Assembly (NCBI GenBank): GCA_041653755.1
Contig: JBAZEU010000001.1
Span: forward strand, 129,398-193,397
Origin: Minisyncoccota bacterium
Lineage (GTDB): Bacteria > Patescibacteriota > Minisyncoccia > UBA6257 > UBA9933
Direction: 5' to 3'
DNA: 64,000 nt
Part shown: in pieces, positions 1 through 64,000 of the stretch
How positions within the stretch are numbered: the stretch's first letter is position 1
Layout: each line of letters opens with the position of its first letter
Notes under the pieces: generated by a model
What the model was told of the DNA's origin: nothing
The model's database searches: none
Seen by the model: only the letters and a program-made list of their open reading frames with translations
Position numbers and translations under genes: made by a program

Positions 1-7
1 GGGGAAA

Positions 8-400
8 ATGGAATTCAATAAGCTCGTAGAAAGATATCACACGGTATTTGCTGTGCTCATCAAAAAAAGTTTAACCAAAGAGGAATGGGGCAATTTGATA
101 TTCAAAGATTGTCTTGCAGTGGTCCTCGAGTGCGAAAGATGCCAAGAGCATACGATTGAGTCACTTGCTAGGACAAGGATGCAAGAAATAGGGACTTTTC
201 AAGATTGGAAGAACGTTAGAGAAAAAGGCTTCAATGTCTTAGGAGATCTCCATCACCGGGCCTTCGATATGATGCGCTCGTTGGCAAAAACCATCAACGA
301 GTGGAAAATGGTCTATGATGCCGCCGAAGATGACGAGGGTCGTGCGAAGGCACTCGCAAAGATCAGAGAGCTGTGTGAGAAAGACGAAGACTTAAAATAA
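8..400 (+). CDS. hypothetical protein
   Basis: 130-aa ORF with no recognisable motif; followed by a hairpin terminator. Confidence 0.45.
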   Translation: MEFNKLVERYHTVFAVLIKKSLTKEEWGNLIFKDCLAVVLECERCQEHTIESLARTRMQEIGTFQDWKNVREKGFNVLGDLHHRAFDMMRSLAKTINEWKMVYDAAEDDEGRAKALAKIRELCEKDEDLK

Positions 401-423
401 GTAATTTGAACGATAATAAAACC

Positions 424-458
424 GGAGCCGGTGTGAATCTACATCGGCTCCTTTTTTA
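424..458 (+). terminator. intrinsic terminator
   Basis: GGAGCCG-loop-CGGCTCC stem followed by T6. Confidence 0.6.
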
Positions 459-504
459 TTCTTTTACTTCCCATTAATATTTTTTTCTGGTAAAGTATTT
501 TTAT

Positions 505-576
505 GCCGGTGTAGCTCAGTGGCAGAGCAGCGCTTTTGTAAAGCGAAGGTCGGGGGTTCAAATCCCTTCACCGGCT
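505..576 (+). tRNA. tRNA-Thr (anticodon UGU)
   Basis: Cloverleaf GCCGGTG...CACCGGC with GTTCAAATCC T-arm; anticodon loop TTTGTAA; G27-A43 mismatch as in E. coli tRNA-Thr. Confidence 0.8.
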
Positions 577-589
577 CAGAAAAATTATT

Positions 590-661
590 GCCGATGTAGT
601 TCAGTGGCAGAACGCTTTCTTGGTAAGAAAGAGGTCGTGGGTCCAATTCCCACCATCGGCT
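590..661 (+). tRNA. tRNA-Thr (anticodon GGU)
   Basis: Cloverleaf GCCGATG...CATCGGC; anticodon stem CTTTC/GAAAG with loop TTGGTAA. Confidence 0.8.
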
Positions 662-715
662 CACGAATTTTTATTAAAGCTGGTCAGAGAGGATAAAATA
701 TGTTAATTTAATTGT

Positions 716-889
716 ATGGCGAAATCAAAATTCAGCGAAAATTTAATAAGGTTAAAATGTGGCGTTTGCGGACGCATCAATTATTATACCCGCAAAAATA
801 AGAAAACCGTTCAGAAGAAATTAGCCCTGAAAAAACATTGTAAGTGGTGTAAAAAACACACGGCTCATAAAGAGACCTCTAAAAAATAA
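716..889 (+). CDS. rpmG: 50S ribosomal protein L33
   Basis: 57-aa ORF MAKSKFSENLIRLKCGVCGRINYYTRKNKKTVQKKLALKKHCKWCKKHTAHKETSKK with two CxxC pairs; below the 60-aa cutoff of the ORF track. Confidence 0.8.
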   Translation: MAKSKFSENLIRLKCGVCGRINYYTRKNKKTVQKKLALKKHCKWCKKHTAHKETSKK

Positions 890-893
890 AGAG

Positions 894-964
894 GGGAGTT
901 TAGGTAAGTGGTATACCGGCGGTCTCCAAAACCGCATTCGGGGGTTCGATTCCCTCAACTCCCG
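894..964 (+). tRNA. tRNA-Trp (anticodon CCA)
   Basis: Acceptor GGGAGTT/AACTCCC; anticodon stem GCGGT/ACCGC with loop CTCCAAA; T-arm GGGGGTTCGATTCCC. Confidence 0.85.
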
Positions 965-973
965 CTTTTATAT

Positions 974-1606
974 ATGAATCCTAATTACGAAAATCTTGTA
1001 AATTCTCTCATTAAAGACGGGTATCTAAAAACTCCGGAGATTATAGAAGCGTTCAAAACGATCGACCGAGTTAACTTTGTCAGAGAAGAAGATAAAGAAA
1101 ATACTTATGTTAATGCGCCGCTCCCGATTGGTTTCGATCAAACAATCTCACAGCCACTCACCGTCGCTTTTATGTTGGAACTTTTAGAGCCGAAGAAAGG
1201 AGAAAAGATTTTAGATGTCGGCGCCGGTTCCGGATGGACATCGACCTTATTAGCGCAAATAGTTTCAGAAACCGGGAAAGTTATTGCGTTAGAATTAATT
1301 CCTGAACTTTGTGAATTCGGGAAGAAAAATGTATCTAACTATAATTTCGTAAAAAAGGGGATTTTGAATTTTCTTTGCGCCGACGGTTACAAAGGATTTG
1401 AGGAAGAAATGCCTTTTGATAAAATTTTGGTTTCAGCGGCTGCTTCGGAAATTCCTCCTGCTTTGAAAAAACAATTGAAGATTGGCGGAAGAATAGTTGT
1501 GCCGATTGGCCAGAGCATTTTTGTTATAGAAAAACACGAAAAAGATCAATTTACTGAAAAAGAGTATTTTGGCTTCAGTTTTGTGCCGTTGGTGAAAGGG
1601 AAATAG
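974..1606 (+). CDS. pcm: protein-L-isoaspartate O-methyltransferase
   Basis: SAM motif ILDVGAGSGW plus PLPIGFDQTISQP and overall PIMT layout. The track ORF starts at 908 inside tRNA-Trp, so the start is moved to ATG 974 (MNPNYEN). Confidence 0.75.
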   Translation: MNPNYENLVNSLIKDGYLKTPEIIEAFKTIDRVNFVREEDKENTYVNAPLPIGFDQTISQPLTVAFMLELLEPKKGEKILDVGAGSGWTSTLLAQIVSETGKVIALELIPELCEFGKKNVSNYNFVKKGILNFLCADGYKGFEEEMPFDKILVSAAASEIPPALKKQLKIGGRIVVPIGQSIFVIEKHEKDQFTEKEYFGFSFVPLVKGK

Positions 1607-1653
1607 GCACTTATCCTCGTGTTTTTGTTAATAAATAGCCCCAAGAAGGGCTA

Positions 1654-1682
1654 TTGACATTTTCGTAGCGAACTGGTATAAT
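1654..1682 (+). promoter_or_regulatory. sigma-70-type promoter (TTGACA-17-TATAAT)
   Basis: Perfect consensus hexamers with a 17-nt spacer, about 75 nt upstream of the 1758 ORF; GGAGG RBS downstream. Confidence 0.5.
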
Positions 1683-1757
1683 TACGATAGAATTAGAATT
1701 AAAAACTGAATAAAGGAATTATACAGATTTCAACTTTTAAACTTTTGGAGGAGTAAA

Positions 1758-2225
1758 ATGACAAAGAAAATGATGTTGGTGGGGATTGTAGTGGCTTTAA
1801 TTAGCTCTTGCATCTTGTTACCGACGGCAAAAGCAGAAAGTTTAATTTCGTTGGATGTTCTCACAGATATTGGTATGAAACTGGCAAACGGAAAGCATTT
1901 AGACAGCCACGATCTGAAGACCATCGTGAAGGATGCTTCTAGAAAGGACGAATTGGAAGTTTCGGTTATCAATGTTTCTGATATTTCTATCTCTGTGATA
2001 ATTGACGGGAAATTCGAAAAAAAGATTGGGCAAGGCGGAATATGGAAAAGACCTAAATCTCTTTCGGTTCCTTGTCTGGAAGGAGAAGACATAAGGCACA
2101 GGATAGAGATTATAGGAGAAAGAAACGGAGAATTTGTCAGCATGGGGAAAACTCTCTACGCATACAGAGGAATGGGTACGAGTGATGACGGGCACATCAA
2201 AGTAACGAAAAGTAATCTTCGGTGA
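1758..2225 (+). CDS. secreted hypothetical protein
   Basis: N-terminal signal peptide (MTKKMMLVGIVVALISSCILLPTAKA), own promoter and terminator. Preferred over the overlapping minus-strand ORF. Confidence 0.55.
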   Translation: MTKKMMLVGIVVALISSCILLPTAKAESLISLDVLTDIGMKLANGKHLDSHDLKTIVKDASRKDELEVSVINVSDISISVIIDGKFEKKIGQGGIWKRPKSLSVPCLEGEDIRHRIEIIGERNGEFVSMGKTLYAYRGMGTSDDGHIKVTKSNLR

Positions 2226-2241
2226 TCTCGGATATCTCTAA

Positions 2242-2290
2242 ATCTCGGAGGTTTCGTGGTGAAAACCATGTAAACCTCCGAGATTTTTTG
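2242..2290 (+). terminator. intrinsic terminator
   Basis: 13-bp stem ATCTCGGAGGTTT...AAACCTCCGAGAT followed by T6. Confidence 0.7.
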
Positions 2291-2305
2291 TTATTATAAT
2301 GGCTA

Positions 2306-2334
2306 TTGACATTGTTTTAAATGGCTGATATAAT
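2306..2334 (+). promoter_or_regulatory. sigma-70-type promoter (TTGACA-17-TATAAT)
   Basis: Consensus hexamers with a 17-nt spacer; shares the GGCTATTGACAT motif with the promoter at 1654. Confidence 0.45.
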
Positions 2335-2411
2335 TCAACCAGTTCTTAGATTTATAAATAAGTAATAAAAAGCCGAAGACATCGGCTTTTAACTCTAAAG
2401 GAGGAAATAAG

Positions 2412-3194
2412 ATGAGGAAGCTGATGATAGGATCAGTCGGGATGTTGTTGATTGTGGCTTTCTGTTTCTTTGGCATAACGGCCGAAGCATTAGATATTCA
2501 GGCCAGACCAGCGGCGGCAATAAGCCAAGCGAACATTCCTGATGCCTCAACGGTATTAGGAAGCGATCCATGGAGGGATCGTGCGGGTCGTATTCTTCCC
2601 GGAAGAACATCCTTTGTTCTCCAGAAAGAATTGATAGCTCGAACACAGGGCTTTAAGAGTAAAAAGTGGGTGACCGTTCGTTTTTGCCCTGGATACATTT
2701 TTGCGGTTCTGCCTGATACTGGCGAAGTTGATTATATTGTGCAATGCGGTAATCCTATCCGCGCAACGGATGGATCCAAAATCCGCATAATTCTTCAACA
2801 GTCAGAAGAACAGCCCGTGCAAAGAGAGTGCCTGGTTAGTCAGGTTGAAGCTGAACCGCAAGCTTATGCCCAACAATCCGTTCAACGACAGTCTGTTTAT
2901 CGGCAAGAATCGAAATTCGATCATTACAATAGATTGGTCGGTGATTCGCTTCTTACGGTTACCGGTTCGAATTTTCGACATGGCGATGACGATTTAGGAT
3001 GGTGGACTCTTGGAGGAGCGATCGTGAGTCGCATAATATCAACTTCAAGAGGACAGAAATATAATGGAGAGTCGTTGCTTGAGGATGGAATTCGCGGCGG
3101 GATAGGTTATGCAGCAAGTTCAGATTCTGAGGAGGATATAGTTTATATCAATTCAGATTCTGATGATGGCTCCGATGGAGACGGCGGAAACTAA
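2412..3194 (+). CDS. secreted hypothetical protein with acidic D/S-rich C-terminus
   Basis: AAGGAGG RBS and signal peptide; GC content visibly higher than neighbouring genes. Confidence 0.6.
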   Translation: MRKLMIGSVGMLLIVAFCFFGITAEALDIQARPAAAISQANIPDASTVLGSDPWRDRAGRILPGRTSFVLQKELIARTQGFKSKKWVTVRFCPGYIFAVLPDTGEVDYIVQCGNPIRATDGSKIRIILQQSEEQPVQRECLVSQVEAEPQAYAQQSVQRQSVYRQESKFDHYNRLVGDSLLTVTGSNFRHGDDDLGWWTLGGAIVSRIISTSRGQKYNGESLLEDGIRGGIGYAASSDSEEDIVYINSDSDDGSDGDGGN

Positions 3195-3215
3195 ATCGCA
3201 AGAGATAAATTTATT

Positions 3216-3247
3216 CCCCAGGGAAAATCAATTGATTTTCCCTGGGG
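3216..3247 (+). terminator. strong hairpin (probable terminator)
   Basis: 14-bp stem CCCCAGGGAAAATC/GATTTTCCCTGGGG; no T-run on the + strand. Confidence 0.4.
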
Positions 3248-3332
3248 GCACATTTCGAACGCTTTATTATAAATAGAACGCTCGAAACGCGCTAAATCGT
3301 AAGCGTCGTAATTAATTAAAAGAAAAAATAAA

Positions 3333-5408
3333 ATGATTAAGTTATTCGAAAGAAGAAATTATTTGAAAGTATTATCAACCACTGTTCTTTTGGCGGCTGT
3401 TTTAATGCCGGCTGGCATAATTCAGGCAGCTTCATTTACGGCCGATAAACCGACATTAAGGGTTTCTAATTATACAGATCATCCGAATTCTAATTCTGAT
3501 TGGTTTTCTTCTGTTTCTGCCGATGCTGGGGACATTATAAGTTTCAATATTTATTATCATAACAGTTCTAACGAAGCTGCAAATCAAACAAGAGTAAAAT
3601 TAAATTTGCCTTCAGGGCAATTTACCAGCGGTTCTATTTCGGCCACTGTCTCTGCTCAAGATGCTAACCAGATGAATGGTTCGGTATCTGTTTCGTTGAG
3701 CTCTAGTCAAGCACTTACTTTGAGATCAGGAGAAATTTTCTGGTATAAAAACGGCAATGTTGATTATAGTCAATCTCAGTCGCTTCCTTCTGGCCAGAAT
3801 GGCAGTGAAATAATTTCTGGTTCGGGAATTAACTTGGGTAACATTCCGGCCGGAGATCGTGGACAAGTGGTTGTTAGGGTTCAAGTCGGCAGTAATTCTT
3901 CCGGTTCCGCTCCGGTAGTCAACACAAATTCAGCTTATTCAATTTATCAAAATTCAGCTTATTTAAGCGGCAATGTTGATCCGAACAACAGTAATACTGA
4001 TTTTTGGTTCGAGTATGGCACAAATAGTTCTTTGGGTAGTACAGTTAATTTTCAATCGATTGGATCGGGAGACAGTTCAATAAATGAAAGTTATTATCTT
4101 TCTGGTCTTCAATCGAATACAACTTATTATTATCGAGCTGTTGCGAGAAACCAATATGGTACAAATTATGGAAGCATTTTAAATTTCTACACTCAATCAG
4201 GCTCTAATAATAATTCTTCCGCCCCTACTGTTTTTACCAATTCCGCCACTTCGATAACTTATAACTCCGCAGTGTTAAACGGATCAATTGATGCGAATGG
4301 AAGTTATACGAACGCTTGGTTCGAATACGGCACTTCGCAATCATTCGGATATACAACTGGTTCTCAAAGCGTAGGAAGCTCTAACTATTCAAACGATTAT
4401 TCTTCTTACATTTCTAATCTTTCTCCTAACACAACTTATCATTATCGAGCTGTTGCATCCAATAGCTATGGCACAAATTATGGAGGGACATTGACGTTCT
4501 ATACCAACAGTTCTGGTCAGATTTATTATTCTAACCAGCCGACTGTTACAACCGTAAACGCTTCGCCCGTTTATCAAAATTCTGCTTTAGTAAATGGTTC
4601 TGTCAATCCTAACGGCGGTTATACAACTGCGTGGTTTCAGTGGGGCACTAATAATAATTTAGGGAATACCACTGTTTCTCAATCAGTCGGTTCCGGAACA
4701 AACTTTACAAATAGCGTAGCCGCTTTGACGGGACTTTCTGCGAACACAACTTATTATTATCGGGCAGTGGCCTCTAATAATTCGGGCACGGTCTACGGAA
4801 ACATTTTGAGTTTTAACACTCAAGCTACGACCCCGGTTGTTTACCAATATACTCAACCGCAAGTGATTTATGTTTCTAACGCGGTTAAAACTGCATTGCC
4901 TTCGTTAGTGCTTTTGATCTCTAATGCCGACAGAGAAACAGCGATCGCTGGAGGTGAACTGCATTATGTTGTGGTTTATAAGAATTTAAGTCAGCAAAAA
5001 TTAACAGACGTTGTGTTAAAAGTTATTTTTCCGTTAGAAGTTAATTATGTTAGCTCAAATCCAAAAGCGATTTCTCTTGAAGGGAATACTATTACCTATC
5101 GAGTTGGGACTTTAGACCCAGACGAAGAGGGATCTATGGATGTTGAATTTGCGGTAAAAAACTCCGTACGTAACAATGACTCACTGATTTTCTCTGCGAC
5201 ATTAGATTACCAAGATAAAAATAACGCTCTTCATTCTGACAATACTTTCCTTTCAGTATCAGCAAGCAACAGACCAAGCTTGCTTGCTTCTTTGTTCAGC
5301 ATTGGCGGATTTGGTGGCATACTCTTTTGGGGATTGATTTTAGGAATTATTATCGGTTTCCTAATCTACTGGTTTGGGTTAAGAAGAAGGTTTGTTAAAA
5401 GTTACTGA
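3333..5408 (+). CDS. large cell-surface protein with four Fn3-like repeats, a DUF11-like domain and a C-terminal transmembrane anchor
   Basis: Signal peptide; four ~100-aa repeats ending ...NTTYYYRAVA.N.YGTNYG; C-terminal hydrophobic segment followed by RRRF. Confidence 0.7.
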   Translation: MIKLFERRNYLKVLSTTVLLAAVLMPAGIIQAASFTADKPTLRVSNYTDHPNSNSDWFSSVSADAGDIISFNIYYHNSSNEAANQTRVKLNLPSGQFTSGSISATVSAQDANQMNGSVSVSLSSSQALTLRSGEIFWYKNGNVDYSQSQSLPSGQNGSEIISGSGINLGNIPAGDRGQVVVRVQVGSNSSGSAPVVNTNSAYSIYQNSAYLSGNVDPNNSNTDFWFEYGTNSSLGSTVNFQSIGSGDSSINESYYLSGLQSNTTYYYRAVARNQYGTNYGSILNFYTQSGSNNNSSAPTVFTNSATSITYNSAVLNGSIDANGSYTNAWFEYGTSQSFGYTTGSQSVGSSNYSNDYSSYISNLSPNTTYHYRAVASNSYGTNYGGTLTFYTNSSGQIYYSNQPTVTTVNASPVYQNSALVNGSVNPNGGYTTAWFQWGTNNNLGNTTVSQSVGSGTNFTNSVAALTGLSANTTYYYRAVASNNSGTVYGNILSFNTQATTPVVYQYTQPQVIYVSNAVKTALPSLVLLISNADRETAIAGGELHYVVVYKNLSQQKLTDVVLKVIFPLEVNYVSSNPKAISLEGNTITYRVGTLDPDEEGSMDVEFAVKNSVRNNDSLIFSATLDYQDKNNALHSDNTFLSVSASNRPSLLASLFSIGGFGGILFWGLILGIIIGFLIYWFGLRRRFVKSY

Positions 5409-5435
5409 GATAAATAAAGGATTGATATGTAAAAA

Positions 5436-5466
5436 CCGTCCCGATTCTAATCGGGACGGTTTTTTG
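5436..5466 (+). terminator. intrinsic terminator
   Basis: Stem CCGTCCCGA...TCGGGACGG followed by T7. Confidence 0.7.
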
Positions 5467-5483
5467 TTAAAATAGAATTAAAT

Positions 5484-6362
5484 ATGGATATAAAAGAACA
5501 AAATAATGGTTATGAAAAAATTGGTCCGACAGCTTGGGGCGTATCATATTCTCGTTCTCTCTCCGATATTAAATATGCCGCAGAGATTTTTCATGAATTG
5601 GAACTCAGTATAAAAACAACTAGTAAAGAAGAAGTTGAGTACTTTGAGGCATCCAAAAAATCTAAGCTTGCACCGCAATTCGAGGCAAGACAAAAACTTA
5701 TAGACCGTTTAATCGAAGAAAATAAGAATGATCAGATTTTAGAAATTGCTGCTGGTTTTTCTTCTCGTGGATTGGCTATGACCGAAAAAAATGATTCTTT
5801 GAAATATGTCGAGGTTGATTTGCCGTATATAGCAGAACATAAGAAACAAATTCTTCAGGTATTGTCTTCTAAATACGGAATTAATCCGAGTGTAAATCTG
5901 CGCATAGAAAGTGGCGACGCACTTGATTTGAATTCTTTATTTGAATCTGTAAAATATTTTGAACAGAAGCCGATTTCTGTTGTTAACGAAGGTCTCTTAC
6001 GATATTTAAGTTTTGACCAAAAATCTATTGTAGCCAAAAATGTTCATGCATTGTTAGAGAAATTTGGGGGTGTTTGGATTACGTCAGACATCACTCTAAG
6101 AAGAATACTTACATATGAGCAAGAAAGAGAAAGTAATCGAGAAAGAGTTTTAGCATTGTCAGGAATTAATGTAGTGGAGAATAGTTTTGATAATGCAGAG
6201 GCGGCAAAAATATTTTTCGAAAATCTGGGATTTAGTGTTGAGAAGCATGGCTTTCCAGAAGTTATAGATCAATTGGTATCTCCTGAAAAATTGGGCTTGT
6301 CTATGGGCAAGGTTCAGGAAATGATCAATAATCTCGTTGTTTTTGTCATGAGGGTCAGATGA
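5484..6362 (+). CDS. class I SAM-dependent methyltransferase (LCM / TIGR00027-like)
   Basis: N-terminal GPTAWGVSYSRS...; LEIAAGFSSRG resembles the L.GAG.DTR motif. Confidence 0.5.
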   Translation: MDIKEQNNGYEKIGPTAWGVSYSRSLSDIKYAAEIFHELELSIKTTSKEEVEYFEASKKSKLAPQFEARQKLIDRLIEENKNDQILEIAAGFSSRGLAMTEKNDSLKYVEVDLPYIAEHKKQILQVLSSKYGINPSVNLRIESGDALDLNSLFESVKYFEQKPISVVNEGLLRYLSFDQKSIVAKNVHALLEKFGGVWITSDITLRRILTYEQERESNRERVLALSGINVVENSFDNAEAAKIFFENLGFSVEKHGFPEVIDQLVSPEKLGLSMGKVQEMINNLVVFVMRVR

Positions 6363-6448
6363 TATTTCAGTCGTCTGGATTATCATAAAAGAACTGTAAA
6401 AGTTTTATATGTCTGTCAGTGGGCAGGTTTTTTTGGTAAAATAGAAAG

Positions 6449-8176
6449 ATGCCAACCCCAGCAGAAGAAATCAAGAATAAAATCGATATAGTTGATTTTA
6501 TTAAGAGTTATATTACTTTAAGGCCGGCAGGCAGGAATTTTAAGGCTAATTGTCCTTTTCATAAGGAAACTGCGCCTTCTTTTATTGTTTCGCCGGATAA
6601 ACAAATTTGGCATTGTTTCGGTTGTAATAAAGGAGGGGATGTTATTAAGTTTTTGATGGAGCACGATAATTTAGAATTTCATGAAGCACTGGGAATTTTA
6701 GCGGAGAAAGCCGGTATAGAATTAAAAAGAATCAATCCAGCCGAGCAAAAACAAATTGGGGTCTTATACGATATTTCCGAGAAAGCAAAAGAATTTTTCA
6801 AAAAAAATCTTGGGACATCGCCGGAAGCGATGAAATATTTAAAAGACAGGGGGTTGAAAGATAAAACGATTGAAGAATTTGAAATAGGTTTGGCGTCGAA
6901 TAATTTTGACGAACTAACTAAGCATCTCATGGGGCTTGGTTACAACGTCAATGATATTGAGAGAAGCGGTTTGTCAGCGAAGAGCAGGGGAGGAACTTAT
7001 GTTGATAAATTTAGAGGACGATTAATTTTTCCAATTTATAATCATTTCGGGAAAGTGGTTGCGTTCGGCGGAAGAATTTTGCCGTGGGCTGATTCTACGG
7101 GTGAGCTCGCAAAATATATCAATAGCTCTGATAGTTTAATTTATAATAAATCACGAATTCTTTATGGTTTTCATAAAACCAAGAGCCATATAAAAGACAG
7201 CGGTTTTGCCGTATTGGTGGAAGGTTATATGGACCTTTTGATGAGCTATCAGGATGGGGTAAAAAATGTAGTAGCGGTTTCGGGCACGGCTCTGACTCCG
7301 GACCAATTAAGAGCATTAAGGCGTTATACAGACCAATTGGTCTTTTGTTTTGACACTGACAGTGCCGGGCTTAATGCGGCTGAAAGATCGATCGACCTAG
7401 CTCTTTCTGGCGATTTTGACATTAAAATTTTAGTTTTAAAGGATTTCAAAGACCCGGCTGAAATGGTTTTTGGTTCTCCAGGTGTTTTGGTAAAAGCCGT
7501 TAAAGATGCTAAGCCAATTATGGAGTTCTACCTCGATTATTATAAACTTAGTGATTTTAATTCGGTTTCAGGAGCTGAAGTGCCGAATTTCAAAAAAATT
7601 CTTCGTTCGCTTTTGACAAAAATTAAAAATTTAACTAGTGCCGTTGAAAAATCTTTTTGGCTTAAACAACTTTCCAAAAGATTTAATATTGATGAGAATT
7701 CATTAATAGAAGAATTAGATAAAATAAAAACTGATAAAGAAGACAAGAAAGAGGGGATTATTGAAAAGCCATCTTTTTCTCGATGCGAGTTAATCAGTCA
7801 GCGGTTAATTGTTTTGGCGTTGATTAACAAATCATTTCAGTCAGAAATTGAAAATATCTTTGAATTTTTATCAAAGGATTATCAAAAAGTGTTTAATAAT
7901 TTGATTAACAAGCAAACCCTTGAGAATAAACAGCAAGAGGACTTGGCTAAATATATTTTATTAGTTTCCAGTGTCGGTTTGGAGAAATTAGACGAAGAAA
8001 AAACAAAAGATGAATTTGCGTCTCTCGTTACTGAAATAAAATTGGATTTTTTCAAGGGAAAGCGCGGAGCAATGGCACAAGCCATTAAAGAAGCGGAAAA
8101 GAGCGGTGATGAAGAAAAACTAAAGACCGTTCTTAGCCAGTTTGACGAAATTTCAAAAAAGATACAAAATAGATAG
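6449..8176 (+). CDS. dnaG: DNA primase
   Basis: CHC2 zinc finger (CPFHKETAPSF...HCFGCNKGGD) and Toprim region (VLVEGYMD, DTDSAG). Confidence 0.9.
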   Translation: MPTPAEEIKNKIDIVDFIKSYITLRPAGRNFKANCPFHKETAPSFIVSPDKQIWHCFGCNKGGDVIKFLMEHDNLEFHEALGILAEKAGIELKRINPAEQKQIGVLYDISEKAKEFFKKNLGTSPEAMKYLKDRGLKDKTIEEFEIGLASNNFDELTKHLMGLGYNVNDIERSGLSAKSRGGTYVDKFRGRLIFPIYNHFGKVVAFGGRILPWADSTGELAKYINSSDSLIYNKSRILYGFHKTKSHIKDSGFAVLVEGYMDLLMSYQDGVKNVVAVSGTALTPDQLRALRRYTDQLVFCFDTDSAGLNAAERSIDLALSGDFDIKILVLKDFKDPAEMVFGSPGVLVKAVKDAKPIMEFYLDYYKLSDFNSVSGAEVPNFKKILRSLLTKIKNLTSAVEKSFWLKQLSKRFNIDENSLIEELDKIKTDKEDKKEGIIEKPSFSRCELISQRLIVLALINKSFQSEIENIFEFLSKDYQKVFNNLINKQTLENKQQEDLAKYILLVSSVGLEKLDEEKTKDEFASLVTEIKLDFFKGKRGAMAQAIKEAEKSGDEEKLKTVLSQFDEISKKIQNR

Positions 8177-8220
8177 ATATTGATCAGAAAGTATATCCTC
8201 GCTTAAATTAAAAGAACTTT

Positions 8221-9459
8221 ATGAAAAAAAGAAAAAAACCATCTAAAAAAACCAAAAAGATTTCAAAGAAGAAAAAAGTTTCCGGCAAGAACAAGAAAAA
8301 AACTAAAAAAAATAAGCCGGCTAAAAAGAAAAAGGTTTCTAAGAAAGTCGTTAAGAAAGCCGCTAAAAAAGTTAGCGGTCCGAAAAAAAGATTCAAGTTC
8401 GACGAAGGGCTAATCGAAGAATTAATCAAGAAGGGGAGACCCCGCGGTTTTGTGACTGACACTGAAATTTTTTTCTATTTTCCGAATATCGAAGAAGACA
8501 TAGAGTTTTTAGAAGAATTATATAACCGCCTGGATAAAGCCAATATTAAAGTTATCGAAACTAATCAATTAATTCAGTCAGCCGAAGAAACTGAAAGAAT
8601 TGGCGAGGAAAGCTCTCTTGAGACACCCGATGCCGTTCAAATATATCTGAAAGAAATCGGCAAAACGCCGCTTTTAACCGGTGATGAGGAAAAAGAACTG
8701 GCGAAACGAGCCGAGAAAGACGACGAAGAAGCAAGGCAGAGATTGATTAAATCAAACCTTAGATTGGTGGTTTCCATCGCTAAGCGTTATGCCCGCCGAA
8801 GTCCGCAACTTTCAATATTGGATTTAATCCAGGAAGGGAACATCGGTTTAGCAAGAGCAGTTTCGAAATTTGATTATCGAAAAGGATTTAAATTTTCTAC
8901 TTATGCCACTTGGTGGATAAGACAGGCAATTACCAGAGCTTTAGCGGATCAATCTCGAACTATCAGAATTCCAGTTCATATGGTAGAGATTATTTCTAAG
9001 TATACTCAGACAAAAAGGCGTTTGTCGCAGGAGCTTGGCCGGGAACCATTACCAGAAGAAATATCTATTGAAATGGGCATAGAGGTCGATAAGATACACT
9101 ATATTCAAAAAATTTCCCAGGAAGTTCTTTCTTTGGAATCGCCAATCAGCGAAGACGATGAGGATTCAACTCTTCAAGAATTCATCAGAGATGAGAAAAG
9201 CTTAACTCCTGTTCAATTAGCCGATCAGACTCTTTTAAGAGAAAAAATTAAAGAAGTGTTGGTTGATTTGGCGGAGAGAGAACAGGAAATTTTGAAAATG
9301 AGATTTGGATTAACAGATGGAATTACGCACACCTTGGAAGAGGTAGGCAAAAAATTCAACGTTACCAGAGAAAGAATTCGTCAGATAGAAGCCAAGGCCT
9401 TAGAAAAAATCAGAGGGCACCAAAAGTCAAAGATTTTAGAAGAATATAAAGAGTCGTAA
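8221..9459 (+). CDS. rpoD: RNA polymerase sigma factor (sigma-70 family) with poly-Lys N-terminus
   Basis: Region 2-4 motifs ([41 protein letters not shown]; [21 protein letters not shown]); the dnaG-rpoD pairing is classic. Confidence 0.9.
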
Positions 9460-9474
9460 TTAAAAAATTTTACC

Positions 9475-10053
9475 ATGAGCAAAAAAATATTTTTGATAGT
9501 ATTTTGTTTCTTGCCAGTTATTTCCGTTTCAATGCCGGCAAACGCTCAGATCGTAACCAGCACTGCGACCACTACCGCAACCAGTACGATTGCTACAAGC
9601 ACCGCGACAACAACCGTGACTAGCACGGAAGAAATTCAATTAGAGGATTTAAGCATTGAAGAGCCGGGCATCTTGCCGGGCAACCCATTCTATTTTTTCA
9701 AAGAATGGCGAAGAGGATTTCAGTCATTGTTCACTAAAAATCCAGCCAAGAAAATTGAGCTAACCATTGAAGTCCTTAATAATAAAGCCGCTGAGATAAA
9801 GAAGCTTGAAGAAATTGCGCCACAAAACGTAGAAGCATTAAAGAAGGCGATTTTAAGTTATCAAGAAACACTTAACCAGCTAAAAGATCAGCTCAAATCC
9901 TCGGGGAGCGTTAATTTAAATACTCAAATGGATAGATTATTGAAATACCAAAGATTCTTTGAGGATTTAAAATTAAAAGTTGGTCAAGGATATGATAGCG
10001 TTATTGATTCAGTCCAGGAAGAAATTAATGAAATTATTGCAGGAATTAAATAG
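9475..10053 (+). CDS. secreted hypothetical protein (DUF5667-like)
   Basis: Signal peptide, T/A/S-rich linker, then a NPFYFFKEWRRGF motif. Confidence 0.45.
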   Translation: MSKKIFLIVFCFLPVISVSMPANAQIVTSTATTTATSTIATSTATTTVTSTEEIQLEDLSIEEPGILPGNPFYFFKEWRRGFQSLFTKNPAKKIELTIEVLNNKAAEIKKLEEIAPQNVEALKKAILSYQETLNQLKDQLKSSGSVNLNTQMDRLLKYQRFFEDLKLKVGQGYDSVIDSVQEEINEIIAGIK

Positions 10054-10071
10054 AAATAAATAGTTGTTGAA

Positions 10072-11778
10072 ATGCTCTCTGAAGAAATTAGAAAATCTTT
10101 TCTTGAGTTTTTTAAAAAGAAGGGGCACATAGTCGTTCCTTCTTCATCTTTAATTCCAGATGACCCGTCAGTTCTTCTTACTACTGCCGGAATGCAGCAA
10201 TTCAAAAGATATTATACCGGAGAATTAAATCCGTTAAGCGATTTCGGTTCTCAGAGAGTAACTTCAATACAAAAATGTTTTCGAACTTCTGACATTGATG
10301 AAGTTGGTGATGATTCGCATGATACTTTTTTTGAAATGCTGGGTAATTTTTCTTTCGGCCCGGTTGGCCCGGATAATCCTTTAAATAACGGGGAAGACGG
10401 TTATTTTAAAAAATCAGCCATAAATTGGGGTTTTGAATTTTTAAACAAAGAATTAAAAATTGATTCCAAAAGAATAAAAGTTTCGGTTTTCGAAGGCGAT
10501 GACGATGTTGAATTTGATAAAGAATCTTATGAAATCGTAAAGCAACTGGGTTTCTCGGAAGAACAAATCATAAAAGGGAATAGGAACGACAATTTTTGGG
10601 GGCCGACAGGAAATAACGGCCCTTGTGGCCCAACTGTAGAATTTTATGTTGATGACCTTGAGATCTGGAATTTAGTTTTTAACGAATACTTTAAAGACGA
10701 AAACGGTTTAAGAAAATTAAATAATCCGGGCGTTGATACTGGGATGGGGATAGAACGTTTGGCGATGGTTTTACAAAAAGTTCCGACGATTTTTGAAACT
10801 GATTTATTTGAACCGATTATATCTATTTTGTCCGTTGAATTATCGTCTCGCGCTAAAAGAATTATAGCTGATCACTCGCGGGCCATAGCCTTTTTGTTAT
10901 CTGATGGCGTACGCCCTTCAAACAAAGAAGCTGGTTATGTTTTAAGAAGATTAATGAGGAGGGTTATCGTTTATGAAAATAATCTAGATTTGAATATTCA
11001 AGAATTGCTTCGCAGGATTATCGATGAATATAAAAATATTTATCCGGAATTAAATGAGGATGTTGTTATCTCTGAATTTGATATTGAAAGCAAGAAATTT
11101 AAATCAGCCCTAATAAAGGGGGTGGGGGAGCTGAAGAAGCTTGAAACCATTGATGCTCAACAGGCATTTAAGCTTTATGAGAGCTACGGTATTCCTTATG
11201 AAGTAATAAAAGAAATTGGCGCTGAAAAAGCTATTTCTTTAACGCGTGAAGATTTTGACGAAGAATTTAAAAAACATCAGGAAATTTCTAGGGCTGGAGC
11301 TGAAAAGAAATTTGGCGGACATGGAATAATTTCAGAAGAAGACGAAAAGACAAAAGTAAAGTTGCATACTGCGACCCATTTGCTTCATTGGGCGTTGAGA
11401 GAAGTTTTAGGCAAAGAAGTTCAGCAAATGGGGTCGGATATTAATTTAGAACGGCTTCGTTTTGATTTCAGCTTTGATCGCAAACTAACCGCTGAAGAAC
11501 TTAAACAAATCGAGGATTTGGTCAATCAAAAAATTAAAGAAAATTTAGCCGTAACATTCCAGGAAATGCCCAAGGAGGAAGCCGAAAAAACTGGTGCCTT
11601 AGCGTTTTTCAGGCAAAAATATCCAGATATTGTTAAGGTTTATTCTATCGGCGATATAAGTAAAGAATTTTGTGCAGGACCGCACGTAAAAAATACAGGC
11701 GAAATAGGGACTTTTAAAATTTTGAAAGAAGAATCGGTGAGTGCCGGCCTAAGAAGAATAAAAGCTACGATAACATAA
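10072..11778 (+). CDS. alaS: alanine--tRNA ligase (compact form)
   Basis: AlaRS N-terminus (SSLIPDDPSVLLTTAGMQQFK; GPCGPTVEFY...EIWNLVF) and editing-type HxxxH...CxGxH motifs (HTATHLLH; CAGPHV). Only 568 aa. Confidence 0.8.
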   Translation: MLSEEIRKSFLEFFKKKGHIVVPSSSLIPDDPSVLLTTAGMQQFKRYYTGELNPLSDFGSQRVTSIQKCFRTSDIDEVGDDSHDTFFEMLGNFSFGPVGPDNPLNNGEDGYFKKSAINWGFEFLNKELKIDSKRIKVSVFEGDDDVEFDKESYEIVKQLGFSEEQIIKGNRNDNFWGPTGNNGPCGPTVEFYVDDLEIWNLVFNEYFKDENGLRKLNNPGVDTGMGIERLAMVLQKVPTIFETDLFEPIISILSVELSSRAKRIIADHSRAIAFLLSDGVRPSNKEAGYVLRRLMRRVIVYENNLDLNIQELLRRIIDEYKNIYPELNEDVVISEFDIESKKFKSALIKGVGELKKLETIDAQQAFKLYESYGIPYEVIKEIGAEKAISLTREDFDEEFKKHQEISRAGAEKKFGGHGIISEEDEKTKVKLHTATHLLHWALREVLGKEVQQMGSDINLERLRFDFSFDRKLTAEELKQIEDLVNQKIKENLAVTFQEMPKEEAEKTGALAFFRQKYPDIVKVYSIGDISKEFCAGPHVKNTGEIGTFKILKEESVSAGLRRIKATIT

Positions 11779-11779
11779 A

Positions 11780-12961
11780 ATGTTTTCATTTCTAAAAAAC
11801 TTTTTCCGGAACAACAAAAAAGACAATTTTTTGATAATGAGTTTTTTGGAGAACAGGACAGAACTAGTTGCTTTAGAAGCTGATTTTATAAACAAAGATT
11901 TAGAAATAAAAACTATTTTTACAAAAGAGATGCCGGACGCTCTAATTGCTAAAGATATCCCGTTAGAAATCATAACCTATTTAAAAAAGATTTTTTCGAG
12001 CGTTTTTTATCCCAAGGCCTATAAAGTGATTTTTGTTTTCGGGCCAGGATTAGCGGTAACTAATTTCGGATCAGTGAGCGTTTTGCGCGACAACATTCAC
12101 GAATTAATAACTGAGGCCAATCTCGAAAATTTAATTTCTAAAGCGACATTCAATTTTTTCGGCCCTCATCGAAAATATGCCAGTAACCGATTCAACGCTT
12201 CAGAACTTGAAACGCTTATTTGCGATGTGAGAATTTATGATGTTTTACTCGATAAGCATCCGAGCATTAATCTTCTGAAGGAAAAAGGCAAGAAATTGGA
12301 ATTTTATCTTAGCGAAACATTTTGCCATCGTGATTTTTTGAAGAAAATAATTTCTCTTTTGCCGGCTCGGGCGAAGCTGGCGTTTATCACCGAGGGGGGA
12401 TCAACGCTGGTTCATTTAGCCGCTCGATTTCTAAAAAAGCCGTTTTTATTCGCTAGAGTCGGTCTTCACGAGACCAATCTTTTTTTGAAAGCTAAAGATG
12501 GGAATATCAGTTATTTTGACAGCTTTGAATGGGGGAAAGACGTCCTTTATGCGTCTTTGGCCAAAGAATTATGCGTTTCTAAAGAAGTTGCTAAATCAAT
12601 TTTAATGCGTTATCTTAAAAATAATACATCGTCTTTATTTGCGAGAAAGCTCGGTCTTTTGGTTAAAAAAGAATTGGCTTTGTTGAATAAAGGCCTCGAG
12701 ATAATGAAATCAAAAGCCAAAATAAAATCTTTAGCTCTTGAGTTGGAACCATTGCTTATTAAAGATTTGAAACTGAAAAATATTTCATCTAAGTCGTTAA
12801 TGTCTATAGATTCTGAAACAATTTTAAACTTTTTTAACTTTCAAACAGACAATGGCCTCGGTTTATACAGCTTAGCTGCTTTATTAGAGTCATATTTCAC
12901 TCCACAAGAAGATTTGATTAATAAATTAGCGAGGCGAAGAATGAGATGGTTAATTCCTTGA
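11780..12961 (+). CDS. hypothetical protein, possibly actin-like ATPase (PilM/FtsA-like)
   Basis: ITEGGSTLVHLAARFL resembles the GGG..L motif of the FtsA/PilM family; weak N-terminal similarity. Confidence 0.35.
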   Translation: MFSFLKNFFRNNKKDNFLIMSFLENRTELVALEADFINKDLEIKTIFTKEMPDALIAKDIPLEIITYLKKIFSSVFYPKAYKVIFVFGPGLAVTNFGSVSVLRDNIHELITEANLENLISKATFNFFGPHRKYASNRFNASELETLICDVRIYDVLLDKHPSINLLKEKGKKLEFYLSETFCHRDFLKKIISLLPARAKLAFITEGGSTLVHLAARFLKKPFLFARVGLHETNLFLKAKDGNISYFDSFEWGKDVLYASLAKELCVSKEVAKSILMRYLKNNTSSLFARKLGLLVKKELALLNKGLEIMKSKAKIKSLALELEPLLIKDLKLKNISSKSLMSIDSETILNFFNFQTDNGLGLYSLAALLESYFTPQEDLINKLARRRMRWLIP

Positions 12962-14316
12962 ACAACAATCCTCCGAAAAAAATAAAAATGGTTGATATTG
13001 TCAGGCCGCCGAAAAAAGTTGAAACGCAGAAGAAAATAGAACCAAAAAAAGAAGTTGTCGAAGAAGAGATTAACCAGATTTTTTATTCCGAAGAAAAGAA
13101 GATTGGAACACTGAAATATATAAAACCTATAATCCCGAAGAAAGAAGTGCTCCCGAGAAAACCAAGAGAAAGAAGGCCTTTTAAAAAAATTCCTTTTAAG
13201 TTGGTGTTAGCCATTGTCGTTGTTTGTGTCTTAGTCTATTTAGCTTTTTGGATTTTGCCCAAAGCCGATATTAACATTGTTACCAAAAAAGCGTCTTTGG
13301 ATATTAATGAACAAATAGTAGCGACTAAAAATATAAGCGGAGTTAGTATCGGTCCAAAACAAGTTCCAGCCGAAGTTTTTTCTCAAAAAAAGAATGACGT
13401 TTTTTCTTTCCCGGCAACAGGGAAGAAAAACGTTGAAAGAAAAGCCAGCGGCTCAATAACAATTTTTAATACTTTTAGCTCAGATAACCAGCCATTAGTG
13501 GCTAATACCCGTCTTCTTGCGCCAGACGGAAAAGTTTTTCGTCTAGAAAAAAGCATTGTTGTTCCGGGCGCTAAAATCGTTGGAGGCAAAATTGTTTCTT
13601 CAAGCATTCAAACAACTGTTATCGCTGATAAACCGGGGCAGCAATATAATATTGGGCCAACGGCTAATTTTACTATTCCTGGTTTTCAAGGATCAGAAAA
13701 ATACCAAAGTTTCTATGGCAAATCAGACGTTTCTATGAGCGGCGGTTTTATCGGCGAAGTTAAGGTGCCGACAGAAGAAGATATTAAAAAAGCGAAAGAA
13801 AGCTCAGAGAAATCCCTGAAAGAATATCTTGATTCTTTCTTCGCCGTGCAAATTCCTCACGACTTTAAGATTATTGACGGAGCAAGTCAGTTTAAGGTTT
13901 TGAAAGAGGAAGCCGGCAAAGAAGCGGATGATCAGGGGAATTTTCCTCTTGTTATTGAAGCGGAAGCATCCGCTATTGGTTTTAGGGAAAGCGATGTTAT
14001 AGCTATCTTTTCTGATATGGCAAAAGGAAAGCTTGCTGATGGATTTACTCTGAATACTTACGAGATCTCATACGCTAATGCTAATGCCGATTTTGTGAAG
14101 GGGATTCTTAATTTCTCGGCTGATTTCAACGGGATGTTCAACCCGCCGATAGATATAAACGCTTTCAAGCGGCAAATCGTTGGTAAAAATGAGCTTGATC
14201 TTAAAACCTTTATTTTTGCCCAGCCCGACATTGAAAAAGCAACTATTTCTTTCTGGCCGTTCTGGGTTAAAAAAGCCCCGAACAACATAAACAAGGTTAA
14301 TATAACGGTTAAATAG
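12946..14316 (+). CDS. membrane-anchored hypothetical protein
   Basis: Single transmembrane helix (LVLAIVVVCVLVYLAFWIL) after a basic N-terminus; overlaps the upstream gene (operon). Confidence 0.4.
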   Translation: MVNSLNNNPPKKIKMVDIVRPPKKVETQKKIEPKKEVVEEEINQIFYSEEKKIGTLKYIKPIIPKKEVLPRKPRERRPFKKIPFKLVLAIVVVCVLVYLAFWILPKADINIVTKKASLDINEQIVATKNISGVSIGPKQVPAEVFSQKKNDVFSFPATGKKNVERKASGSITIFNTFSSDNQPLVANTRLLAPDGKVFRLEKSIVVPGAKIVGGKIVSSSIQTTVIADKPGQQYNIGPTANFTIPGFQGSEKYQSFYGKSDVSMSGGFIGEVKVPTEEDIKKAKESSEKSLKEYLDSFFAVQIPHDFKIIDGASQFKVLKEEAGKEADDQGNFPLVIEAEASAIGFRESDVIAIFSDMAKGKLADGFTLNTYEISYANANADFVKGILNFSADFNGMFNPPIDINAFKRQIVGKNELDLKTFIFAQPDIEKATISFWPFWVKKAPNNINKVNITVK

Positions 14317-14330
14317 GTTTTGCCGAAGGG

Positions 14331-14359
14331 TTGACTTTTTAGGTGATTTAGATTAATAT
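14331..14359 (+). promoter_or_regulatory. promoter (TTGACT-17-TAATAT)
   Basis: Upstream of infA and the ribosomal protein run. Confidence 0.45.
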
Positions 14360-14364
14360 TATTT

Positions 14365-14574
14365 TTGGTTTTTATGAAAGAAAAAATTGAAGGAGTCGTT
14401 ATCGAATCATTGCCGGGAACCAATTTTTTGGTTGAGCTAAAAGACGGAAAGAAGATTTTGGCTTATCTTTCCGGTAAGATGAGATTGTATTACATTAAAG
14501 TATTGCCAGGAGATAGAGTGCAGATGGAGTTAAGCCCTGATGGGCAAAGAGGAAGAGTCGTAAAAAGACTTTAA
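14365..14574 (+). CDS. infA: translation initiation factor IF-1
   Basis: S1-like motif [16 protein letters not shown]; the true start may be the second Met (MKEK, 14374). Confidence 0.85.
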
Positions 14575-14649
14575 GGATGGGTTTATGGGTGCAACTTAGA
14601 AAGGTTGCGTAAACTGCAAACTGATTTTTATTTACAAAATATATATAAA

Positions 14650-14766
14650 ATGAAAGTACAGCCATCGGTAAAGAAAATTTGTAAAAATTGTAAAACAGTT
14701 CGACGTCGAGGTCGAATTTTTGTGATTTGCAAAAAGAATCCAAAACATAAACAAAGACAAGGATAA
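14650..14766 (+). CDS. rpmJ: 50S ribosomal protein L36
   Basis: 38-aa [41 protein letters not shown], absent from the ORF track. Confidence 0.85.
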
Positions 14767-14769
14767 CAC

Positions 14770-15156
14770 ATGAGAATTGCAGGGATTAACATCCCAGACC
14801 AAAAAAGAATAGAATTCGCTTTAACCTATATTTACGGCATAGGCGATCATACGTCTGGCCAGATTTTAGAAGCAACAAAGATTGATAAGTCAAAAAGAGC
14901 AAAGGACTTAAGCCCAGAAGAGCTTAATAAAATTACAAAAGAAATCGCTTCAAGAGGAATAAAAATCGAAGGAGAGTTACGGCAAGTTATAAAATCTAAC
15001 ATTACTCGATTAAAAGAAATCAGCTGTTATCGGGGAATAAGACATCAAAGAGGTTTGCCGGTCAGAGGCCAGCGCACCAAGACCAATTCTCGAACAGTGA
15101 GAGGAAACGTCAGAAAAACGGTCGGCAGCGGAAAAAGAAAAGTAGATTTGAAGTAA
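14770..15156 (+). CDS. rpsM: 30S ribosomal protein S13
   Basis: MRIAGINIP...IRHQRGLPVRGQRTKTN. Confidence 0.9.
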   Translation: MRIAGINIPDQKRIEFALTYIYGIGDHTSGQILEATKIDKSKRAKDLSPEELNKITKEIASRGIKIEGELRQVIKSNITRLKEISCYRGIRHQRGLPVRGQRTKTNSRTVRGNVRKTVGSGKRKVDLK

Positions 15157-15181
15157 AAGTTTAAATAAATTTATTCGTATC

Positions 15182-15634
15182 ATGGGAAAGAAAAAAGTTA
15201 TCAAACAAACCGAAGCAGAGGTTTTAAAAGAAAAAGACGTTGTTGATGCAGCTAGCGTTGCGAAGAAATCAACTAAAGCAGGCAAAAAGATTGAGACCTG
15301 TCGAGTTTATGTTAATGCTTCTTATAACAACACTCTTATGACAATGGTTGATAAAAATGGCGGTGTTTTAGGTTGGGCATCAGCCGGTTCAATGGGTTTT
15401 TCCGGTCCGAAAAAATCAACTCCTTTTGCCGCTTCAAAAGTTGCCGAGGTAATAAACGAAAAAATGAGACAGCTTGAGCCGCAGACGGTGGAAATTATCG
15501 TTAAGGGCATCGGTAGCGGTCGTGATTCCGCAGTCAGATCAATTGCAGGCGGCGGATTTAATATAGTTTCAATCAAAGACGTAACTCCAATTCCACACAA
15601 TGGTCCGAGACCTAGAAAAGTAAGAAGAGTTTAA
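15182..15634 (+). CDS. rpsK: 30S ribosomal protein S11
   Basis: NNTLMTMVD...GWASAGSMGFSGPKKSTPFAA. Confidence 0.9.
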   Translation: MGKKKVIKQTEAEVLKEKDVVDAASVAKKSTKAGKKIETCRVYVNASYNNTLMTMVDKNGGVLGWASAGSMGFSGPKKSTPFAASKVAEVINEKMRQLEPQTVEIIVKGIGSGRDSAVRSIAGGGFNIVSIKDVTPIPHNGPRPRKVRRV

Positions 15635-15642
15635 TTTTTTCA

Positions 15643-16254
15643 ATGATTCATCTAAAAGAGAAAAAAGAAAGATCATTAGGAGCCAAGCTTTTTCTGAAAG
15701 GGGAGCGTTGTAATTCTCCAAAATGCGCTTTAACAAGAAGACCTACTCGTCCAGGAGTGCACGGAAAAAGAAGAAAAATTGTTTCTGAATACGGTCATCA
15801 GCTTTCGGAAAAGCAGAAGATTAAATTTAGCTATGGCTTAAACGAAAGACAGATTGAAACAATTTTCCAAAAGGCTTTGAAAAAACCGGGAGCCATCAAA
15901 GATTTTATTGTTAAAGAGCTGGAAACGCGATTGGACAACGCGGTCTTTAGACTTGGGTTAGCATCTTCAAAAAGAGTAGCCCGGCAAATGGTTTCTCATA
16001 AGCATATTCTTGTGAACGGGAAAAGGGTGTCAGCTCCTTCTTATAAAGTTTTAGTCAATGACGTGATAAGCATCAGGCCCCAATCGAAAGACCTTCCTCT
16101 TTTCAAGGAATTGAAAAATACTTTGAAGAATTATCAGCCGCCAGTTTGGTTAGCGCTGGATCAGGAAAAAATTGAAGGCAAAATTTTAGCTCTTCCTTCG
16201 GAGGTCGATAGCATATTTGATATTAACTTAGTAGTCGATTATTATTCAAAATAA
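15643..16254 (+). CDS. rpsD: 30S ribosomal protein S4
   Basis: N-terminal C..C.. region and S4 domain (LVNGKRVSAPSYKV). Confidence 0.9.
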   Translation: MIHLKEKKERSLGAKLFLKGERCNSPKCALTRRPTRPGVHGKRRKIVSEYGHQLSEKQKIKFSYGLNERQIETIFQKALKKPGAIKDFIVKELETRLDNAVFRLGLASSKRVARQMVSHKHILVNGKRVSAPSYKVLVNDVISIRPQSKDLPLFKELKNTLKNYQPPVWLALDQEKIEGKILALPSEVDSIFDINLVVDYYSK

Positions 16255-16262
16255 TATTATAC

Positions 16263-17030
16263 ATGAATCAGCCAAATATCTTAGAATCAATAAAAATTAA
16301 AACTGTTTCCGAAACCGAGCAAAAAGGAGTTTTTGAGATGGAAGGCCTCTATCGCGGTTATGGGACAACAATGGGAAATGCCTTGCGCAGGATACTTTTG
16401 TCGTCTCTGAAAGGAGCGGCCGTCACGAAAGTAAAAATTAAAGGGGTTAATCATGAGTTTTCTTCCGTTGAAGGAGTTATGGAAGATGTCATTGAAATCG
16501 CTTTAAATCTCAAAAGAATTCGTTTTCGAATGCATACCGATGAGCCTCAGGTTTTATCTTTGAAGGTTAAGGGGGAGAAAGAAGTAAAAGCCGAAGATAT
16601 AGAAACTAACGCTCAAATTGAGGTTATTAACCTTGATAGTCATATTGCTACTTTGACCAGCAAAAGCATGACCTTGGAGATGGAACTGACAATCGAAAAA
16701 GGGTTGGGATATGTGCCGACCGAAGAAAGAAAAACCGAAAAGCTATCAGTTGGAACAATTGCTATTGATGCTATTTTTACGCCGGTAACAAATGTTAATT
16801 TTACGGTTGAAGATATGCGAGTAGGGGAAAGAACTGACTATAACCGTTTGAAACTTCTGATTGATACTGATGGGACTGTTAGTCCGTCAGCCGCTCTTAA
16901 AGAATCAATAGACATTTTAAAGGCTCATCTTGAAAAAATTTCTATTTTTGATGTCAAAGGAGTGAAAGAGCCAAAAGAAGCCAAAAAAGAAACTGTTAAA
17001 AAGGCAAAGAAAGCCGGTAAAAAGAAATAA
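16263..17030 (+). CDS. rpoA: DNA-directed RNA polymerase alpha subunit, N-terminal domain only with Lys-rich tail
   Basis: Alpha-NTD motifs (GYGTTMGNALRRILLSS); only 255 aa, ending KKETVKKAKKAGKKK with no alpha-CTD. Confidence 0.85.
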   Translation: MNQPNILESIKIKTVSETEQKGVFEMEGLYRGYGTTMGNALRRILLSSLKGAAVTKVKIKGVNHEFSSVEGVMEDVIEIALNLKRIRFRMHTDEPQVLSLKVKGEKEVKAEDIETNAQIEVINLDSHIATLTSKSMTLEMELTIEKGLGYVPTEERKTEKLSVGTIAIDAIFTPVTNVNFTVEDMRVGERTDYNRLKLLIDTDGTVSPSAALKESIDILKAHLEKISIFDVKGVKEPKEAKKETVKKAKKAGKKK

Positions 17031-17036
17031 CGCATC

Positions 17037-17390
17037 ATGAAGCATAAGGTCAGGGGAAGAAAATTTCATCGTAAGAAAGGGCAACGAAATGCCCTTTTGA
17101 AGATCTTGGCTAATAACTTGATTATCAAAGAGAAGATAGAGACCACCAATGCTAAAGCTAAAGAAATAAAACCAATCGTGGAAAAATTGGTTACTTTAGC
17201 CAAAAAGAATAATTTGGGAGCGTTCCGTATTCTTCTTTCGCGTTTGCCGAGAAAAGCCGCTCAAAAAATTTTTTATGATCTTGCTCCTCGCTATAAAGAT
17301 CGCAAGGGCGGATATTTAAGAATAATCAAAGGCACAAAGCCAAGAAGAAAAGATGCTACCATAGTTTCAATAATAGAATTTATAAAATAA
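17037..17390 (+). CDS. rplQ: 50S ribosomal protein L17
   Basis: MKHKVRGRKF.RKKGQRNALLK... Confidence 0.9.
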   Translation: MKHKVRGRKFHRKKGQRNALLKILANNLIIKEKIETTNAKAKEIKPIVEKLVTLAKKNNLGAFRILLSRLPRKAAQKIFYDLAPRYKDRKGGYLRIIKGTKPRRKDATIVSIIEFIK

Positions 17391-17435
17391 ATTATATATC
17401 GAATAAAATTCGCTATAGAGTTTGTTAAATAAGAA

Positions 17436-17777
17436 ATGGATTACACTATTGACGCTAAAAATAAAAAATTAGGACGGCTCGCTTCAGAGATAGCGATAAT
17501 TTTACAAGGCAAAAAAACTCCGAAATACGAGCCGCGTTTGGATTTGGATTTTAAAGTAACCGTTAAAAACATTGATAAGCTTGATATTAACGCTAAGAAG
17601 TTTGAGACAAAAATTTATAAGCATCACACCGGTTATATCGGCCATTTGAAAGAGAGAACGTTGAAGGTTGCTTTTGAAAAAAGTCCGGCTTGGGTTTTGA
17701 AACACGCTGTTTCCGGAATGCTCCCAAAAAATAGATTACTGGCAAAACGAATTAAAAGATTAGTAATTGAGAATTAA
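17436..17777 (+). CDS. rplM: 50S ribosomal protein L13
   Basis: L13 N-terminus and KLGRLASEIA motif. Confidence 0.9.
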   Translation: MDYTIDAKNKKLGRLASEIAIILQGKKTPKYEPRLDLDFKVTVKNIDKLDINAKKFETKIYKHHTGYIGHLKERTLKVAFEKSPAWVLKHAVSGMLPKNRLLAKRIKRLVIEN

Positions 17778-18276
17778 AATGACAAAGAAAGTTATTGCTA
17801 AAACAAAAGAGGTGAAAGAAGCGAAAAAACTCGCCTTCGACAAGGCTCCCGCCGCCGCTAAGGCTTTGGCAGGCAAGTCGGCAGGCAGAGAAAAATATTT
17901 TGAAGCGGTTGGCCGAAGAAAAACCTCAATTGCGAGGGTCCGGCTTTATACCAAGCAAGGCGATATTGTTGTTAATGATAAAGATTATTCAAAATATTTC
18001 CCGACTTTACGTCTTCAAAAAGCGGTTATCTCACCGATAAAAGAATTGAGCGTAGCCGATAAAGTAGGCGTTACGGCGAAAGTGCAGGGAGGCGGAATAA
18101 ATTCTCAAGCTGGAGCAGTCCGATTGGGCATCTCAAGAGCATTGGTTTTGTACAACGCTAATTTCAGAAAGCCGCTGCGAAAAGTTGGCTATCTGACGCG
18201 GGATGCTCGCGCAGTTGAGCGAAAGAAATACGGCCTTAAAAAGGCCCGACGCGCTCCACAATGGAAAAAGAGATAA
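17767..18276 (+). CDS. rpsI: 30S ribosomal protein S9 with Lys/Ala-rich N-terminal extension
   Basis: C-terminal GGGINSQAGAVRLGISRAL...RKKYGLKKARRAPQWKKR; about 35-aa N-terminal extension. Confidence 0.85.
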   Translation: MRIKMTKKVIAKTKEVKEAKKLAFDKAPAAAKALAGKSAGREKYFEAVGRRKTSIARVRLYTKQGDIVVNDKDYSKYFPTLRLQKAVISPIKELSVADKVGVTAKVQGGGINSQAGAVRLGISRALVLYNANFRKPLRKVGYLTRDARAVERKKYGLKKARRAPQWKKR

Positions 18277-19187
18277 AAATTTACGACCTTATTATTGTTG
18301 GTGGTGGACCGGCAGGAATTACTGCTGGCATTTATGCTAGCCGGTCAAAATTGAAGATTCTTCTAATCACCAAAGACTTTATTGGTCAGATTGGGAATAG
18401 CGCATTAGTTGAAAATTATCCTGGATTGGAAAAAATTACCGGTCTTGAATTAATGTCTAAATTAAGAAAGCACTTGGAAACTTTTCCGATAGAGACGCGC
18501 AATAACGAAAAAGTTATAAAAATTGACAAAAATAAAGATGTTTTTTGGGTTGAAACTGATAAAGGCAAATATCTTTCGAAAACCATAATTCTTGCCGTAG
18601 GCAGAACTTATAAGCAATTGAACGTTCCGGGAGAAAAAGGATTGCTTGGGAAAGGCGTATCGACTTGTTCGATTTGCGATGCTTATTTCTTTAAAGATAA
18701 AGACGTGGCGGTTGTTGGTGGAGGAAACAGCGGATGTCAGGCGGTTCTCGCGCTTATGCCGTTGGCAAAAAAAATATATTTGTTCAGCAAAGATAATAAG
18801 CTGGTTTGCGAAAAGATTTATCAGGATAGAATCTCAAATTTTGCCAAGCTTGAAGTCCTCTATGATGTTGAAATAAAAGAAGTTTTGGGACAGAACCATG
18901 TTGAAGGAATTAAGGCGGAGCTTAAAAACGGAGAAGAAAAAACTTTTAAAGTAGACGGAATTTTTGTCTCAATAGGATATAAACCTCAAACGGATTTTGT
19001 GAAGGGCTTTGTTAACCTTGATAGTTTAGGCCATATAATCGTGAATCCCCAAACAGCTGAAACATCTCAATCGGGAGTTTTTGCCGCTGGTGACGTTACC
19101 GATGCTTTCCCTAAGCAGGTTGTGATTGCTACTTCTCAAGGAGCAACAGCGGCTATTTCGGCTTCAAAATATCTAGAAAATAGATAG
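18261..19187 (+). CDS. trxB: thioredoxin-disulfide reductase
   Basis: FAD site GGGPAG, redox CxxC (CSIC), NAD(P) site GGGNSG. Confidence 0.8.
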   Translation: MEKEIKIYDLIIVGGGPAGITAGIYASRSKLKILLITKDFIGQIGNSALVENYPGLEKITGLELMSKLRKHLETFPIETRNNEKVIKIDKNKDVFWVETDKGKYLSKTIILAVGRTYKQLNVPGEKGLLGKGVSTCSICDAYFFKDKDVAVVGGGNSGCQAVLALMPLAKKIYLFSKDNKLVCEKIYQDRISNFAKLEVLYDVEIKEVLGQNHVEGIKAELKNGEEKTFKVDGIFVSIGYKPQTDFVKGFVNLDSLGHIIVNPQTAETSQSGVFAAGDVTDAFPKQVVIATSQGATAAISASKYLENR

Positions 19188-19220
19188 TATAACGGTTTTT
19201 ACTATATAATAGATTCAGGT

Positions 19221-20639
19221 ATGACTTACAAACCTACAATCGGTTTAGAAATCCATACAGAGCTAAAAACTGCGCAAAAGATGTTTTGCGGTTGTTCGAA
19301 TGACCCGGAAGAAAAAAGACCGAATATTAATGTTTGCCCTATTTGTTTGGCCCACCCGGGAGCGTTGCCGACTATTAATAAAGAAGCGGTGGAAAAGGTC
19401 ATACAAGTTGGTTTGGCTTTGGGTTCTAATTCGCCAGCTGGCGAATCTAAATTCGACCGTAAAAATTATTTTTATCCGGACCTGCCAAAGGGTTATCAAA
19501 TTTCTCAATTTGATGCGCCGCTCTGCGTTGGCGGGAATTTAAATAATATCCGAATTACCAGAATTCACCTTGAAGAAGATACAGCTCGTTTACTTCATTC
19601 AAATAAAGACGATTCTTCTTTAGTTGATTTTAATCGTGCCGGAATGCCATTGATGGAGCTGGTGACTGAACCGGACATTAAAAGCGCTGAAGAGGCGTTA
19701 AGTTTTGTAAAAGAGTTACAGCTGATTTTAAAATATTTGGGTGTGTCCGATGCTGATATGGAAAAAGGTCAGATGCGTTGTGAAGTGAATATATCGTTAT
19801 CAAAAAATGATAAATTAGGCACAAAGGTAGAAATAAAAAATTTGAATTCTTTCAGGGCAGTAGGGGAGTCAATTAAATATGAAATTGAAAGGCAGACAGA
19901 AGCGTTAGAAAAAGGAGAAAAAATTGTTCAGGAGACAATGGGTTGGGATGATATAAAGAAAAAAACAATTAGCCAAAGGACAAAAGAAGAGTCGCATGAT
20001 TATCGTTATTTCCCCGAACCGGATTTGCCGCCATTAGATTTAACAAAACTCGATTTAGAAAACTTAAAACGTGATTTGCCGGAACTGCCGGTCCAAAAGC
20101 GCGAAAGATTTATTAAAGAATACGGCTTAACCTCTCAACAAGTTGAATTATTGGTTATTGACCGTTTTGCCGGAAAATTTTTCGAAGAAGCCGTATCGGA
20201 ACTACAAACTACTAACGATAAACTACTAACTAATTTATACAATTATTTAACCAGTGATTTGTTTGGTCTGATTTCGCAGACAAAAATCGGGTATAAGGAT
20301 TTGAAAATTACGCCAGAGAATTTTGCGGAATTGATGAATATGATCGATAAAAAAGAAGTTTCTACCCGTACCGCAAAAGATGTTTTGAAAATTATGCTTG
20401 ATACTGGCCGTGATCCATTAGAGATTATTGAAAGTGAAGGGCTGAAACAAATTTCTGATGAATCTGGGATTATAGAAGTTGTTAAAAAAGTTATTTCAGA
20501 AAATCCGAAACCAGTTGAAGATTATAAGAAAGGCAAAGAAAACGCCATTCAGGCGTTGATAGGTAAAGCAATGGGACAGTTAAAAGGCAGAGCAAATCCA
20601 GAATCGTTGAAAAAGCTGATAAAAGAAAATTTAAGGTAG
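19221..20639 (+). CDS. gatB: Asp-tRNA(Asn)/Glu-tRNA(Gln) amidotransferase subunit B
   Basis: IGLEIHTELKT...CPICLAHPGALP; YqeY-like C-terminus. Confidence 0.9.
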   Translation: MTYKPTIGLEIHTELKTAQKMFCGCSNDPEEKRPNINVCPICLAHPGALPTINKEAVEKVIQVGLALGSNSPAGESKFDRKNYFYPDLPKGYQISQFDAPLCVGGNLNNIRITRIHLEEDTARLLHSNKDDSSLVDFNRAGMPLMELVTEPDIKSAEEALSFVKELQLILKYLGVSDADMEKGQMRCEVNISLSKNDKLGTKVEIKNLNSFRAVGESIKYEIERQTEALEKGEKIVQETMGWDDIKKKTISQRTKEESHDYRYFPEPDLPPLDLTKLDLENLKRDLPELPVQKRERFIKEYGLTSQQVELLVIDRFAGKFFEEAVSELQTTNDKLLTNLYNYLTSDLFGLISQTKIGYKDLKITPENFAELMNMIDKKEVSTRTAKDVLKIMLDTGRDPLEIIESEGLKQISDESGIIEVVKKVISENPKPVEDYKKGKENAIQALIGKAMGQLKGRANPESLKKLIKENLR

Positions 20640-20683
20640 TTTATCTCTTGTATTTCTTCCTTGTATCTTAGATAATTAATTAA

Positions 20684-21298
20684 ATGTCTAAATTAGCAAA
20701 AACCCTTGCTGTCATTGGAGTTATCTCTATGTTGGTTCCTTCTGTTTTTGCCGTTTCTAACGCTGATTTACAGGCTCAACTTAATGCTCTTTTAGCTCAA
20801 CTTCATTCTCTTCAGACCCAACTGAATCAAGGCAGCTCTTGCCCTTCTGTTGTTTTCTCAAAAGACTTGGAATTAGGATCAGTTGGCGACGATGTCAGAG
20901 TTTTGCAAAACTTTTTAATTTCTTCTGGTGTTGGTCCGAAGGCTAGAGTGTTGGAAGCTCATGGGACCACCAGATATTTTGGCCCCCTAACCCAAGCTGC
21001 CTTAATTGAATACCAACAGTCAGTGAATATTTCTCCAGCTATTGGATATTTTGGCCCCATTACCAGAAATTACATTAATTCTTTATGTGTCACAACAACC
21101 CAAACATCTGATTTAACTATTTCAACTTCCACTGCCTCCAATGGTTTAATTCTTCTGGTTCCAACTGTTACCACCCAATCTGCTAGCTATGTTTTACCTA
21201 ATGCCGCTACCTTAAATGGTTCTATCGTTGATGAAGGAAGTTCTTCTTTAACTAGTATTGGTTTTGAGTACGGTCTAACTACCAGCTATGGTTTATAG
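20684..21298 (+). CDS. 5' part of a secreted PG-binding / Fn3-repeat surface protein, ending at an in-frame TAG
   Basis: Signal peptide; PG_binding-like segment (DVRVLQNFLIS...LIEYQ); first Fn3-type repeat is cut by TAG 21296-21298. Confidence 0.6.
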   Translation: MSKLAKTLAVIGVISMLVPSVFAVSNADLQAQLNALLAQLHSLQTQLNQGSSCPSVVFSKDLELGSVGDDVRVLQNFLISSGVGPKARVLEAHGTTRYFGPLTQAALIEYQQSVNISPAIGYFGPITRNYINSLCVTTTQTSDLTISTSTASNGLILLVPTVTTQSASYVLPNAATLNGSIVDEGSSSLTSIGFEYGLTTSYGL

Positions 21299-21391
21299 AT
21301 TGTTTATCCTTTTTCAGGAGGGACAGGTTCTTTCCTCTTATTTGTCGCTGGTCTGGCTCCTGACACCACTTATCATTTCAGAGCCAAAGCC

Positions 21392-22555
21392 ATGAATACT
21401 AATGGCTGGGGTTATGGAGCAGACCAAACCTTAACTACGGCCACAATCTTAAACTATTCCTATCCAGCTGGAGGCGAAACAGCTATCCCTCCTACTGTTC
21501 CAACCATCACCACTCAAGCTGCCACCAATGTGGCCACTTCTACGGTTACCTTAAATGGAACTTTAACAGCTGAAGGAGGAGCTTCATCCACTATCTCTGG
21601 TTTTGATTACGGACTTACAGATGCTTATGGCACTGAAGCCACTTCTACTTACAATGCTGGAGTAGGCACTTTTTTAGAAAATATTACCAGTTTAACTCCC
21701 AATACCACTTACCATTTTAGAGCCAAAGCCAAGAATTCAGCTGGTTGGGGTTATGGAAGTGATACAACATTAACAACAATTTCCACTTCTACATTAACTA
21801 CCAACGCAGCTACTGATCTGGCCGCTACCACTGCTACCTTGAATGGAACCTTAACTGATGAAGGTCATTCATCTTCAACTATTGTTGGTTTTCAATACGG
21901 ACTTACAGACAGCTATGGTTCTGAAGCCACTTCCACTTATTCAGGAGGGACAGGAGCTTTCTCAAAAGGCATTACAGGTTTAACAGCCAGTACTCTTTAC
22001 CACTTCAAAGCTGAAGCCAAGAACTCTGCTGGTTGGGGTTATGGAAGCGATGCGACGTTGACTACAAATGCGCCACCGGCACCTCAAACAGGATATGTTG
22101 ACCCTTCATCTGACGTATCGGTAACGTGGACAAGTGGCGCACCAGCTGACCCAACAACCCATTATACTAGAGTAGACGATGGGATAAGACAACCGAACGC
22201 TTGTGATGAAGCAAATTGGAATGGTGTGGCTTCAAATACAGGAGGAATTGACACATTTGGAATGACAAATATTGAAGGAATAGCCACTGCAACTAATATA
22301 ACTATATGGGTAAATGGGACGCTGGTTGCTGGAACTGTACCTATCTACGGTTACACCAATTTAACCGGAGCAACAACAAAGACTGCTTTTGGTTTTGCTG
22401 CTTTTACTAAAGCGTGGAAAAGTGTAAGTTTTAATGGCACTTGGACGCAAGCAGACATAGACTCTTTGCAAGTTAGCGTTGAAATGGGAAATACTGGCGG
22501 TTCTGTGAGTATGACTGCATATGGAGTATATGCTGTCATAACCTACACCCAATAA
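21392..22555 (+). CDS. 3' part of the same surface-repeat protein
   Basis: Same frame as 20684..21298. Repeat units ...TTYHF(R/K)A(K/E)AKNSAGWGYGSD...; the repeat homology continues upstream to 21299 directly after the TAG. Confidence 0.6.
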   Translation: MNTNGWGYGADQTLTTATILNYSYPAGGETAIPPTVPTITTQAATNVATSTVTLNGTLTAEGGASSTISGFDYGLTDAYGTEATSTYNAGVGTFLENITSLTPNTTYHFRAKAKNSAGWGYGSDTTLTTISTSTLTTNAATDLAATTATLNGTLTDEGHSSSTIVGFQYGLTDSYGSEATSTYSGGTGAFSKGITGLTASTLYHFKAEAKNSAGWGYGSDATLTTNAPPAPQTGYVDPSSDVSVTWTSGAPADPTTHYTRVDDGIRQPNACDEANWNGVASNTGGIDTFGMTNIEGIATATNITIWVNGTLVAGTVPIYGYTNLTGATTKTAFGFAAFTKAWKSVSFNGTWTQADIDSLQVSVEMGNTGGSVSMTAYGVYAVITYTQ

Positions 22556-22627
22556 GGATAATAGATTACGTTGCGTTCGCGGTCTCTGATCCTACGAGGC
22601 GTCATAGACCCGGAGGGGCAATAAAAT

Positions 22628-23605
22628 TTAATAAAGAAAATTTTTAACTAATTTTTTGGCCTCTTTATAATTTTTTATCCATTTGATTATTTTGTCTTTT
22701 TTGAACCACGTCATTTGGCGTTTGGAAAATTGCCAGGTTTTTTGATTCAAAATTTCAATCATTTTTTCTTTAGTGATTAATTCGCGAAGGTAATAAGAAA
22801 TATACCTGTATTCTAAGCCCAATTCATCTAATCGTTTCCATGTTAATCCTCGTTGGTATAACTTTTTAATCTCTTCTATCATCCCTTGTTTTAGCCGTTT
22901 TTCTAGCCGGATTTTAATCAATTTTTGTAGTTCTTCTTTTGGTTTTTTTATCCCGATAATTAAAACATCAAACGTTGCTGTACGCTGATTTAAATCTGAT
23001 TTATGCGGATTTGGTTTGCCGGTGATTAAAACAATCTCTAACGCTCTGATTAATCGGCGTTTATTATATTTATCAATGTTTTTTGCTCTTTGCGGGTCAA
23101 GTTTTTTTAGTTGCTTGAAAAGTTCTTCAATGGATTTTTTCTCCAGTTTTTCTCTTAATTTTTTCTGTGGCGGAACTTCCGGAATTTGCCAGTTGTAAAT
23201 TAAAGAATAAATATAAAAAGCCGTACCGCCGCAGATTATTGGGATTTTACCTTTGGCTATGATTTTTTTTATAGCTTTTTTTGCCAGTTTTTGGTATTGC
23301 GCAACCGTGAATCTATTCTTGGGCGAAGCTATGTCTAGGAGATGGTGACGAATGCCTTGATGATAGAATTCTGAACTCTGAATTCTTAATTTTGAATTAA
23401 GGTCTTTCGTGACCTTTCCGGAGCCAAGATCAAGGCCTTTATAAACTTGTCTTGAATCAGCCGAAATAATTTCAATCCCGTTTATCCCGAATGTTTTTCG
23501 GGCCTGCCCGGAACTTAAGTGGAGGGCAATCTTTACAGCCAAGCCCGATTTTCCCGAGGCAGTAGGACCAAGAACAACGATTATTTTGTCTTTTTTATTC
23601 ATCAT
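22628..23605 (-). CDS. miaA: tRNA dimethylallyltransferase
   Basis: P-loop VVLGPTASGKS; IPT family layout. Confidence 0.85.
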   Translation of the reverse strand: MMNKKDKIIVVLGPTASGKSGLAVKIALHLSSGQARKTFGINGIEIISADSRQVYKGLDLGSGKVTKDLNSKLRIQSSEFYHQGIRHHLLDIASPKNRFTVAQYQKLAKKAIKKIIAKGKIPIICGGTAFYIYSLIYNWQIPEVPPQKKLREKLEKKSIEELFKQLKKLDPQRAKNIDKYNKRRLIRALEIVLITGKPNPHKSDLNQRTATFDVLIIGIKKPKEELQKLIKIRLEKRLKQGMIEEIKKLYQRGLTWKRLDELGLEYRYISYYLRELITKEKMIEILNQKTWQFSKRQMTWFKKDKIIKWIKNYKEAKKLVKNFLY

Positions 23606-23627
23606 TTCCTTGATATGATTATACTAT

Positions 23628-24623
23628 ATGAATATAGCTTTTTTCGAAACTGAAAAATGGGAAAAGGACTATTTATCCCAGAGAATTAAGGATTATCAAC
23701 TAAGCTTTCTTGAGAAGCCGTTAACGATCGAAAACGTAAATGAAGCGCAAAACGCCGAAATTATTTCGGTTTTTATTTATTCTAAAATTGACAAAGCGGT
23801 TTTGGACAAATTACCTAACCTGAAATTAATCGCTACTCAATCTACCGGTTTCGACCACATTGATATTGAAGAGTGTAAAAAAAGAAATATTGTTGTTTGT
23901 AATGTTCCTTTTTACGGAGAAAATACGGTTGCCGAGCACACTTTTGCTTTAATTCTTTCTATTTCAAGAAATATTCATAAATCATATTTAAGAACCACTC
24001 GAGAAGATTATACTATCGAGGGTCTCAAAGGTTTTGATTTAAAAGGGAAAACAATTGGTGTCATCGGTACCGGTCATATCGGCGAACACGTGATAAGAAT
24101 TGCCAAGGGTTTTGAAATGAATGTTTTGGCTTTTGATGTGAAGCAAAACAGTGAGCTAGCAACTAAATTGGGATTTCAATATGTCTCATTGGAAGACTTA
24201 TTGAAGCAGTCAGATATTATTACTCTTCATGCTCCTTATAATGAGAATACACATCATATGATAAATAAAGAGAATATTGGTTTAATTAAACCCGGCGCGG
24301 TCTTAATAAATACCAGTCGTGGTGGATTAGTTGATACTGAAGCATTAATAGAGGCCTTGGATAAAAAGCTTTTATCCGGTGTCGGTTTGGATGTTCTGGA
24401 AGGAGAAGAGCTTATTAAAGAAGAAAAACAGCTTTTATATGATCCGAAAAAGATAAATGATTTAACCCAGCTCGTTAAAGACCATATTCTTTTAAGCAGA
24501 GATAATGTAGTTTTTACGCCTCATATCGCGTTTTATAGCCAGGAAGCATTGGAAAGAATTTTAGATACCACGATTGAAAATATAAAGAATTTTATTGCTG
24601 GAATCCCCAGTAATAAAATATAA
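23628..24623 (+). CDS. D-isomer-specific 2-hydroxyacid dehydrogenase (NAD-binding)
   Basis: GVIGTGHIGEHV Rossmann motif; catalytic-domain signature. Confidence 0.8.
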   Translation: MNIAFFETEKWEKDYLSQRIKDYQLSFLEKPLTIENVNEAQNAEIISVFIYSKIDKAVLDKLPNLKLIATQSTGFDHIDIEECKKRNIVVCNVPFYGENTVAEHTFALILSISRNIHKSYLRTTREDYTIEGLKGFDLKGKTIGVIGTGHIGEHVIRIAKGFEMNVLAFDVKQNSELATKLGFQYVSLEDLLKQSDIITLHAPYNENTHHMINKENIGLIKPGAVLINTSRGGLVDTEALIEALDKKLLSGVGLDVLEGEELIKEEKQLLYDPKKINDLTQLVKDHILLSRDNVVFTPHIAFYSQEALERILDTTIENIKNFIAGIPSNKI

Positions 24624-24670
24624 ATAATTTTGTTTCAGGAAAATCGCAAAATACAGTGCAGTAAGGTAAA

Positions 24671-26428
24671 TTACTTTTTCTCTTCGATTTCCTCGAGAAT
24701 GTCTTTTATAAATTCTTCCGGAGTTTTCGTTTCTGATTTTTCAGTTCTGGTGTTCGTTATATTTATATTTTTTGCGGCAATTTCTTTGTCTCCGATAACC
24801 ACGATATAGGGGATTTTATTGATTTTTGCTTCTCTAACCTTTTTGCCAACAGTTTGGTTGTCTTCGTCCAAAGTAGCTCTTATCCCGTTTTCATTTAATA
24901 AGCTAAAAACTTCTTGCGCGTAATTTTTATGGCTTTCATTAACGGTTATTATTGAAATTTGAATAGGGGATAGCCAGACAGGAAAAGCGCCGGCATAGTG
25001 TTCTATCAAAACCCCGATAAATCTTTCCAAAGATCCCAATAAAGCCCGGTGGAGCATGAATGGCCTTTCCTTTTGTGATTTTTCGTTAATGAAATCGATA
25101 TCAAACCTTTCCGGCAGGTTAAAATCAACTTGAAGAGTGGATATTTGCCATTCCCGGCCAAGCGAATCTTTTACTTTGATATCCATTTTCGGGCCGTAAA
25201 AAACCGCTTCGCCTTCTTCTATCTCAAAATCCCACCCAGCCTTTTTAATCCCTTTTGCCAGCATGTTTTCCGATTCTTTCCATAATTCATCAGAACCTAA
25301 ATATTTCTTTTTATTTTTAGGGTCACGGACGCTCAATGCCACTCGGAAATCTTTAAACCCAAAGGTTTCGAGAACATCTTTTGTCAGTTTAATAGCTTTT
25401 TCAATTTCTTCTTCTAATTGGTCTTTGCGGCAAATTATATGGCCATCATCTTGCGTAAACCCTCTGACACGAGTTAAGCCGTGAAGAACCCCTGACTTTT
25501 CGTAGCGATAAACCGTGCCAAGTTCAGCGTATCTTATCGGCAAATCACGGTAACTTTTCGGAGAATTTTTATAAATCATTAAATGCATCGGGCAGTTCAT
25601 CGGCTTCAAATAATATTTTTCTTTTTCCACTTCAAGAGGGGAGTACATACCTTCTTTATAGTTGGTCAAATGGCCGGAAATTGAAAAAAGTTTTTCACTG
25701 CCGATGTGAGGAGTGCGAACAAGATCATAACCATTTTTAAGATATTTCTGAATAATAAAATCCTCAAGAATTTGGCGAAGCAATGCGCCTTTGGGCAGCC
25801 AGAGCGGAAGTCCTTGGCCGACCTCTTCAGAAATCATAAAAAGTCCAAGTTTTTGGCCGAGTAACACATGATTTCTTTTTTCTGATTCTTCAAGAATTCT
25901 TAGATATTCATCAAGTTGTTGTTTGTTTTCAAAAGCAATGCCATAGATTCTGGTGAGCATTTTATTTTTTTCACTGCCTTTCCAGTAAGCGCCGGCAAGT
26001 TTGGTAAATTTAAACGACTCGGGGTCGATTTCAGAAGTATTTTTAATATGCGGACCAGCGCAAAGATCAACAAACGAACCGGTTTCATATACGGAAATTT
26101 TTTCTTTTGTTTTTTGGAGTTCTTTGATGAGCTCTAATTTGTACGATTGATCCTTAAAAAGTTTTTTTGCTTCAGCGGCAGTAATTATTTTCTTTTGAAA
26201 ATCTAGTTTAGATTTTATCAGTTCTTTTACCCGTTTTTCGATCTTCGGCAAATCCTCTTCGGCTATTTTCCTTCCGTTTCCTCCGGGCAAATCGAAATCA
26301 TAGTAGAAGCCGTTTTCAATAGTTGGTCCGATGCCCAACTTTGTTTTCGGGTACATTTCTAAAACTGCCATTGCCATCAAATGACTTAAGGAATGTCTTT
26401 TCGCGTCTAAATTGCTCTCTTTCGCCAT
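24671..26428 (-). CDS. thrS: threonine--tRNA ligase (no N-terminal TGS domain)
   Basis: Class II motifs and editing-domain HxxxH (HSLSHL); anticodon-binding C-terminus. Confidence 0.9.
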   Translation of the reverse strand: MAKESNLDAKRHSLSHLMAMAVLEMYPKTKLGIGPTIENGFYYDFDLPGGNGRKIAEEDLPKIEKRVKELIKSKLDFQKKIITAAEAKKLFKDQSYKLELIKELQKTKEKISVYETGSFVDLCAGPHIKNTSEIDPESFKFTKLAGAYWKGSEKNKMLTRIYGIAFENKQQLDEYLRILEESEKRNHVLLGQKLGLFMISEEVGQGLPLWLPKGALLRQILEDFIIQKYLKNGYDLVRTPHIGSEKLFSISGHLTNYKEGMYSPLEVEKEKYYLKPMNCPMHLMIYKNSPKSYRDLPIRYAELGTVYRYEKSGVLHGLTRVRGFTQDDGHIICRKDQLEEEIEKAIKLTKDVLETFGFKDFRVALSVRDPKNKKKYLGSDELWKESENMLAKGIKKAGWDFEIEEGEAVFYGPKMDIKVKDSLGREWQISTLQVDFNLPERFDIDFINEKSQKERPFMLHRALLGSLERFIGVLIEHYAGAFPVWLSPIQISIITVNESHKNYAQEVFSLLNENGIRATLDEDNQTVGKKVREAKINKIPYIVVIGDKEIAAKNINITNTRTEKSETKTPEEFIKDILEEIEEKK

Positions 26429-26464
26429 AGGCCTATTTTAGTAAAAAAAGACGTTAAAATCAAT

Positions 26465-29400
26465 CTAATTTATCTCTATCGCTCCTTGGCAGACGATCTT
26501 TGGTTCATCATTGCGCCAAGATAGTTGTCCTTCAATCACTAAAATATTATTCTCCCGCCAAATTGTTGGATTTTTAGCCAAGGCATCAGCGAACACAACA
26601 ACTTCAACGGATGAATCGAAATCCTCGATTTTTACAAAAAGAATTGGCTGACCATTTTTACTGATGATTCTTTTAATCGTAGAAATAATTCCGGCGATTC
26701 TTATCCTGTTATTGCTGCGTTTGAAAGCGCCAAAAGTATGAGTTTTCCCATTATCCCCGTTGCCAATAACTTCTTTTATTGGCGATGCTTTATATCCTTT
26801 TATCTGAGATTGATAATCACTTAATGGGTGACCGGAGATATAAAGACCGAGCAGTTGTTTTTCCCATGCCAGTTTTTCTTTTTTGGAAATCGGCTGGGCT
26901 GGTTTTAATTTTAAGCCGCCGTTGCCATTCGGATAATTTGAACCAAAAAGATTGTCTTGGGCATTATCTTTTTCTTTTTTGGCGTTTTGCCTGAAAGATA
27001 TAATTTCTTCAATACTTGCCAAAAGAGTGTTTCGGTCTACGTCTAAAGAATCAAAGACGCCGGTTTTTGTTAACGCTTCCAAAGATTTTTTATTTAAATC
27101 TTTGTGGCTGACTCTTGAGATAAAATCAGAAAAATTAATAAATGGTCCGGAACGCATCCTTTCATCGATTATAAAATCTACAATGTTTTTACCAACATTT
27201 TTTATGGCCAATAAACCAAATCGGATATTTTTTTCTTCCGGAGCGAAATATGAAAAACTTTTGTTTATATCAGGCGGTAAAACGATAATCTTTGATTTTT
27301 TCGCTTCGGCTATCAAAAACGCAATCCTTTCTATGTCGCTAGAATCAGCATTTAAAAGAGAGGTCATAAATTCGGTTGGCCAGTGGGTCTTCAAATAGGC
27401 CGTTTGGTAGCCAATAAGGGCGTAGCAGACGCTGTGGCTGCGATTAAAGCCATATTTAGCGAACGGTTCAAACCATTGCCAGATTGTTTCGGCCGTCTTT
27501 TGATCTATATTCCTCTTTAACATTCCTTCGATGAGCTTCCCTTTTTGCATATCGAGGAGAGATTTAATTTTCTTACCGATAGCTTTTCTTAATGTGTCAG
27601 CCTCAGAGAGAGAAAAGCCGCCCATATTTCTGGCGATTTCCATCATCTGTTCCTGATAAATTCCAATGCCGTAGGTTTTTGAAAGAATTTTTTCCAAGTC
27701 AGGATGAATATAAGTGATTTTTTCTTGCTTATGTTTTCTTTTAATATATTGCGGAATAAGCTCCATCGGGCCGGGACGATACAAAGCAACCATCGCTATA
27801 ATGTCTTCAAGCTCGGTGGGCTTTAATTCTTTTAAGTAGTGGCGCATACCGCTGCTTTCCAGCTGGAAAACGCCGATAGTTTCCGCATTCTGGAATAATT
27901 GGAAAGTTTTTTTGTCGTCTAGCGGTATCTTTGAAATATCAATTTTTTCTCCGGTGAGTTCGAAAATTAATCGAATTGTCTCTTCGATAATGGTTAAGTT
28001 TTTTAATCCCAAGAAATCCATTTTTAAAATTCCTAAATCTTCGATGGAATGCATTTCGAATTGAGTAATAATAAGATTTGGATCTTGTGGTGCTCTTTGG
28101 AGGGGAACAATTTCGGTCAGCGGATCTTTGGAAATCACAATACCGCAAGCATGAACAGAGGCGTGTCTGGCCACGCCTTCGAGATGAGAAGCGGCATCAA
28201 TTATTTTTTTAGCATCGTCGTTGCTTTCATATAAGCTTTTTATATCAGCTACTTTCTCAAGCGATTCCTGAAGACCCATCATTGGCGGAATTAATTTTGA
28301 CAATTGATCGCATAATGCGTAAGTCATGCCTAAAGCCCTCCCAGCATCTCTAATTGCAGCGCGGCTGGCCATTGTTCCGAAAGTGATAATTTGCGCAACT
28401 TTATCCTCGCCGTATCTTTGTTTAACATAGCCTAAAACTTCATCGCGTCTGACGTCGGTAAAATCGATATCGATATCAGGCATTTGGATTCTGTCCGGAT
28501 TCAAAAATCTTTCAAAGAGAAGGTCGTATTTTATCGGGTCGACATCTGTTATGTTCAAAATGTAGGAGACAATGCTACCGGCGGCTGAACCTCTTCCCGG
28601 GCCAACGACAATGCCCTGATTTTTCGCCCAGTTGACGATGTCTTGAACGATTAAAAAGTAGTCGGCAAAACCGGTCTTTTCGATTACCGAAAGCTCATAC
28701 GCTAGACGCTCTTTTGCGGCTTCGTCTGTTTCTGGATAGCGTTGAGGGAATCTTTCGTTAATTAATTGTTCTAAATAAGTATTGCTATTTTCACCGGTTG
28801 GCAACGGAAATTCTGGAAGTCGTATTTGATTTAACGTTATTTGGACATTGCATCGGTCAGCGATTTTTACAGTATTCTCAATGGCTTTAGGAAGGTCTTT
28901 GAAATTTTCTATCATTTCTTCCGGCGTGGACATTGAAAGATCGTCTGAAAAAGTTAATCGTTTTTCGTCGGTGACTTTGTTCCCGGTTTGAACAGCCAAC
29001 AAAATATCTTGGTATTCAGCATCTTCTTTTCTTAAATAATGGATGTCTTGGGTGGCGACTAAAGGAATGCCAGTTTCTTGAGAGAGTTTTTTAAGATCTT
29101 TATTTACTTTTTCGATTGCTTCAACTTTCGGATGGTGGCCAATTTCTATGAAGAAATTATCTTTCCCAAAAATATCTTGATAAGTTTTTGCGACCTCTTT
29201 GGCTTGTTCGAATTTGTTATTCAAAATCAATTGTGGAATTTCTCCTTGCATGCAGCCGGATAAAGCAATTAGCCCTTCGTGAAGTTCTTTTAAGATTTCT
29301 TTATCAGCCCGCGGTTTATAATAGAAGCCTTCAAGGTTTGCTTTCGTGACAATCTTCAATAAATTTTTCCAGCCGGTTTCATTTTCGCAAAGAAGGGTGA

Positions 29401-29665
29401 GATGAAAATATTTTCCGTTGGCTTGAACACTTTTTTCGAAACGGCTTTCAGGCGCAACATACATTTCAACACCTAAAATTGGTTTGATTTCAAATTTTCT
29501 CGCCGCCTTATAGAATTCAATTGCGCCATAAAGATTACCGTGATCAGTTAAGGCTATGGCATCCATTCCCAGTTCTTTTACCCGTTTGACTAAATCCTCG
29601 ATCTTAGCCAACCCATCAAGTAGGGAGTAATGACTATGCGTATGTAAATGAATAAACTTTGACAT
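26465..29665 (-). CDS. dnaE: DNA polymerase III subunit alpha
   Basis: PHP domain (HLHTHSHYSLLDG), polymerase core, OB domain. Confidence 0.9.
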   Translation of the reverse strand: MSKFIHLHTHSHYSLLDGLAKIEDLVKRVKELGMDAIALTDHGNLYGAIEFYKAARKFEIKPILGVEMYVAPESRFEKSVQANGKYFHLTLLCENETGWKNLLKIVTKANLEGFYYKPRADKEILKELHEGLIALSGCMQGEIPQLILNNKFEQAKEVAKTYQDIFGKDNFFIEIGHHPKVEAIEKVNKDLKKLSQETGIPLVATQDIHYLRKEDAEYQDILLAVQTGNKVTDEKRLTFSDDLSMSTPEEMIENFKDLPKAIENTVKIADRCNVQITLNQIRLPEFPLPTGENSNTYLEQLINERFPQRYPETDEAAKERLAYELSVIEKTGFADYFLIVQDIVNWAKNQGIVVGPGRGSAAGSIVSYILNITDVDPIKYDLLFERFLNPDRIQMPDIDIDFTDVRRDEVLGYVKQRYGEDKVAQIITFGTMASRAAIRDAGRALGMTYALCDQLSKLIPPMMGLQESLEKVADIKSLYESNDDAKKIIDAASHLEGVARHASVHACGIVISKDPLTEIVPLQRAPQDPNLIITQFEMHSIEDLGILKMDFLGLKNLTIIEETIRLIFELTGEKIDISKIPLDDKKTFQLFQNAETIGVFQLESSGMRHYLKELKPTELEDIIAMVALYRPGPMELIPQYIKRKHKQEKITYIHPDLEKILSKTYGIGIYQEQMMEIARNMGGFSLSEADTLRKAIGKKIKSLLDMQKGKLIEGMLKRNIDQKTAETIWQWFEPFAKYGFNRSHSVCYALIGYQTAYLKTHWPTEFMTSLLNADSSDIERIAFLIAEAKKSKIIVLPPDINKSFSYFAPEEKNIRFGLLAIKNVGKNIVDFIIDERMRSGPFINFSDFISRVSHKDLNKKSLEALTKTGVFDSLDVDRNTLLASIEEIISFRQNAKKEKDNAQDNLFGSNYPNGNGGLKLKPAQPISKKEKLAWEKQLLGLYISGHPLSDYQSQIKGYKASPIKEVIGNGDNGKTHTFGAFKRSNNRIRIAGIISTIKRIISKNGQPILFVKIEDFDSSVEVVVFADALAKNPTIWRENNILVIEGQLSWRNDEPKIVCQGAIEIN

Positions 29666-29817
29666 AATTGTATGTAGACTTGCCCCGTTAGATTTGAGCA
29701 GAGCGAAAATCTATGCGGGGTGAACGAATTTCATAATAAGTTTAATAAAAAAGATAAGGATATTATATAATATTAAATGACTTTAATATATCGAGCTAAA
29801 GCTCGCTATACAAACCC

Positions 29818-30540
29818 GTGATTAACAAAAAATCGAAAAAACCCAAATACATTATTGGTATAGATGAGGTTGGTAGGGGACCGTTGGCCGGACCAGTTGT
29901 GGTAGCGGCTTTAGCGCTCCCACAAAATTCCTGCCTGTCCGGCAGGCAGGCAAAATTAAGAATTAAAAATGCAGAGTTGAGAACTACGGAAAAATCTAAA
30001 AATTCTGAATTCTTAATTCTGCATTCTAAATTAGCGAAGCTTAGGGACTCTAAAAAACTTTCACCGCAACAAAGAGAAAAATGGTTTGATTGGGTAAAAG
30101 AAAATAAAATTCTATACGCAGTTGCATCAGTTTCGCCAAGAATAATTGATAAAATTAATATATCGAACGCCGCAAACTTAGCAGCCCAAAACGCTCTCGA
30201 GCGTTTAATTAAGAATGCCGTGCCTGCCGGCAGGCAGGCAGAATTCAGAATTAAGAATTGTAAGGTTTTCCTTGACGGCGGACTGTATCTAAAAAGATTC
30301 AAGATTCAAGATCTAAGATGCAAGACAGTTATTCGGGGTGACGAAAAAATTCCAGCGATCTCTTTGGCTTCAATTGTTGCAAAAGTCACGCGTGATAAAA
30401 AAATGAAGGAATTTCATAAAAAATATCCTCGTTATGGTTTTGATAAGCATAAGGGCTATGGGACGAAATATCATATCAGAGCCATCAAAAGAAATGGTGT
30501 TTCAAAAATACATCGAAAAAGTTTTTTGAAAAACTTTTGA
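29818..30540 (+). CDS. rnhB: ribonuclease HII carrying two in-frame repeat-derived insertions
   Basis: GIDEVGRGPLAGPV...DSKKLS...KGDEKIPAISLASIVAKVTRD...YGFDKHKGYGTKYH; about 35 aa and about 12 aa of extra sequence at the repeat sites. Confidence 0.85.
   Translation: MINKKSKKPKYIIGIDEVGRGPLAGPVVVAALALPQNSCLSGRQAKLRIKNAELRTTEKSKNSEFLILHSKLAKLRDSKKLSPQQREKWFDWVKENKILYAVASVSPRIIDKINISNAANLAAQNALERLIKNAVPAGRQAEFRIKNCKVFLDGGLYLKRFKIQDLRCKTVIRGDEKIPAISLASIVAKVTRDKKMKEFHKKYPRYGFDKHKGYGTKYHIRAIKRNGVSKIHRKSFLKNF
29929..30040. repeat. MITE-like element: GC hairpin (CCTGCCTG-TCCGG-CAGGCAGG) plus inverted AGAATTA-heptad arrays, in-frame inside rnhB
   Basis: Left array AAAATTAAGAATTAAAAATGCAGAG and inverted right array CTGAATTCTTAATTCTGCATTCTAAATTAGC resemble the arrays flanking the 4HB gene at 59021/59399. 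Confidence 0.55.
30217..30262. repeat. second, solo copy of the GC palindrome (CCTGCCGGCAGG) plus heptad array (AGAATTCAGAATTAAGAATTG) inside rnhB
   Basis: Same composite architecture as 29929..30040, left half only. Confidence 0.5.
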
Positions 30541-30551
30541 GATTTGACTAT

Positions 30552-30580
30552 TTGACATAATCGATTGACTTCAGTATTAT
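30552..30580 (+). promoter_or_regulatory. promoter (TTGACA-17-TATTAT)
   Basis: Consensus -35 with a near-consensus -10, upstream of the 30626 ORF. Confidence 0.45.
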
Positions 30581-30625
30581 TAAGATAATTTTTAGCAACT
30601 TTAATTTAAAATAACGGAGGGGAAA

Positions 30626-30994
30626 ATGAACAGGGCAAAAGGCATTATTAGAACGATCGGCATAGGAAGGTTTGAAGAAATTTGTAATAGTATCGGTCTT
30701 GACGGGAAAGGTCTTGATCGGAAGCAAAGACATGTTTTGCGAAGAATTTTTAGACATTACGACAATATTAATGAAAGCAAAGAGCGTTATCCGAGCAGTG
30801 AAGAAGTGGAGAAAGGCAAGAAAAAATTTTTCGAGTATGAAGTAATACTGCATAAAGTTTCTAACTCTGAAGCAAAAATACTTTGCTCAGCTATCTCAAT
30901 GATTCAAAAAGAACGAGACAAGAAAGTTAGACAAGAATTACCCGCCCAACGAAACTCTGTTGGGCGGTTTTTTTTGTTGCTTGTTTATTGCTGA
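30626..30994 (+). CDS. hypothetical protein
   Basis: GGAGG RBS; the ORF runs through the terminator hairpin at its 3' end. Confidence 0.45.
   Translation: MNRAKGIIRTIGIGRFEEICNSIGLDGKGLDRKQRHVLRRIFRHYDNINESKERYPSSEEVEKGKKKFFEYEVILHKVSNSEAKILCSAISMIQKERDKKVRQELPAQRNSVGRFFLLLVYC
30941..30976 (+). terminator. intrinsic terminator
   Basis: CCGCCCAAC...GTTGGGCGG followed by T8. Confidence 0.65.
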
Positions 30995-30995
30995 G

Positions 30996-31023
30996 TTGAC
31001 AAAATCTTCTAATAAGCTAAAAT
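30996..31023 (+). promoter_or_regulatory. promoter (TTGACA-16-TAAAAT) for groES-groEL
   Basis: Hexamer match; no CIRCE inverted repeat found. Confidence 0.4.
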
Positions 31024-31036
31024 AACTACCTATACA

Positions 31037-31330
31037 ATGAACCTCAAACCACTTTCAAACCATATTTTTATAGAGCCGGTTGAAGAAGAAAAGATTACTC
31101 AATCGGGTATTGTTTTGCCTGAAACAGCGGATAAAGAAAAGCCAATAAAGGGCAAAATTTTTGCTGTTGGTTTAGGAAAGAAAAACGATAAAGGAGAAAT
31201 AATCCCAATGTCTGTGAAAGTGGGGGATATGATTTTATTTAAAAAATACGGTCCTGACGAAATCGAAATTGAAGGGAAAAAATATTTGGTCGGCGATGAA
31301 GACGATGTATTAGCAATTTTGGAATCATAA
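31037..31330 (+). CDS. groES: co-chaperonin GroES
   Basis: Typical GroES sequence (LKPL.N.I.IEP; VGDMILFKKYG). Confidence 0.9.
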   Translation: MNLKPLSNHIFIEPVEEEKITQSGIVLPETADKEKPIKGKIFAVGLGKKNDKGEIIPMSVKVGDMILFKKYGPDEIEIEGKKYLVGDEDDVLAILES

Positions 31331-31332
31331 GT

Positions 31333-32955
31333 ATGGCCAAACAAATCTTATTTAATGAAAACGCAAGAGCGGCGTTAAAAAAGGGGATTGATAAATTAGC
31401 CGAAGCGGTCAAAATGACTTTGGGCCCGCGTGGACGAGCAGTTGTGATTGAAAAGGGTTATGGCGCGCCGCAGGTAACTTTCGACGGAGTTACTGTTGCC
31501 AAAGAAATTGACTTACAGGAAAAATATGAAAAGTTGGGCGCTGATTTCATTAAACAAGCCGCTGAAAAAACAAATGATAATGTAGGCGACGGGACAACCA
31601 CTTCGGTTGTTTTAGCGCACGCCATAATTGATGAAGGAGAAAAATTAATCCGCGAAAAAGGATTTAACGTCATTCAATTAGCCGAAGAGCTTAAGAAATC
31701 AAGCGAAGAAATTATAAAAAACTTAGAAAGCCAAAAGGAATTAATCGAAGAGAACAAAAAGATAAAAGAAGTAGCGACTTTAGCGGCTAAAGACGGAGAA
31801 ATGGGCAGTTTAATCGCCGAGGTAATGGAAAAGATCACTAAAGACGGCGCTGTCACGGTTGAGGATTCTAATACCGTGGGCAACTCTTATGAAATTGTTG
31901 AAGGGATGGAATTTGATCGTGGTTATATTTCTCATTATATGATGACTAATCCTGAAAGAATGGAGGCGGTTTTGGAGAACCCCTATATTTTAATTACTGA
32001 CAAAAAAATATCAGCAATTAACGAGCTTCTTCCTTTATTAGAAAAACTTATAAAAGAGGGGAAGAAAGAGCTTGCTATTATTGCTGAAGATGTTGATGGA
32101 GAAGCATTGGCAACGCTTGTTGTTAATAAGCTTCGAGGAATTTTCAATATTTTAGCCGTAAAGGCGCCAGGTTTTGGCGATAGGAAGAAAGAGATGCTTG
32201 AAGATATTTCTGTTCTTACCGGCGCTACTGTTGTTTCAGGGGATTTAGGAAAGAAGCTGGAAAATGTTGAAATAGCAGAATTAGGCCAAGCCCATCGAAT
32301 AGTTGCGAATAAAGATAAAACGACCATTGTTGGTGGTAAAGGAGATAAAAAATTTGTTGACGATAGAATCAGTCAAATTAAAAATCAAATCGCAAAAAGT
32401 GATTCAGAATTTGATAAAGAAAAATTGCAGGAACGGCTTGGAAAACTTTCTGGCGGCGTAGCGGTAATCAAAATTGGTGCGCCAACCGAATCAGCCCAAA
32501 AAGAATTGAAACAGAGAGTTGAAGATGCGGTTTTTGCGACTCGCGCAGCCATGGAAGAGGGAATTGTTCCCGGCGGAGGAATCGCTCTCTTCAACGCAAT
32601 TTTGAATAAAGAAAACAGTTCGATTTCCACTGCGGCCTATTCGATTTTAAATTACGCCTTACAGGCGCCTCTTTCATCGATTGTTACCAACAGCGGCGGG
32701 TCAGCCAATGTCGTTATTAAAGAATTAACAACCAAGAAAAAATTATACGCGGATAACTGGCTTGGTTTTAATGCGGTCACGAAAAAGATTGTTAATCTTA
32801 AAGAAGACGGGATTATTGATCCATTGAAAGTTGTTAAAACCGCTTTTATTAACGCGTTATCGGTAGCCAGCAATTATCTAGTTGTGGGCGCGGCGATAAT
32901 TGACTTGCCGGAGAAAAAAGACGATCACAATCATGCTTCGCCGGGAGAATACTAA
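31333..32955 (+). CDS. groEL: chaperonin GroEL
   Basis: MAKQILFNENAR...GPRGR.VVI...; ATP site DGTTT. Confidence 0.95.
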   Translation: MAKQILFNENARAALKKGIDKLAEAVKMTLGPRGRAVVIEKGYGAPQVTFDGVTVAKEIDLQEKYEKLGADFIKQAAEKTNDNVGDGTTTSVVLAHAIIDEGEKLIREKGFNVIQLAEELKKSSEEIIKNLESQKELIEENKKIKEVATLAAKDGEMGSLIAEVMEKITKDGAVTVEDSNTVGNSYEIVEGMEFDRGYISHYMMTNPERMEAVLENPYILITDKKISAINELLPLLEKLIKEGKKELAIIAEDVDGEALATLVVNKLRGIFNILAVKAPGFGDRKKEMLEDISVLTGATVVSGDLGKKLENVEIAELGQAHRIVANKDKTTIVGGKGDKKFVDDRISQIKNQIAKSDSEFDKEKLQERLGKLSGGVAVIKIGAPTESAQKELKQRVEDAVFATRAAMEEGIVPGGGIALFNAILNKENSSISTAAYSILNYALQAPLSSIVTNSGGSANVVIKELTTKKKLYADNWLGFNAVTKKIVNLKEDGIIDPLKVVKTAFINALSVASNYLVVGAAIIDLPEKKDDHNHASPGEY

Positions 32956-32976
32956 AATAAATCATTTAGCAGCTTA

Positions 32977-33015
32977 AAACAGGACACTTTCTTGCGGGAA
33001 AGCGTCCTGTTTTTA
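32977..33015 (+). terminator. intrinsic terminator
   Basis: ACAGGACACTTTC...GAAAGCGTCCTGT followed by T5. Confidence 0.65.
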
Positions 33016-33097
33016 TACAGCCGTTTTTTATGTTACAATTTATTTACCTGAAAAGGTCGAAGTATTAACAAAAAATAAAACAATAAAATATAAAATA

Positions 33098-33652
33098 ATG
33101 AAAAAAATATTAGTCGTATTACTCGCTATTATCGCTATTATCCTGCTTTACGGCTTATTCACTTATAACCGTTTAGTCAGTGGCCGAGAAAACATTGATA
33201 ATCAATGGGCACAAGTGCAAACTGAATATCAAAGGAGGTTTGATCTTATCCCAAACTTAGTGGAGTCAGTTAAAGGAGTGATGAAGCAAGAGCAGTCGAT
33301 TTTTAACGCTTTAGCCGAAGCTCGAACACATTATAGCGGTGCTCAAACCGTTGACGAAAAAGCAGCAGCCGCAACAGAAGTCGAAGGTGCTTTAGGAAAA
33401 CTTTTAGCCATCGTGGAGAATTATCCTCAATTGAAATCATCAGATAATGTTCAAACCTTAATGGCTCAGCTTGAAGGAACTGAAAATAGAATCAGCGTTG
33501 AGAGAAAAAGATTTAATGACAAAGTTCGCGATTTCAACTTAATGATCAAGCGTTTTCCGTCAAATATCGTTGCGCAAATGTTCGGTTTTTCTGAACGTTC
33601 ATATTTTGAAGCGCCTACTGAAACCCAGAATGCTCCAAAAGTAGAATTGTAG
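33098..33652 (+). CDS. LemA family protein
   Basis: Transmembrane helix plus YNRLVSGRENIDNQWAQVQTEYQRRFDLIPNLV. Confidence 0.8.
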   Translation: MKKILVVLLAIIAIILLYGLFTYNRLVSGRENIDNQWAQVQTEYQRRFDLIPNLVESVKGVMKQEQSIFNALAEARTHYSGAQTVDEKAAAATEVEGALGKLLAIVENYPQLKSSDNVQTLMAQLEGTENRISVERKRFNDKVRDFNLMIKRFPSNIVAQMFGFSERSYFEAPTETQNAPKVEL

Positions 33653-34534
33653 ATGATTAAACGCCATTTAGTTTTAGGATTATTATTGCCAATAATAGTG
33701 CCGTTGGTTGTTTTTGCGTATGTAAATCCTGGTAAGCCGTCTGGTTTTGTAAATGATTTTGCCGGTCTTTTAAATGATTCTCAACGCCAACAGCTGGAGC
33801 AAAAGCTTTCGGCATTCGAAAAAAGCACAGGCAATGAAATTTCAGTAGTTACGATTTCTAATTTGGGAGGAGATACGATTGAGAGTTTTGCCGTAAAACT
33901 TTTTGAGGATTGGGGAATCGGCAAAAAAGGGAAAGACAATGGTGTGCTAATTCTTGTAGCAAAAGAAGACCGCAAAGTTCGTATCGAAGTCGGTTATGGG
34001 CTGGAAGGTTCTTTAACCGATGCCCAAAGTTATTGGATTATCAACAATGAAATTCTTCCTGCGTTTAAGCAAAATAATTTCTATCAAGGTATTGATAGCG
34101 CGACAGATAAAATTATTTCTGCTATCGGCGGAGAAGTAATCCCGTCAGCTGAGACAAATTCGAAAGCAAACAATAGCGGAGTTGATCCGATTGATTTGGT
34201 ATTTTTTGGATTTTTTGGATTGATGTGGCTTTCAAGTATTTTTGCCCGTTCAAAATCGTGGTGGGCCGGAGGTATTGTTGGGGGTATTGCAGGCGTTATA
34301 ATCGGCCTTATCAAGGGATTTATGTTTGTGGGGATCATCAGTTTGGGCGTTTTGATTCCTTTAGGCCTTCTTTTCGATTTTGTAGTTTCGAGATCTTATG
34401 CTAAAAGTAAGACATTAGGACAAAGGCCGCCCTGGTGGATTGGTGGGGGGAGTTCTGGCTCTGGGGGTGGCGGAGGATTTGGCGGGTTTGGCGGCGGAAG
34501 TTCTGGCGGCGGCGGCTCAAGCGGCAGTTGGTAA
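33653..34534 (+). CDS. TPM-domain protein (YgcG-like) with Gly-rich C-terminus
   Basis: FVNDFAGLL...SVVTI..LGGD...NGVLILVAKEDRKVRIEVGYGLEG; start overlaps the lemA stop. Confidence 0.75.
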   Translation: MIKRHLVLGLLLPIIVPLVVFAYVNPGKPSGFVNDFAGLLNDSQRQQLEQKLSAFEKSTGNEISVVTISNLGGDTIESFAVKLFEDWGIGKKGKDNGVLILVAKEDRKVRIEVGYGLEGSLTDAQSYWIINNEILPAFKQNNFYQGIDSATDKIISAIGGEVIPSAETNSKANNSGVDPIDLVFFGFFGLMWLSSIFARSKSWWAGGIVGGIAGVIIGLIKGFMFVGIISLGVLIPLGLLFDFVVSRSYAKSKTLGQRPPWWIGGGSSGSGGGGGFGGFGGGSSGGGGSSGSW

Positions 34535-34551
34535 AAATATATACAAAATAC

Positions 34552-34950
34552 ATGGAAAAAATTGAATCTGAAAATTTAATCAAAGGAACAGAAGATGTGG
34601 AACGCTACGAGAAAATACGTGAAGAACTTTTAACTTGGCTTCCGGGGCAGGATCCGAAAAATCTATATTCTGATTTGATAAAAGCAGGCATGGAAGAAGG
34701 TAAGTTAACCAACGAACCGTTGGAAATATTTGCGCGCTTTAAAGAGGGGAAAATAACAATGGAAGAATTTATAGACGCAAGGGATGAATATGTTCGTGGC
34801 GTGGAAGGAAAGTTAGTCAAGCAAGAAAAATCAGAAAAGGAGCGCAACGAAGAGTTAGAGAAGGATAGCGGAATTGTTTTGCTTAATCTTCTATCGAACA
34901 AATTTAATACAGTTGAAGACACTCTAGAAAGATTGAAAAGAGGAAATTAA
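34552..34950 (+). CDS. hypothetical protein
   Basis: [15 protein letters not shown]; the 5' part of the track ORF (34435) overlaps the TPM gene out of frame and is unlikely to be coding. Confidence 0.45.
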
Positions 34951-34961
34951 AATAAAATTTT

Positions 34962-35049
34962 GGAGAGGTCGCATAGTGGCCTAGTGCGTCCGCTTGGAAA
35001 GCGGATATACCGAAAGGTATCCAGGGTTCGAATCCCTGCCTCTCCGCCA
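34962..35049 (+). tRNA. tRNA-Ser (anticodon GGA), CCA encoded
   Basis: GGAGAGG...CCTCTCC acceptor, long variable arm (TATACCGAAAGGTATC), anticodon loop TTGGAAA, T-arm GGGTTCGAATCCC. Confidence 0.85.
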
Positions 35050-35111
35050 AGTCGAGCGAGGTTATCCCGCTCGATACGCGCTAAATTTAAAACGAATAGC
35101 GAAAAAATAAT

Positions 35112-35948
35112 TTGAGTTCTAATATATACCAAAAAATTCTTGCTTTTTACCCCTTTCTAACTAAAAGAGAGAAAGATTCTTTTAAGAGAAAAGCCGCTCC
35201 TATTATAAGGAATGGTGCTTCCAATAATCTGGAATTAAAAGAAATAATTGAAAAATTATTGCGATTATTGAATAATCCACATGCTGATATTAAAAGATAT
35301 AAGAAATCAACAAAAAAAGAAGCCGAGAGAAAACATTCACCATCTTTTAACATAGAGAAGAAAATCATTTTTATAAAAATCTCTTCTTGGACAATGTGGC
35401 TCGGAGATTTTAGTAAAAAGTTAGTTAATGTATGCGTCAAAAATTTAAATAAATATGATGGGATAATCATTGATGTCAGAGAAAATTATGGCGGTTCTTC
35501 AAGCACAGCTTTTAATTTTGCAAGAATCTTCTTCGATAAATCAGTTATTTATGGAAGATTTATTAAGAGAATCTCGGATAAAGGATTAAAAACTAGCATA
35601 GGAAGATTATCGCCCGACAAAAAAAATTTTATTAATAAGCCGATTGTAATATTGGTCTCTAAAAAATGTTTTAGTTCAACAGAATTATTTCTTTCCCTTT
35701 TCAAAATTTCTAAAAGAGCGGTTATAATCGGCGAAAAAACCCGTGGCGGAAGCGGTTGCCCTATATCTGAAATAATAAAGATAAATAAGGTAAAATACAT
35801 TGTTAGAATACCAACTTGGAGATTTTTTCTAAAGGGGAAAAATAAACCAATAGAGAAAACAAAGATCAATCCCGACCTTACTTATAAAAAGAGCGATATT
35901 GAAGAATTTGCGAAAAAATATTTATTAGAACACCATAAAAACGATTGA
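35112..35948 (+). CDS. S41-family (C-terminal processing) peptidase-like protein
   Basis: ILVSKKCFSSTELF (Ser) ... IIGEKTRGGSG (Lys) resembles the S41 Ser/Lys dyad region; no PDZ domain evident. Confidence 0.4.
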   Translation: MSSNIYQKILAFYPFLTKREKDSFKRKAAPIIRNGASNNLELKEIIEKLLRLLNNPHADIKRYKKSTKKEAERKHSPSFNIEKKIIFIKISSWTMWLGDFSKKLVNVCVKNLNKYDGIIIDVRENYGGSSSTAFNFARIFFDKSVIYGRFIKRISDKGLKTSIGRLSPDKKNFINKPIVILVSKKCFSSTELFLSLFKISKRAVIIGEKTRGGSGCPISEIIKINKVKYIVRIPTWRFFLKGKNKPIEKTKINPDLTYKKSDIEEFAKKYLLEHHKND

Positions 35949-36134
35949 GATGAACCATGCGATAAACTTAATAAATGAATTTGAGACAGATTTTAAAATT
36001 GTATAGCCAGTGAAATTAGACCTGCTCGAGACGCGTCATTGTGGTAGAATAAAACTAGTTAAAATAACATTATGGACTTGGCCGACCACGGTTCTAGCCC
36101 GAGACGACCCGCCAAAATTACGTAATTTTATTAT

Positions 36135-36623
36135 ATGGAAAAACTAAGAGATGTAACGCTCGTCTTTTTAATAGAAAAAGACGAGGGGAGAATAGATAAA
36201 ATTTGTCTTGCGATGAAAAAGAGAGGATTTGGAGCGAATAGATGGAATGGCGTCGGTGGAAAAGTTCATGATGGCGAAACCTTGGACCAGACCGCGAAAA
36301 GAGAGGCAAATGAAGAAATAGGAGTTGATTTGAAAAATCTTATTAAAATTGCCGAATTGTCTTTTTATTTTCCGCATAATTCGGATTGGAACCAAATGGT
36401 GCATGCGTATTTTTGTGAAGATTGGGAAGGCGATCCGGTTGAATCCGAAGAAATGAAACCCGATTGGTTTTCTATCCCAGAGATACCATATTCAGAAATG
36501 TGGCCAGCTGATAATTTTTGGCTTCCAGAAGTTATAAATGGTAATCTTTTAAAAGCTGTAATCCATTTCGGGGAAGGGGATGTTGTCTTGGATAAAAAAT
36601 TAGATATTATAGAAAAGTTTTAG
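36135..36623 (+). CDS. NUDIX hydrolase
   Basis: Nudix box GGKVHDGETLDQTAKREANEEIGV. Confidence 0.75.
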   Translation: MEKLRDVTLVFLIEKDEGRIDKICLAMKKRGFGANRWNGVGGKVHDGETLDQTAKREANEEIGVDLKNLIKIAELSFYFPHNSDWNQMVHAYFCEDWEGDPVESEEMKPDWFSIPEIPYSEMWPADNFWLPEVINGNLLKAVIHFGEGDVVLDKKLDIIEKF

Positions 36624-36631
36624 AATTTATT

Positions 36632-37120
36632 ATGGAGAATAATCAATATCTACACGAAGTAGCGATAACGGCCATTATTATAAAAGATGGGAAATTTTTG
36701 ATTACCAGAAGATCCCCGAATAAAAAAAGATTTCCTGGGATGTGGACTGTGCCAGGCGGAAAAATGGAGTCCAATGATTATTTACAATTGCCTAAAGATA
36801 CAGAACATTATTGGTACAATGTCTTAGAAAGGACTTTAAGAAGAGAAGTGAAAGAAGAAGTTGGAATTGATATCGATAATATTGAATACGTGACAAGCTT
36901 AGCGACTGTCCACGTTGATGGCAGTCCTTCGTTGGTAATTTCTTGCGCAGCGGATTATATCTCTGGTGAAATCAAGCTTCAAGCCGAAGAAAATGACCAA
37001 TTCGCTTGGGTCAGCTTAGAGGAAGCGAAAAGTTATCAGCTTCTTGATGGAATTTATGACGAATTAGTAATGGTTGAGAATAAAAGGAATGGGGAAAAAT
37101 CCGAATGGAAACGTTTTTAA
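36632..37120 (+). CDS. NUDIX hydrolase
   Basis: Nudix box variant GGKMES...RTLRREVKEEVGI. Confidence 0.7.
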   Translation: MENNQYLHEVAITAIIIKDGKFLITRRSPNKKRFPGMWTVPGGKMESNDYLQLPKDTEHYWYNVLERTLRREVKEEVGIDIDNIEYVTSLATVHVDGSPSLVISCAADYISGEIKLQAEENDQFAWVSLEEAKSYQLLDGIYDELVMVENKRNGEKSEWKRF

Positions 37121-37127
37121 TAAATCT

Positions 37128-37640
37128 ATGAACAAAAAACTTATTTTTATCATCGTAATAATTTTAATACTGGGAGGAGTTATTTTAAGTTTGAGATTAT
37201 TGAACGGCGGGGAGGACAATTGGATTTGCGTGAAGGATCAATGGGTGAAACACGGAAATCCAAGTTCACCGCAACCAACAACTGGTTGCGGGCAAGAGAT
37301 TATAAAGGGTTTTAGCAATGACAAAATTAAGCTCGATAATTTAAAATCTAACGATGAGATTTCGAGTCCGCTTACGATAACGGGGAAAATAAAAGGAACT
37401 TGGTTTTTCGAAGGAAGTTTTCCCGTGATTCTTGTTGATTGGGACGGCAAAATTATTGCGCAAGTTCCAGCTACGGCTAAAAGCGATTGGATGACAGAAG
37501 ATTTTGTGCCGTTTGAAGCAATAATTAATTTCCAAAAGCCCAGCTATGGGGAAAAGGGGAGCTTGATTTTCAAAAAAGATAATCCATCCGGGTTGCCGCA
37601 AAATGACGACGCGATAGAAATACCAGTAGTTTTCAAATAG
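37128..37640 (+). CDS. membrane-anchored protein with Gmad2-type Ig-like domain
   Basis: Transmembrane helix MNKKLIFIIVIILILGG; C-terminal SSPLTITGKIKGTWFFEGSFPV...; the start is moved from the track's 37074. Confidence 0.5.
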   Translation: MNKKLIFIIVIILILGGVILSLRLLNGGEDNWICVKDQWVKHGNPSSPQPTTGCGQEIIKGFSNDKIKLDNLKSNDEISSPLTITGKIKGTWFFEGSFPVILVDWDGKIIAQVPATAKSDWMTEDFVPFEAIINFQKPSYGEKGSLIFKKDNPSGLPQNDDAIEIPVVFK

Positions 37641-37647
37641 CAGTTAG

Positions 37648-37676
37648 TTGACAAAAAAGGAGAGGTGAAGTAGTAT
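37648..37676 (+). promoter_or_regulatory. promoter (TTGACA-17-TAGTAT)
   Basis: Consensus -35 with a 17-nt spacer, driving the short structured transcript below. Confidence 0.45.
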
Positions 37677-37682
37677 ATCTAT

Positions 37683-37789
37683 ATCCGTAGATAACAGGCA
37701 ACCATCCGCGCTATAGCGGGGCAAGTAAGTCCTGTCGAGGAAATACAATGAGTTAATTGTGTTTTGTGTCTGCGAGAGCAGACATTTTT
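37683..37789 (+). ncRNA. candidate small structured RNA or rplJL leader (unclassified)
   Basis: Promoter upstream; hairpins ATCTA-TATCCG-TAGAT and CCGC-GCTATA-GCGG; ACAGG...CCTGT enclosure; ends in terminator TGTCTGC-GAGA-GCAGACA plus T6 (37766-37789). Confidence 0.4.
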
Positions 37790-37802
37790 TATCCCTCACC
37801 CT
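37790..37802. repeat. left arm of perfect 13-bp inverted repeat ATCCCTCACCCTT
   Basis: Exact reverse complement of 38074..38086. Confidence 0.6.
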
Positions 37803-37816
37803 TTAAGAATAAGATT

Positions 37817-38074
37817 ATGTTTTTCGTTTATATATTGAGGTCAAGAAAAGATAATAGTTTTTATATAGGTTTTGCCCCAGAATTACGCAAAAGGTTGGAA
37901 AAACATAATCAAGGATTGGTGAGATCAACAAAAAACATCAGGCCAATGGAGCTAATATATTTTGAAGGATATAAATCAAAAACAGATGCTTTAATTCGTG
38001 AAAGAAGATTAAAACGTTTTACCAAAGGATTTGCGTCATTAAAAAGTCGTTTAGTAAATTCATTAAATTCTTGA
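37817..38074 (+). CDS. GIY-YIG nuclease family protein (YhbQ/UPF0213-like)
   Basis: MFFVYILRS..NSFYIGFAPELRKRLEKHNQG...RERRLKR; the track ORF starts at an upstream TTG (37757) that lies inside the preceding terminator, so an ATG start is preferred. Confidence 0.7.
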   Translation: MFFVYILRSRKDNSFYIGFAPELRKRLEKHNQGLVRSTKNIRPMELIYFEGYKSKTDALIRERRLKRFTKGFASLKSRLVNSLNS

Positions 38075-38086
38075 AGGGTGAGGGAT
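38074..38086. repeat. right arm of 13-bp inverted repeat AAGGGTGAGGGAT (overlaps rplJ RBS and ATG)
   Basis: Reverse complement of 37790..37802; AGGGTGAGGG serves as the SD for rplJ. Confidence 0.6.
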
Positions 38087-38594
38087 GAAGAGCAAACCAC
38101 AAAAACAAAAGGAAATGGATTCGGGAGAAAAGCTTTTGAAAGAAAGCGAGAATTTGATTTTCGTTAATTTTAGCGGAGCGACAATGGAGGATTTAAAGAG
38201 CTTAAGGGCGGACTTAAAAAAACAGAAGGATAGTTTTAAGGTTGTAAAGAAAAGATTATTGAAAATTGTTTTACAAAAACTTGGAGTTGATTTCGATCCG
38301 ACTCAATTTGATGCGCAAGTTGGGACTATTTTTGTAACCGATAAGGATATAGCTGTTGCAGCTAACGCGGTCCATAAATTATTTAAAGCAAAACAAAGAG
38401 CTAAGGCAGAATTTAATATTCTAGGCGGGTATGATATGGGAAATAAAGTTTTTATTGACGAGTCAAGAATGAAATTGATCGGACAATTACCGGCAAAAGA
38501 AGTTGTATTGGCACAGGTGTTGGGAATGATCGCATCGCCGATACAGTCAATGTTATATATATTAAATGAAAGGTCGAAACAGACGAAATCCTAA
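38085..38594 (+). CDS. rplJ: 50S ribosomal protein L10
   Basis: L10-like N-terminus (IFVNFSGATMEDLKSLRADLKK...FKVVKKRLL) and position directly upstream of rplL. Confidence 0.8.
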   Translation: MKSKPQKQKEMDSGEKLLKESENLIFVNFSGATMEDLKSLRADLKKQKDSFKVVKKRLLKIVLQKLGVDFDPTQFDAQVGTIFVTDKDIAVAANAVHKLFKAKQRAKAEFNILGGYDMGNKVFIDESRMKLIGQLPAKEVVLAQVLGMIASPIQSMLYILNERSKQTKS

Positions 38595-38709
38595 TTTCTA
38601 AGCTCTAATTTCTAAACAAATTCAAATTATCAAAATCCAAAGAGTTTAGAATTTAGTTATTTAGACATTGTTTAGGATTTAGGTATTAGGATTTAGAATT
38701 TCAAAATAT
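38595..38709 (+). repeat. 115-bp TAGGATTT-rich intergenic element (rplJ-rplL spacer)
   Basis: Both ends closely match the reverse complement of 52762..52876 (TAATTTCTAAGCTCTAATTTCTAAA; TGTTTAGGATTTAGGTATTAGGATTTAGAATTT). Confidence 0.5.
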
Positions 38710-39075
38710 ATGGATAAATTACAAGATATTATTTCAAAAATAGAAACATTAACCACTGTGGAGTTGGCTGACTTAGTAAAAGCAATGGAAGAGAAATTTG
38801 GTATTTCCGCCGCCGCTCCAGTCGCAGCTGCAGCCGCAGGTGGCGCAGCAGCCGCAGAAGAAAAAACTTCTTTCAATGTTATTTTGAAAGCAGCCGGTGA
38901 GCAAAAAATAAATGTTATTAAGGCTGTGAAAGAAATTACCGGTCTTGGTTTGAAAGAAGCTAAAGACTTAGTTGACGGCGCTCCAAAGCCGATCAAAGAA
39001 GGAGTCAAGAAAGAAGAAGCGGATGAAATGAAAAAGAAATTGGAATTAGTTGGTGCGGTAGTAGAATTAGGGTAA
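38710..39075 (+). CDS. rplL: 50S ribosomal protein L7/L12
   Basis: Ala-rich hinge [19 protein letters not shown] and C-terminal domain ([20 protein letters not shown]). Confidence 0.9.
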
Positions 39076-39104
39076 AAATTTAATCAGCTCGTCTTATGAG
39101 CTGT

Positions 39105-39179
39105 GGGCGGTTAGTTTAATGGTAAAACATTGCATTCACATTGCAGAGAGCATAGGTCCGATTCCTATACCGCCCACCA
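39105..39179 (+). tRNA. probable tRNA-Val (anticodon CAC), atypical T-loop
   Basis: Acceptor GGGCGGT/ACCGCCC, D-stem GTTT/AAAC, anticodon stem TTGCA/TGCAG with loop TTCACAT. T-loop reads TCCGATT (C at position 55), hence uncertain. Confidence 0.5.
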
Positions 39180-39188
39180 CTGCCTTTC

Positions 39189-39217
39189 TTGTGAAAAACC
39201 TTGTTTTATGGTATAGT
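39189..39217 (+). promoter_or_regulatory. promoter (TTGTGA-17-TATAGT)
   Basis: Hexamers with a 17-nt spacer upstream of the 39297 ORF. Confidence 0.4.
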
Positions 39218-39218
39218 C

Positions 39219-39247
39219 AAAAAGACACTAGGGAATAGTGTCTTTTT
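39219..39247. terminator. bidirectional hairpin (A-run / AAGACACTA-GGGAA-TAGTGTCTT / T-run)
   Basis: Symmetric hairpin flanked by A5 and T5 immediately after the promoter. Confidence 0.4.
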
Positions 39248-39296
39248 AATAGAGAAGCTCTTTTCCAACTTTTTCGCCAAAAGGAGGCGGAGATAT

Positions 39297-40034
39297 ATGA
39301 ATAGTAGCGCAAGGAAAATGGGGGAGTATTTTGGTGGACTTTTCTTTATTGTGTGTTTTTTGTTCGTCGGCTTGCATAGTCCTTTTCATGGAACGAAAGT
39401 TTTTGCGTCAGGCAAAGTTTCGGTTTCAGAAGTTCATTATTCACCTGATGTATTATTTTTTACAGAGGAGGACATTGCGACTGTAAAAGAAAATGTCGTG
39501 AAATGGGCGAAAACGGTTTCGGGCGTAGAAAGACACAAAGACGTCGATCTTTCTTTAATTCCGAAAAAGGATTATTTTAAGACAGGAGAGGAAATTGAAG
39601 GAATTGATTTTGCAGTCGATGCGTATGTTTATGCAATATCTTTGACCAAGAAAGAAAAGTTAAAAGAGATTGGAGATAACTGGCATCAATCTTTTTCAGA
39701 AATTCAAGAGAAGGTTAGAGAAGCGCTGCTTGAAAATGTTTTGTCTGGCAAAGAAATATTAGGCACCGTGTTAGATCCGATTGAAACGGGAATGGTTTCT
39801 GTTTTTTCTTCGACTGCTCTGGAAAACCAAAAAGAAAATATTTTTATGCCATTAGGGAAATATCCTCCTGCTACGCAGTTGACTATAGAAGCCAAGGGAG
39901 GAGAATTTTCTCAGTGGAGAATAGCGAGCAGAAACAACAAAGCCGTGTTTTTTATAAAAGAAAATCCAGCAAAGATTTATCTAAACGATAATTGGATGAT
40001 AACGGCGATATTCAAAAACCCTCCCGAAAAATAA
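39297..40034 (+). CDS. membrane-anchored hypothetical protein
   Basis: AAGGAGG RBS, ATG MNSSARKMGEYFGGLFFIVCFLFVG (transmembrane). The track ORF start (39201) overlaps the promoter and hairpin. Confidence 0.5.
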   Translation: MNSSARKMGEYFGGLFFIVCFLFVGLHSPFHGTKVFASGKVSVSEVHYSPDVLFFTEEDIATVKENVVKWAKTVSGVERHKDVDLSLIPKKDYFKTGEEIEGIDFAVDAYVYAISLTKKEKLKEIGDNWHQSFSEIQEKVREALLENVLSGKEILGTVLDPIETGMVSVFSSTALENQKENIFMPLGKYPPATQLTIEAKGGEFSQWRIASRNNKAVFFIKENPAKIYLNDNWMITAIFKNPPEK

Positions 40035-40057
40035 TCAGTGGAAAAAGTTTTCAAGAA

Positions 40058-40092
40058 GACCCCGATCTTTACAGATTCTCGGGGTCTTTTTT
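40058..40092 (+). terminator. intrinsic terminator
   Basis: GACCCCGA...TCGGGGTC followed by T7. Confidence 0.7.
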
Positions 40093-40197
40093 GTTGAAAA
40101 CGTAAAAGTTGATAAATTGTCGATAACTTTTTACTTACTTCTTAAAAGATGGCTTAAACAAACAACTTTTATTTTTTAAAAAACAATTTGAAAGTGG

Positions 40198-40226
40198 TTG
40201 ACGGAGTAGTAGCGGTGGAGTAGAAT
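40198..40226 (+). promoter_or_regulatory. promoter (TTGACG-17-TAGAAT) for the mraZ leader
   Basis: About 180-nt structured leader follows, with hairpins CCCGCC-ATCG-GCGGG and the 10-bp CTCAATGTGA...TCACATTGAG. Confidence 0.45.
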
Positions 40227-40406
40227 GAAATGAAAGTGGGGAATTGTGGATAACTATGGGGATAAGTACCCAAAGTGGTGAATAAGTCCCAATTTTGTCC
40301 GAATAGAATGAGGCTACAAAATTGAGGATCCCGCCATCGGCGGGATGCTCAATGTGATAGTAATATTTACTTCACATTGAGTTCGTAAATATTAATCAAC
40401 ATTGGC

Positions 40407-40838
40407 ATGTTCATCGGCGAATATCAACATAACTTAGACGTAAAGGGAAGGGTAGCGATACCAGCTAAATTTCGAGCTAAATTGACAGAAGGAGCAATTA
40501 TCACTCGGGGATTGGATCGCTGCCTTTTTGTTTTCACCAGGAAAGAATGGGAAGTCTTAGCTCAAAAATTAGTTGCTTTACCGTTGGCTCAATCAAATTC
40601 AAGAGCTTTTGTGCGTTTGATGCTCGCCGGCGCAATTGACGTGGAAATTGATTCGCAGGGAAGAATTTTGATTTCTGATTACTTAAGAAAATACGCCGAC
40701 TTAAAAAAGAAAATTGTTTTTGCCGGACTTTATAATCGTATTGAAATTTGGGATACGGATGTTTGGAAAGAGTATAAACGAAAGACCGAAAACGAATCGG
40801 AAGAAATAGCGGAAAAATTATCAGAGCTAGGGATTTAA
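40407..40838 (+). CDS. mraZ: transcriptional regulator MraZ
   Basis: MFIGEYQHNLDVKGRVAIPAKFR; duplicated SpoVT-AbrB halves. Confidence 0.9.
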   Translation: MFIGEYQHNLDVKGRVAIPAKFRAKLTEGAIITRGLDRCLFVFTRKEWEVLAQKLVALPLAQSNSRAFVRLMLAGAIDVEIDSQGRILISDYLRKYADLKKKIVFAGLYNRIEIWDTDVWKEYKRKTENESEEIAEKLSELGI

Positions 40839-40842
40839 GAAT

Positions 40843-41742
40843 ATGCCGCACATTCCCGTTCTTTTAAAAGAGGCAATAGAAATTTTAGATCCAAAGCCGG
40901 GAGAATTTTTTATTGATGGGACAATCGGAGACGCTGGACATTCAGCTGAAATTTTAGAGAAGATTGGTTCCGAAGGAAAACTTTTAGGAATTGATTGGGA
41001 TAAAGAAGCTATCGGAAGATTAAGAAACGAAAAGTTTCAAAATTCTCAAAATATATTTTTAGTGAATGATAATTACGCGAATCTGCCTGAAATTTTAAAA
41101 AAGAAAGATTTAGAGAAAGCTGATGGATTAATTTTGGATCTGGGATTTTCTTCAACTTTATTAGAAACATCGAACAGGGGATTCAGTTTCAGAAATTCGT
41201 CGGGCAACGAAGAACCGTTGGACATGAGATATAACGAAGAAACAAAATTGACTGCCGCCGATGTTGTAAATCGTTTCAAAGAAAAAGATTTAGCGGAAAT
41301 TATTTTCCAATACGGCGAAGAAAGATTTTCAAGAAGGATTGCCAAAGCAATTATCGAAGAGAGAAAGAGGAAACCGATCAAAACCACTTCTGACTTGGTG
41401 GAGATTATAGGAAGAGCCGTTCCAAAAAATTATGAAAATCATCGGATTCATCCAGCCACCAGAACTTTTCAGGCATTGAGAATTTATGTCAATCAGGAGT
41501 TAAAGAATTTATCGAAAGTATTAAACAATTTAGATTTAATTTTAAAAACAAAAGGTCGTTTAGCGGTTATATCATTTCATTCTTTAGAGGACAGAATAGC
41601 AAAACAAACATTTAAGGAATTAGAAAAAGAAGGGGAAATTAAGATTTTAACCAAGAAACCGATAAGGGCCAGCGAGGAAGAAATTAAGATGAACCCCCGT
41701 TCTAGATCAGCCAAACTAAGAGCAGCGATTTTAATAAAATGA
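40843..41742 (+). CDS. rsmH: 16S rRNA (cytosine1402-N4)-methyltransferase
   Basis: HIPVLLKEAIEIL...DGTIGDAGHS. Confidence 0.9.
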   Translation: MPHIPVLLKEAIEILDPKPGEFFIDGTIGDAGHSAEILEKIGSEGKLLGIDWDKEAIGRLRNEKFQNSQNIFLVNDNYANLPEILKKKDLEKADGLILDLGFSSTLLETSNRGFSFRNSSGNEEPLDMRYNEETKLTAADVVNRFKEKDLAEIIFQYGEERFSRRIAKAIIEERKRKPIKTTSDLVEIIGRAVPKNYENHRIHPATRTFQALRIYVNQELKNLSKVLNNLDLILKTKGRLAVISFHSLEDRIAKQTFKELEKEGEIKILTKKPIRASEEEIKMNPRSRSAKLRAAILIK

Positions 41743-42050
41743 CAATTATTCAGCCAAATAAACATAAAAATAAGCTTAATCTAATCATCGCCTTGTTGCT
41801 TCTTGCTATAGTGGCTTTAGTCAGCCAAGGTATTTATCTTTATTCGCAATCAGTAAATTTTCGCCACGATATTACAAAGATGGAAAAGGATGTCCGAAAT
41901 ATAGAGGTGGCTAATGCAGAGATGAAAAATAAGCTTTTTGCCTTGTTTGAGCCAAGCAACATAAAAACTGTTACCGAAAATAGCGGATTGATTGAAGACA
42001 AAAATCCTCAGTATATGAAAGAGTTAGATAATCCTTTAGCAAAAAGATAA
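41739..42050 (+). CDS. FtsL-like small membrane / coiled-coil protein
   Basis: Position between rsmH and ftsI; single transmembrane helix plus coiled-coil. Confidence 0.5.
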   Translation: MTIIQPNKHKNKLNLIIALLLLAIVALVSQGIYLYSQSVNFRHDITKMEKDVRNIEVANAEMKNKLFALFEPSNIKTVTENSGLIEDKNPQYMKELDNPLAKR

Positions 42051-42068
42051 AAGTAATATGTTTGTATC

Positions 42069-43709
42069 ATGAAATGGCGAATAGGGCTTTTAGTATTTTT
42101 ATTTGGCTCGCTTTACGCGGTCTTAACTTTTAACTTATATAATCTTCAAATTAAGCACGGCCTGATTTTTGCGACACAAGCCGCTGATCAAAACAGGCAA
42201 TCAGGACTTTCAATCCCTAATCGAGGGAATATTTATTTTGTTGACAAAGATAATAGGCAAATTCCTGCCGTTCTTAATAAAGAATTTTCAATAATTTACG
42301 CTGTCCCGACAGAAATCGCAGATTCGCTTGAAACCGCTTCTCAAATTTCTGCTATAGTCGGGCAATCGGTTAATGCTTTGAAAGAAGCTTTATCAAAACC
42401 AAAATCTCAATACGAACTTTTAGTTTATAAGGCGAGTGATGATCAAATAAAGCAAATTCAAGACCTTAAGGTCAAAGGTATTTATATCACAAAGGAGCTT
42501 TTGCGTTTTTATCCGCTTGGCGAAAGAGCTTCACAGGTTTTAGGATTTGTCGGACCAAATCAAAATGATGATGGAATTACCGGTCGTTATGGCATAGAAG
42601 CGTATTTTAATGATCTTTTGGGAGGTCAAACAGGTCAAATTCAAGGCGATTTTATAATCAAGCCGAAAAACGGTGATGATTTAGTTCTTACTATTGATCC
42701 GAATATTCAGTTAGAAGCAGAAGATATTTTAAAAAACCTTGTAGAAGAATACAAAGCGAGCGCCGGCATGGTGATTGTAGAAGAACCGAAAACCGGAAAA
42801 ATTTTAGCAATGAATAGCGTTCCTAGTTTTGACCCAAATAATTATTCTAATTATAGCCTTTCGAGTTTTTTGAATCCTGTTGTCCAAGCAGTTTATGAGC
42901 CCGGTTCGGTTTTTAAGGTCCTTACAATGTCCGCAGGAATCGATAGCGGAAAAATTACTCCGCAAACAACGTACGTCGATAAAGGATCAGTAACATATAA
43001 CGGGAAAACAATTCAGAACTTTGAATTGAAAACTTATGGCAAGCAAACAATGACAAATGTCATTGAAAATTCTATAAACACAGGAGCGGTTTTTGCCGAA
43101 CGACAAACCGGTCACGAAACTTTTTATAATTATCTGAAAAACTTTGGTCTTAATGTTGCGACCGGAATCACTTTGCCGGGAGAATTAAAGGGGAATCTTA
43201 GCAATTTGGTCAACGGAAAAGATATAAATTATGCTACTGCCTCTTTTGGTCAGGGGGTGGCAGTAACACCAATTGAAGTTATAAATGCTATTGCGGCGAT
43301 TGCTAATAAAGGTAAATTAATGAAACCATATATTGTAGCCAGCGAAAAACCAACAGTAATTCGTCAGGTAATTTCTGAAAATACCGCTAACCAAGTAGTC
43401 CAAATGATGGTTTCGGCCGTAAAAGTAAACAAGGTGGCTGATATCAAAAATTACTCTGTTGCTGCGAAAACCGGGACTGCTTTTGTGCCCAATTTTAAAA
43501 CTGGCGGTTACACAGAAGATGTTATTAACACTTATATTGGTTTTGCTCCGGCATATGATCCGCGATTTATTATTTTATTCAGAATAGACAAGCCAGCAGG
43601 AGCCATTAGCGCTGGTAGAAGCGTAGTGCCGGCCTTTAAAAAATTGGCAGAATTTCTTTTAAATTATTACAATGTGGCGCCTGATCAGTTAGACAACGCT
43701 AATCATTAA
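42069..43709 (+). CDS. ftsI: penicillin-binding protein (FtsI/PBP2-type transpeptidase)
   Basis: Transmembrane anchor; SxxK (SVFK), SxN (SIN) and KTG (KTGTA) motifs. Confidence 0.8.
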   Translation: MKWRIGLLVFLFGSLYAVLTFNLYNLQIKHGLIFATQAADQNRQSGLSIPNRGNIYFVDKDNRQIPAVLNKEFSIIYAVPTEIADSLETASQISAIVGQSVNALKEALSKPKSQYELLVYKASDDQIKQIQDLKVKGIYITKELLRFYPLGERASQVLGFVGPNQNDDGITGRYGIEAYFNDLLGGQTGQIQGDFIIKPKNGDDLVLTIDPNIQLEAEDILKNLVEEYKASAGMVIVEEPKTGKILAMNSVPSFDPNNYSNYSLSSFLNPVVQAVYEPGSVFKVLTMSAGIDSGKITPQTTYVDKGSVTYNGKTIQNFELKTYGKQTMTNVIENSINTGAVFAERQTGHETFYNYLKNFGLNVATGITLPGELKGNLSNLVNGKDINYATASFGQGVAVTPIEVINAIAAIANKGKLMKPYIVASEKPTVIRQVISENTANQVVQMMVSAVKVNKVADIKNYSVAAKTGTAFVPNFKTGGYTEDVINTYIGFAPAYDPRFIILFRIDKPAGAISAGRSVVPAFKKLAEFLLNYYNVAPDQLDNANH

Positions 43710-43711
43710 CG

Positions 43712-44947
43712 ATGAAAGACAAAGCAATCAAAATTTTAAAATGGAAGATAAAGAAATTGGCTCAGTGGACGATTTCGCGTTATAAACCAACCGTGATTGC
43801 GATAACCGGTAGCGCTGGAAAAACTTCTGCCAAAGAAGCGATTTACGCAGCGTTAAAAGATTTCAATATCGTTCGAAAATCAAGCGGTAACTTTAATAAC
43901 GAAATTGGAATGCCGTTAACGATTCTGGGTGATTGGCAAAAGATTTCCGGAATTTCTTTCTGGCCGAAAGTGATTTTTTCTTCTTGGGGTAAATTGATTT
44001 CAAAATCTAAATATCCGGAAATTTTAATTTTGGAATATGGCGCTGATAAGCCAAACGATATCAAGTATCTTTTAGAAATCGCAAGACCAAAAATAGCCGT
44101 AATTACGGCGGTTGGAGATATTCCAGTTCACATTGAAGCGTATCCAGACAGAGAATCATTAATTAGAGAGAAATCGCGATTGATTGAACAATTGCCAGTT
44201 TCTGGTTATGCGGTTTTAAATGGCGATGATCCGATAGTCAAAGAAATGCAAAACAAAACTCGCGGCAATGTAATGACTTTTGGATTTTCTGAAATGACTG
44301 ATGTGAGAATAATAAATTTTGAGATTTATTTTGAAGACAAAAATCCTATGGGAGTATCTTTTAAGCTGGAATATAAGGGAGGAGTGATTCCTTTTAGAAT
44401 TATGGGAGCTTTGGGTAGAGGTCAGGCCTATGCGGTTGCTGCGGCGAGCTGCGTGAGCTTGATTTTAGGATTAAATTTGGTCCAGATTTCCGAATCAATA
44501 TCTAAAAATTATGAAGTTCCGTCTCGAAGAATGAATTTACTAAAAGGGAAAAAAGAGACAACGATTATTGATGATAGCTATAATGCTTCGCCAATAGCTG
44601 CCAAGGAATCATTAATGGCGTTAGGTGAGATACAAAACGCGCGAAGAGTCGCTATTTTAGGAGATATGCTGGAATTAGGACGATATTCTCCTGAAGCCCA
44701 CGAAGAGATAGGCGCTTTAACGAAATCAAAAGTAGATGTTTTGATAACTGTTGGGCCGCGATCAAGATTTATTGTTGAGGGAGCGTTGGCTAAAGGTTTC
44801 GATAAGAACAAAATCTTTGGTTTTGCTACCGCGAATGAAGCCAAAAAGTTTATTCTAGAAACCATTAGAAAAGGCGATGTGATTCTGATTAAGGCATCAA
44901 GGGCAGTGGGTTTGGATAAAATTGTTGATGATCTTAAGGCGTCGTGA
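43712..44947 (+). CDS. murF: UDP-N-acetylmuramoyl-tripeptide--D-alanyl-D-alanine ligase
   Basis: Mur ligase P-loop IAITGSAGKTS; dcw-cluster context. Confidence 0.85.
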   Translation: MKDKAIKILKWKIKKLAQWTISRYKPTVIAITGSAGKTSAKEAIYAALKDFNIVRKSSGNFNNEIGMPLTILGDWQKISGISFWPKVIFSSWGKLISKSKYPEILILEYGADKPNDIKYLLEIARPKIAVITAVGDIPVHIEAYPDRESLIREKSRLIEQLPVSGYAVLNGDDPIVKEMQNKTRGNVMTFGFSEMTDVRIINFEIYFEDKNPMGVSFKLEYKGGVIPFRIMGALGRGQAYAVAAASCVSLILGLNLVQISESISKNYEVPSRRMNLLKGKKETTIIDDSYNASPIAAKESLMALGEIQNARRVAILGDMLELGRYSPEAHEEIGALTKSKVDVLITVGPRSRFIVEGALAKGFDKNKIFGFATANEAKKFILETIRKGDVILIKASRAVGLDKIVDDLKAS

Positions 44948-44963
44948 TACTCTCTTTAAGATT

Positions 44964-45038
44964 GCCCTTGTCGTCTAGTCTGGCCTAGGACACATGGTTC
45001 TCATCCATGAAACTCGGGTTCGAATCCCGACGAGGGTG
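44964..45038 (+). tRNA. tRNA-Glu (anticodon CUC)
   Basis: D-arm GTCTAG..GGCC.AGGACAC typical of tRNA-Glu, anticodon loop TTCTCAT, T-arm TCGGGTTCGAATCCCGA. Confidence 0.85.
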
Positions 45039-45040
45039 CA

Positions 45041-45529
45041 ATGGAAAATAATTTTGATGCCATCATAGTCTTAGGACACGGACAAAGGGAAAGGAAGATT
45101 GGCGAGATATTAAAAAATCGATTAGATAAGGCCTTTGAGATTTCTCAGGAAAATAAAGAGGCAATGATAATTTTGAGTGGGGGAAAGGTTTATTCAAACG
45201 ATTTTTCCGAGGCAGAAATAATGGCGGGATTTTTAGAAAAAAGGGGGATAGCAAAAGAAAGTTTTATTTTAGAAGATAGGTCTAAAAACACTTTCGAAAA
45301 TCTGATAAATTCTAAAAAGATTGTAGAAGAATACGGCTTTGAAAGGATTGCCTTAATAACAAGTGATTATCATTTAAAGAGAGTGAAGATGATCGCGAAA
45401 ATGATAGGTTTGAATATTTCCGGATTCTCTGCGATTTCGAAAAAGAATGTTGGATTTATATTTAAAAAGTCGATGACAGAATTTTTTAAAATAATTTTCG
45501 ATTACCTGCGGGTTAAAATATGCGCCTAG
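45041..45529 (+). CDS. DUF218 (YdcF/ElyC/SanA-like) domain protein
   Basis: IIVLGHG...LSGGKV...SEAEIMAGFL...ITSDYHLKR. Confidence 0.6.
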   Translation: MENNFDAIIVLGHGQRERKIGEILKNRLDKAFEISQENKEAMIILSGGKVYSNDFSEAEIMAGFLEKRGIAKESFILEDRSKNTFENLINSKKIVEEYGFERIALITSDYHLKRVKMIAKMIGLNISGFSAISKKNVGFIFKKSMTEFFKIIFDYLRVKICA

Positions 45530-45873
45530 CTATTATTAAAGAAGTCATTAAAGACAAATACCTTAGAACGATTTTCGCGATAAGCGCCTTGCTTTTATTG
45601 ATTGTTTTTACGCTAATTTGCTTTAAATTTATCGGCATCAGAAATCCGATAATTGTTCATTTTGATGTCTATAAAGGAATTGATTTTTTGGGAAGCCGGA
45701 TTGACGTGTTCGGTATCTTTCTGGCCGCCGTAGTGATTTTTTTAATAAATCTTTTTTTGTCTAATCATCTTTTTTATCGAGAGAGGTTTTTGTCTTATGT
45801 TTTTGCCGCTACAACACTATTTTTAGTTGTTTTGGCGCTGATAGCGATAGCCGCCATTATTTCAGTTAACTGA
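45520..45873 (+). CDS. small membrane protein (3 transmembrane helices)
   Basis: Three hydrophobic helices; overlaps the upstream gene. Confidence 0.45.
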   Translation: MRLAIIKEVIKDKYLRTIFAISALLLLIVFTLICFKFIGIRNPIIVHFDVYKGIDFLGSRIDVFGIFLAAVVIFLINLFLSNHLFYRERFLSYVFAATTLFLVVLALIAIAAIISVN

Positions 45874-45897
45874 TAAATTTGGTACACTTTACTTATG

Positions 45898-46037
45898 CCC
45901 AGTAGTATTACTGCGATATGATTAACTATAATCTTTCGTAGTAAGTCACTGGGATAAAGATTGATTAAATAATATAATATAATTAACCAATGCGATGAGT
46001 TAATCTAAAAAATTACCATCGCAGTTTCACTACTGGG
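45898..46037 (+). repeat. leader with inverted repeat CCCAGTAGTATTACTGCGAT ... ATCGCAGTTTCACTACTGGG and a third related inverted segment (45937-45953)
   Basis: Right arm abuts the ATG of the 46039 ORF; the middle segment CGTAGTAAGTCACTGGG can pair with the same left arm. Confidence 0.5.
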
Positions 46038-46038
46038 T

Positions 46039-46407
46039 ATGCCAGAAGAAGGTTTTGGGAAAGAGGAAATTGAAAGACAGCTTGAAAGCCGTTTAGAGAT
46101 TGAAAAACAGCCGGAGAAGAAGCCGGAATTTTTGAGTGAAACAGAAAAACAGGAAAAGGAGAAAATCCGGGAAGAAATCAAAAGAGTTAATTTTCAGCAA
46201 ACTGACGAAGAAGAAGCGCAAAAAGAAGCGGAATCTTTAAAGACAAAGGCTTTGCCAGGGAAAATAGACCGACTTTTTGAGTTAGCAAAAGATAAGGGAT
46301 TATTTTTCGCTTTGAAAATTGCCGAGAGCACCGGCGATGGATATCTGATTGATGTTTTTCATGACCTTTTAGCAAAAGACAGTTTTTTCAAGAAGTTTGT
46401 TCAATGA
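46039..46407 (+). CDS. Glu/Lys-rich hypothetical protein
   Basis: Stop overlaps the start of the ATPase gene (ATGA). Confidence 0.5.
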   Translation: MPEEGFGKEEIERQLESRLEIEKQPEKKPEFLSETEKQEKEKIREEIKRVNFQQTDEEEAQKEAESLKTKALPGKIDRLFELAKDKGLFFALKIAESTGDGYLIDVFHDLLAKDSFFKKFVQ

Positions 46408-48833
46408 TACAAACAATTATCACCTCAATTATTTTAGCTGCCGCAATTATCTTTTTAAGCGTTTTTTCGATGCGAGTTAAAACAAGAAAGAATATTTTGC
46501 AAAGTTTAGAAATGGTTTTGTTTTCGATACGGATTCCAAAACATGAAAAGAAAATAGAAGGTCAGGCAGCAACAGAAGCGAAAAACTTGATTGGTATGAT
46601 GGAACAGATTTTTTCTTCTTTTATCTCTTTAAAACCAAATAAAAATTTAAAAGGACCGGCGCGGATAGTTTTTGAAATTGCTTCGCAGCAAGGCGGTAGT
46701 GATATTGAATTTTTTGTGGCTGTGCCAAAATTTCTGGAAACCGGCATTGAAAAGCAAATTCAAGGAATTTATGCCGGTGCAGTCGTAGAAAAAGTTTTGG
46801 AGGATTACACGATTTTTGAACCAGACAGCGTTTCTACCGGCTCATATCTAAAACTTAACGAAGACGCATTTTTACCCATAAATACTTATTCTGATCTTCA
46901 GCAAGATCCTTTGGCGGGAATTACTAACGCATTAAGTAAGATTGTCATTGAAGAAGGCGCAGCGGTTCAACTTGTTTTAAAACCATTCAATTATCAAAAG
47001 TTTAGAAGTCAGGGGACAAAACTGATTTCTTTATTACGAGAAGGAAAGAAATTTAAAACTGCTTTAGCAGAAGCCAAAAAAAGCGCCGGGCTTAAACTTG
47101 CTGAAGAAGCGTTTTCTGGAGTAGCCGGCACAGGCAAAACATCGAAAGAAAAACAACAAGAAGACAATAAGAAGCAATACGGAGTTGATGAGACAGCGGT
47201 AGAAGTTATCGGCAAAAAAATAAAAAAGCCGTTATTTGAATCAAATATACGATTAGTTGTTTCAGCGAAAACAGCGGAAAGAGCTGAAGAAATTTTAAGC
47301 CATCTTGAGAGCAGTTTCGGCCAGTTAGCGTCTTCTAATAGTTTTAAAAGCGTAAAAATAAGACCGCGGCAACTTCATAATTTTATTCATAATTTCAGTT
47401 TCAGGGATTTTTCAGAAGCGGAAAAGAATATTTTGAATATAGAAGAGCTTTCGAGCATTTATCATTTTCCAACACCTTACTTGGAAACGCCGAATATCAA
47501 ATGGATAAAAAGCACTTATGCTCCACCACCAGTTGAGCTTCCGCAGTCAGGAGAAATGCTTTTGGGGAAGATTGTTTTCCGCGGAGAAGAAAAACCGGTT
47601 TATTTCCATTCGGTTGATGACAGAAGAAGGCATTTTTACGTCGTCGGACAAACCGGCACCGGTAAAAGCTCTTTGTTGCGCGAGATGATTCGTCAGGATA
47701 TTGAAAGCGGCAAAGGAGTGGCTGTAATTGATCCTCATGGCGATTTAATTGAAGATACTTTAGCTAATATCCCGAAAAATCGTCTTGAAGATGTTGTTCT
47801 ATTCGAGCCGTTTAATATGGAACGACCGATTGGTCTTAATATGCTCGAATATGATTCGCCGGAACAGAAGGATTTCGCGGTTCAGGAAATGATTTCTATC
47901 TTTCAGAAGCTTTTTCCGCCAGAAATTATCGGTCCGATGTTCGAGCATTATATGAGAAATGCGATGCTGGCGTTAATGGCGGATAAAAATAATCCGGGGA
48001 CTTTAGTTGAAGTTCCCCGTATTTTCACTGACGCAGAATTTATGGAAGAAAGATTAAGCCATGTGACTGATCCGATTGTTCGTTCTTTTTGGGAAAAAGA
48101 ATGGAAGCAGACAACCGGGCAAAGTAAATCAGAAATGTTGGGCTATGTTGTTTCAAAAGTCGGCAGATTCATTGAGAATGAAATGATGAGGAATATAATC
48201 GGCCAATCGCATTCAGGGTTTGATTTAGCGGAAGTTATGAATAATGGAAAGATATTTTTGGCGAATCTTTCAAAGGGGCAAACAGGAGAAGTGAATAGTT
48301 CGTTATTGGGATTAATTTTGGTCTCCAAAATGCAAATGGCGGCAATGAGAAGAGCAAATCTTCCGCAGGAAGAAAGAAAAGATTTTTATCTTTATGTCGA
48401 CGAGTTCCAAAATTTTACAACCGATAGTATCGTGACAATTTTGTCAGAAGCCAGAAAATATAAGCTTAATTTGATTTTGGCGCATCAATATATTCCTCAG
48501 CTTGAAGAACAGATTAAAAACGCGGTTGTCGGAAATGTCGGAACCATTGCTTCATTTAGGGTTGGAGCTGATGATGCTGAATTTTTGGAAAAACAATTCT
48601 CTCCGGAGTTTTCAAAGCACGATTTGGTTAATTTGGATAACTTTAACGCTATTTTGAAAATGATTATAAATAATAAGATTTCTACGCCTTTCAGGATGGA
48701 AACCATATTGCCAAAGAAAGGGGATTATGATATAATTCAACCATTGAGAGATTTATCGCAATTAAAATACGGAAAACCAAAAGAAATCGTGGAAAAAGAG
48801 ATTATAGAAAGATCGAAATTAGGGGCATTATAA
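46404..48833 (+). CDS. membrane-anchored FtsK/HerA-superfamily ATPase, type IV coupling protein (VirD4/TrwB)-like
   Basis: N-terminal transmembrane helix; Walker A GQTGTGKSS followed by VIDPHGD; Walker B LYVDEFQNF; about 350-aa N-terminal region of unknown type. Confidence 0.55.
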   Translation: MIQTIITSIILAAAIIFLSVFSMRVKTRKNILQSLEMVLFSIRIPKHEKKIEGQAATEAKNLIGMMEQIFSSFISLKPNKNLKGPARIVFEIASQQGGSDIEFFVAVPKFLETGIEKQIQGIYAGAVVEKVLEDYTIFEPDSVSTGSYLKLNEDAFLPINTYSDLQQDPLAGITNALSKIVIEEGAAVQLVLKPFNYQKFRSQGTKLISLLREGKKFKTALAEAKKSAGLKLAEEAFSGVAGTGKTSKEKQQEDNKKQYGVDETAVEVIGKKIKKPLFESNIRLVVSAKTAERAEEILSHLESSFGQLASSNSFKSVKIRPRQLHNFIHNFSFRDFSEAEKNILNIEELSSIYHFPTPYLETPNIKWIKSTYAPPPVELPQSGEMLLGKIVFRGEEKPVYFHSVDDRRRHFYVVGQTGTGKSSLLREMIRQDIESGKGVAVIDPHGDLIEDTLANIPKNRLEDVVLFEPFNMERPIGLNMLEYDSPEQKDFAVQEMISIFQKLFPPEIIGPMFEHYMRNAMLALMADKNNPGTLVEVPRIFTDAEFMEERLSHVTDPIVRSFWEKEWKQTTGQSKSEMLGYVVSKVGRFIENEMMRNIIGQSHSGFDLAEVMNNGKIFLANLSKGQTGEVNSSLLGLILVSKMQMAAMRRANLPQEERKDFYLYVDEFQNFTTDSIVTILSEARKYKLNLILAHQYIPQLEEQIKNAVVGNVGTIASFRVGADDAEFLEKQFSPEFSKHDLVNLDNFNAILKMIINNKISTPFRMETILPKKGDYDIIQPLRDLSQLKYGKPKEIVEKEIIERSKLGAL

Positions 48834-48846
48834 TTAATAAAAATAT

Positions 48847-49617
48847 ATGAACAATATTGAAAAAGGACATCAATTTGAAGCACCGATAGAAGAAAGGGGA
48901 AAAGAACTTCCTTGGGATGCTGAAAAAGAAATTACCAAAGATGATTGGCAGGCAATGAAAAGCGAACTAGAGCATTACAGGAAAATAGGTGGTTGGGGAG
49001 GATTTTCTTCGCAAGCAATGGAAATGAAAATAATTAATCCTGAGATAGATCTTAATCTTGATGAAAAAGACTGGGAAGGAATGAAATGGATGTTAGAATT
49101 TTACAGGAAAAGAGATAGGGATAATAGAGTAGAAGGTAATTTGGAGGATTTTACCAAACAAGCAATGGAAATGAAGATTATTAATTCTGAAACAGAGCTT
49201 AATCTTGATACTAAAACTTGGCAAGGTATGAAAAATGAATTAGAGGGTCACAGGAAAGAAATTGATTTGCTGAGGCATTTTTTACCCAGGCAGGCGATGA
49301 GAATGAAAATCCTTAGCCCCGAGATAGATCTTAACCTTGATGAAAAAGATTGGCAAAAGATGAAAGATGGATTAGAAGACCGTAGAAAACAGGGTAATTG
49401 GTGGGATTTTTGTTCACGGGCAATGGAAATGAAAATTCTTGATCCTGAAGTAGAACTTAACCTTGATGAAAAAGCTTGGCAAGGGATGAAAGATGGATTA
49501 GCTTTTCATAGAAAAGGGCATAATTGGTTGCATTTTTCTCATCAAGCAATGGGGATGAAAATTCTTGCTAGTCCAAGAGTTAAAATCCCTCCAGAAGGAG
49601 GATTAGAAGTGGAGTAG
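48847..49617 (+). CDS. tandem-repeat protein (five ~40-aa repeats of QAMEMKI..PE.DLNLDEK.WQGMK..LE..RK)
   Basis: Internal periodicity visible in the translation. Confidence 0.5.
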   Translation: MNNIEKGHQFEAPIEERGKELPWDAEKEITKDDWQAMKSELEHYRKIGGWGGFSSQAMEMKIINPEIDLNLDEKDWEGMKWMLEFYRKRDRDNRVEGNLEDFTKQAMEMKIINSETELNLDTKTWQGMKNELEGHRKEIDLLRHFLPRQAMRMKILSPEIDLNLDEKDWQKMKDGLEDRRKQGNWWDFCSRAMEMKILDPEVELNLDEKAWQGMKDGLAFHRKGHNWLHFSHQAMGMKILASPRVKIPPEGGLEVE

Positions 49618-49621
49618 ATAT

Positions 49622-50413
49622 ATGGAAACATTAAGACACGAAAATTCTGAAGAAGAAAAGTTAGCGATAGAAAACCTTTACGAAACAGCAGGGGAACATG
49701 TTGCTGAGTTTTTGCCGCAACTAAAAGAATTATCAAAGGAATTAAACGAGAAAGGTTTTCCGGTAGATGAAAATTGCAGAATAAAAATAGAATCATTTAT
49801 TGGCAAAGAAGGTTTTAGCGAAGAGATGATTCAAAAGGATAGTCAGGCAGCTCTTAGCTTAGAAAAGAAATTTTTGGAACAAGACGGAGATAAAGAAGTT
49901 CAAGAGAAAAACATTGGTGAATTGATGGAGATAATGAAAACCTTAGCTTTCAATAAACATTGGTTTCAAAGCCGCTTAATTGCCTTGAGAACCACTAAAT
50001 TTGATGATTATTTTAGTGGTATAGATGAGATCGTTTTCGATACTGAAACTCACCAACCGCTTGCGGCAATTGACACAACTACAAATCCTCAGGAAAAAGC
50101 TAAGTTGGTGAAAGAGCAAATTAAAAAAGGCGGCAGAGTAAGATATGGCTTTGATACAAAGGATGGTAAAGAAAAATCATTAAAAGATTTACCAACTTTT
50201 ATAATTTCTTTAACAGCGAAGGATCTTTCTAGGATAATAGAAGGCCTTAAAGGGAATGAAGAGTTTGATAAAAATTTTCATTACGAACAACAGATTATTT
50301 GGTCCTTAGGACAACAAAGTATTGCTTTTCAGGCCTTTGTTGATAAAGAAAACCCAGCGGTAAAGGAATCGTACCATAGGGCTGGAAAAATCTTTAAAGG
50401 TTTGATAAGATAA
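49622..50413 (+). CDS. hypothetical protein
   Basis: 4-nt gap from the upstream gene; no recognisable motif. Confidence 0.5.
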   Translation: METLRHENSEEEKLAIENLYETAGEHVAEFLPQLKELSKELNEKGFPVDENCRIKIESFIGKEGFSEEMIQKDSQAALSLEKKFLEQDGDKEVQEKNIGELMEIMKTLAFNKHWFQSRLIALRTTKFDDYFSGIDEIVFDTETHQPLAAIDTTTNPQEKAKLVKEQIKKGGRVRYGFDTKDGKEKSLKDLPTFIISLTAKDLSRIIEGLKGNEEFDKNFHYEQQIIWSLGQQSIAFQAFVDKENPAVKESYHRAGKIFKGLIR

Positions 50414-50458
50414 GAATCTATAGAAAGCTTAAGGCTTTATATATCAAATAAATTTGCT

Positions 50459-50764
50459 ATGAAAACAGCAGTAATTGAGACCGGCGGAAAGCAATATAAG
50501 GTTTCTGAAGGCCAAAAATTGAAGATTGAAAAACTTGCCGTTGATAAAGACGGCAAAGTTATTTTTGACAAAGTTTTGTTAGTTGCTGACAAAGACACGA
50601 AAATCGGAGGACCATATTTAAAAGGCGAAAAAGTGGAAGCGAAAGTTGTGAGACAAGGGAGAGATAAAAAGAAAATTGTTTTTAGATATCACTCAAAGAC
50701 TCGTTATAGAAAGAAAAAAGGTCACAGACAGCCTTTTACCGAAGTAGAAATAACTAAAGTTTAA
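50459..50764 (+). CDS. rplU: 50S ribosomal protein L21
   Basis: MKTAVIETGGKQYKVSEGQ. Confidence 0.9.
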   Translation: MKTAVIETGGKQYKVSEGQKLKIEKLAVDKDGKVIFDKVLLVADKDTKIGGPYLKGEKVEAKVVRQGRDKKKIVFRYHSKTRYRKKKGHRQPFTEVEITKV

Positions 50765-50795
50765 AAAAGAGAACGATTAACCGTTCTCTTTTTTA
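50763..50795. terminator. bidirectional intrinsic terminator
   Basis: A6-AGAGAACG-ATTAAC-CGTTCTCT-T6 between convergent rplU and recR. Confidence 0.7.
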
Positions 50796-51416
50796 AACCC
50801 TTCGGTCTAAGGCTGAACCAAGAGTATCTTCGTCGGCGAATTCTATTTCACCTCCTCGAGGAATTCCTTGGCCTAAACGGGTAATTTTTTTGGCAAACGG
50901 CCTGAGCTCTTGAATAAGCACAAGGGCATTCAGGTCGCCGTAAGAAGTAGGGCTGATTGCCAGAATAATTTCTTCAGCTTGGCCTTGTCCTGAGCTTGCC
51001 GAAGGGCTATTAAATTCTTTTTGGATAAAACTTTTAATATGGTTTAAGCGAAGTTTTTGGATGTTTTCCAGAACGCCGCTTTTTGAAAGTTCGCCTAAAA
51101 TCAAATATATGCCTTTGAATTTTTTTGTTTTTTCCAAAGAAATTTGGTCTGTTTCTTTTTCGACAACAGCGATTATTCTTTTATCTCTTTTTGGATCTTT
51201 GCAAATATCACAGAAATTGCCCGTATTAAGATGGGGAGCGAAGCATTGAGCGCATAATTTTAATGACTTTAAATTATTAATCGCTCTGGCAGTGTCGTCA
51301 AGTTTATCTTTTCCGCTATTTATAAAATAAAAAGCCAAGCGCGTAGCTTGTCTTGGGCCAACGCCAGGCAACTTAGAAAAAATTTCTATGAATTTTTCGA
51401 TGGGAGATGGAAGCAT
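50793..51416 (-). CDS. recR: recombination protein RecR
   Basis: HhH (LPGVGPRQATRLAFY), C4 zinc finger, Toprim. Confidence 0.85.
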   Translation of the reverse strand: MLPSPIEKFIEIFSKLPGVGPRQATRLAFYFINSGKDKLDDTARAINNLKSLKLCAQCFAPHLNTGNFCDICKDPKRDKRIIAVVEKETDQISLEKTKKFKGIYLILGELSKSGVLENIQKLRLNHIKSFIQKEFNSPSASSGQGQAEEIILAISPTSYGDLNALVLIQELRPFAKKITRLGQGIPRGGEIEFADEDTLGSALDRRV

Positions 51417-51417
51417 T

Positions 51418-52761
51418 CTATTCGTTTTCTACTTGATGTGTTTTATCAAGAGACACAAAACTTACTTTTTCAGCATCAAATTTTAATTTAACGGTACCCA
51501 AAGGACCGTTTCTGTGTTTGGAAACGAGAATTTCGGCCATGTTTTGTTCTTCAAGCGGGACATCAAGTCGGTCCCTATCTTTCCTGTAAATGAATAGAAC
51601 CACATCAGCATCTTGTTCGATAGAACCGGAGTCCCTAAGATCGGACAATCGAGGAATTTTTACTTCACGTTGGTCAACAGATCGAGAAAGCTGTGACAAT
51701 GCTAAGACAGGAGTATTCAATTCACGGGCCAAGCCCTTTAATCCTCGGCTTATTTCAGTTATTTGTTGGACCATATTTTCAGAATTGGTTCTGGGTTGAA
51801 TAAGTTGGAGATAGTCAACAACCAGCAAGCTTAATCCATGTTCTATCTGTAAGCGTCTTGCCATTGATCTCATTTCTAAGATATTCGGTGATGGCGTATC
51901 GTCTATAAAAAGAGGCGCTTTGGAAAGGCGATCTAAGGCCTCTTGGATCATTTCAAACTCTATATCGTCTGTCAGGCGGCCTGTTCTTAGCTTCCAGAGG
52001 GGTATTCCGGCTTCAGCGGCGATTAAACGGTCAACAACTTGCTCCCGGGACATTTCAAGAGAAAAGACGCCAACAGGCAGATTTTCTTTAACCGCAACAT
52101 TTCTGGCGATATCTAAGGCAAGGGCAGTTTTTCCCAATGAAGGTCTGGCGCCCAAAATAATCAAATCGGATTTTTGAAAACCGGAAAGAATACTGTCTAA
52201 TTCTTCGAAGCTGGTCGGAACTCCGCGAATTCTTTTTTCTCCTTGATGAAGTTTTTCGATTCTTTCATAAGCGTCTTTAAGATCTTCTTTAATTGGAGAA
52301 AAATGACTGCTGGTTGACGCTTGAGAAATGGCAAATATTTTTTTCTCAACTTCATCTAAAAATTCATCAGCTTCTTTGTCGGTGGAAAAAGCTTGTTCAT
52401 TTATCGAAGCAGAAGTGATAATTAATTCTCTGAAAACACTTTTGTGTTTTATAACTTCAGCGTAATGATTAATGTGGGCAGTGGTGGGAACTCCGTTTAT
52501 CAAATCGGTAAGGTATGATGATCCGCCGACATCGGCTAATTCTTTCTTTTCTTTTAAACGGGAAGTAACGCTTAAAATATCGATCGGTTTTCCTTTTGAA
52601 AATAAATCGATAATAATTTCAAAGATTCTTTGATGTTCCGGTTTATAGAAATCTTTCGGTGATAAAGAATCCGCTACTTTTATTATAGCGTTTGGTTCAA
52701 GCATCAATGCTCCTAAAACAGATTTTTCTGCGTCAATATCTTGTGGCGGAAGTTTTACCAT
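51418..52761 (-). CDS. dnaB: replicative DNA helicase
   Basis: DnaB N-terminus (DIDAEKSVLGALMLEP) and RecA-like Walker motifs (GARPSLGKT). Confidence 0.9.
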   Translation of the reverse strand: MVKLPPQDIDAEKSVLGALMLEPNAIIKVADSLSPKDFYKPEHQRIFEIIIDLFSKGKPIDILSVTSRLKEKKELADVGGSSYLTDLINGVPTTAHINHYAEVIKHKSVFRELIITSASINEQAFSTDKEADEFLDEVEKKIFAISQASTSSHFSPIKEDLKDAYERIEKLHQGEKRIRGVPTSFEELDSILSGFQKSDLIILGARPSLGKTALALDIARNVAVKENLPVGVFSLEMSREQVVDRLIAAEAGIPLWKLRTGRLTDDIEFEMIQEALDRLSKAPLFIDDTPSPNILEMRSMARRLQIEHGLSLLVVDYLQLIQPRTNSENMVQQITEISRGLKGLARELNTPVLALSQLSRSVDQREVKIPRLSDLRDSGSIEQDADVVLFIYRKDRDRLDVPLEEQNMAEILVSKHRNGPLGTVKLKFDAEKVSFVSLDKTHQVENE

Positions 52762-52876
52762 GCCTTTATAAAATCCTAAGTCCTAATATCTAAATCCTAA
52801 ACAAATCTTAATTACCGAATGACCAAAACCCGTTTTTAGAACATTTGAATTTTGGCTATTATTTAGAAATTAGAGT
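52762..52876 (-). repeat. TAGGATTT-rich intergenic element (inverted copy of 38595..38709), directly upstream of the dnaB start
   Basis: Reverse complement matches the ends of the rplJ-rplL spacer element. Confidence 0.5.
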
Positions 52877-54325
52877 TTAGAAATTAGAAATTTTTAATAA
52901 TAGTGGTCCTAGCGGTGTATCTTCTACACTATATCCTAACTTTTCTATTTTATTTCTCAATAGGTCAGCTGGGATAAACTGTTTATCCTTTCTTAATAAA
53001 TCACGCTTTTTTGCCAAATCCTTCACTTTTTTAGGTATTTTAAGCAGTTCCAATCTAATGCCTAATATGTCTAATTTAGCTTTAATTAGCTTGGTTATTG
53101 CTTTAGCTTGGTCTTTATCAAATTGCCAGATTTGATTTTGCCAGGAAGAAATCATGTCAAAAATTACCGACAAGGCCTTTGGAGTATTAAAATCGTTTTC
53201 TAAGGCTTCGGTGAAATTGCTGTCAAGAACTTCAATTAATTTATTTATTTCGAAAGAAGAACTTTTTTTATTGTTGGCGAGAATAATCAAATGCAATTTT
53301 CCTAAAAATTCTTTTATATTCTGAAGAGAATTTTTTGTTTGAAGAATTAGTTCGTCGGTGTAATTAATGGGGGATCGGTAATGGGATGATAAAATCAGCA
53401 TTCTTAAAACAGCCGGAGAATTATTTTTTAGGAAATCAGAGATTGAAATAAAATTTTTCAAACTTTTGGACATTTTTTTGTCATCAACCAAAAGAAAACC
53501 GGTGTGCATCCAAATTTTCACAAAAGGCTTTTTACCGGAAGCAGATTCCATCTGGGCGATTTCTGATTCGTGGTGAGGAAATTTTAAATCCATTCCGCCT
53601 CCATGAATATCGTATTGAGGACCAAAAAACTTCTCGGCAATAGCCGTGTCTTCAATATGCCAGCCGGGGCGGCCCCAGCCCCAAGGCGATTGCCACATTG
53701 GTTCGCCATCTAAAATTTGAAATTTTGATTTTTGATTTTGTTTAGAGTTTAGGGTTTGGGATTTAGGATTTGATTTCTTCCAGAGGGAGAAATCCAGCGG
53801 ATCTTTTTTCTGCGGATCTGGTTCAATACGCCAGCCGGGCCTCAATTGGTCTAGCGATTGCTTGGAAAGCTTGCCATAACTCTTAGCCTTTTTTACTTCA
53901 AAATATATTCCATTATCGGTTTCATAAGCAAAATATTTCTTTAGAAGGGTAGCAATTTGTTTTTGAATTTGTGGGATGTGATCGGTTGCCCGGGCATATT
54001 TATCTACTGAATCAATGCCAATTTTCTTCATTATTTTTTTGTATTCGGCCTCAAAGAACTTGGCTAATTCTAAAGGATTTTTATTGGTTTCTTTCGCGCG
54101 TTCAATAATTTTATCGTCGACATCGGTAATGTTTTGGAGGTAAAAAACCTTTATTTTTTGCGACCTTAAAAAACGAACAAAAGTGTCAAAAACAATATAG
54201 GTTCTGGCGTGACCAATATGAGGAAAATCATAAACAGTTGGTCCGCAGACGAATAATCTTAAAAAGCCCTTTTTGGGGAGTTCAAGGACTTGTTTTTTAT
54301 TAGAAAGAGTGTCGAGAATTTCCAT
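52877..54325 (-). CDS. cysS: cysteine--tRNA ligase with in-frame low-complexity insertion
   Basis: HIGH (HIGHARTY) and KMSKS motifs; 18-aa insert SNPKSQTLNSKQNQKSKFQIL encoded by repeat-like DNA. Confidence 0.9.
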   Translation of the reverse strand: MEILDTLSNKKQVLELPKKGFLRLFVCGPTVYDFPHIGHARTYIVFDTFVRFLRSQKIKVFYLQNITDVDDKIIERAKETNKNPLELAKFFEAEYKKIMKKIGIDSVDKYARATDHIPQIQKQIATLLKKYFAYETDNGIYFEVKKAKSYGKLSKQSLDQLRPGWRIEPDPQKKDPLDFSLWKKSNPKSQTLNSKQNQKSKFQILDGEPMWQSPWGWGRPGWHIEDTAIAEKFFGPQYDIHGGGMDLKFPHHESEIAQMESASGKKPFVKIWMHTGFLLVDDKKMSKSLKNFISISDFLKNNSPAVLRMLILSSHYRSPINYTDELILQTKNSLQNIKEFLGKLHLIILANNKKSSSFEINKLIEVLDSNFTEALENDFNTPKALSVIFDMISSWQNQIWQFDKDQAKAITKLIKAKLDILGIRLELLKIPKKVKDLAKKRDLLRKDKQFIPADLLRNKIEKLGYSVEDTPLGPLLLKISNF

Positions 54326-54339
54326 TGCAGAAAGTTATT

Positions 54340-55260
54340 CTAAAACCAACCCTTTTTCTTGAAGAAATTTAGAATCAGTAGGGTTAAGACAATTACCGCT
54401 CCGAATTCGATCCAGAAATCAGAAATAATGTTATTTGTTAAAAGAGGTTTCATTATTATCCCGGCTTGATAAACGCTTGTTAAAAGCACCAAAGGAAAAG
54501 TAAGAAAAGCCAATATTGTGATTCTTTGCGCTATAGAATTTATTTTTGTATTTAACAGCTGAGCGTTAGTTTCTTCGAATGATCCAATAGTTTCTTTGTA
54601 GTTAATACAATATTGAAGAACTCTCAAATAATCTCCTTCAAGATCAGAAAAATAAATTTGAATTTCCGGACCCCAGAAATTAGGCCCAACAATCGTTAGT
54701 GATTTAAAAACACTTTGTTGTGGTTGAAAGGACAAGTAAAAACTTAAAAGATCTCTTTTAACATAAGAAATATCTTCAAGCATTTTTCTCTCGTTGCCTG
54801 AAAAAAGTTCTTTCCTAATATTTTCTACTTTTTCATCAATGTGCCTTAATTGTTGGAAAGCATATGTTAGGCAATAGCCCATAAGATTATAAAGAAGACG
54901 GGCAGTGGTTCCTCCCAATGCTCTGCTTTTATAAGGTTCATCTCTATCCAACTTATCGGCAAATGAATCTATTGGCTCTAATCTTTCATAAGAAACAGAA
55001 ATCACTGTTTCTTTAGTTATGATAAAATCAACTTCTCCGCGTCTGCAGGTTCTTTGATCGTGATCATAAACTGGAAGATGATAAATAAAATAAAGATAAG
55101 AATCATCTCTTTCAACTTTTGATCTTACAGAAGGATGAAGCAATTCTTCCAATATAATCGGGTGGATAGAAAATTCTTCAGCCAGAAACTGGAGATCTTT
55201 AAGGGTTGGTTTTACGATATTCACCCATGTGACAGCGCCTTTTTTTATTTTTGCAGCCAT
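54340..55260 (-). CDS. CorA-family divalent cation transporter (divergent, no canonical GMN)
   Basis: N-terminal IHPIILEEL, two C-terminal transmembrane helices. Confidence 0.55.
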   Translation of the reverse strand: MAAKIKKGAVTWVNIVKPTLKDLQFLAEEFSIHPIILEELLHPSVRSKVERDDSYLYFIYHLPVYDHDQRTCRRGEVDFIITKETVISVSYERLEPIDSFADKLDRDEPYKSRALGGTTARLLYNLMGYCLTYAFQQLRHIDEKVENIRKELFSGNERKMLEDISYVKRDLLSFYLSFQPQQSVFKSLTIVGPNFWGPEIQIYFSDLEGDYLRVLQYCINYKETIGSFEETNAQLLNTKINSIAQRITILAFLTFPLVLLTSVYQAGIIMKPLLTNNIISDFWIEFGAVIVLTLLILNFFKKKGWF

Positions 55261-55330
55261 ATTAGTTTAATAATAATAGAATATATGTTTGAAAGCAACA
55301 ATGGATTGAGGTAAGATAAAGCTACTATTT

Positions 55331-55594
55331 ATGTCGATTATAAAGAAGAAAATTTCGCCGGAATATTTTAACCTCATATCTTCTGGAAAGAAGAACTTCG
55401 AGGTTAGGCTGGCTGATTTTGACATCAAAGAAGGAGATACTTTGGTGTTGGAAGAGTGGGATCCAGAAACTAAACAATATACTGGTAGAAAAATAGAGAA
55501 GAAAGCAACTTATATCTATAAATTTAATCTCAACGACTTCGGGCAGGCAGAACAGATCAAAAAAGACGGCTTGTTTGTTATTCGGCTTGATTAA
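55331..55594 (+). CDS. small PUA/ASCH-like hypothetical protein
   Basis: 87-aa ORF divergent from corA. Confidence 0.4.
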   Translation: MSIIKKKISPEYFNLISSGKKNFEVRLADFDIKEGDTLVLEEWDPETKQYTGRKIEKKATYIYKFNLNDFGQAEQIKKDGLFVIRLD

Positions 55595-55629
55595 AAGCTC
55601 TTGACTCTCTCTCAAAAACCGCTAAAATA

Positions 55630-56142
55630 GTGGTATTACTAATGGATATTCAAGATAAAAATTCGATTCCCGAAGAACAATCATCGGTTCCTGAACCAGA
55701 GATAAATGAGAAAATACAAACAAAGGAAGAGGAGTATCTTGATGGTTGGAAAAGAGCAAAAGCAGAACTTCTTAATTATAAAAAAGACGAAGCAAAAAGA
55801 TTTGAATCAATAATCAGATTTTCTAACGAGTCGCTAGTGAAAGAATTATTGTCGGTTCTTGATAGCTTTGATTTAGCAGAGAATTCTTTTGGAGAGGACG
55901 CAAAAGCTCAAAAAGGTTTCTATCTTATCAAAAGCCAGCTTGAAGATGTTTTGAAAAGAAACGGTGTGGAAAAAATTAAAATAGAAATTGGTGAAACGTT
56001 TAATCCGGAATTTCATGAAGCGGTTGCGAATGTTGATTCAGATCAGCCGACTGATTCAATAATTGAAGAAATAGAGTCGGGCTATATCTTAAATGGAAAG
56101 ATTATAAGGCCAGCGAGAGTAAAAGTATCAAAAGGTCATTAA
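55630..56142 (+). CDS. grpE: nucleotide exchange factor GrpE
   Basis: GrpE coiled-coil region and C-terminal beta domain; upstream of dnaK. Confidence 0.85.
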   Translation: MVLLMDIQDKNSIPEEQSSVPEPEINEKIQTKEEEYLDGWKRAKAELLNYKKDEAKRFESIIRFSNESLVKELLSVLDSFDLAENSFGEDAKAQKGFYLIKSQLEDVLKRNGVEKIKIEIGETFNPEFHEAVANVDSDQPTDSIIEEIESGYILNGKIIRPARVKVSKGH

Positions 56143-56159
56143 ATTAAATTTTTAAAAAT

Positions 56160-58043
56160 ATGTCAAAAATTATTGGAATCGATTTAGGAACAACTAATTC
56201 GGAAATCGCTATCGTCGAAGGAGGAGAACCAAAAATCTTGGAAAACCAGGAAGGAACACGGCTTACTCCATCAATAGTCGCAGTTACTAAGAATAACGAA
56301 AGAGTTGTCGGAGTTTTGGCCAAGCGTCAGGCGGTGGTTAATCCTAAAAATACTATTTTTTCCGTAAAGCGTCTTATCGGCCGCCGATTTTCTGACGCTG
56401 AAGTTCAGCGTGATAAAGCATGGCTGCCGTTTGATATTCAGCAATCTTCAGCCGGCGGAGTTGAAATTAAAATGGGTGATCGTTGGTATAAGCCGGAAGA
56501 AATTTCCGCGATGGTTTTAGGAAAATTAAAAGCTGATGCTGAAGCGAAATTAGGAGAAAAAGTGGAAGAAGCGGTGATTACCGTGCCAGCTTATTTTGAT
56601 GATACCCAAAGACAAGCCACTAAAAACGCAGGAGAAATCGCCGGCTTGAAAGTACGGCTGATTTTAAACGAACCTACCGCTGCTGCCTTAGCTTATGGAT
56701 TGAACAAAAAGAAAAATGAGCAAATCGTTGTTTATGATTTCGGCGGCGGAACATTTGATATTTCTATCCTTGAGGTTTCTGAAGATACGGTTCAGGTTAT
56801 TGCTACCGGCGGCGATACTCATTTGGGTGGAGATGATTTTGATAAAAGAATTGTTGAATATTTAATCAGTGAATATAAAAAACAGGAGGGGATCGATATT
56901 TCCAAAGATCCTTTAGCGCTTCAACGATTAAAAGAAGGAGCGGAACGCGCCAAACACGAACTTTCAACCGCGATAGAAAGTGAAATTAACTTGCCTTATA
57001 TCACCTCCGACGCTTCCGGCCCGAAACACTTTTTGATGAAATTAACCAGAGCTAAACTTGAAGAATTAATTCGCGAGTTGGTTCAAAAATCGATTGATTT
57101 GGTAAAGAAAACTTTAGATGAAGCAAAATTAAAACCTGAAGACATTGAAGAAGTTGTTTTAGTCGGAGGACAAACTAGAATGCCTTTAATTCAGGAAGAA
57201 GTTAAAAAACTTTTTAACAAAGAACCTCATAAGGGAATTAACCCGGACGAAGTGGTAGCTTCAGGTGCGGCGATTCAGGCCGGAATTTTTCAGGGAGACG
57301 TAAAAGATATTTTGCTTTTGGATGTAACGCCTTTGTCTTTGGGAATTGAAACATTGGGAGGAGTGAATACGGTGCAGATTGAAAAAAATACCACCGTTCC
57401 TACCGCCAAAACGCAAATTTTTTCAACAGCGGCCGATAATCAAACTTCTGTTGAGGTTCATGTGCTTCAAGGCGAAAGGCCAATGGCCTCCGATAACAGA
57501 ACTTTAGCAAGGTTTATTTTAGACGGCATTCCGCCATCTCCCCGGGGTATTCCGCAGGTTGAGGTAGCTTTTGACATTGACGCTAATGGAATTTTAACGG
57601 TTTCAGCCAAAGATAAGGCAACCGGCAAGAGCCAGCAAGTTAAGATCGAGGCTTCAACCGCTTTATCAAAAGAAGAAATAGAAAAATTAAAACAAGAAGC
57701 AAAAATTCACGAAGAGGAAGATAGAAAGAAAAAAGATACGGTTGAAGTCAAAAATCAAGCTGAACAATCAATTTATATAGCTGAAAAATCTTTGAGAGAC
57801 GCCGGCGACAAAGTCACTCAAGAAGTTAAAGACGCTGTTAACCAAAAAATCGAAGAATTGAAAAAAGTAAAAGATGGCAGTGATGTTGATGCGATAAAGT
57901 CAGCTGTCTCTAATTTGTCTTTGGAACTTCAAAAAATCGGCCAGGCAATGTATCATAAAGAAGAGCCGCCGAAGACAGAAGAACCGCCTAAGCAAGAACC
58001 GCCGAAAGAAGAACCCGGCAGCGGAACACCTAATCAACAATAA
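56160..58043 (+). CDS. dnaK: molecular chaperone DnaK
   Basis: [18 protein letters not shown], Hsp70 signatures. Confidence 0.95.
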
Positions 58044-58048
58044 TTTTA

Positions 58049-59020
58049 ATGGCAACCTTAATCAGCGAAAATCATAGGTTTGATAGTCCTACTATTAAGA
58101 TTATCTTTTTAGCGATTCTTGGAATCATCTCAATTTATTCTTTCGGTCATTATTTAAGTTTAACTTTTAATTCGACGATTGAAAGCCGGATGATGATGTT
58201 TGCGTTTATTGCCGCTGCTTTTTATTTGATTTTTTTCTTTTTCCAGGCAATCTTCGTAAGGTCCACTTGGGAAGGGAATCTGATTATTTTATTGGAAGCG
58301 ATTACTTTCGCTCTTGCTTTCCGCAATCATCTTTCGAAACCAATTCTTTTAGCTTTTGTTTTATTCTTTTTAGTTTTAATGGTTGGCAGATTTTCCGTGA
58401 AAAGAGAGATTGAGAATCATCTACGGTTATCGTTCCTTCGGGTCAATCGTTTAGCTTTTAGTTACGCGGTTACCGCAATGTCAATATTCTTAGCTATATT
58501 CGTGGGAGTTCTTTTTATGAGTTCTTCCATCGGTTTAGAAAAAATTTTAAGCCCAATAACAAACTTAACCGCTAAGATGCTGCCGGGGTCCAATTCGTCT
58601 AATCTTTCGACTAATTTAATAAGTTCAATGGTTCGCCAGCAATTGGATCAGGATCCAAAGTTTAAGGATTTATCTGAAACGCAGAAAAATCTGGTGATAA
58701 CTCAGGCGCTAGGCGAATTTGAAAAACAGATGGGCATGAGTTCAGCTAAAGATAATAAAAGCGCCAGTACAGGCGAATCATCGCTTATCGGAGGATTATT
58801 CAAGGGGCTGAATGATTTTTTTGCCAATATGGATGAACGAACAAAAATGTTGGTTGCCATAATTATTGCTATTTTAGTTTTTGGAATTATCAAAGCGGTG
58901 TTGGCCATTTTCAGCTGGCCTGTCACTTTTATCGCATTTTTACTATACGAATTGCTTTTAGCCACAAATTTTGCTAAAATTTCTCTCGAACAAAAAGAAA
59001 AAGAAGTGCTTAACCTGTAG
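58049..59020 (+). CDS. multi-pass membrane protein of unknown function (inside the dnaK operon)
   Basis: Several hydrophobic helices. Confidence 0.5.
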   Translation: MATLISENHRFDSPTIKIIFLAILGIISIYSFGHYLSLTFNSTIESRMMMFAFIAAAFYLIFFFFQAIFVRSTWEGNLIILLEAITFALAFRNHLSKPILLAFVLFFLVLMVGRFSVKREIENHLRLSFLRVNRLAFSYAVTAMSIFLAIFVGVLFMSSSIGLEKILSPITNLTAKMLPGSNSSNLSTNLISSMVRQQLDQDPKFKDLSETQKNLVITQALGEFEKQMGMSSAKDNKSASTGESSLIGGLFKGLNDFFANMDERTKMLVAIIIAILVFGIIKAVLAIFSWPVTFIAFLLYELLLATNFAKISLEQKEKEVLNL

Positions 59021-59056
59021 GGTTAATTAAGAATTAAGAATGCAGAATTAAGAAAG
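59021..59056. repeat. left terminal array of AGAATTA heptads (TAATTA-AGAATTA-AGAATGC-AGAATTA-AGAAAG) preceded by hairpin TTAACC-TGTAG-GGTTAA
   Basis: Inverted partner at 59399..59434. Confidence 0.55.
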
Positions 59057-59059
59057 ATT

Positions 59060-59401
59060 ATGGAAAAGGAAATTTATAAAAGATCCTGCGATTTTGCTAT
59101 TTCAGTGATAAGATTTTTGAAGAAAATTAACATAGATTCGGCAAATAGGGTAATAGCAGAGCAGCTAATTAGATCAATAACTTCAATATCGGCTAATCTT
59201 GCAGAAGGAAGCGCAGCTGTTTCTAAGAAAGAATTTATTAACTATGTCGGTATCGCAAGAAAATCGGCGGTGGAAACAGTGCATTGGCTGAAATTTTCGC
59301 ATCAAATTATTAATAGGGAAGAGATCAAGGAATTTATAAACGAAGGTAGTCAGATAGTAAGCATTTTATCAAAAATAGTTATTAATTCTAAAAACCGCTA
59401 A
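59060..59401 (+). CDS. four-helix-bundle protein (TIGR02436; 23S rRNA intervening-sequence protein family)
   Basis: ISANLAEGS...KEFINYVGIARKSAVETVHWL signature. Confidence 0.7.
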   Translation: MEKEIYKRSCDFAISVIRFLKKINIDSANRVIAEQLIRSITSISANLAEGSAAVSKKEFINYVGIARKSAVETVHWLKFSHQIINREEIKEFINEGSQIVSILSKIVINSKNR

Positions 59402-59434
59402 TTCTGAATTCTTAATTTTGAATTCTTAATTAGC
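59399..59434. repeat. right terminal inverted heptad array (TAATTCTGAATTCTTAATTTTGAATTCTTAATTAGC) followed by hairpin AGCAAAAT-TAT-ATTTTGCT
   Basis: Reverse complement is GCTAATTA-AGAATTC-AAAATTA-AGAATTC-AGAATTA. Confidence 0.55.
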
Positions 59435-59450
59435 AAAATTATATTTTGCT

Positions 59451-60578
59451 ATGAAGGATTATTACAAGGTTCTTGGCGTTGATAAAAATTCTTCGCCAGA
59501 AGATATAAAAAAGGCCTATCGAAAATTGGCTCATCAGTTTCATCCGCATAAAGCCGGTAAAGATGAGAAAAAATTTAAAGAGTTAAACGAAAAACTCAAG
59601 GAAATAAACGAGGCCTATAATATTCTTTCTAACGCCGAGAAAAAAGCGCAATATGACAAATTCGGACAGGTCTTTTCCGCCCAAGGCGGACCAGCCTCGG
59701 GCTGGGAAGGCGTACCATTTTCTGATTTTGGTTTTTCCGCCGATGGCGGATTTGATGTCGGAGGAGTATCTGATTTAGGCGATATTTTCAACGCTATTTT
59801 TGAAGGAATGGGCGTTAGGCAGAAAAGACGAACCTATAAACGCGGTTCAGATCTGGAATTTACGCAGGAAGTTTCCTTAGAGGAATCATTCAGGGGCATT
59901 GAAAAAACTTTAAAATTTAAAACATTTTTGAAATGCAGCAAATGCAAAGGCAAGGGCCACGACGAAAAAGCCGGTTTTGAAAAATGTACGGTTTGCGGCG
60001 GCAGAGGGGAAATTAGGGAAACAAAAAATACTTTTTTTGGAAGTTTTGCCCAGGTAAAGACGTGTGAAAAATGTTTTGGCACAGGACAAGTTCCGAATAA
60101 AGTTTGCGAAATCTGCAAAGGAGCCGGAAGAATCGCCGGAGAAAGAGAAGTAAAAATTCAAATTCTTCCGGGCGTCAGAGACGGACAACTTATCAAAATT
60201 GCTGGAATGGGTGAAGCCGGTGAAAGACAAACCGCAGAAGGAGATTTGTATGTTAGAATTAAAGTCAGACCGCATTCGGTTTTTGAAAGAGCAGGGGATA
60301 ATTTAAAAATTAAAAAAGACGTTAAGTTGGTTGATTTATTATTATCAAAAAAGTTAGAGATTCCAACTATTTCTGGAAACAAGCTGTCTATTGAAATTCC
60401 GGCTGGATTTGATATAAAACAAGATTTGAGGATAGGCGGAGAAGGAATGCCAATTTTTGGAAGTTATGGAAGAGGGGATTTGTTGGTTGAGTTGATGGTA
60501 AAGACGCCGAGAAAATTAAACGAAAAAACAAAGAAGATTCTAGAAGATCTTGGAAAAACAATGGACAATGAACGATAA
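59451..60578 (+). CDS. dnaJ: molecular chaperone DnaJ
   Basis: J domain (HPHK), G/F region, four CxxCxGxG zinc-finger repeats. Confidence 0.9.
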   Translation: MKDYYKVLGVDKNSSPEDIKKAYRKLAHQFHPHKAGKDEKKFKELNEKLKEINEAYNILSNAEKKAQYDKFGQVFSAQGGPASGWEGVPFSDFGFSADGGFDVGGVSDLGDIFNAIFEGMGVRQKRRTYKRGSDLEFTQEVSLEESFRGIEKTLKFKTFLKCSKCKGKGHDEKAGFEKCTVCGGRGEIRETKNTFFGSFAQVKTCEKCFGTGQVPNKVCEICKGAGRIAGEREVKIQILPGVRDGQLIKIAGMGEAGERQTAEGDLYVRIKVRPHSVFERAGDNLKIKKDVKLVDLLLSKKLEIPTISGNKLSIEIPAGFDIKQDLRIGGEGMPIFGSYGRGDLLVELMVKTPRKLNEKTKKILEDLGKTMDNER

Positions 60579-60581
60579 ACT

Positions 60582-60953
60582 ATGAACAAAGCGATTTTCA
60601 GATTTTTAGAGTGGCAAGTATATAAAGATGCAAAGAGTTTTAGACAAAAGGTAAAATCTTTAATTAATAAGAAATTCCCAAAGGAAGAAAGGTATAAACT
60701 TATTGATCAGATAGAAAGAGCTGCAAATTCAGTATGTTTGAATATTGCTGAAGGATCTAATAAACTTTCCGATATTGAATTAAGCCATTATCTTAATATC
60801 GCTTCTACTTCTATAGAGGAAGTTATTTCTGGGCTTGATTTGGCTAAAGATGATGGTTATATTACAGAAAAGGAATTTGAAGATTTTTGTCAGATGGCAG
60901 AAGAAGTTAGTAAACAACTTGTCGCCTTCGGCAAATTTGCACGCAATAGATAG
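60582..60953 (+). CDS. four-helix-bundle protein (TIGR02436 family), second paralog
   Basis: LNIAEGSNK...SHYLNIASTSIEEV; 3-nt gap after dnaJ. Confidence 0.65.
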   Translation: MNKAIFRFLEWQVYKDAKSFRQKVKSLINKKFPKEERYKLIDQIERAANSVCLNIAEGSNKLSDIELSHYLNIASTSIEEVISGLDLAKDDGYITEKEFEDFCQMAEEVSKQLVAFGKFARNR

Positions 60954-61011
60954 AAGTAGTTTGTTTCGTGTTCATCGTTCATCGTTTATATAGTTTTTGG
61001 TCGTAAAAAAC

Positions 61012-61084
61012 GCCCCGTTAGCTCAGTTGGTAGAGCAGCTCCCTTTTAAGGAGAAGGTCGAAGGTTCGAATCCTTCACGGGGTA
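61012..61084 (+). tRNA. tRNA-Lys (anticodon UUU)
   Basis: GCCCCGTTAGCTCAGTTGGTAGAGC...anticodon loop CTTTTAA...GGTTCGAATCC; acceptor 3' strand ACGGGGT. Confidence 0.8.
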
Positions 61085-61130
61085 CAAGGTCTGTAAAATA
61101 GTACACAAGAGCAGGTTTACCAGTCTTGGA
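61080..61130 (+). repeat. 47-bp direct repeat, copy 1, beginning in the tRNA-Lys 3' end (attL-like)
   Basis: GGTACAAGGTCTGTAAAATAGTACACAAGAGCAGGTTTACCAGTCTTG; one mismatch versus 62253..62302. Confidence 0.6.
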
Positions 61131-61171
61131 CCATCCTTGTTAAATTTTTGTAAATCTATATAATTATAAGT

Positions 61172-61555
61172 ATGAAATATAATTTTGCTCTTTTGTGTGA
61201 TAATGCTTTTATCCCTAGTCAGGGAGGTAAGCCTAATTTTACGGGTGTTTTTGGCGGTATAACAGCGTCTTTAGCTCCTGCCGTACAAAAGGATCTCTAT
61301 ATTGTTTTCAATTTTTCTCCAGAAGACGTAGAGCTTCATAAATTGGTCATAAGCATAAAGTCTCCTTCAAAAGGAGAGATTTATACTTACGAGGTTAAGC
61401 TTGGACCAGCAATTAGCAAAAATGAAGCGCTAGGCCATATTCTCCGTGTCTCTAATTTGAAACTAGAGGAAATCGGGGTTCATTCTATAGATTTTCTTAT
61501 CGATGGCAATTTATTACATACCTTAGATTTTAATTTTTCGGTTAATAAAAAATAG
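61172..61555 (+). CDS. hypothetical protein
   Basis: Own promoter-like TTGTTA...TATAAT upstream. Confidence 0.45.
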   Translation: MKYNFALLCDNAFIPSQGGKPNFTGVFGGITASLAPAVQKDLYIVFNFSPEDVELHKLVISIKSPSKGEIYTYEVKLGPAISKNEALGHILRVSNLKLEEIGVHSIDFLIDGNLLHTLDFNFSVNKK

Positions 61556-61568
61556 AAACTAATCAAAA

Positions 61569-61769
61569 ATGACAAACACAATAGCAGCCCTAAAATTTGA
61601 ATTAGTGGAGTGTAGGTCTTCTAGTTCAACAAAGTTAGGCGAAACGAGTGATACTTATGGCAATTTTAGTGATGACTTTACGCCATTTTTGTTGCTCGGA
61701 GCGCAAGATATCTTGGATGAAATAGGGCCTATTTCAAAAGAAGATTATGATTATTACGAGAATTTATAA
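61569..61769 (+). CDS. putative antitoxin (small acidic protein upstream of the MazF-like toxin)
   Basis: 66 aa; stop overlaps the toxin start (ATAATG). Confidence 0.4.
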   Translation: MTNTIAALKFELVECRSSSSTKLGETSDTYGNFSDDFTPFLLLGAQDILDEIGPISKEDYDYYENL

Positions 61770-62122
61770 TGCAGAAAGGGGATCTAAAATTCGGAGATAT
61801 AGCTTGGACAGATTTTGATCCGAGTATCGGTCATGAATTCCAGGGGAGGAGGCCAGCGTTAATTATTGAATCAGATATTCAACTTAACAAATCAAATCTC
61901 GTTACAGTCGTGCCGATTACTGGGAATACACAGAACAATTTGTTAACTGATGATATTTTAATTTTCACTGACGCATGTAACAATCTTAGAAACAATTCTG
62001 TGATTAAAATGTATTGTATAACATCATTTGACTACCTTCGTTTCCGTAAAAAAATTGGGAAGATTAATGCTGCAACTTCAACGAAAGTAAAATTTTATCT
62101 CCGAAAACATTTTGATCTATAA
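61769..62122 (+). CDS. PemK/MazF-family toxin (mRNA interferase-like)
   Basis: GDIAWTDFDPSIGHEFQGRRPALIIESD...LVTVVPITGN matches the MazF/PemK core. Confidence 0.65.
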   Translation: MQKGDLKFGDIAWTDFDPSIGHEFQGRRPALIIESDIQLNKSNLVTVVPITGNTQNNLLTDDILIFTDACNNLRNNSVIKMYCITSFDYLRFRKKIGKINAATSTKVKFYLRKHFDL

Positions 62123-62252
62123 AAAAGTATTATTTCGATAGAATTTCTGAGTAAGTTTGTCTCAAATTTTATAAATTCAAGCCATACTGGATTGTAACCG
62201 TCGCCAAGTTTTCAATTCTTCTATCATCCGGTTCCAATCAAGTCGCAAGTGA

Positions 62253-62302
62253 GGTACAAGGTCTGTAAAATAGCACACAAGAGCAGGTTTACCAGTCTTG
62301 AC
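62253..62302 (+). repeat. 47-bp direct repeat, copy 2 (attR-like), preceded by a degenerate tRNA T-arm/acceptor remnant
   Basis: GGTACAAGGTCTGTAAAATAGCACACAAGAGCAGGTTTACCAGTCTTG; upstream CCGGTTCCAATCAAGTCGCAAGTGAGGTACA resembles GGTTCGAATCC...GGGGTACA. Confidence 0.6.
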
Positions 62303-62346
62303 AATGAAGTTAACAAAAATCGCCAACGAGGCGGTTTTTTGGTAGA

Positions 62347-63066
62347 ATGAAACCTATGAAATCTACTCACGTAAAATTTGTTATTGACAAAAAATTAGAC
62401 ATAGAAAATCATCTGATTGGTTTAAGGTCTTACAAACAGAAGCTTCATTCTTATTATAACCAAAAAAAGAATAGTAAGAATGAAAGATACGAAAAGCTAT
62501 TAAAGCTTTCAGGCAAAAAAAGAAAAGATTTTATTAGAAAAGAACTAGTTGATGTTTATTCTCCTAAAAACAAAAAGAAGCTCGAAGAAATAAAAAATGA
62601 CGCACAAAAATATTGGGATAAAATCGAGAAAGACTTTTTTTCGAGGATCCAAAAGGTTTTTGGAAAACCATTCCCTTATCAAACGGTTAGAGGCGTTTTT
62701 TCAACAGCTAACAGGTTTGGCTATAACACGGGTAAGAGATGGTTCGCTACCAGTATAGATAGAAATAAGTTTTTTGCCATTGAAACAGCAATGCATGAAT
62801 TAACTCATTTTGTTTTTCATTATTATTTTTGGAAACAATGCGAAAAATACGGATTGAGCTGGAAACAAATCTGGAATATAAAAGAAGCATTTACTGTTCT
62901 ATTAAACTTAGAATTTGCCGATCTTAGATTGAGGTTGGATTATGGTTATCCAGAACACAAAGAAATAAGAAATTTTATAGCTAAAGAATGGAAAAAGGAT
63001 AAAAACTTTGAAAAAGTTTTAGATAAGACCTGTAAATTTGTCGCAAGTAATAAAAATAATAGATGA
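62347..63066 (+). CDS. hypothetical protein with HExxH motif (AMHELTHF), possibly a metallopeptidase
   Basis: Single HExxH; otherwise no recognisable domain. Confidence 0.4.
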   Translation: MKPMKSTHVKFVIDKKLDIENHLIGLRSYKQKLHSYYNQKKNSKNERYEKLLKLSGKKRKDFIRKELVDVYSPKNKKKLEEIKNDAQKYWDKIEKDFFSRIQKVFGKPFPYQTVRGVFSTANRFGYNTGKRWFATSIDRNKFFAIETAMHELTHFVFHYYFWKQCEKYGLSWKQIWNIKEAFTVLLNLEFADLRLRLDYGYPEHKEIRNFIAKEWKKDKNFEKVLDKTCKFVASNKNNR

Positions 63067-63207
63067 ATAGTTTCTAACGTCGTCCAGCCAGCGGTACGGA
63101 GTTCTGAAGGGTTTTAACTAAGATTGACGAAATAAAGCGTCTATTGTAGAGTAGCGATAGCTAAAAACTATCGTAGTTTTGTTTCACAACTAAAAAAGGA
63201 GAAGAAG

Positions 63208-63498
63208 ATGTCAACCAAGATTGATAATGCTCAGCTTACATTGGATCTTTTGAAAAATCTTTCAAAAGAGGAATTGAATCAAATTATGGCCCAAGCTGAA
63301 TTAAATTTTCTGGAGAAAAGAATTGTCTGGCTAAGGATTGGTTTAGAAGATAAAATTCCTCGCTCTTTTAAAGAAATAACCAAAGAAATTGGCCTTGGCA
63401 TGGAAACAATTTTTAAGATTGAAATGAAGACCTTGAGAAAAATAAGAACATCTCTAATCTCAGAAAGGAACCAAAATAAGGATATTGAGAAAAATTAA
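63208..63498 (+). CDS. small sigma-70 region-4-like HTH protein
   Basis: RSFKEITKEIGLGMETIFKIEMKTLRKIR parallels RpoD region 4 ([26 protein letters not shown]). Confidence 0.5.
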   Translation: MSTKIDNAQLTLDLLKNLSKEELNQIMAQAELNFLEKRIVWLRIGLEDKIPRSFKEITKEIGLGMETIFKIEMKTLRKIRTSLISERNQNKDIEKN

Positions 63499-63517
63499 GA
63501 AAACAAAAGGGGATATT

Positions 63518-63991
63518 ATGAAAAAAGTGGCATTCTTGGACAGAGATGGGGCGTTGATCTATGAACCGCAAGATACGTTTCAAGTTGATTCAGTTGACCA
63601 ACTAAAAATTTTGCCTGGCGTTGTAGAGAATCTTCAGCGTCTGCAACGACTCGGGTATCAACTGGTGATGGTCACTAATCAAGATGGTCTCGGAACTTCA
63701 AGTAATCCTCAGAAAAATTTTGAAGCTGTGCAAAATAAGCTCTTTGAGCTTTTGCAACAACACGGCATCAAACTTGATCAGGTATTTGTCTGCCCACATT
63801 TTCCTCAGGATAACTGTCTGTGTCGTAAACCAAAAACGGGACTCGTTGCAGGTTCCCTGGAAGAAGAGCCGATAGACCACGATGCGTCTCTTATGGTGGG
63901 GGATCGAGAAACAGATCGTCAATTTGCTAAGAATATCGGGGTTCGATTCTTGAAGATGGAAACGAACGGACACTTTCCCAATGTTGTTTAG
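63518..63991 (+). CDS. HAD-IIIA phosphatase (GmhB / histidinol-phosphatase-like)
   Basis: AFLDRDGALIYEP (DxDG), VTNQ, C.CRKPK, MVGDRETD; GC-rich relative to the rest of the window. Start at MKKVAFLDRDG; the track ORF starts at 63485. Confidence 0.75.
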   Translation: MKKVAFLDRDGALIYEPQDTFQVDSVDQLKILPGVVENLQRLQRLGYQLVMVTNQDGLGTSSNPQKNFEAVQNKLFELLQQHGIKLDQVFVCPHFPQDNCLCRKPKTGLVAGSLEEEPIDHDASLMVGDRETDRQFAKNIGVRFLKMETNGHFPNVV

Positions 63992-64000
63992 AGAATATTC

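Follow-up and report, generated by a model that had tools for sequence, protein, structure and literature searches.

Two cassettes around dnaJ

The window, by which we mean the whole 64-kb stretch of DNA that was analysed, carries a chaperone operon with the full layout grpE-dnaK-membrane protein / cassette 1 / dnaJ / cassette 2 / tRNA-Lys. In each cassette, a gene for a four-helix-bundle (4HB) protein is enclosed by two inverted arrays of 7-nt units (heptads). An earlier sequence-only reading had placed a 4HB gene within the dnaK operon, and the gene order grpE-dnaK-membrane protein-4HB-dnaJ bears this out. Cassette 2, which lies directly 3' of dnaJ, was absent from that description.

4HB gene 1 (59060..59401, plus strand) encodes a TIGR02436 / PF05635 protein of 113 aa. 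It was said to lie between inverted heptad arrays, and the sequence, a repeat search, and an HMM match to TIGR02436 (84.9 bits; cutoff 24) all agree with this. The left (5') array (59023..59059, plus strand) has five units of the AGAATTA/AGAATGC type, reads TTAATTA-AGAATTA-AGAATGC-AGAATTA-AGAAAGA, and ends 0-5 nt before the ATG. The right (3') array (59399..59433, plus strand), which reads TAATTCT-GAATTCT-TAATTTT-GAATTCT-TAATTAG, consists of five heptads in inverse orientation to the left ones, and the stop codon of the gene falls in its first unit, TAATTCT. The repeat search gave two arms of 31 nt (59024-59054 and 59402-59432) that are 84% complementary, and TRF called period 7 on either side of the gene. 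In the RNA fold, these arms pair across the open reading frame (ORF) in both the MFE and the centroid structure, and the end of the stem lies 5 nt from the ATG.

The pattern AGAATNNAGAATNNAGAATNNAGAA, when up to 3 mismatches were allowed, matched 13 times in the 64-kb window against 0.19 expected, and the window contains 15 period-7 self-similar regions, compared with 1-7 for the other periods except period 14 (the double; 12 regions). The heptad pattern is therefore not a product of chance, and low-complexity AT-rich DNA is ruled out as its source by the same excess together with the specificity of period 7.

The arrays had also been described as capped by terminal hairpins. Both hairpins exist, and the right one, AGCAAAAT-TAT-ATTTTGCT (59432..59450, plus strand), which directly abuts the dnaJ start codon (59451), is significant (z -3.1; 1/200 shuffles), whereas the left one, TTAACC-TGTAG-GGTTAA (59010..59026, plus strand), is not significant alone (z -1.3; 30/200 shuffles) and is half host sequence. 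The left hairpin lies across the end of the upstream membrane-protein gene, including its stop codon (59018-59020). The final host codons (L-N-L-stop) make up its 5' arm and loop, while its 3' arm consists of the bases with which the insert opens. Insert-free orthologues retain the C-terminus ...KEVL(N/S)L* of the membrane protein, indicating that the insert begins directly after the TAG at 59020. Longer analogous hairpins, with compensatory differences, lie over the upstream stop codon at four other 4HB loci (L004, L009, L154, and L152). A hairpin abutting the downstream ATG recurs at L004, L009, and L154 (AGCGAAA...TTTCGCT) and at L152 (AGCGCC-TTT-GGCGCT), and the recurring outer hairpins differ on both stem sides from locus to locus.

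4HB gene 2 (60582..60953, plus strand) encodes a protein of 123 aa, which is also a TIGR02436 member (88.8 bits; cutoff 24) but has only 24% identity to the product of gene 1. The left array of cassette 2 (60554..60589, plus strand; units xATGAAC / xATGGAC) overlaps the last codons and the stop codon of dnaJ as well as the ATG of 4HB gene 2. The DnaJ tail TMDNER* is thus encoded by the array, and cassette-free orthologues end otherwise. The right array (60961..60990, plus strand) is of the inverted GTTCATC type and is followed by the tRNA-Lys gene (61012-61085). The heptad of cassette 2 (GATGAAC) differs from that of cassette 1, but the packaging is alike; its pattern gave 5 matches against 0.08 expected, and the two arms pair over the long range in both the MFE and the centroid structure (z -2.3).

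The TIGR02436 matches of both genes cover profile positions 1-106 of 109, and PF05635 is the precomputed annotation of all homologues of the two. The window's 4HB proteins have the length of about 110-125 aa and the Q..R....S...N(I/L)AEG core, in which Q43, R46, S50, E57, and G58 are invariant in an alignment of CPR and cyanobacterial members. Judging from the sequence relation of 4HB gene 1 to PDB 2RLD (E 2e-13), which has 5 chains, the proteins may form four-helix-bundle pentamers; a pentameric four-helix-bundle assembly is also cited for Xcc0516 (in PMC10053308). The homologues of 4HB gene 1 are 65-74% identical to it, and the dN/dS of 0.10-0.12 (about 0.1) shows that the protein is under purifying selection.

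Heptad elements without an open reading frame

Arrays without any gene had been noted inside rnhB, and they are found there at 29952-30034 and 30233-30264, both in frame and both of the cassette 1 type. The first belongs to an ORF-less element (29930..30036, plus strand) in which a GC hairpin, CCTGCCTGTCCGGCAGGCAGG, precedes a heptad stem-loop whose arms (29952-29983 and 29996-30034) have the same AGAATTA/AGAATGC sequence as cassette 1 (z -6.1). Further in-frame heptad segments of rnhB (30206..30327, plus strand) comprise TTAATTAAGAATGC, the palindrome CCTGCCGGCAGG, CAGAATTCAGAATTAAGAATT, and then AAGATTC five times. That the rnhB arrays are read in frame follows from the length of the RNase HII, 240 aa against a model of 188 positions. 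The array core AGAATTAAGAATGCAGAATTAAGAA is common to cassette 1, the rnhB copy, and L004, where the coding sequence has diverged to a dS of about 1.7.

A single AGAATTC-type array lies in frame in miaA (gene at 22628-23605, minus strand; array at 23363..23401, minus strand), and in-frame arrays are also present in cysS (53707..53774, minus strand), giving the peptide ...NPKSQTLNSKQNQKSKFQIL.... If RNase III cleaved every stem of this kind, the in-frame stem-loops in the essential genes rnhB and cysS would do harm, a point against the RNase III processing proposed below.

The rplJ-rplL spacer is filled by an ORF-less hairpin (38585..38707, plus strand; z -3.6) of CTAATTT / TTAGGAT units, and a hairpin of the same type lies between the minus-strand genes cysS and dnaB (52766..52899, minus strand; z -3.4), where the C-terminus and stop codon of cysS sit in its first arm. 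The cysS-dnaB hairpin folds better in the sense (-29.3 kcal/mol) than in the antisense direction (-17.6 kcal/mol). A clear difference between the two directions was seen in only 2 of 7 ORF-less elements, and it is only suggestive as a sign of RNA-level selection. Altogether, the arrays of the window outnumber its 4HB genes, since only 4 of about 13 flank such a gene.

Insertion at orthologous loci

Comparison with orthologous loci shows both cassettes to be insertions. The junction between the upstream gene and dnaJ is empty in L070, where TAG-ATTT-ATG leaves 4 nt from the stop codon to the dnaJ ATG. The gene and its inverted arrays form one insert, as had been proposed. The junction after dnaJ is empty in L023 and L058, in which the tRNA-Lys gene follows the dnaJ stop codon within 1-8 nt. 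In L025 and L026, cassette 2 has lost about 290 nt of its ORF but retains both arms; L025 is thus direct evidence that deletion can turn a 4HB cassette into an ORF-less pair of arrays. In L039, a third 4HB type, with the unit TAGATTT and identities of 26% and 33%, occupies the dnaJ / tRNA-Lys junction. Vertical inheritance of the cassette after dnaJ is unlikely, because the L039 4HB protein shows 26% identity as compared with 44% for DnaJ. L004 carries nested copies.

A comparison of filled with empty junctions found a target-site duplication at neither of them; it revealed an inverted copy of the end of the upstream gene, and no direct host repeat. Neither a transposase nor a reverse transcriptase gene was found next to either cassette. 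Orthologous dnaK-dnaJ loci had been expected to define the boundaries of the insert and any target-site duplication: they supplied the empty junctions and the boundary after the TAG at 59020, but no duplication. The idea of a small mobile element is supported by copies of the same cassette type in unrelated operons of other Paceibacteria, though not by a target-site duplication.

Recurrence across genomes and phyla

Relatives of the cassette 1 protein (subfamily 1) were found in other Paceibacteria between htrA and clpB, between pilB and pilC, and after the gene of a T4SS coupling protein, each with the same heptad unit. Those of the cassette 2 protein (subfamily 2) lie before pilM, after ahpC, and before a prepilin peptidase gene, again with the same unit as cassette 2. 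A scan with PF05635 / TIGR02436 confirmed at least 594 stretches as relatives, and our survey of generality drew on 80 4HB loci in at least 12 phyla. A period-7 array stood at the upstream edge of the ORF in 53 of these 80 loci (66%) and at the downstream edge in 44 (55%), compared with 2.3% of 1577 control windows; other periods occurred at 0-1 loci each, except period 8 (7 loci). Where arrays were paired, they were inverted in 33 of 38 cases and direct in 4 (e.g., Pseudanabaena L021). The expectation that arrays consistently flank 4HB genes therefore holds for most loci, but not for the 20 of 80 that have no array or for the 4 direct pairs.

Similarity of the heptad unit follows protein identity, with at least 6 of 7 positions shared in 39%, 6%, and 2% of the pairs in three identity bands, and the heptad sequence thus goes with the protein subfamily. 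The neighbours of 4HB genes are mostly co-oriented with them (upstream 62 vs. 12; downstream 54 vs. 21; median gap about 55 nt), and the purine-rich arm is the upstream one in 33 loci against 7. Heptad arrays also surround the 4HB genes of the cyanobacterial plasmid loci L018-L021. In Nostoc punctiforme PCC 73102, the 4HB gene NPUN_RS35280 of plasmid pNPUN02 is flanked by five GTCAGGA units. The architecture of a gene with inverted heptads is general, extending from CPR bacteria to Cyanobacteria, Bacteroidota, and Planctomycetota. Mismatches in 54 long-range stems showed no excess of G-U pairs on the sense strand (GT 67 vs. AC 55; p = 0.32), so that RNA-level selection over and above a DNA-level inverted repeat is not demonstrated. 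A literature search of openly accessible full texts found no paper with a general link between 4HB genes and heptads; it turned up only the description of the Coxiella IVS (PMC4990558) and work on heptamer repeats that stand alone (PMC4679880).

Proposed nature of the cassettes

Judging from the shared architecture, the feature is probably a selfish cassette of the 23S rRNA intervening sequence (IVS) kind that has lodged between the cistrons of a protein-coding operon. The 4HB gene looks like the element's own gene, because it is the constant component in 12 or more phyla, is under purifying selection, and has a heptad unit that tracks its subfamily. The same observations, including the dN/dS of 0.10-0.12, speak against its description as the cargo of a non-autonomous element.

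Such a cassette would have no promoter and would be co-transcribed with the host operon in the sense orientation. The arms would pair in the transcript to form a stem of 26-33 bp with the 4HB ORF as its loop, and RNase III, by analogy with the Coxiella IVS, would cut this stem, freeing the 4HB message and separating the host cistrons undamaged. The outer hairpins, located at the upstream stop codon and the downstream ATG, would then cap the 3' and 5' ends that cleavage leaves on the host mRNAs. More speculatively, the 4HB protein may recognise its own heptad units and act in the control or propagation of the element, and the ORF-less heptad hairpins (rnhB, miaA, cysS, and rplJ-rplL) may be decayed or miniature copies. 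We infer the RNase III processing, the recognition of heptads by the protein, and the mechanism of mobility.

A promoter or terminator belonging to the cassette itself was considered and rejected, as the count inside the operon showed no enrichment (16 vs. 14 expected). A known RNA family was rejected as well, as Rfam at gathering thresholds matched only tRNAs; the window contains no rRNA. A search of the 64 kb for an rnc signature gave no match.

A MITE-like DNA transposon, with the arrays as terminal inverted repeats (TIRs) for a transposase whose gene lies elsewhere, and with the 4HB gene as passenger cargo, was the model of the sequence-only reading, and we regard it as unlikely. It would account for the inverted terminal arrays, the presence or absence of the insert at orthologous sites, the ORF-less copies in other parts of the window, whose arms are nearly identical in sequence, the nested copies in L004, and the stem mismatches without strand bias. 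However, the junctions lack a target-site duplication and the neighbourhood a transposase, no gene other than the supposed cargo is constant across 80 or more loci of at least 12 phyla, and the unit co-varies with a 4HB protein that is kept under purifying selection. In addition, a symmetric TIR element would not need the fixed polarity and the sense orientation relative to host genes.

We give less credence to the idea that the arrays came first, as generic "long simple sequence repeats" arising in situ at intergenic sites by replication slippage or gene conversion, and that 4HB genes merely tended to land or survive in the hairpin loops. The surplus of arrays over 4HB genes in the window (about 13, with 4 flanking such genes), the variable copy number among Coxiella strains, and the occurrence of different unit types at one junction in different lineages speak for it, and heptanucleotides are reportedly the most abundant class of 5-11-nt repeats in many genomes, with slippage proposed as their origin (Mrazek 2007, as cited in PMC4679880). 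On the other hand, the arm is a defined sequence and not a pure repeat, since its core persists in the window, in the rnhB copy, and in L004 despite a dS of about 1.7; the unit accompanies its 4HB subfamily to unrelated loci; and the ORF-less pair of L025 came from a 4HB cassette by deletion.

A host heat-shock module, in which the AU-rich stems would serve as RNA thermometers or attenuators and the 4HB protein as a regulator of the chaperone operon, is very improbable. A heat-shock-specific regulator was attractive given the location of cassette 1 in dnaK-dnaJ, the closest homologues between htrA and clpB, the 4HB gene after dnaJ in L039, and the stem that ends 5 nt from the ATG, but it is ruled out by the pilB-pilC and T4SS contexts of subfamily 1. 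Subfamily 2 adjoins ahpC, pilM, and a prepilin peptidase gene, the contexts across phyla (including a cas6-cas4 operon) are unrelated, junctions are empty in close relatives, and arrays also lie within coding sequences; this diversity of genomic contexts largely refutes the module.

CPR genomes are known to carry diversity-generating retroelements (DGRs). A remnant or satellite of a DGR, with the 4HB protein as Avd accessory factor, is scarcely credible here even though PF05635 and Avd are homologous and 4HB gene 2 weakly matches the Avd model, because that match of 21.4 bits is far under the cutoff of 80, and both genes, with dnaK, dnaJ, and tRNA-Lys as neighbours, adjoin neither an RT gene nor a template/variable repeat pair nor any long direct repeats.

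Returning to the selfish IVS-like cassette, we put forward only tentatively a wider proposal: heptad arrays, including cyanobacterial STRRs, TAACTGA-type repeats, and the in-gene arrays of CPR bacteria, could be the ends or relics of one super-family of selfish rRNA/mRNA IVSs. Its only gene would encode an Avd-like pentameric 4HB protein, each subfamily of which would recognise its own unit, with about one unit per subunit, and would drive or control propagation, possibly in an RNA-mediated manner. If this is true, these elements would transpose with no enzyme of the transposase kind, which would represent a novel form of mobility.

Heptanucleotide tandem repeats have been unexplained in bacterial genomes since 1990 (STRR). 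The window's cassette and our survey tie this puzzle in one architecture to that of the PF05635 / TIGR02436 proteins, a very large family known only as the ORF of 23S rRNA IVSs and as a homologue of the Avd of DGRs. Odd in-frame insertions in CPR proteins would find an explanation as well, and so would assembly breaks at heptad repeats and the spurious "CRISPR association" of 23S_rRNA_IVP genes. Two testable ideas follow, namely that RNase III performs a "splicing without ligation" of an insert from a polycistronic mRNA, and that a pentameric helical bundle reads a 7-nt code in a sequence-specific manner.

Comparison with known systems

The closest known counterpart is the IVS of 23S rRNA (Leptospira, Coxiella burnetii), in which, as in our cassettes, a PF05635 / TIGR02436 ORF is enclosed by terminal inverted repeats that pair into a stem of about 28 bp. 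In Coxiella, 3-4 GACAGAT heptamers in tandem stand in front of the S23p ORF; the ends of the IVS pair over 28 bp, and RNase III cleaves this stem midway, its 5' cut falling at the first heptamer (PMC4990558). The copy number of this heptamer varies among strains, and the IVS is regarded as selfish (PMC4990558). Tandem heptamers just 5' of the ATG are likewise present here, and terminal inverted repeats with a stem of 20 bp or more surround the ORF in both window cassettes. The sites differ, since the IVS sits in helix 25 or 45 of 23S rRNA, while the window cassettes occupy intercistronic junctions and even the 3' ends of genes, with a membrane-protein gene, dnaJ, and tRNA-Lys as neighbours instead of 23S rRNA. 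Further differences are the purifying selection on the window 4HB proteins, as opposed to the apparent decay of the Coxiella S23p, the extra outer hairpins at the borders with host genes, and the ORF-less copies in frame in proteins. RNase III cleavage is known for the Coxiella IVS and is a proposal for the window cassettes.

STRR and TAACTGA repeats resemble the window arrays in being tandem 7-nt units, mostly of 3-6 copies, in operon spacers near start codons, and occasionally within genes or structural RNAs, as the window arrays are within genes. The TAACTGA heptanucleotides occur in Beggiatoaceae, Cyanobacteria, and Bacteroidetes, and their patchy occurrence across phyla points to horizontal spread, with "no mechanism evident" (PMC4679880). 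Both were described as stand-alone repeats, which the openly accessible papers connect neither with 4HB genes nor with inverted pairs around an ORF, while the window arrays are inverted pairs around an ORF with AT-rich CPR units; the cyanobacterial 4HB genes of our survey are flanked by STRR-like arrays, and spacer arrays of the STRR kind are found in the window. Rickettsia palindromic elements (RPE), like other MITE-like palindromic repeats, are also short palindromes found in many copies, in frame in essential genes and in spacers, as ORF-less hairpins. RPEs lack a heptad periodicity, however, and no conserved protein gene accompanies them, whereas the full-length version in the window carries a 4HB gene.

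Avd is generally known to bind nucleic acid and partners (see also PMC10053308). It has the homologous four-helix-bundle fold and forms pentamers (PMC10053308), but Avd systems have an RT and TR/VR, both of which the window lacks next to its 4HB genes, and the Avd score is 21.4 against the cutoff of 80.

Two 4HB cassettes in the dnaK-dnaJ region

In the window, which belongs to a MAG of Candidatus Paceibacterota (Parcubacteria, CPR), grpE (55630-56142) is followed by dnaK (56160-58043), an uncharacterised membrane protein gene (58049-59020), a 113-aa four-helix-bundle (4HB) gene (59060-59401), dnaJ (59451-60578), a 123-aa 4HB gene (60582-60953), and tRNA-Lys (61012-61085). Both 4HB products match TIGR02436, the 23S rRNA intervening-sequence (IVS) family (84.9 and 88.8 bits, respectively; cutoff 24), and share only 24% identity. 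Inverted heptad arrays enclose the first ORF exactly as a sequence-only reading had proposed: TTAATTA-AGAATTA-AGAATGC-AGAATTA-AGAAAGA (59023-59059) and TAATTCT-GAATTCT-TAATTTT-GAATTCT-TAATTAG (59399-59433). The two 31-nt arms (59024-59054 and 59402-59432) show 84% complementarity, and the array pattern has 13 matches in the window vs. 0.19 expected. Period-7 self-similar segments number 15 in the window, while other periods gave 1-7, except the double period 14 (12). As for the terminal hairpins of the same reading, the one 5' of the dnaJ ATG (59432-59450) is significant (z -3.1), but that at 59010-59026 is not by itself, and its 5' half is the conserved L-N-L-stop end of the upstream gene.

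The gene 3' of dnaJ, absent from that reading, is packaged in the same way with a different heptad unit (GATGAAC/GTTCATC), and is a second, independent 4HB cassette (cassette 2; 60554-60990). Its left array (60554-60589; AAACAATGGACAATGAACGATAAACTATGAACAA) encodes the C-terminal tail and stop codon of dnaJ, the right one lies at 60961-60990 (TTGTTTCGTGTTCATCGTTCATCGTTTATA), and the pattern has 5 matches vs. 0.08 expected. In the predicted RNA folds of both cassettes, the arms pair across the entire ORF in MFE and centroid structures.

Just 3' of the cassettes, 61569-62122 is likely a toxin-antitoxin pair, consisting of a 66-aa ORF and, 3' of it, a gene for a MazF-like toxin (61769-62122; weak NCBIfam matches). 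Elsewhere, an ORF (48847-49617) has an internal 126-nt tandem duplication (49325-49567; 1.9 copies, 80% identity), and two adjoining tRNA-Thr genes (504-663) were picked up as an 85-nt tandem repeat.

Insertion at dnaJ junctions and in other operons

Orthologous junctions were taken from a metagenome scan with DnaJ, which returned 50 loci. Between the membrane protein gene and dnaJ, L070 has just TAG-ATTT-ATG, L023 (DnaJ 76%) an ORF-less TACGAAA-type repeat hairpin (z -9.7), and L025 and L026 a short CTAAAAG array. The junction of dnaJ with tRNA-Lys is empty in L023 and L058; L025 and L026 have a version of the window's GATGAAC cassette that lacks ~290 nt of the ORF and retains both arms, and L039 (DnaJ 44%) has a third 4HB type (26% and 33% identity; unit TAGATTT). 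Judging from this differing occupancy, both junctions are hot spots for independent insertions. The empty junctions show the cassettes to be insertions. No target-site duplication was visible at the dnaJ-flanking junctions when orthologous loci were compared.

Homologues of the first 4HB protein (subfamily 1; 65-74% identical) are encoded between htrA and clpB (L001-L012, L154) and between pilB and pilC (L152), with AGAATTA/AGAATGC arms, some with additional nested heptad hairpins; the most distant copy (L153; 50% identical), 3' of a T4SS coupling protein gene, has a related AT-rich unit of GCAAAAT type. Homologues of the second (subfamily 2; 59-77%) lie 5' of pilM, 3' of three ahpC genes, and 5' of a prepilin peptidase gene, and all have GATGAAC/GTTCATC arms. 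The dN/dS of subfamily 1 is 0.10-0.12, and the 25-nt arm core of cassette 1 is present in a copy with its coding sequence at dS ~1.7. Outer hairpin A of this subfamily lies over the last codons and stop of the upstream gene (window, L004, L009, L154, and L152), its sequence varying with the host gene and its pairing being preserved, and outer hairpin B adjoins the downstream ATG (TTAGC-AAAAT/ATTTT-GCT, AGCGAAA/TTTCGCT, or AGCGCC/GGCGCT). By these comparisons, the 4HB cassette moves as a unit, and the copies in unrelated operons, together with the empty junctions, support the mobile element proposed earlier. Extra heptad stem-loops nested within subfamily 1 arms (L004, 2885-2966 and 3368-3438; L152, 2860-2990) suggest that the arrays themselves are favoured targets for further copies.

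Heptad arrays without a 4HB gene

Gene-less arrays like those of cassette 1 had also been claimed inside rnhB, and an in-frame heptad stem-loop is indeed present there (29930-30036; z -6.1), with arms nearly identical in sequence to those of cassette 1, as are further in-frame segments (30206-30327). In-frame arrays are also internal to miaA (23363-23401) and cysS (53707-53774). The heptads in these three essential genes add 10-45 residues (e.g., KLRIKNAELR, EFRIKN, NPKSQTLNSKQNQKSKFQ) and resemble the Rickettsia palindromic elements in coding sequences. GC-rich palindromes directly 5' of the rnhB segments, CCTGCC(TGTCC)GGCAGGCAGG (29930-29950) and CCTGCCGGCAGG (30223-30234), are translated (...CLSGRQA..., ...VPAGRQA...), and L004 has a comparable motif, AGCGAGCAAAGCGAGCT, between its nested arrays.

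Long ORF-less heptad hairpins fill the rplJ-rplL spacer (38585-38707) and occur in the cysS-dnaB spacer (52766-52899). Both are sense-oriented relative to their host operons and share a third unit type (CTAATTT/TTAGGAT) with similar cores (...CTAAACAAAT...); no 4HB gene cognate to this unit was found within the 64-kb window. gatB (19221-20639) has an internal period-7 segment, possibly of the same kind, AACTACA x4.7 (20200-20232), encoding ...ELQTTNDKLLTNLYN....

Generality across phyla

Scanning one genome per species yielded 80 4HB loci from Cyanobacteria, Bacteroidota, Ignavibacteria, Verrucomicrobia, Planctomycetota, Chloroflexota, Acidobacteriota, Proteobacteria, Thermodesulfobacteriota, Synergistota, Latescibacterota, and Patescibacteria. 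In 53/80 loci the ORF had a period-7 array (15/21 or more self-matches, at most 110 nt away) upstream, and in 44/80 downstream, while other periods were found in 0-1 loci each, except period 8 (seven loci), and only 2.3% of control windows (n = 1577) had a period-7 array. The arrangement was inverted in 33 of the 38 loci having both arrays, which typically comprise 4-5 units; the purine-rich arm is usually the upstream one, unit similarity tracks 4HB protein identity, and neighbouring genes are mostly co-oriented and close. AGGAG-like cores occur in 18/54 upstream arrays of Shine-Dalgarno-using phyla, with the complement in downstream arms; none of the 27 start codons inspected in the window has a Shine-Dalgarno motif upstream. 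Proteins of L072-L085, from Nostoc, Ignavibacteriales, Verrucomicrobia, Proteobacteria, Bacteroidetes, and Thermodesulfobacteriota, are 70-82% identical and have the same CAGGAGT/CAGAATT heptads, which points to recent horizontal transfer of whole cassettes across phyla.

Cyanobacterial 4HB genes were found by tblastn against plasmids. That of Nostoc punctiforme has GTCAGGA x5 on one side and the inverse array on the other; in Leptolyngbya, the arrays are of GGAGATG type, likewise accompanied by their inverse. On Pseudanabaena galeata plasmid pPg_01 (L021, 1380-1960), the gene lies between cas6 and cas4, with AAAAGCT x15 and AAAAGCC x10 in direct orientation. A selfish insertion of this kind could be behind the statistical "CRISPR association" of 23S_rRNA_IVP proteins reported in a passage of PMC10910872.

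Interpretation and known systems

The feature is an insertion-type cassette in which a 4HB gene under selection and a pair of inverted heptad arms are the constant parts. The cassette decays into ORF-less hairpins and is a member of a class that spans phyla and includes the 23S IVS. With the selected gene among the constant parts, the earlier view of a non-autonomous element carrying 4HB as cargo is not supported. The cassette would be co-transcribed with its host operon, its arms may form a stem in RNA, and RNase III cleavage of this stem might free the 4HB message and separate the host cistrons, whose mRNA ends the outer hairpins would cap. Both the in-frame heptad hairpins inside essential genes and the finding of no G-U bias in the cassette stems count against this RNA model. 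It is speculative that a pentameric 4HB protein reads its own heptads, as is the idea that the 7-nt period (= 1 mod 3) brings a start or stop triplet into every reading frame.

Full-text searches of the literature outside subscription journals gave no description of a general 4HB-heptad association, and to our knowledge the cyanobacterial STRR have been described as stand-alone heptamer repeats without a link to 4HB genes. Relatives of the 4HB protein are pentamers in crystals. TAACTGA repeats were reported as stand-alone heptamers, with no 4HB link given and "no mechanism evident" for their spread (PMC4679880). The 23S IVS of Coxiella burnetii, in which 3-4 GACAGAT heptamers lie 5' of the S23p ORF and the terminal repeats form a 28-bp stem cut mid-stem by RNase III (PMC4990558), has the same anatomy as the 4HB cassettes of the window.

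Follow-up and report, generated by a model that had tools for sequence, protein, structure and literature searches.

A recombinase-less islet with a MazF toxin-antitoxin pair, bracketed by 48-bp direct repeats beside tRNA-Lys in a Candidatus Paceibacterota genome

The DNA analyzed here, a stretch of 64,000 nucleotides that we call the window, belongs to a Candidatus Paceibacterota (CPR) MAG and contains, directly downstream of an intact tRNA-Lys gene, a 1,124-bp segment (61129-62252) that lies between two copies of a long direct repeat and holds three ORFs (Table 1). A reading made from the sequence alone had described these as three small genes, encoding an unknown 127-aa protein, a 66-aa putative antitoxin and a MazF-like toxin. 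That description was borne out, and the 127-aa protein proved to match DUF6941. At 90% identity, each of these proteins is a singleton among ~15 billion proteins, and the closest MazF is 66% identical to the toxin. The three genes have the appearance of an insertion, an islet that lacks a recombinase and contains an addiction module.

Table 1. Features of the tRNA-Lys islet and its surroundings (window coordinates)
Feature	Position	Strand	Basis or remark
tRNA-Lys, anticodon UUU, intact	61012..61084	+	Rfam RF00005, 71.7 bits, full length; ARAGORN 61012-61085 (ttt)
Direct repeat copy 1, 48 nt (4 nt tRNA + 44 nt tRNA trailer)	61081..61128	+	Repeat search
Promoter-like TTGTTA-16-TATAAT (putative function), inside left islet end	61137..61164	+	Consensus match 10/12, joint top in region
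127-aa DUF6941 protein, first gene of islet operon	61172..61555	+	Pfam PF22091, 6.3e-15
66-aa antitoxin (predicted)	61569..61769	+	Conserved C-terminal tail upstream of MazF, tblastn
117-aa PemK/MazF-family endoribonuclease toxin (predicted)	61769..62122	+	Pfam PF02452
Non-coding right tail of islet, 130 nt	62123..62252	+	Contains GGTTCCAATC at 62230-62239
Direct repeat copy 2, 48 nt, C at 62274	62253..62300	+	Repeat search
Terminator-like hairpin AAAAAUCGCC-AACGA-GGCGGUUUUUU	62315..62341	+	MFE structure of 62257-62345, z-score -2.4
TG-TAGAAT promoter-like site before 239-aa gene	62320-62348	+	Promoter scan
Host flank: 239-aa protein (236 aa from ATG 62356), HExxH motif	62347..63066	+	ORF

The 117-aa protein is, by its domain content, a predicted MazF toxin. 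Its PF02452 match spans the full length of the protein (residues 7-114 of 117; 8.3e-21, 74.7 bits with a cut-off of 23.1) and is accompanied by partial NCBIfam MazF/ChpB matches, by PDB matches to MazF6, MazF9 and EndoA, the best being MazF6 (5hk0, 4e-07), and by a PHROG MazF-like match at 5e-18. The 66-aa protein is predicted to be the cognate antitoxin: its stop codon and the MazF start codon share 1 nt (TAATG), its tail, ...DILDEIGPISKEDYDYYENL, is the conserved, toxin-linked C-terminus of this MazF clade, and its C-terminal ~30 residues are also found just ahead of MazF at 95 of 140 related loci (tblastn). This sustains the antitoxin assignment, which had been proposed on sight. HMM comparison with the MazE and MazF families, suggested at the same time as a check, placed the toxin and left the 66-aa protein without a Pfam or NCBIfam match at E <= 1; neither does this protein have a DNA-binding domain. 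As in MazEF and PemIK systems, a full-length PemK/MazF domain is encoded behind an antitoxin gene to which it is translationally coupled. Unlike in those systems, the antitoxin is not of the MazE/AbrB or RHH type and belongs to a clade-specific family recognized by its C-terminal tail, GPISKEDYDYYENL, and an extra DUF6941 gene heads the operon. Elsewhere in the clade the N-termini are modular and join HTH+Panacea, LexA-S24 or HTH domains to the tail, unlike in the islet antitoxin.

The DUF6941 protein has no PDB, PADLOC or PHROG match, and a single-sequence AF2 model, although all-beta, is of low quality (pLDDT 55). No gene of this family stands beside a related MazF (0/140 loci), on which ground we rejected the idea that the module has DUF6941 as a fixed third member. 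Also rejected was a phage or viral origin, for which IMG/VR offered only two weak partial MazF matches and PADLOC none. The -10 box of the promoter-like site and the ATG at 61172 are 7 nt apart, and the mRNA would therefore lack a leader or have only a very short one. At the other end of the islet, the 130-nt right tail has no homology at other loci (blastn), and its fold is not significant (z-score -0.77).

The tRNA-Lys gene does not encode CCA, and repeat copy 1 starts with the last 4 nt of the gene (GGTA); the 3' half of the gene and its trailer read GGTTCGAATCCTTCACGGGGTACAAGGTCTG... The repeat had been described as 47 bp long with one mismatch and copies 1.17 kb apart; the mismatch (T61102 vs C62274, the only one in 48 positions) and the spacing (1172 nt) stand, while the length is actually 48 nt. 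The repeat does begin in the 3' end of the tRNA as claimed, yet by these 4 nt only, with the other 44 nt being trailer, and the tRNA is not rebuilt. Its edges are sharp, with 47/48 positions identical inside and 7/30, a random level, in the 30 nt flanking each side, and its longest exact stretch is 26 nt vs a maximum of 16 in 200 shuffles. There are two copies only in the 64-kb window, where 0.00 matches are expected by chance, and a third copy is missing as far as window-equivalent position 65468. The 1.16 Mb of related loci do not contain the 44-nt trailer sequence, nor does IMG/VR contain a 21-nt core of it. On these grounds, and with two copies only in the window, the idea of a common dispersed repeat, which would have severed the link to tRNA-Lys, was set aside. 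The repeat has no Rfam match and no significant fold (z-score -0.33), and we likewise rejected a structured RNA, a terminator or an attC-like hairpin as its identity.

Three independent assemblies agree at 100%. The independent Logan assembly L001 contains both repeats and the islet and is identical to the window over the whole overlap, 61051-64000, and ENA contig L002 matches 61151-62494 at 100%. Every contig retrieved by exact-protein look-ups, for which the 239-aa flank protein, MazF and the IVP flank were used, is identical to the window. The 239-aa flank protein has 68 homologs, of which the few named ones come from Pacebacteria or unclassified bacteria; the nearest are ~70% identical and not syntenic, and contexts differ in the three examined. 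An empty tRNA-Lys site, which the sequence-only reading had proposed to look for, was not found among these flank homologs and exact-protein contigs.

When one repeat-plus-islet unit is removed, an arrangement of tRNA, 44-nt trailer, hairpin terminator, promoter and gene is restored. The hairpin downstream of copy 2 is probably the original tRNA-Lys terminator, displaced by 1172 nt, and it may also terminate the islet transcript. Our best reading of the locus, to which we would give about an even chance, is that of an addiction cassette without a recombinase that was inserted downstream of tRNA-Lys and duplicated a long target in the process. The cassette (61129-62252) would comprise an operon of DUF6941, short antitoxin and MazF with its own promoter, and would have entered directly 3' of tRNA-Lys(UUU), duplicating 48 bp of host DNA, that is, 4 nt of tRNA end and 44 nt of trailer. 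The incoming fragment would probably have been joined by illegitimate or homology-facilitated recombination rather than by a site-specific integrase, leaving the tRNA intact and the terminator moved behind copy 2, where it could also end the cassette transcript. The cassette would persist because MazF and the 66-aa antitoxin make its loss costly, a presumed post-segregational stabilization in which MazF acts as a stable endoribonuclease and the presumably labile antitoxin binds it via the conserved C-terminal tail. Loss would still be possible through RecA-type recombination between the 48-bp copies, yielding a 1,172-bp circle. Direct observation covers the repeat, the intact tRNA, the gene families, the linkage of antitoxin and toxin, the recurrence of long, variable flanking repeats in this TA clade and one empty site at a comparable locus. 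We infer the insertion event, the use of promoter and terminator and the post-segregational stabilization and, because no empty tRNA-Lys site or close relative was found, the target-duplication origin in the window rests on analogy with related loci.

The 3' end of a tRNA gene is the textbook site of integrase-mediated islands, which counts against insertion with a target duplication. The sequence-only reading had taken the repeats for attL and attR, the classic mark of site-specific integration into a tRNA gene, and the islet for a likely decayed or satellite element that retained its addiction module. A CIME is an element that has lost its integration and transfer genes but keeps attL and attR (PMC6323972), and this definition would fit the islet if it entered, or is still moved, by a tyrosine or serine recombinase that is encoded elsewhere or was on a lost part of the element, and if the 48-bp copies are attL and attR with a core at the tRNA-Lys 3' end and trailer. 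In support of this, direct repeats enclose foreign-looking singleton genes with an addiction module and no integrase or transfer genes, one copy touches the tRNA 3' end, and a length of 48 bp lies within that of published tRNA att identity blocks (45-49 bp). The repeat ends also look weakly palindromic by eye (CAAGGTCTGTAAA...TTTACCAGTCTTG), but the hairpin that the repeat could form is not significant. The identity block does not cover a substantial 3' part of the tRNA, such as one that starts at the anticodon loop or the T-loop; with 4 nt shared, it would restore nothing. The degenerate T-arm/acceptor remnant claimed to precede copy 2 also fell away. The T-arm-like string GGTTCCAATC is present there, yet the tRNA and the 130 nt that precede copy 2 give a local alignment score of 15, compared with 13.1 +/- 2.1 for shuffles, 401 of 2000 of which do as well; we therefore rejected the string as a tRNA remnant, and no displaced tRNA fragment beyond chance lies in these 130 nt.

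A recombinase was sought in and around the islet. As had been noted from the sequence, there is no integrase in it: none of the three ORFs between the repeats is a recombinase (Pfam). No tyrosine-recombinase (box-II) motif was found in window ORFs of at least 100 aa by a motif heuristic, no recombinase in the 1.47 kb beyond the window end (Pfam), and no integrase-bearing element using the repeat sequence in 1.16 Mb of related loci or IMG/VR. The genome was covered for 64 kb plus 1.5 kb, and an integrase that acts in trans, or a third repeat copy still further downstream, may lie outside this part. No terminal inverted repeats join the islet ends, and the duplication is not the short, fixed one of a transposon, IS or MITE, measuring 48 bp here and 27 to at least 138 bp across loci.

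Comparison with related loci weakens the reading of the repeats as tRNA att sites. We compared 140 loci with this MazF clade, which gave 83 testable clusters, and scored a module as bracketed when a direct repeat of at least 24 nt surrounded it and its downstream copy lay no more than 250 nt from the MazF stop. Repeats bracket the module in 12 of 83 testable clusters vs 4 of 218 control offsets in the same loci (Fisher p = 7e-5). These repeats are 27-138 nt long, reaching ~310 nt in the L033 family; every one has a different sequence, their edges are sharp, the 5' end of the downstream host gene often lies inside them, and most are unrelated to tRNA genes. Unrelated repeats of variable length at non-tRNA sites are not what a site-specific recombinase predicts. 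The right ends of the cassettes vary as well: in L144 the end lies within MazF, which is truncated at codon 73, and the other extreme is +171 nt beyond the stop. This argues against a recombinase that recognizes ends. The downstream copy lies 130 nt past the stop in the window vs 0-60 nt in most other loci, a difference that counts against the target-duplication reading. No conserved cassette ends were found, and nucleotide homology is limited to the antitoxin tail and MazF, so the cassette is a mosaic. In several relatives the module lies directly beside the 3' end of tRNA-Ala, tRNA-Glu or tRNA-Pro, as expected of an element that targets tRNA genes, but these tRNA-adjacent relatives have no flanking repeats, and the repeat-flanked ones sit at unrelated non-tRNA sequences. 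With the 4-nt overlap, the chance remnant and no cognate integrase element or common att site in the related loci and IMG/VR, this speaks against a CIME, and we consider a CIME-like or decayed integrative element an unlikely account. Of the earlier interpretation, an inserted islet that carries an addiction module and no recombinase survives; its origin as an integrative element is not favored.

Insertion with long target duplication has precedents in restriction-modification systems, for which duplications of 46 bp to ~420 bp have been reported (2000, Gene 259:99; Furuta, Abe & Kobayashi 2010, PMC2853133). The published definition calls for a complete addiction module in an insert of <20 kb, no mobility gene, a repeat of >30 bp that occurs nowhere else in the genome, and a related genome whose empty site has the target once; among the cases are repeats of 46 bp, of which 2-15 bp lie in the 3' end of a gene (PMC2853133). 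The islet conforms to Furuta et al. 2010 in its insert and its repeat: the insert is 1,124 bp long and carries a toxin, an antitoxin, one DUF gene and no mobility gene, and the repeat is 48 bp long with two copies within the 64 kb searched. The likeness to restriction-modification insertions extends further, to a small addiction module without a mobility gene, a unique host-sequence repeat of >30 bp that may overlap a gene 3' end by a few bp, repeats that vary in length and sequence (here 27 to ~310 bp) and a target present once in the empty site, shown for L012. Unlike those insertions, the cargo is a type II MazEF operon and the hosts are CPR/Patescibacteria; moreover, the RNase toxin has no counterpart of the proposed double-strand-break activity. 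In the literature searched, this mode of insertion is ascribed only to restriction-modification systems.

At L012, relatives L154/L155 and L157 have the 44-bp target once, while in L012 itself copy 1 retains the native upstream sequence and copy 2 the native downstream sequence. The history of such repeats may exceed a single insertion. The TA-permease region of L012 is colinear with that of L075 at ~75% identity, and the 44-bp repeat is perfect, from which the TA-permease linkage seems to be older than the repeat. Furthermore, an 'empty-type' promoter precedes copy 1 and a 'TA-linked' promoter, as in L075, precedes copy 2. This combination speaks for Campbell-type integration, in which a circular fragment that already carries a copy of the 48-bp trailer, for instance one excised from a sibling genome by recombination between its repeats, is inserted by RecA, and the repeats are the homology segment rather than a duplication. 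The three repeat copies that separate two units in L037 are likewise as expected from repeated integration at one site. The shortest flanking repeats in the clade, 27-28 nt, are near the minimal length reported for RecA-dependent recombination in E. coli. Campbell-type integration accounts for spread among siblings, but not for a first arrival at each of many unrelated sites. Neither a circular form nor a donor is known, and the present data fit target duplication equally. We regard it as rather improbable for the tRNA-Lys islet. Least probable is that the genes are old residents and the repeat an artefact of assembly or a local trailer duplication, linked for example to termination or RNA processing, for although the GC content of the islet (0.33-0.37) is the same as that of its flanks, the assemblies are in full agreement, the repeat has neither significant structure nor an Rfam match, the singleton genes lack synteny in relatives, and the repeat-bracket pattern is enriched around this TA clade.

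By itself, the tRNA-Lys islet is nothing out of the ordinary, a small genomic islet that carries a toxin-antitoxin pair; the comparative result weighs more. It raises the tentative proposal, which we think somewhat less probable than not, that this MazEF clade of CPR/Patescibacteria and a few other bacteria is a self-standing mobile cassette with no recombinase of its own and long, variable target duplications. If so, insertion with long target duplication would extend from restriction-modification to classical toxin-antitoxin systems, and a mechanism that relies on DNA cleavage by a restriction enzyme would become an unlikely explanation. It would also point to a general route by which post-segregational-killing modules enter small genomes, possibly tied to DNA uptake and homology-facilitated illegitimate recombination, of which the tRNA-Lys islet would be one fresh example, and to recombinase-independent gene gain in genomes with few conventional mobile elements. 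The islet additionally provides a caution: before a direct repeat at a tRNA 3' end is taken for an integrase att site, the share of the tRNA in it has to be checked.

The clade also bears some resemblance to integron cassettes, in that repeats of ~50-140 nt stand between small units with one to three genes, in many cases TA modules, as do the three copies in L037. Unlike integron cassettes, these loci have no intI, attC architecture or GTTRRRY core, the window repeat lacks that core and the window contains no array, and the repeats are 5' ends of host genes or trailers rather than imperfect palindromes. As a separate observation, suggestive only, one identical MazF protein (P0070) occurs with at least 2 different left flanks on short contigs that are possibly chimeric.

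Immediately 3' of tRNA-Lys(UUU), three tightly packed ORFs on the same strand lie between the two copies of a 48-nt direct repeat, and we see about an even chance that recombinase-independent insertion, duplicating a 48-bp target, gave rise to this islet. The copies are 47/48 identical, start 1172 nt apart and constitute the single outstanding direct repeat found; their longest exact stretch is 26 nt, where 200 shuffles of the region gave at most 16. That the repeat is real, as an earlier sequence-only reading had held, is confirmed by a Logan assembly (L001) that carries both copies and the islet and is 100% identical to the window across the overlap (61051-64000). An ENA contig (L002) is likewise a 100% copy of 61151-62494, and on the strength of both assemblies we ruled out an assembly artefact as the source of the repeat. 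With up to 3 mismatches permitted, the 64-kb window has just two occurrences of the sequence (shuffles expect 0.00), so that it is not a dispersed repeat there, and no third copy was found up to position 65468. It is a sharply bounded block rather than the core of a longer decayed duplication, because the 30 nt flanking the copies on each side are only 7/30 identical. Two details of that reading fail. With the tRNA gene, in whose 3' end it was said to start, the repeat has only the last 4 nt (GGTA) in common, the remaining 44 nt being trailer. The tRNA T-arm/acceptor remnant said to precede copy 2 did not hold up either: the best local alignment is a chance-level 10-mer, GGTTCCAATC, and the tRNA scores 15 against the 130 nt upstream of copy 2, a score reached by 401 of 2000 shuffles (13.1 +/- 2.1). 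A weak palindrome within the repeat folds no better than shuffles (z-score -0.33), and Rfam returned nothing besides the tRNA.

Features of the tRNA-Lys islet and its right flank (window positions)
Feature	Position	Evidence or detail
tRNA-Lys(UUU), intact, no CCA encoded	61012-61084/85	ARAGORN and Rfam (71.7 bits, full length)
Direct repeat copy 1	61081-61128	48 nt; T at 61102
Promoter-like site TTGTTA-16-TATAAT, just inside left islet end	61137-61164	consensus match, joint best in region
DUF6941 protein, 127 aa	61172-61555	Pfam 6e-15
66-aa protein, no family match	61569-61769	ORF call and family profile search
PemK/MazF toxin, 117 aa	61769-62122	Pfam 8e-21, full length
Direct repeat copy 2	62253-62300	48 nt; C at 62274
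Terminator-like hairpin, directly after copy 2	62315-62341	structure of 62257-62345, z-score -2.4
239-aa flank protein, HExxH motif, no Pfam domain	62347-63066	downstream of islet

The ORF calls agree with the three small genes described earlier, and the toxin assignment is supported by PDB matches to MazF6, MazF9 and EndoA and by the PHROG MazF-like family. Profile searches bore out the 117-aa protein but not the 66-aa protein, whose stop codon shares 1 nt with the start of MazF (TAATG). The role of the latter as antitoxin is upheld by comparison: we aligned 31 MazF clade members (A1), used the alignment to retrieve 60 GTDB species-genome and 80 JGI metagenome loci, and found the C-terminal ~30 residues of the 66-aa protein, approximately [GS][AG][RK]DIL[KD]x[IL]GPISKE[DE]YDYYENL, immediately upstream of MazF in 95 of these 140 loci. 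In most loci the tail is the C-terminus of a 225-300-aa protein with HTH_3 and Panacea (SocA-like) or LexA_DNA_bind and Peptidase_S24 domains at its N-terminus; others have HTH_3 alone or short N-termini without a named domain (this modularity is seen at L017:5159-5998, L112:534-1394, L110:5255-6013, L033:1002-1745 and L084:5666-5998). The window antitoxin is the shortest intact one in the loci examined and lacks a DNA-binding domain. None of the other 140 loci has DUF6941 with the module. Since nucleotide homology of the islet to other loci is limited to the antitoxin tail and MazF (~61670-62128), the cassette is a mosaic around a conserved tail-plus-toxin core. Another three-gene variant (L012:3112-4705 and L075:1-848, two lineages ~75% identical) precedes an amino-acid permease and consists of an SDH/ClpP-like serine protease, an antitoxin that is short and tail-only, and MazF; the antitoxin may be a target of this protease in trans, much as it might be of the S24 peptidase domain in cis where the two are fused.

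Local signals are those that an insertion predicts. No terminator-like site follows MazF within the repeat unit, and the hairpin terminator after copy 2 is succeeded by the next gene's promoter-like site, TG-TAGAAT; deletion of one repeat unit would therefore restore a plain layout in which tRNA-Lys is followed by its 44-nt trailer, a terminator, a promoter and a gene. The -10 box of the islet promoter-like site ends 7 nt before the first ATG. Such -10-like boxes ~7 nt before start codons occur in the window at 61159-61172 (islet operon) and 62343-62356 (host gene) and in L012 at 2735-2751 and 4741-4757, which points to mRNAs with little or no leader in these CPR genomes.

An empty tRNA-Lys site, a check proposed in the sequence-only reading, was found in none of the contigs sharing islet or flank proteins. 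At the analogous locus L012, the repeat corresponds to the initial 44 nt of the permease gene (44/44 identical), and we searched this permease and fetched contigs of its closest relatives (78-81% identity). The 44-nt target is present once in L154/L155 and L157, where the 1,962 bp between the L012 copies (SDH-type protease, 88-aa antitoxin, MazF, terminator and outward promoter) are missing; copy 1 continues native upstream sequence (L012 2714-2795 aligns to L154 3466-3544) and copy 2 runs on into native coding sequence. Judged from these alignments, L012 bears the signature of insertion with a 44-bp target duplication. L075 is colinear with L012 (protease-antitoxin-MazF-permease) at ~75% nucleotide identity, and the TA-permease linkage may be older than the perfect repeat; gene conversion or later recombination with an empty allele may therefore be involved.

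Flanking repeats recur across the clade. We looked in all loci for direct repeats that have a copy on each side of the module and repeated the search on 109 clusters non-redundant at 95% identity. Module-bracketing repeats (>=24 nt, >=88% identity, downstream copy <=250 nt from the MazF stop) occur in 12 of 83 testable clusters, more commonly than at four offset positions searched as controls within these loci (0/59, 1/62, 2/52 and 1/45; Fisher p = 6.8e-5, odds ratio 9). They are 27-138 nt long, each a different sequence and sharp-edged; the L033/L120/L170 family has an entire 101-aa gene (~310 nt) in duplicate. Host sequence usually makes up the repeats, for example the downstream gene's promoter and 5' end (L012, L110, L120, L144, L037) or, in L114, an intergenic terminator region. 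Cassette ends vary, with the downstream copy beginning inside MazF (L144, L017) up to 171 nt past its stop, a range that includes window copy 2 (130 nt after the stop). Two repeat-flanked cases are from outside CPR, in Fibrella (L054) and Desulfatiglandales (L069).

At L144:3484-4222 (also L141 and L145), MazF is cut at codon 73, exactly at the point where a 59-nt flanking repeat recurs downstream, and the antitoxin is kept with a dead toxin, which shows that the junction need not respect the gene end. L037 has a 46-57-nt repeat three times (815-871, 1863-1908, 3514-3570), each with an RBS and ORF start, separating a 310-aa ORF from a LexA-type antitoxin with MazF; the layout resembles an array, or a single target that took up more than one insertion. 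In L017, a 32-nt fragment (4840-4871), 1.5 kb upstream and just before the cassette, matches the MazF 3' end (6319-6350) at 31/32 positions and may be the remnant of a cassette that was in tandem or has been replaced. An identical MazF (P0070) with a right flank >=99.7% identical has at least two different left flanks (L159 versus L167:1-711 and L168:1-361), with breakpoints in or beside polA, a sign either of genuine rearrangement next to the TA module or of short contigs that are chimeric.

The module also sits right beside the 3' end of a tRNA in several relatives, which lack flanking repeats (L017 has the internal MazF fragment only). At these loci, involving tRNA-Ala (L017, L028, L088, L096/L098), tRNA-Glu (L099/L100) and tRNA-Pro (L056), the tRNA gene is convergent to the module, with 40-110 nt between its 3' end and the module end. 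Four of the tRNA-Ala loci have a variable left flank and a conserved right flank, comprising an 80-aa membrane protein and a neighbouring long ORF ending in a common ...NPLNYI motif. This looks like a hot spot distinct from the repeat-flanked cases.

Insertion with long target duplication was described in 2000, and a survey by Furuta, Abe and Kobayashi followed; the published criteria are an insert of <20 kb that contains an addiction module in full but no mobility gene, together with a repeat >30 bp (PMC2853133). Their H. influenzae examples have unique 46-bp repeats overlapping a gene 3' end by 2 or 15 bp; other repeats reach ~420 bp, and hosts are mostly naturally competent (PMC2853133). 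They set apart site-specific events, in which 45-49-bp repeats resemble a tRNA 3' terminus and the insert contains an integrase homolog (PMC2853133), neither of which is true of the window. A known category that competes for the islet is the cis-mobilizable element (CIME), which has lost integration and transfer genes and retains attL and attR (PMC6323972). We consider such an element, served by an integrase acting in trans at tRNA-Lys, unlikely. In its favour, the tRNA 3' end is a typical position, the repeat length is typical, and the analysis covered only ~65 kb of the genome and no close relative. Against it, the tRNA overlap is just 4 nt, no recombinase was found in the islet, in the window (by a motif heuristic) or in the 1.47 kb beyond, 1.16 Mb of related loci do not contain the 44-nt trailer, IMG/VR does not contain a 21-nt core of it, and related cassettes use unrelated, variable repeats and unfixed ends. 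These latter observations, together with the sharp block edges and the lack of a third copy up to position 65468, are why we favour target duplication. The sequence-only reading is partly supported: it stands as to a TA islet lacking an integrase, but its classic tRNA attL/attR signature is not borne out in that form. More doubtful still is a mechanistic variant, Campbell-type homologous integration of a circle already bearing the 48-mer, which in these data would look the same as target duplication. An origin involving no mobility is very improbable.

The cassette is most likely transcribed from its own promoter, probably as a leaderless mRNA ending at the displaced tRNA terminator, and the MazF endoribonuclease would be restrained by the 66-aa antitoxin through its conserved C-terminal tail. 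Autoregulation may be missing or supplied by another factor, because this antitoxin lacks the DNA-binding or self-cleaving domains of most relatives; a role for DUF6941 in the module is possible, though unsupported. Homologous deletion between the 48-bp copies would release the unit as a 1,172-bp circle, and cells losing it would suffer from the stable toxin; repeat-bracketed TA fragments would therefore be kept more often than other DNA. The window islet itself is an ordinary small TA islet. A review of restriction-modification/TA parallels explicitly ascribes the long-target-duplication mode to restriction-modification systems (PMC3874152), the only systems with which we found it linked in the literature, and a full-text search gave no MazEF report. 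The recurrent long, variable flanking duplications around a MazEF clade in CPR are a modestly novel extension of a known mobility mode that is itself mechanistically unexplained.

Source names indicate a Candidatus Paceibacterota (CPR/Patescibacteria) MAG (proteins MFA5386259-61, locus tags WC297_01085-95). All three islet proteins are singletons at 90% identity among ~15 billion proteins, and the nearest MazF is 66% identical. The 239-aa flank family has 68 homologs, of which the few named are from Pacebacteria or unclassified bacteria; self matches aside, the nearest of them reach ~70% identity, and the gene contexts of three examined are unrelated. One homolog (L003:5870-6705) lies directly 3' of tRNA-Trp, as the window protein follows the tRNA-Lys region. 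Among dnaK, dnaJ and tRNA-Lys, the window also contains two PF05635 genes ('23S rRNA intervening sequence protein', a four-helix bundle; 59060-59401 and 60582-60953), tightly bracketed by imperfect inverted repeats made of short motifs (59024-59432, 31 nt, 84%; 60565-60985, 26 nt, 77%), and these units look like IVS-type stem-loop cassettes outside rRNA.
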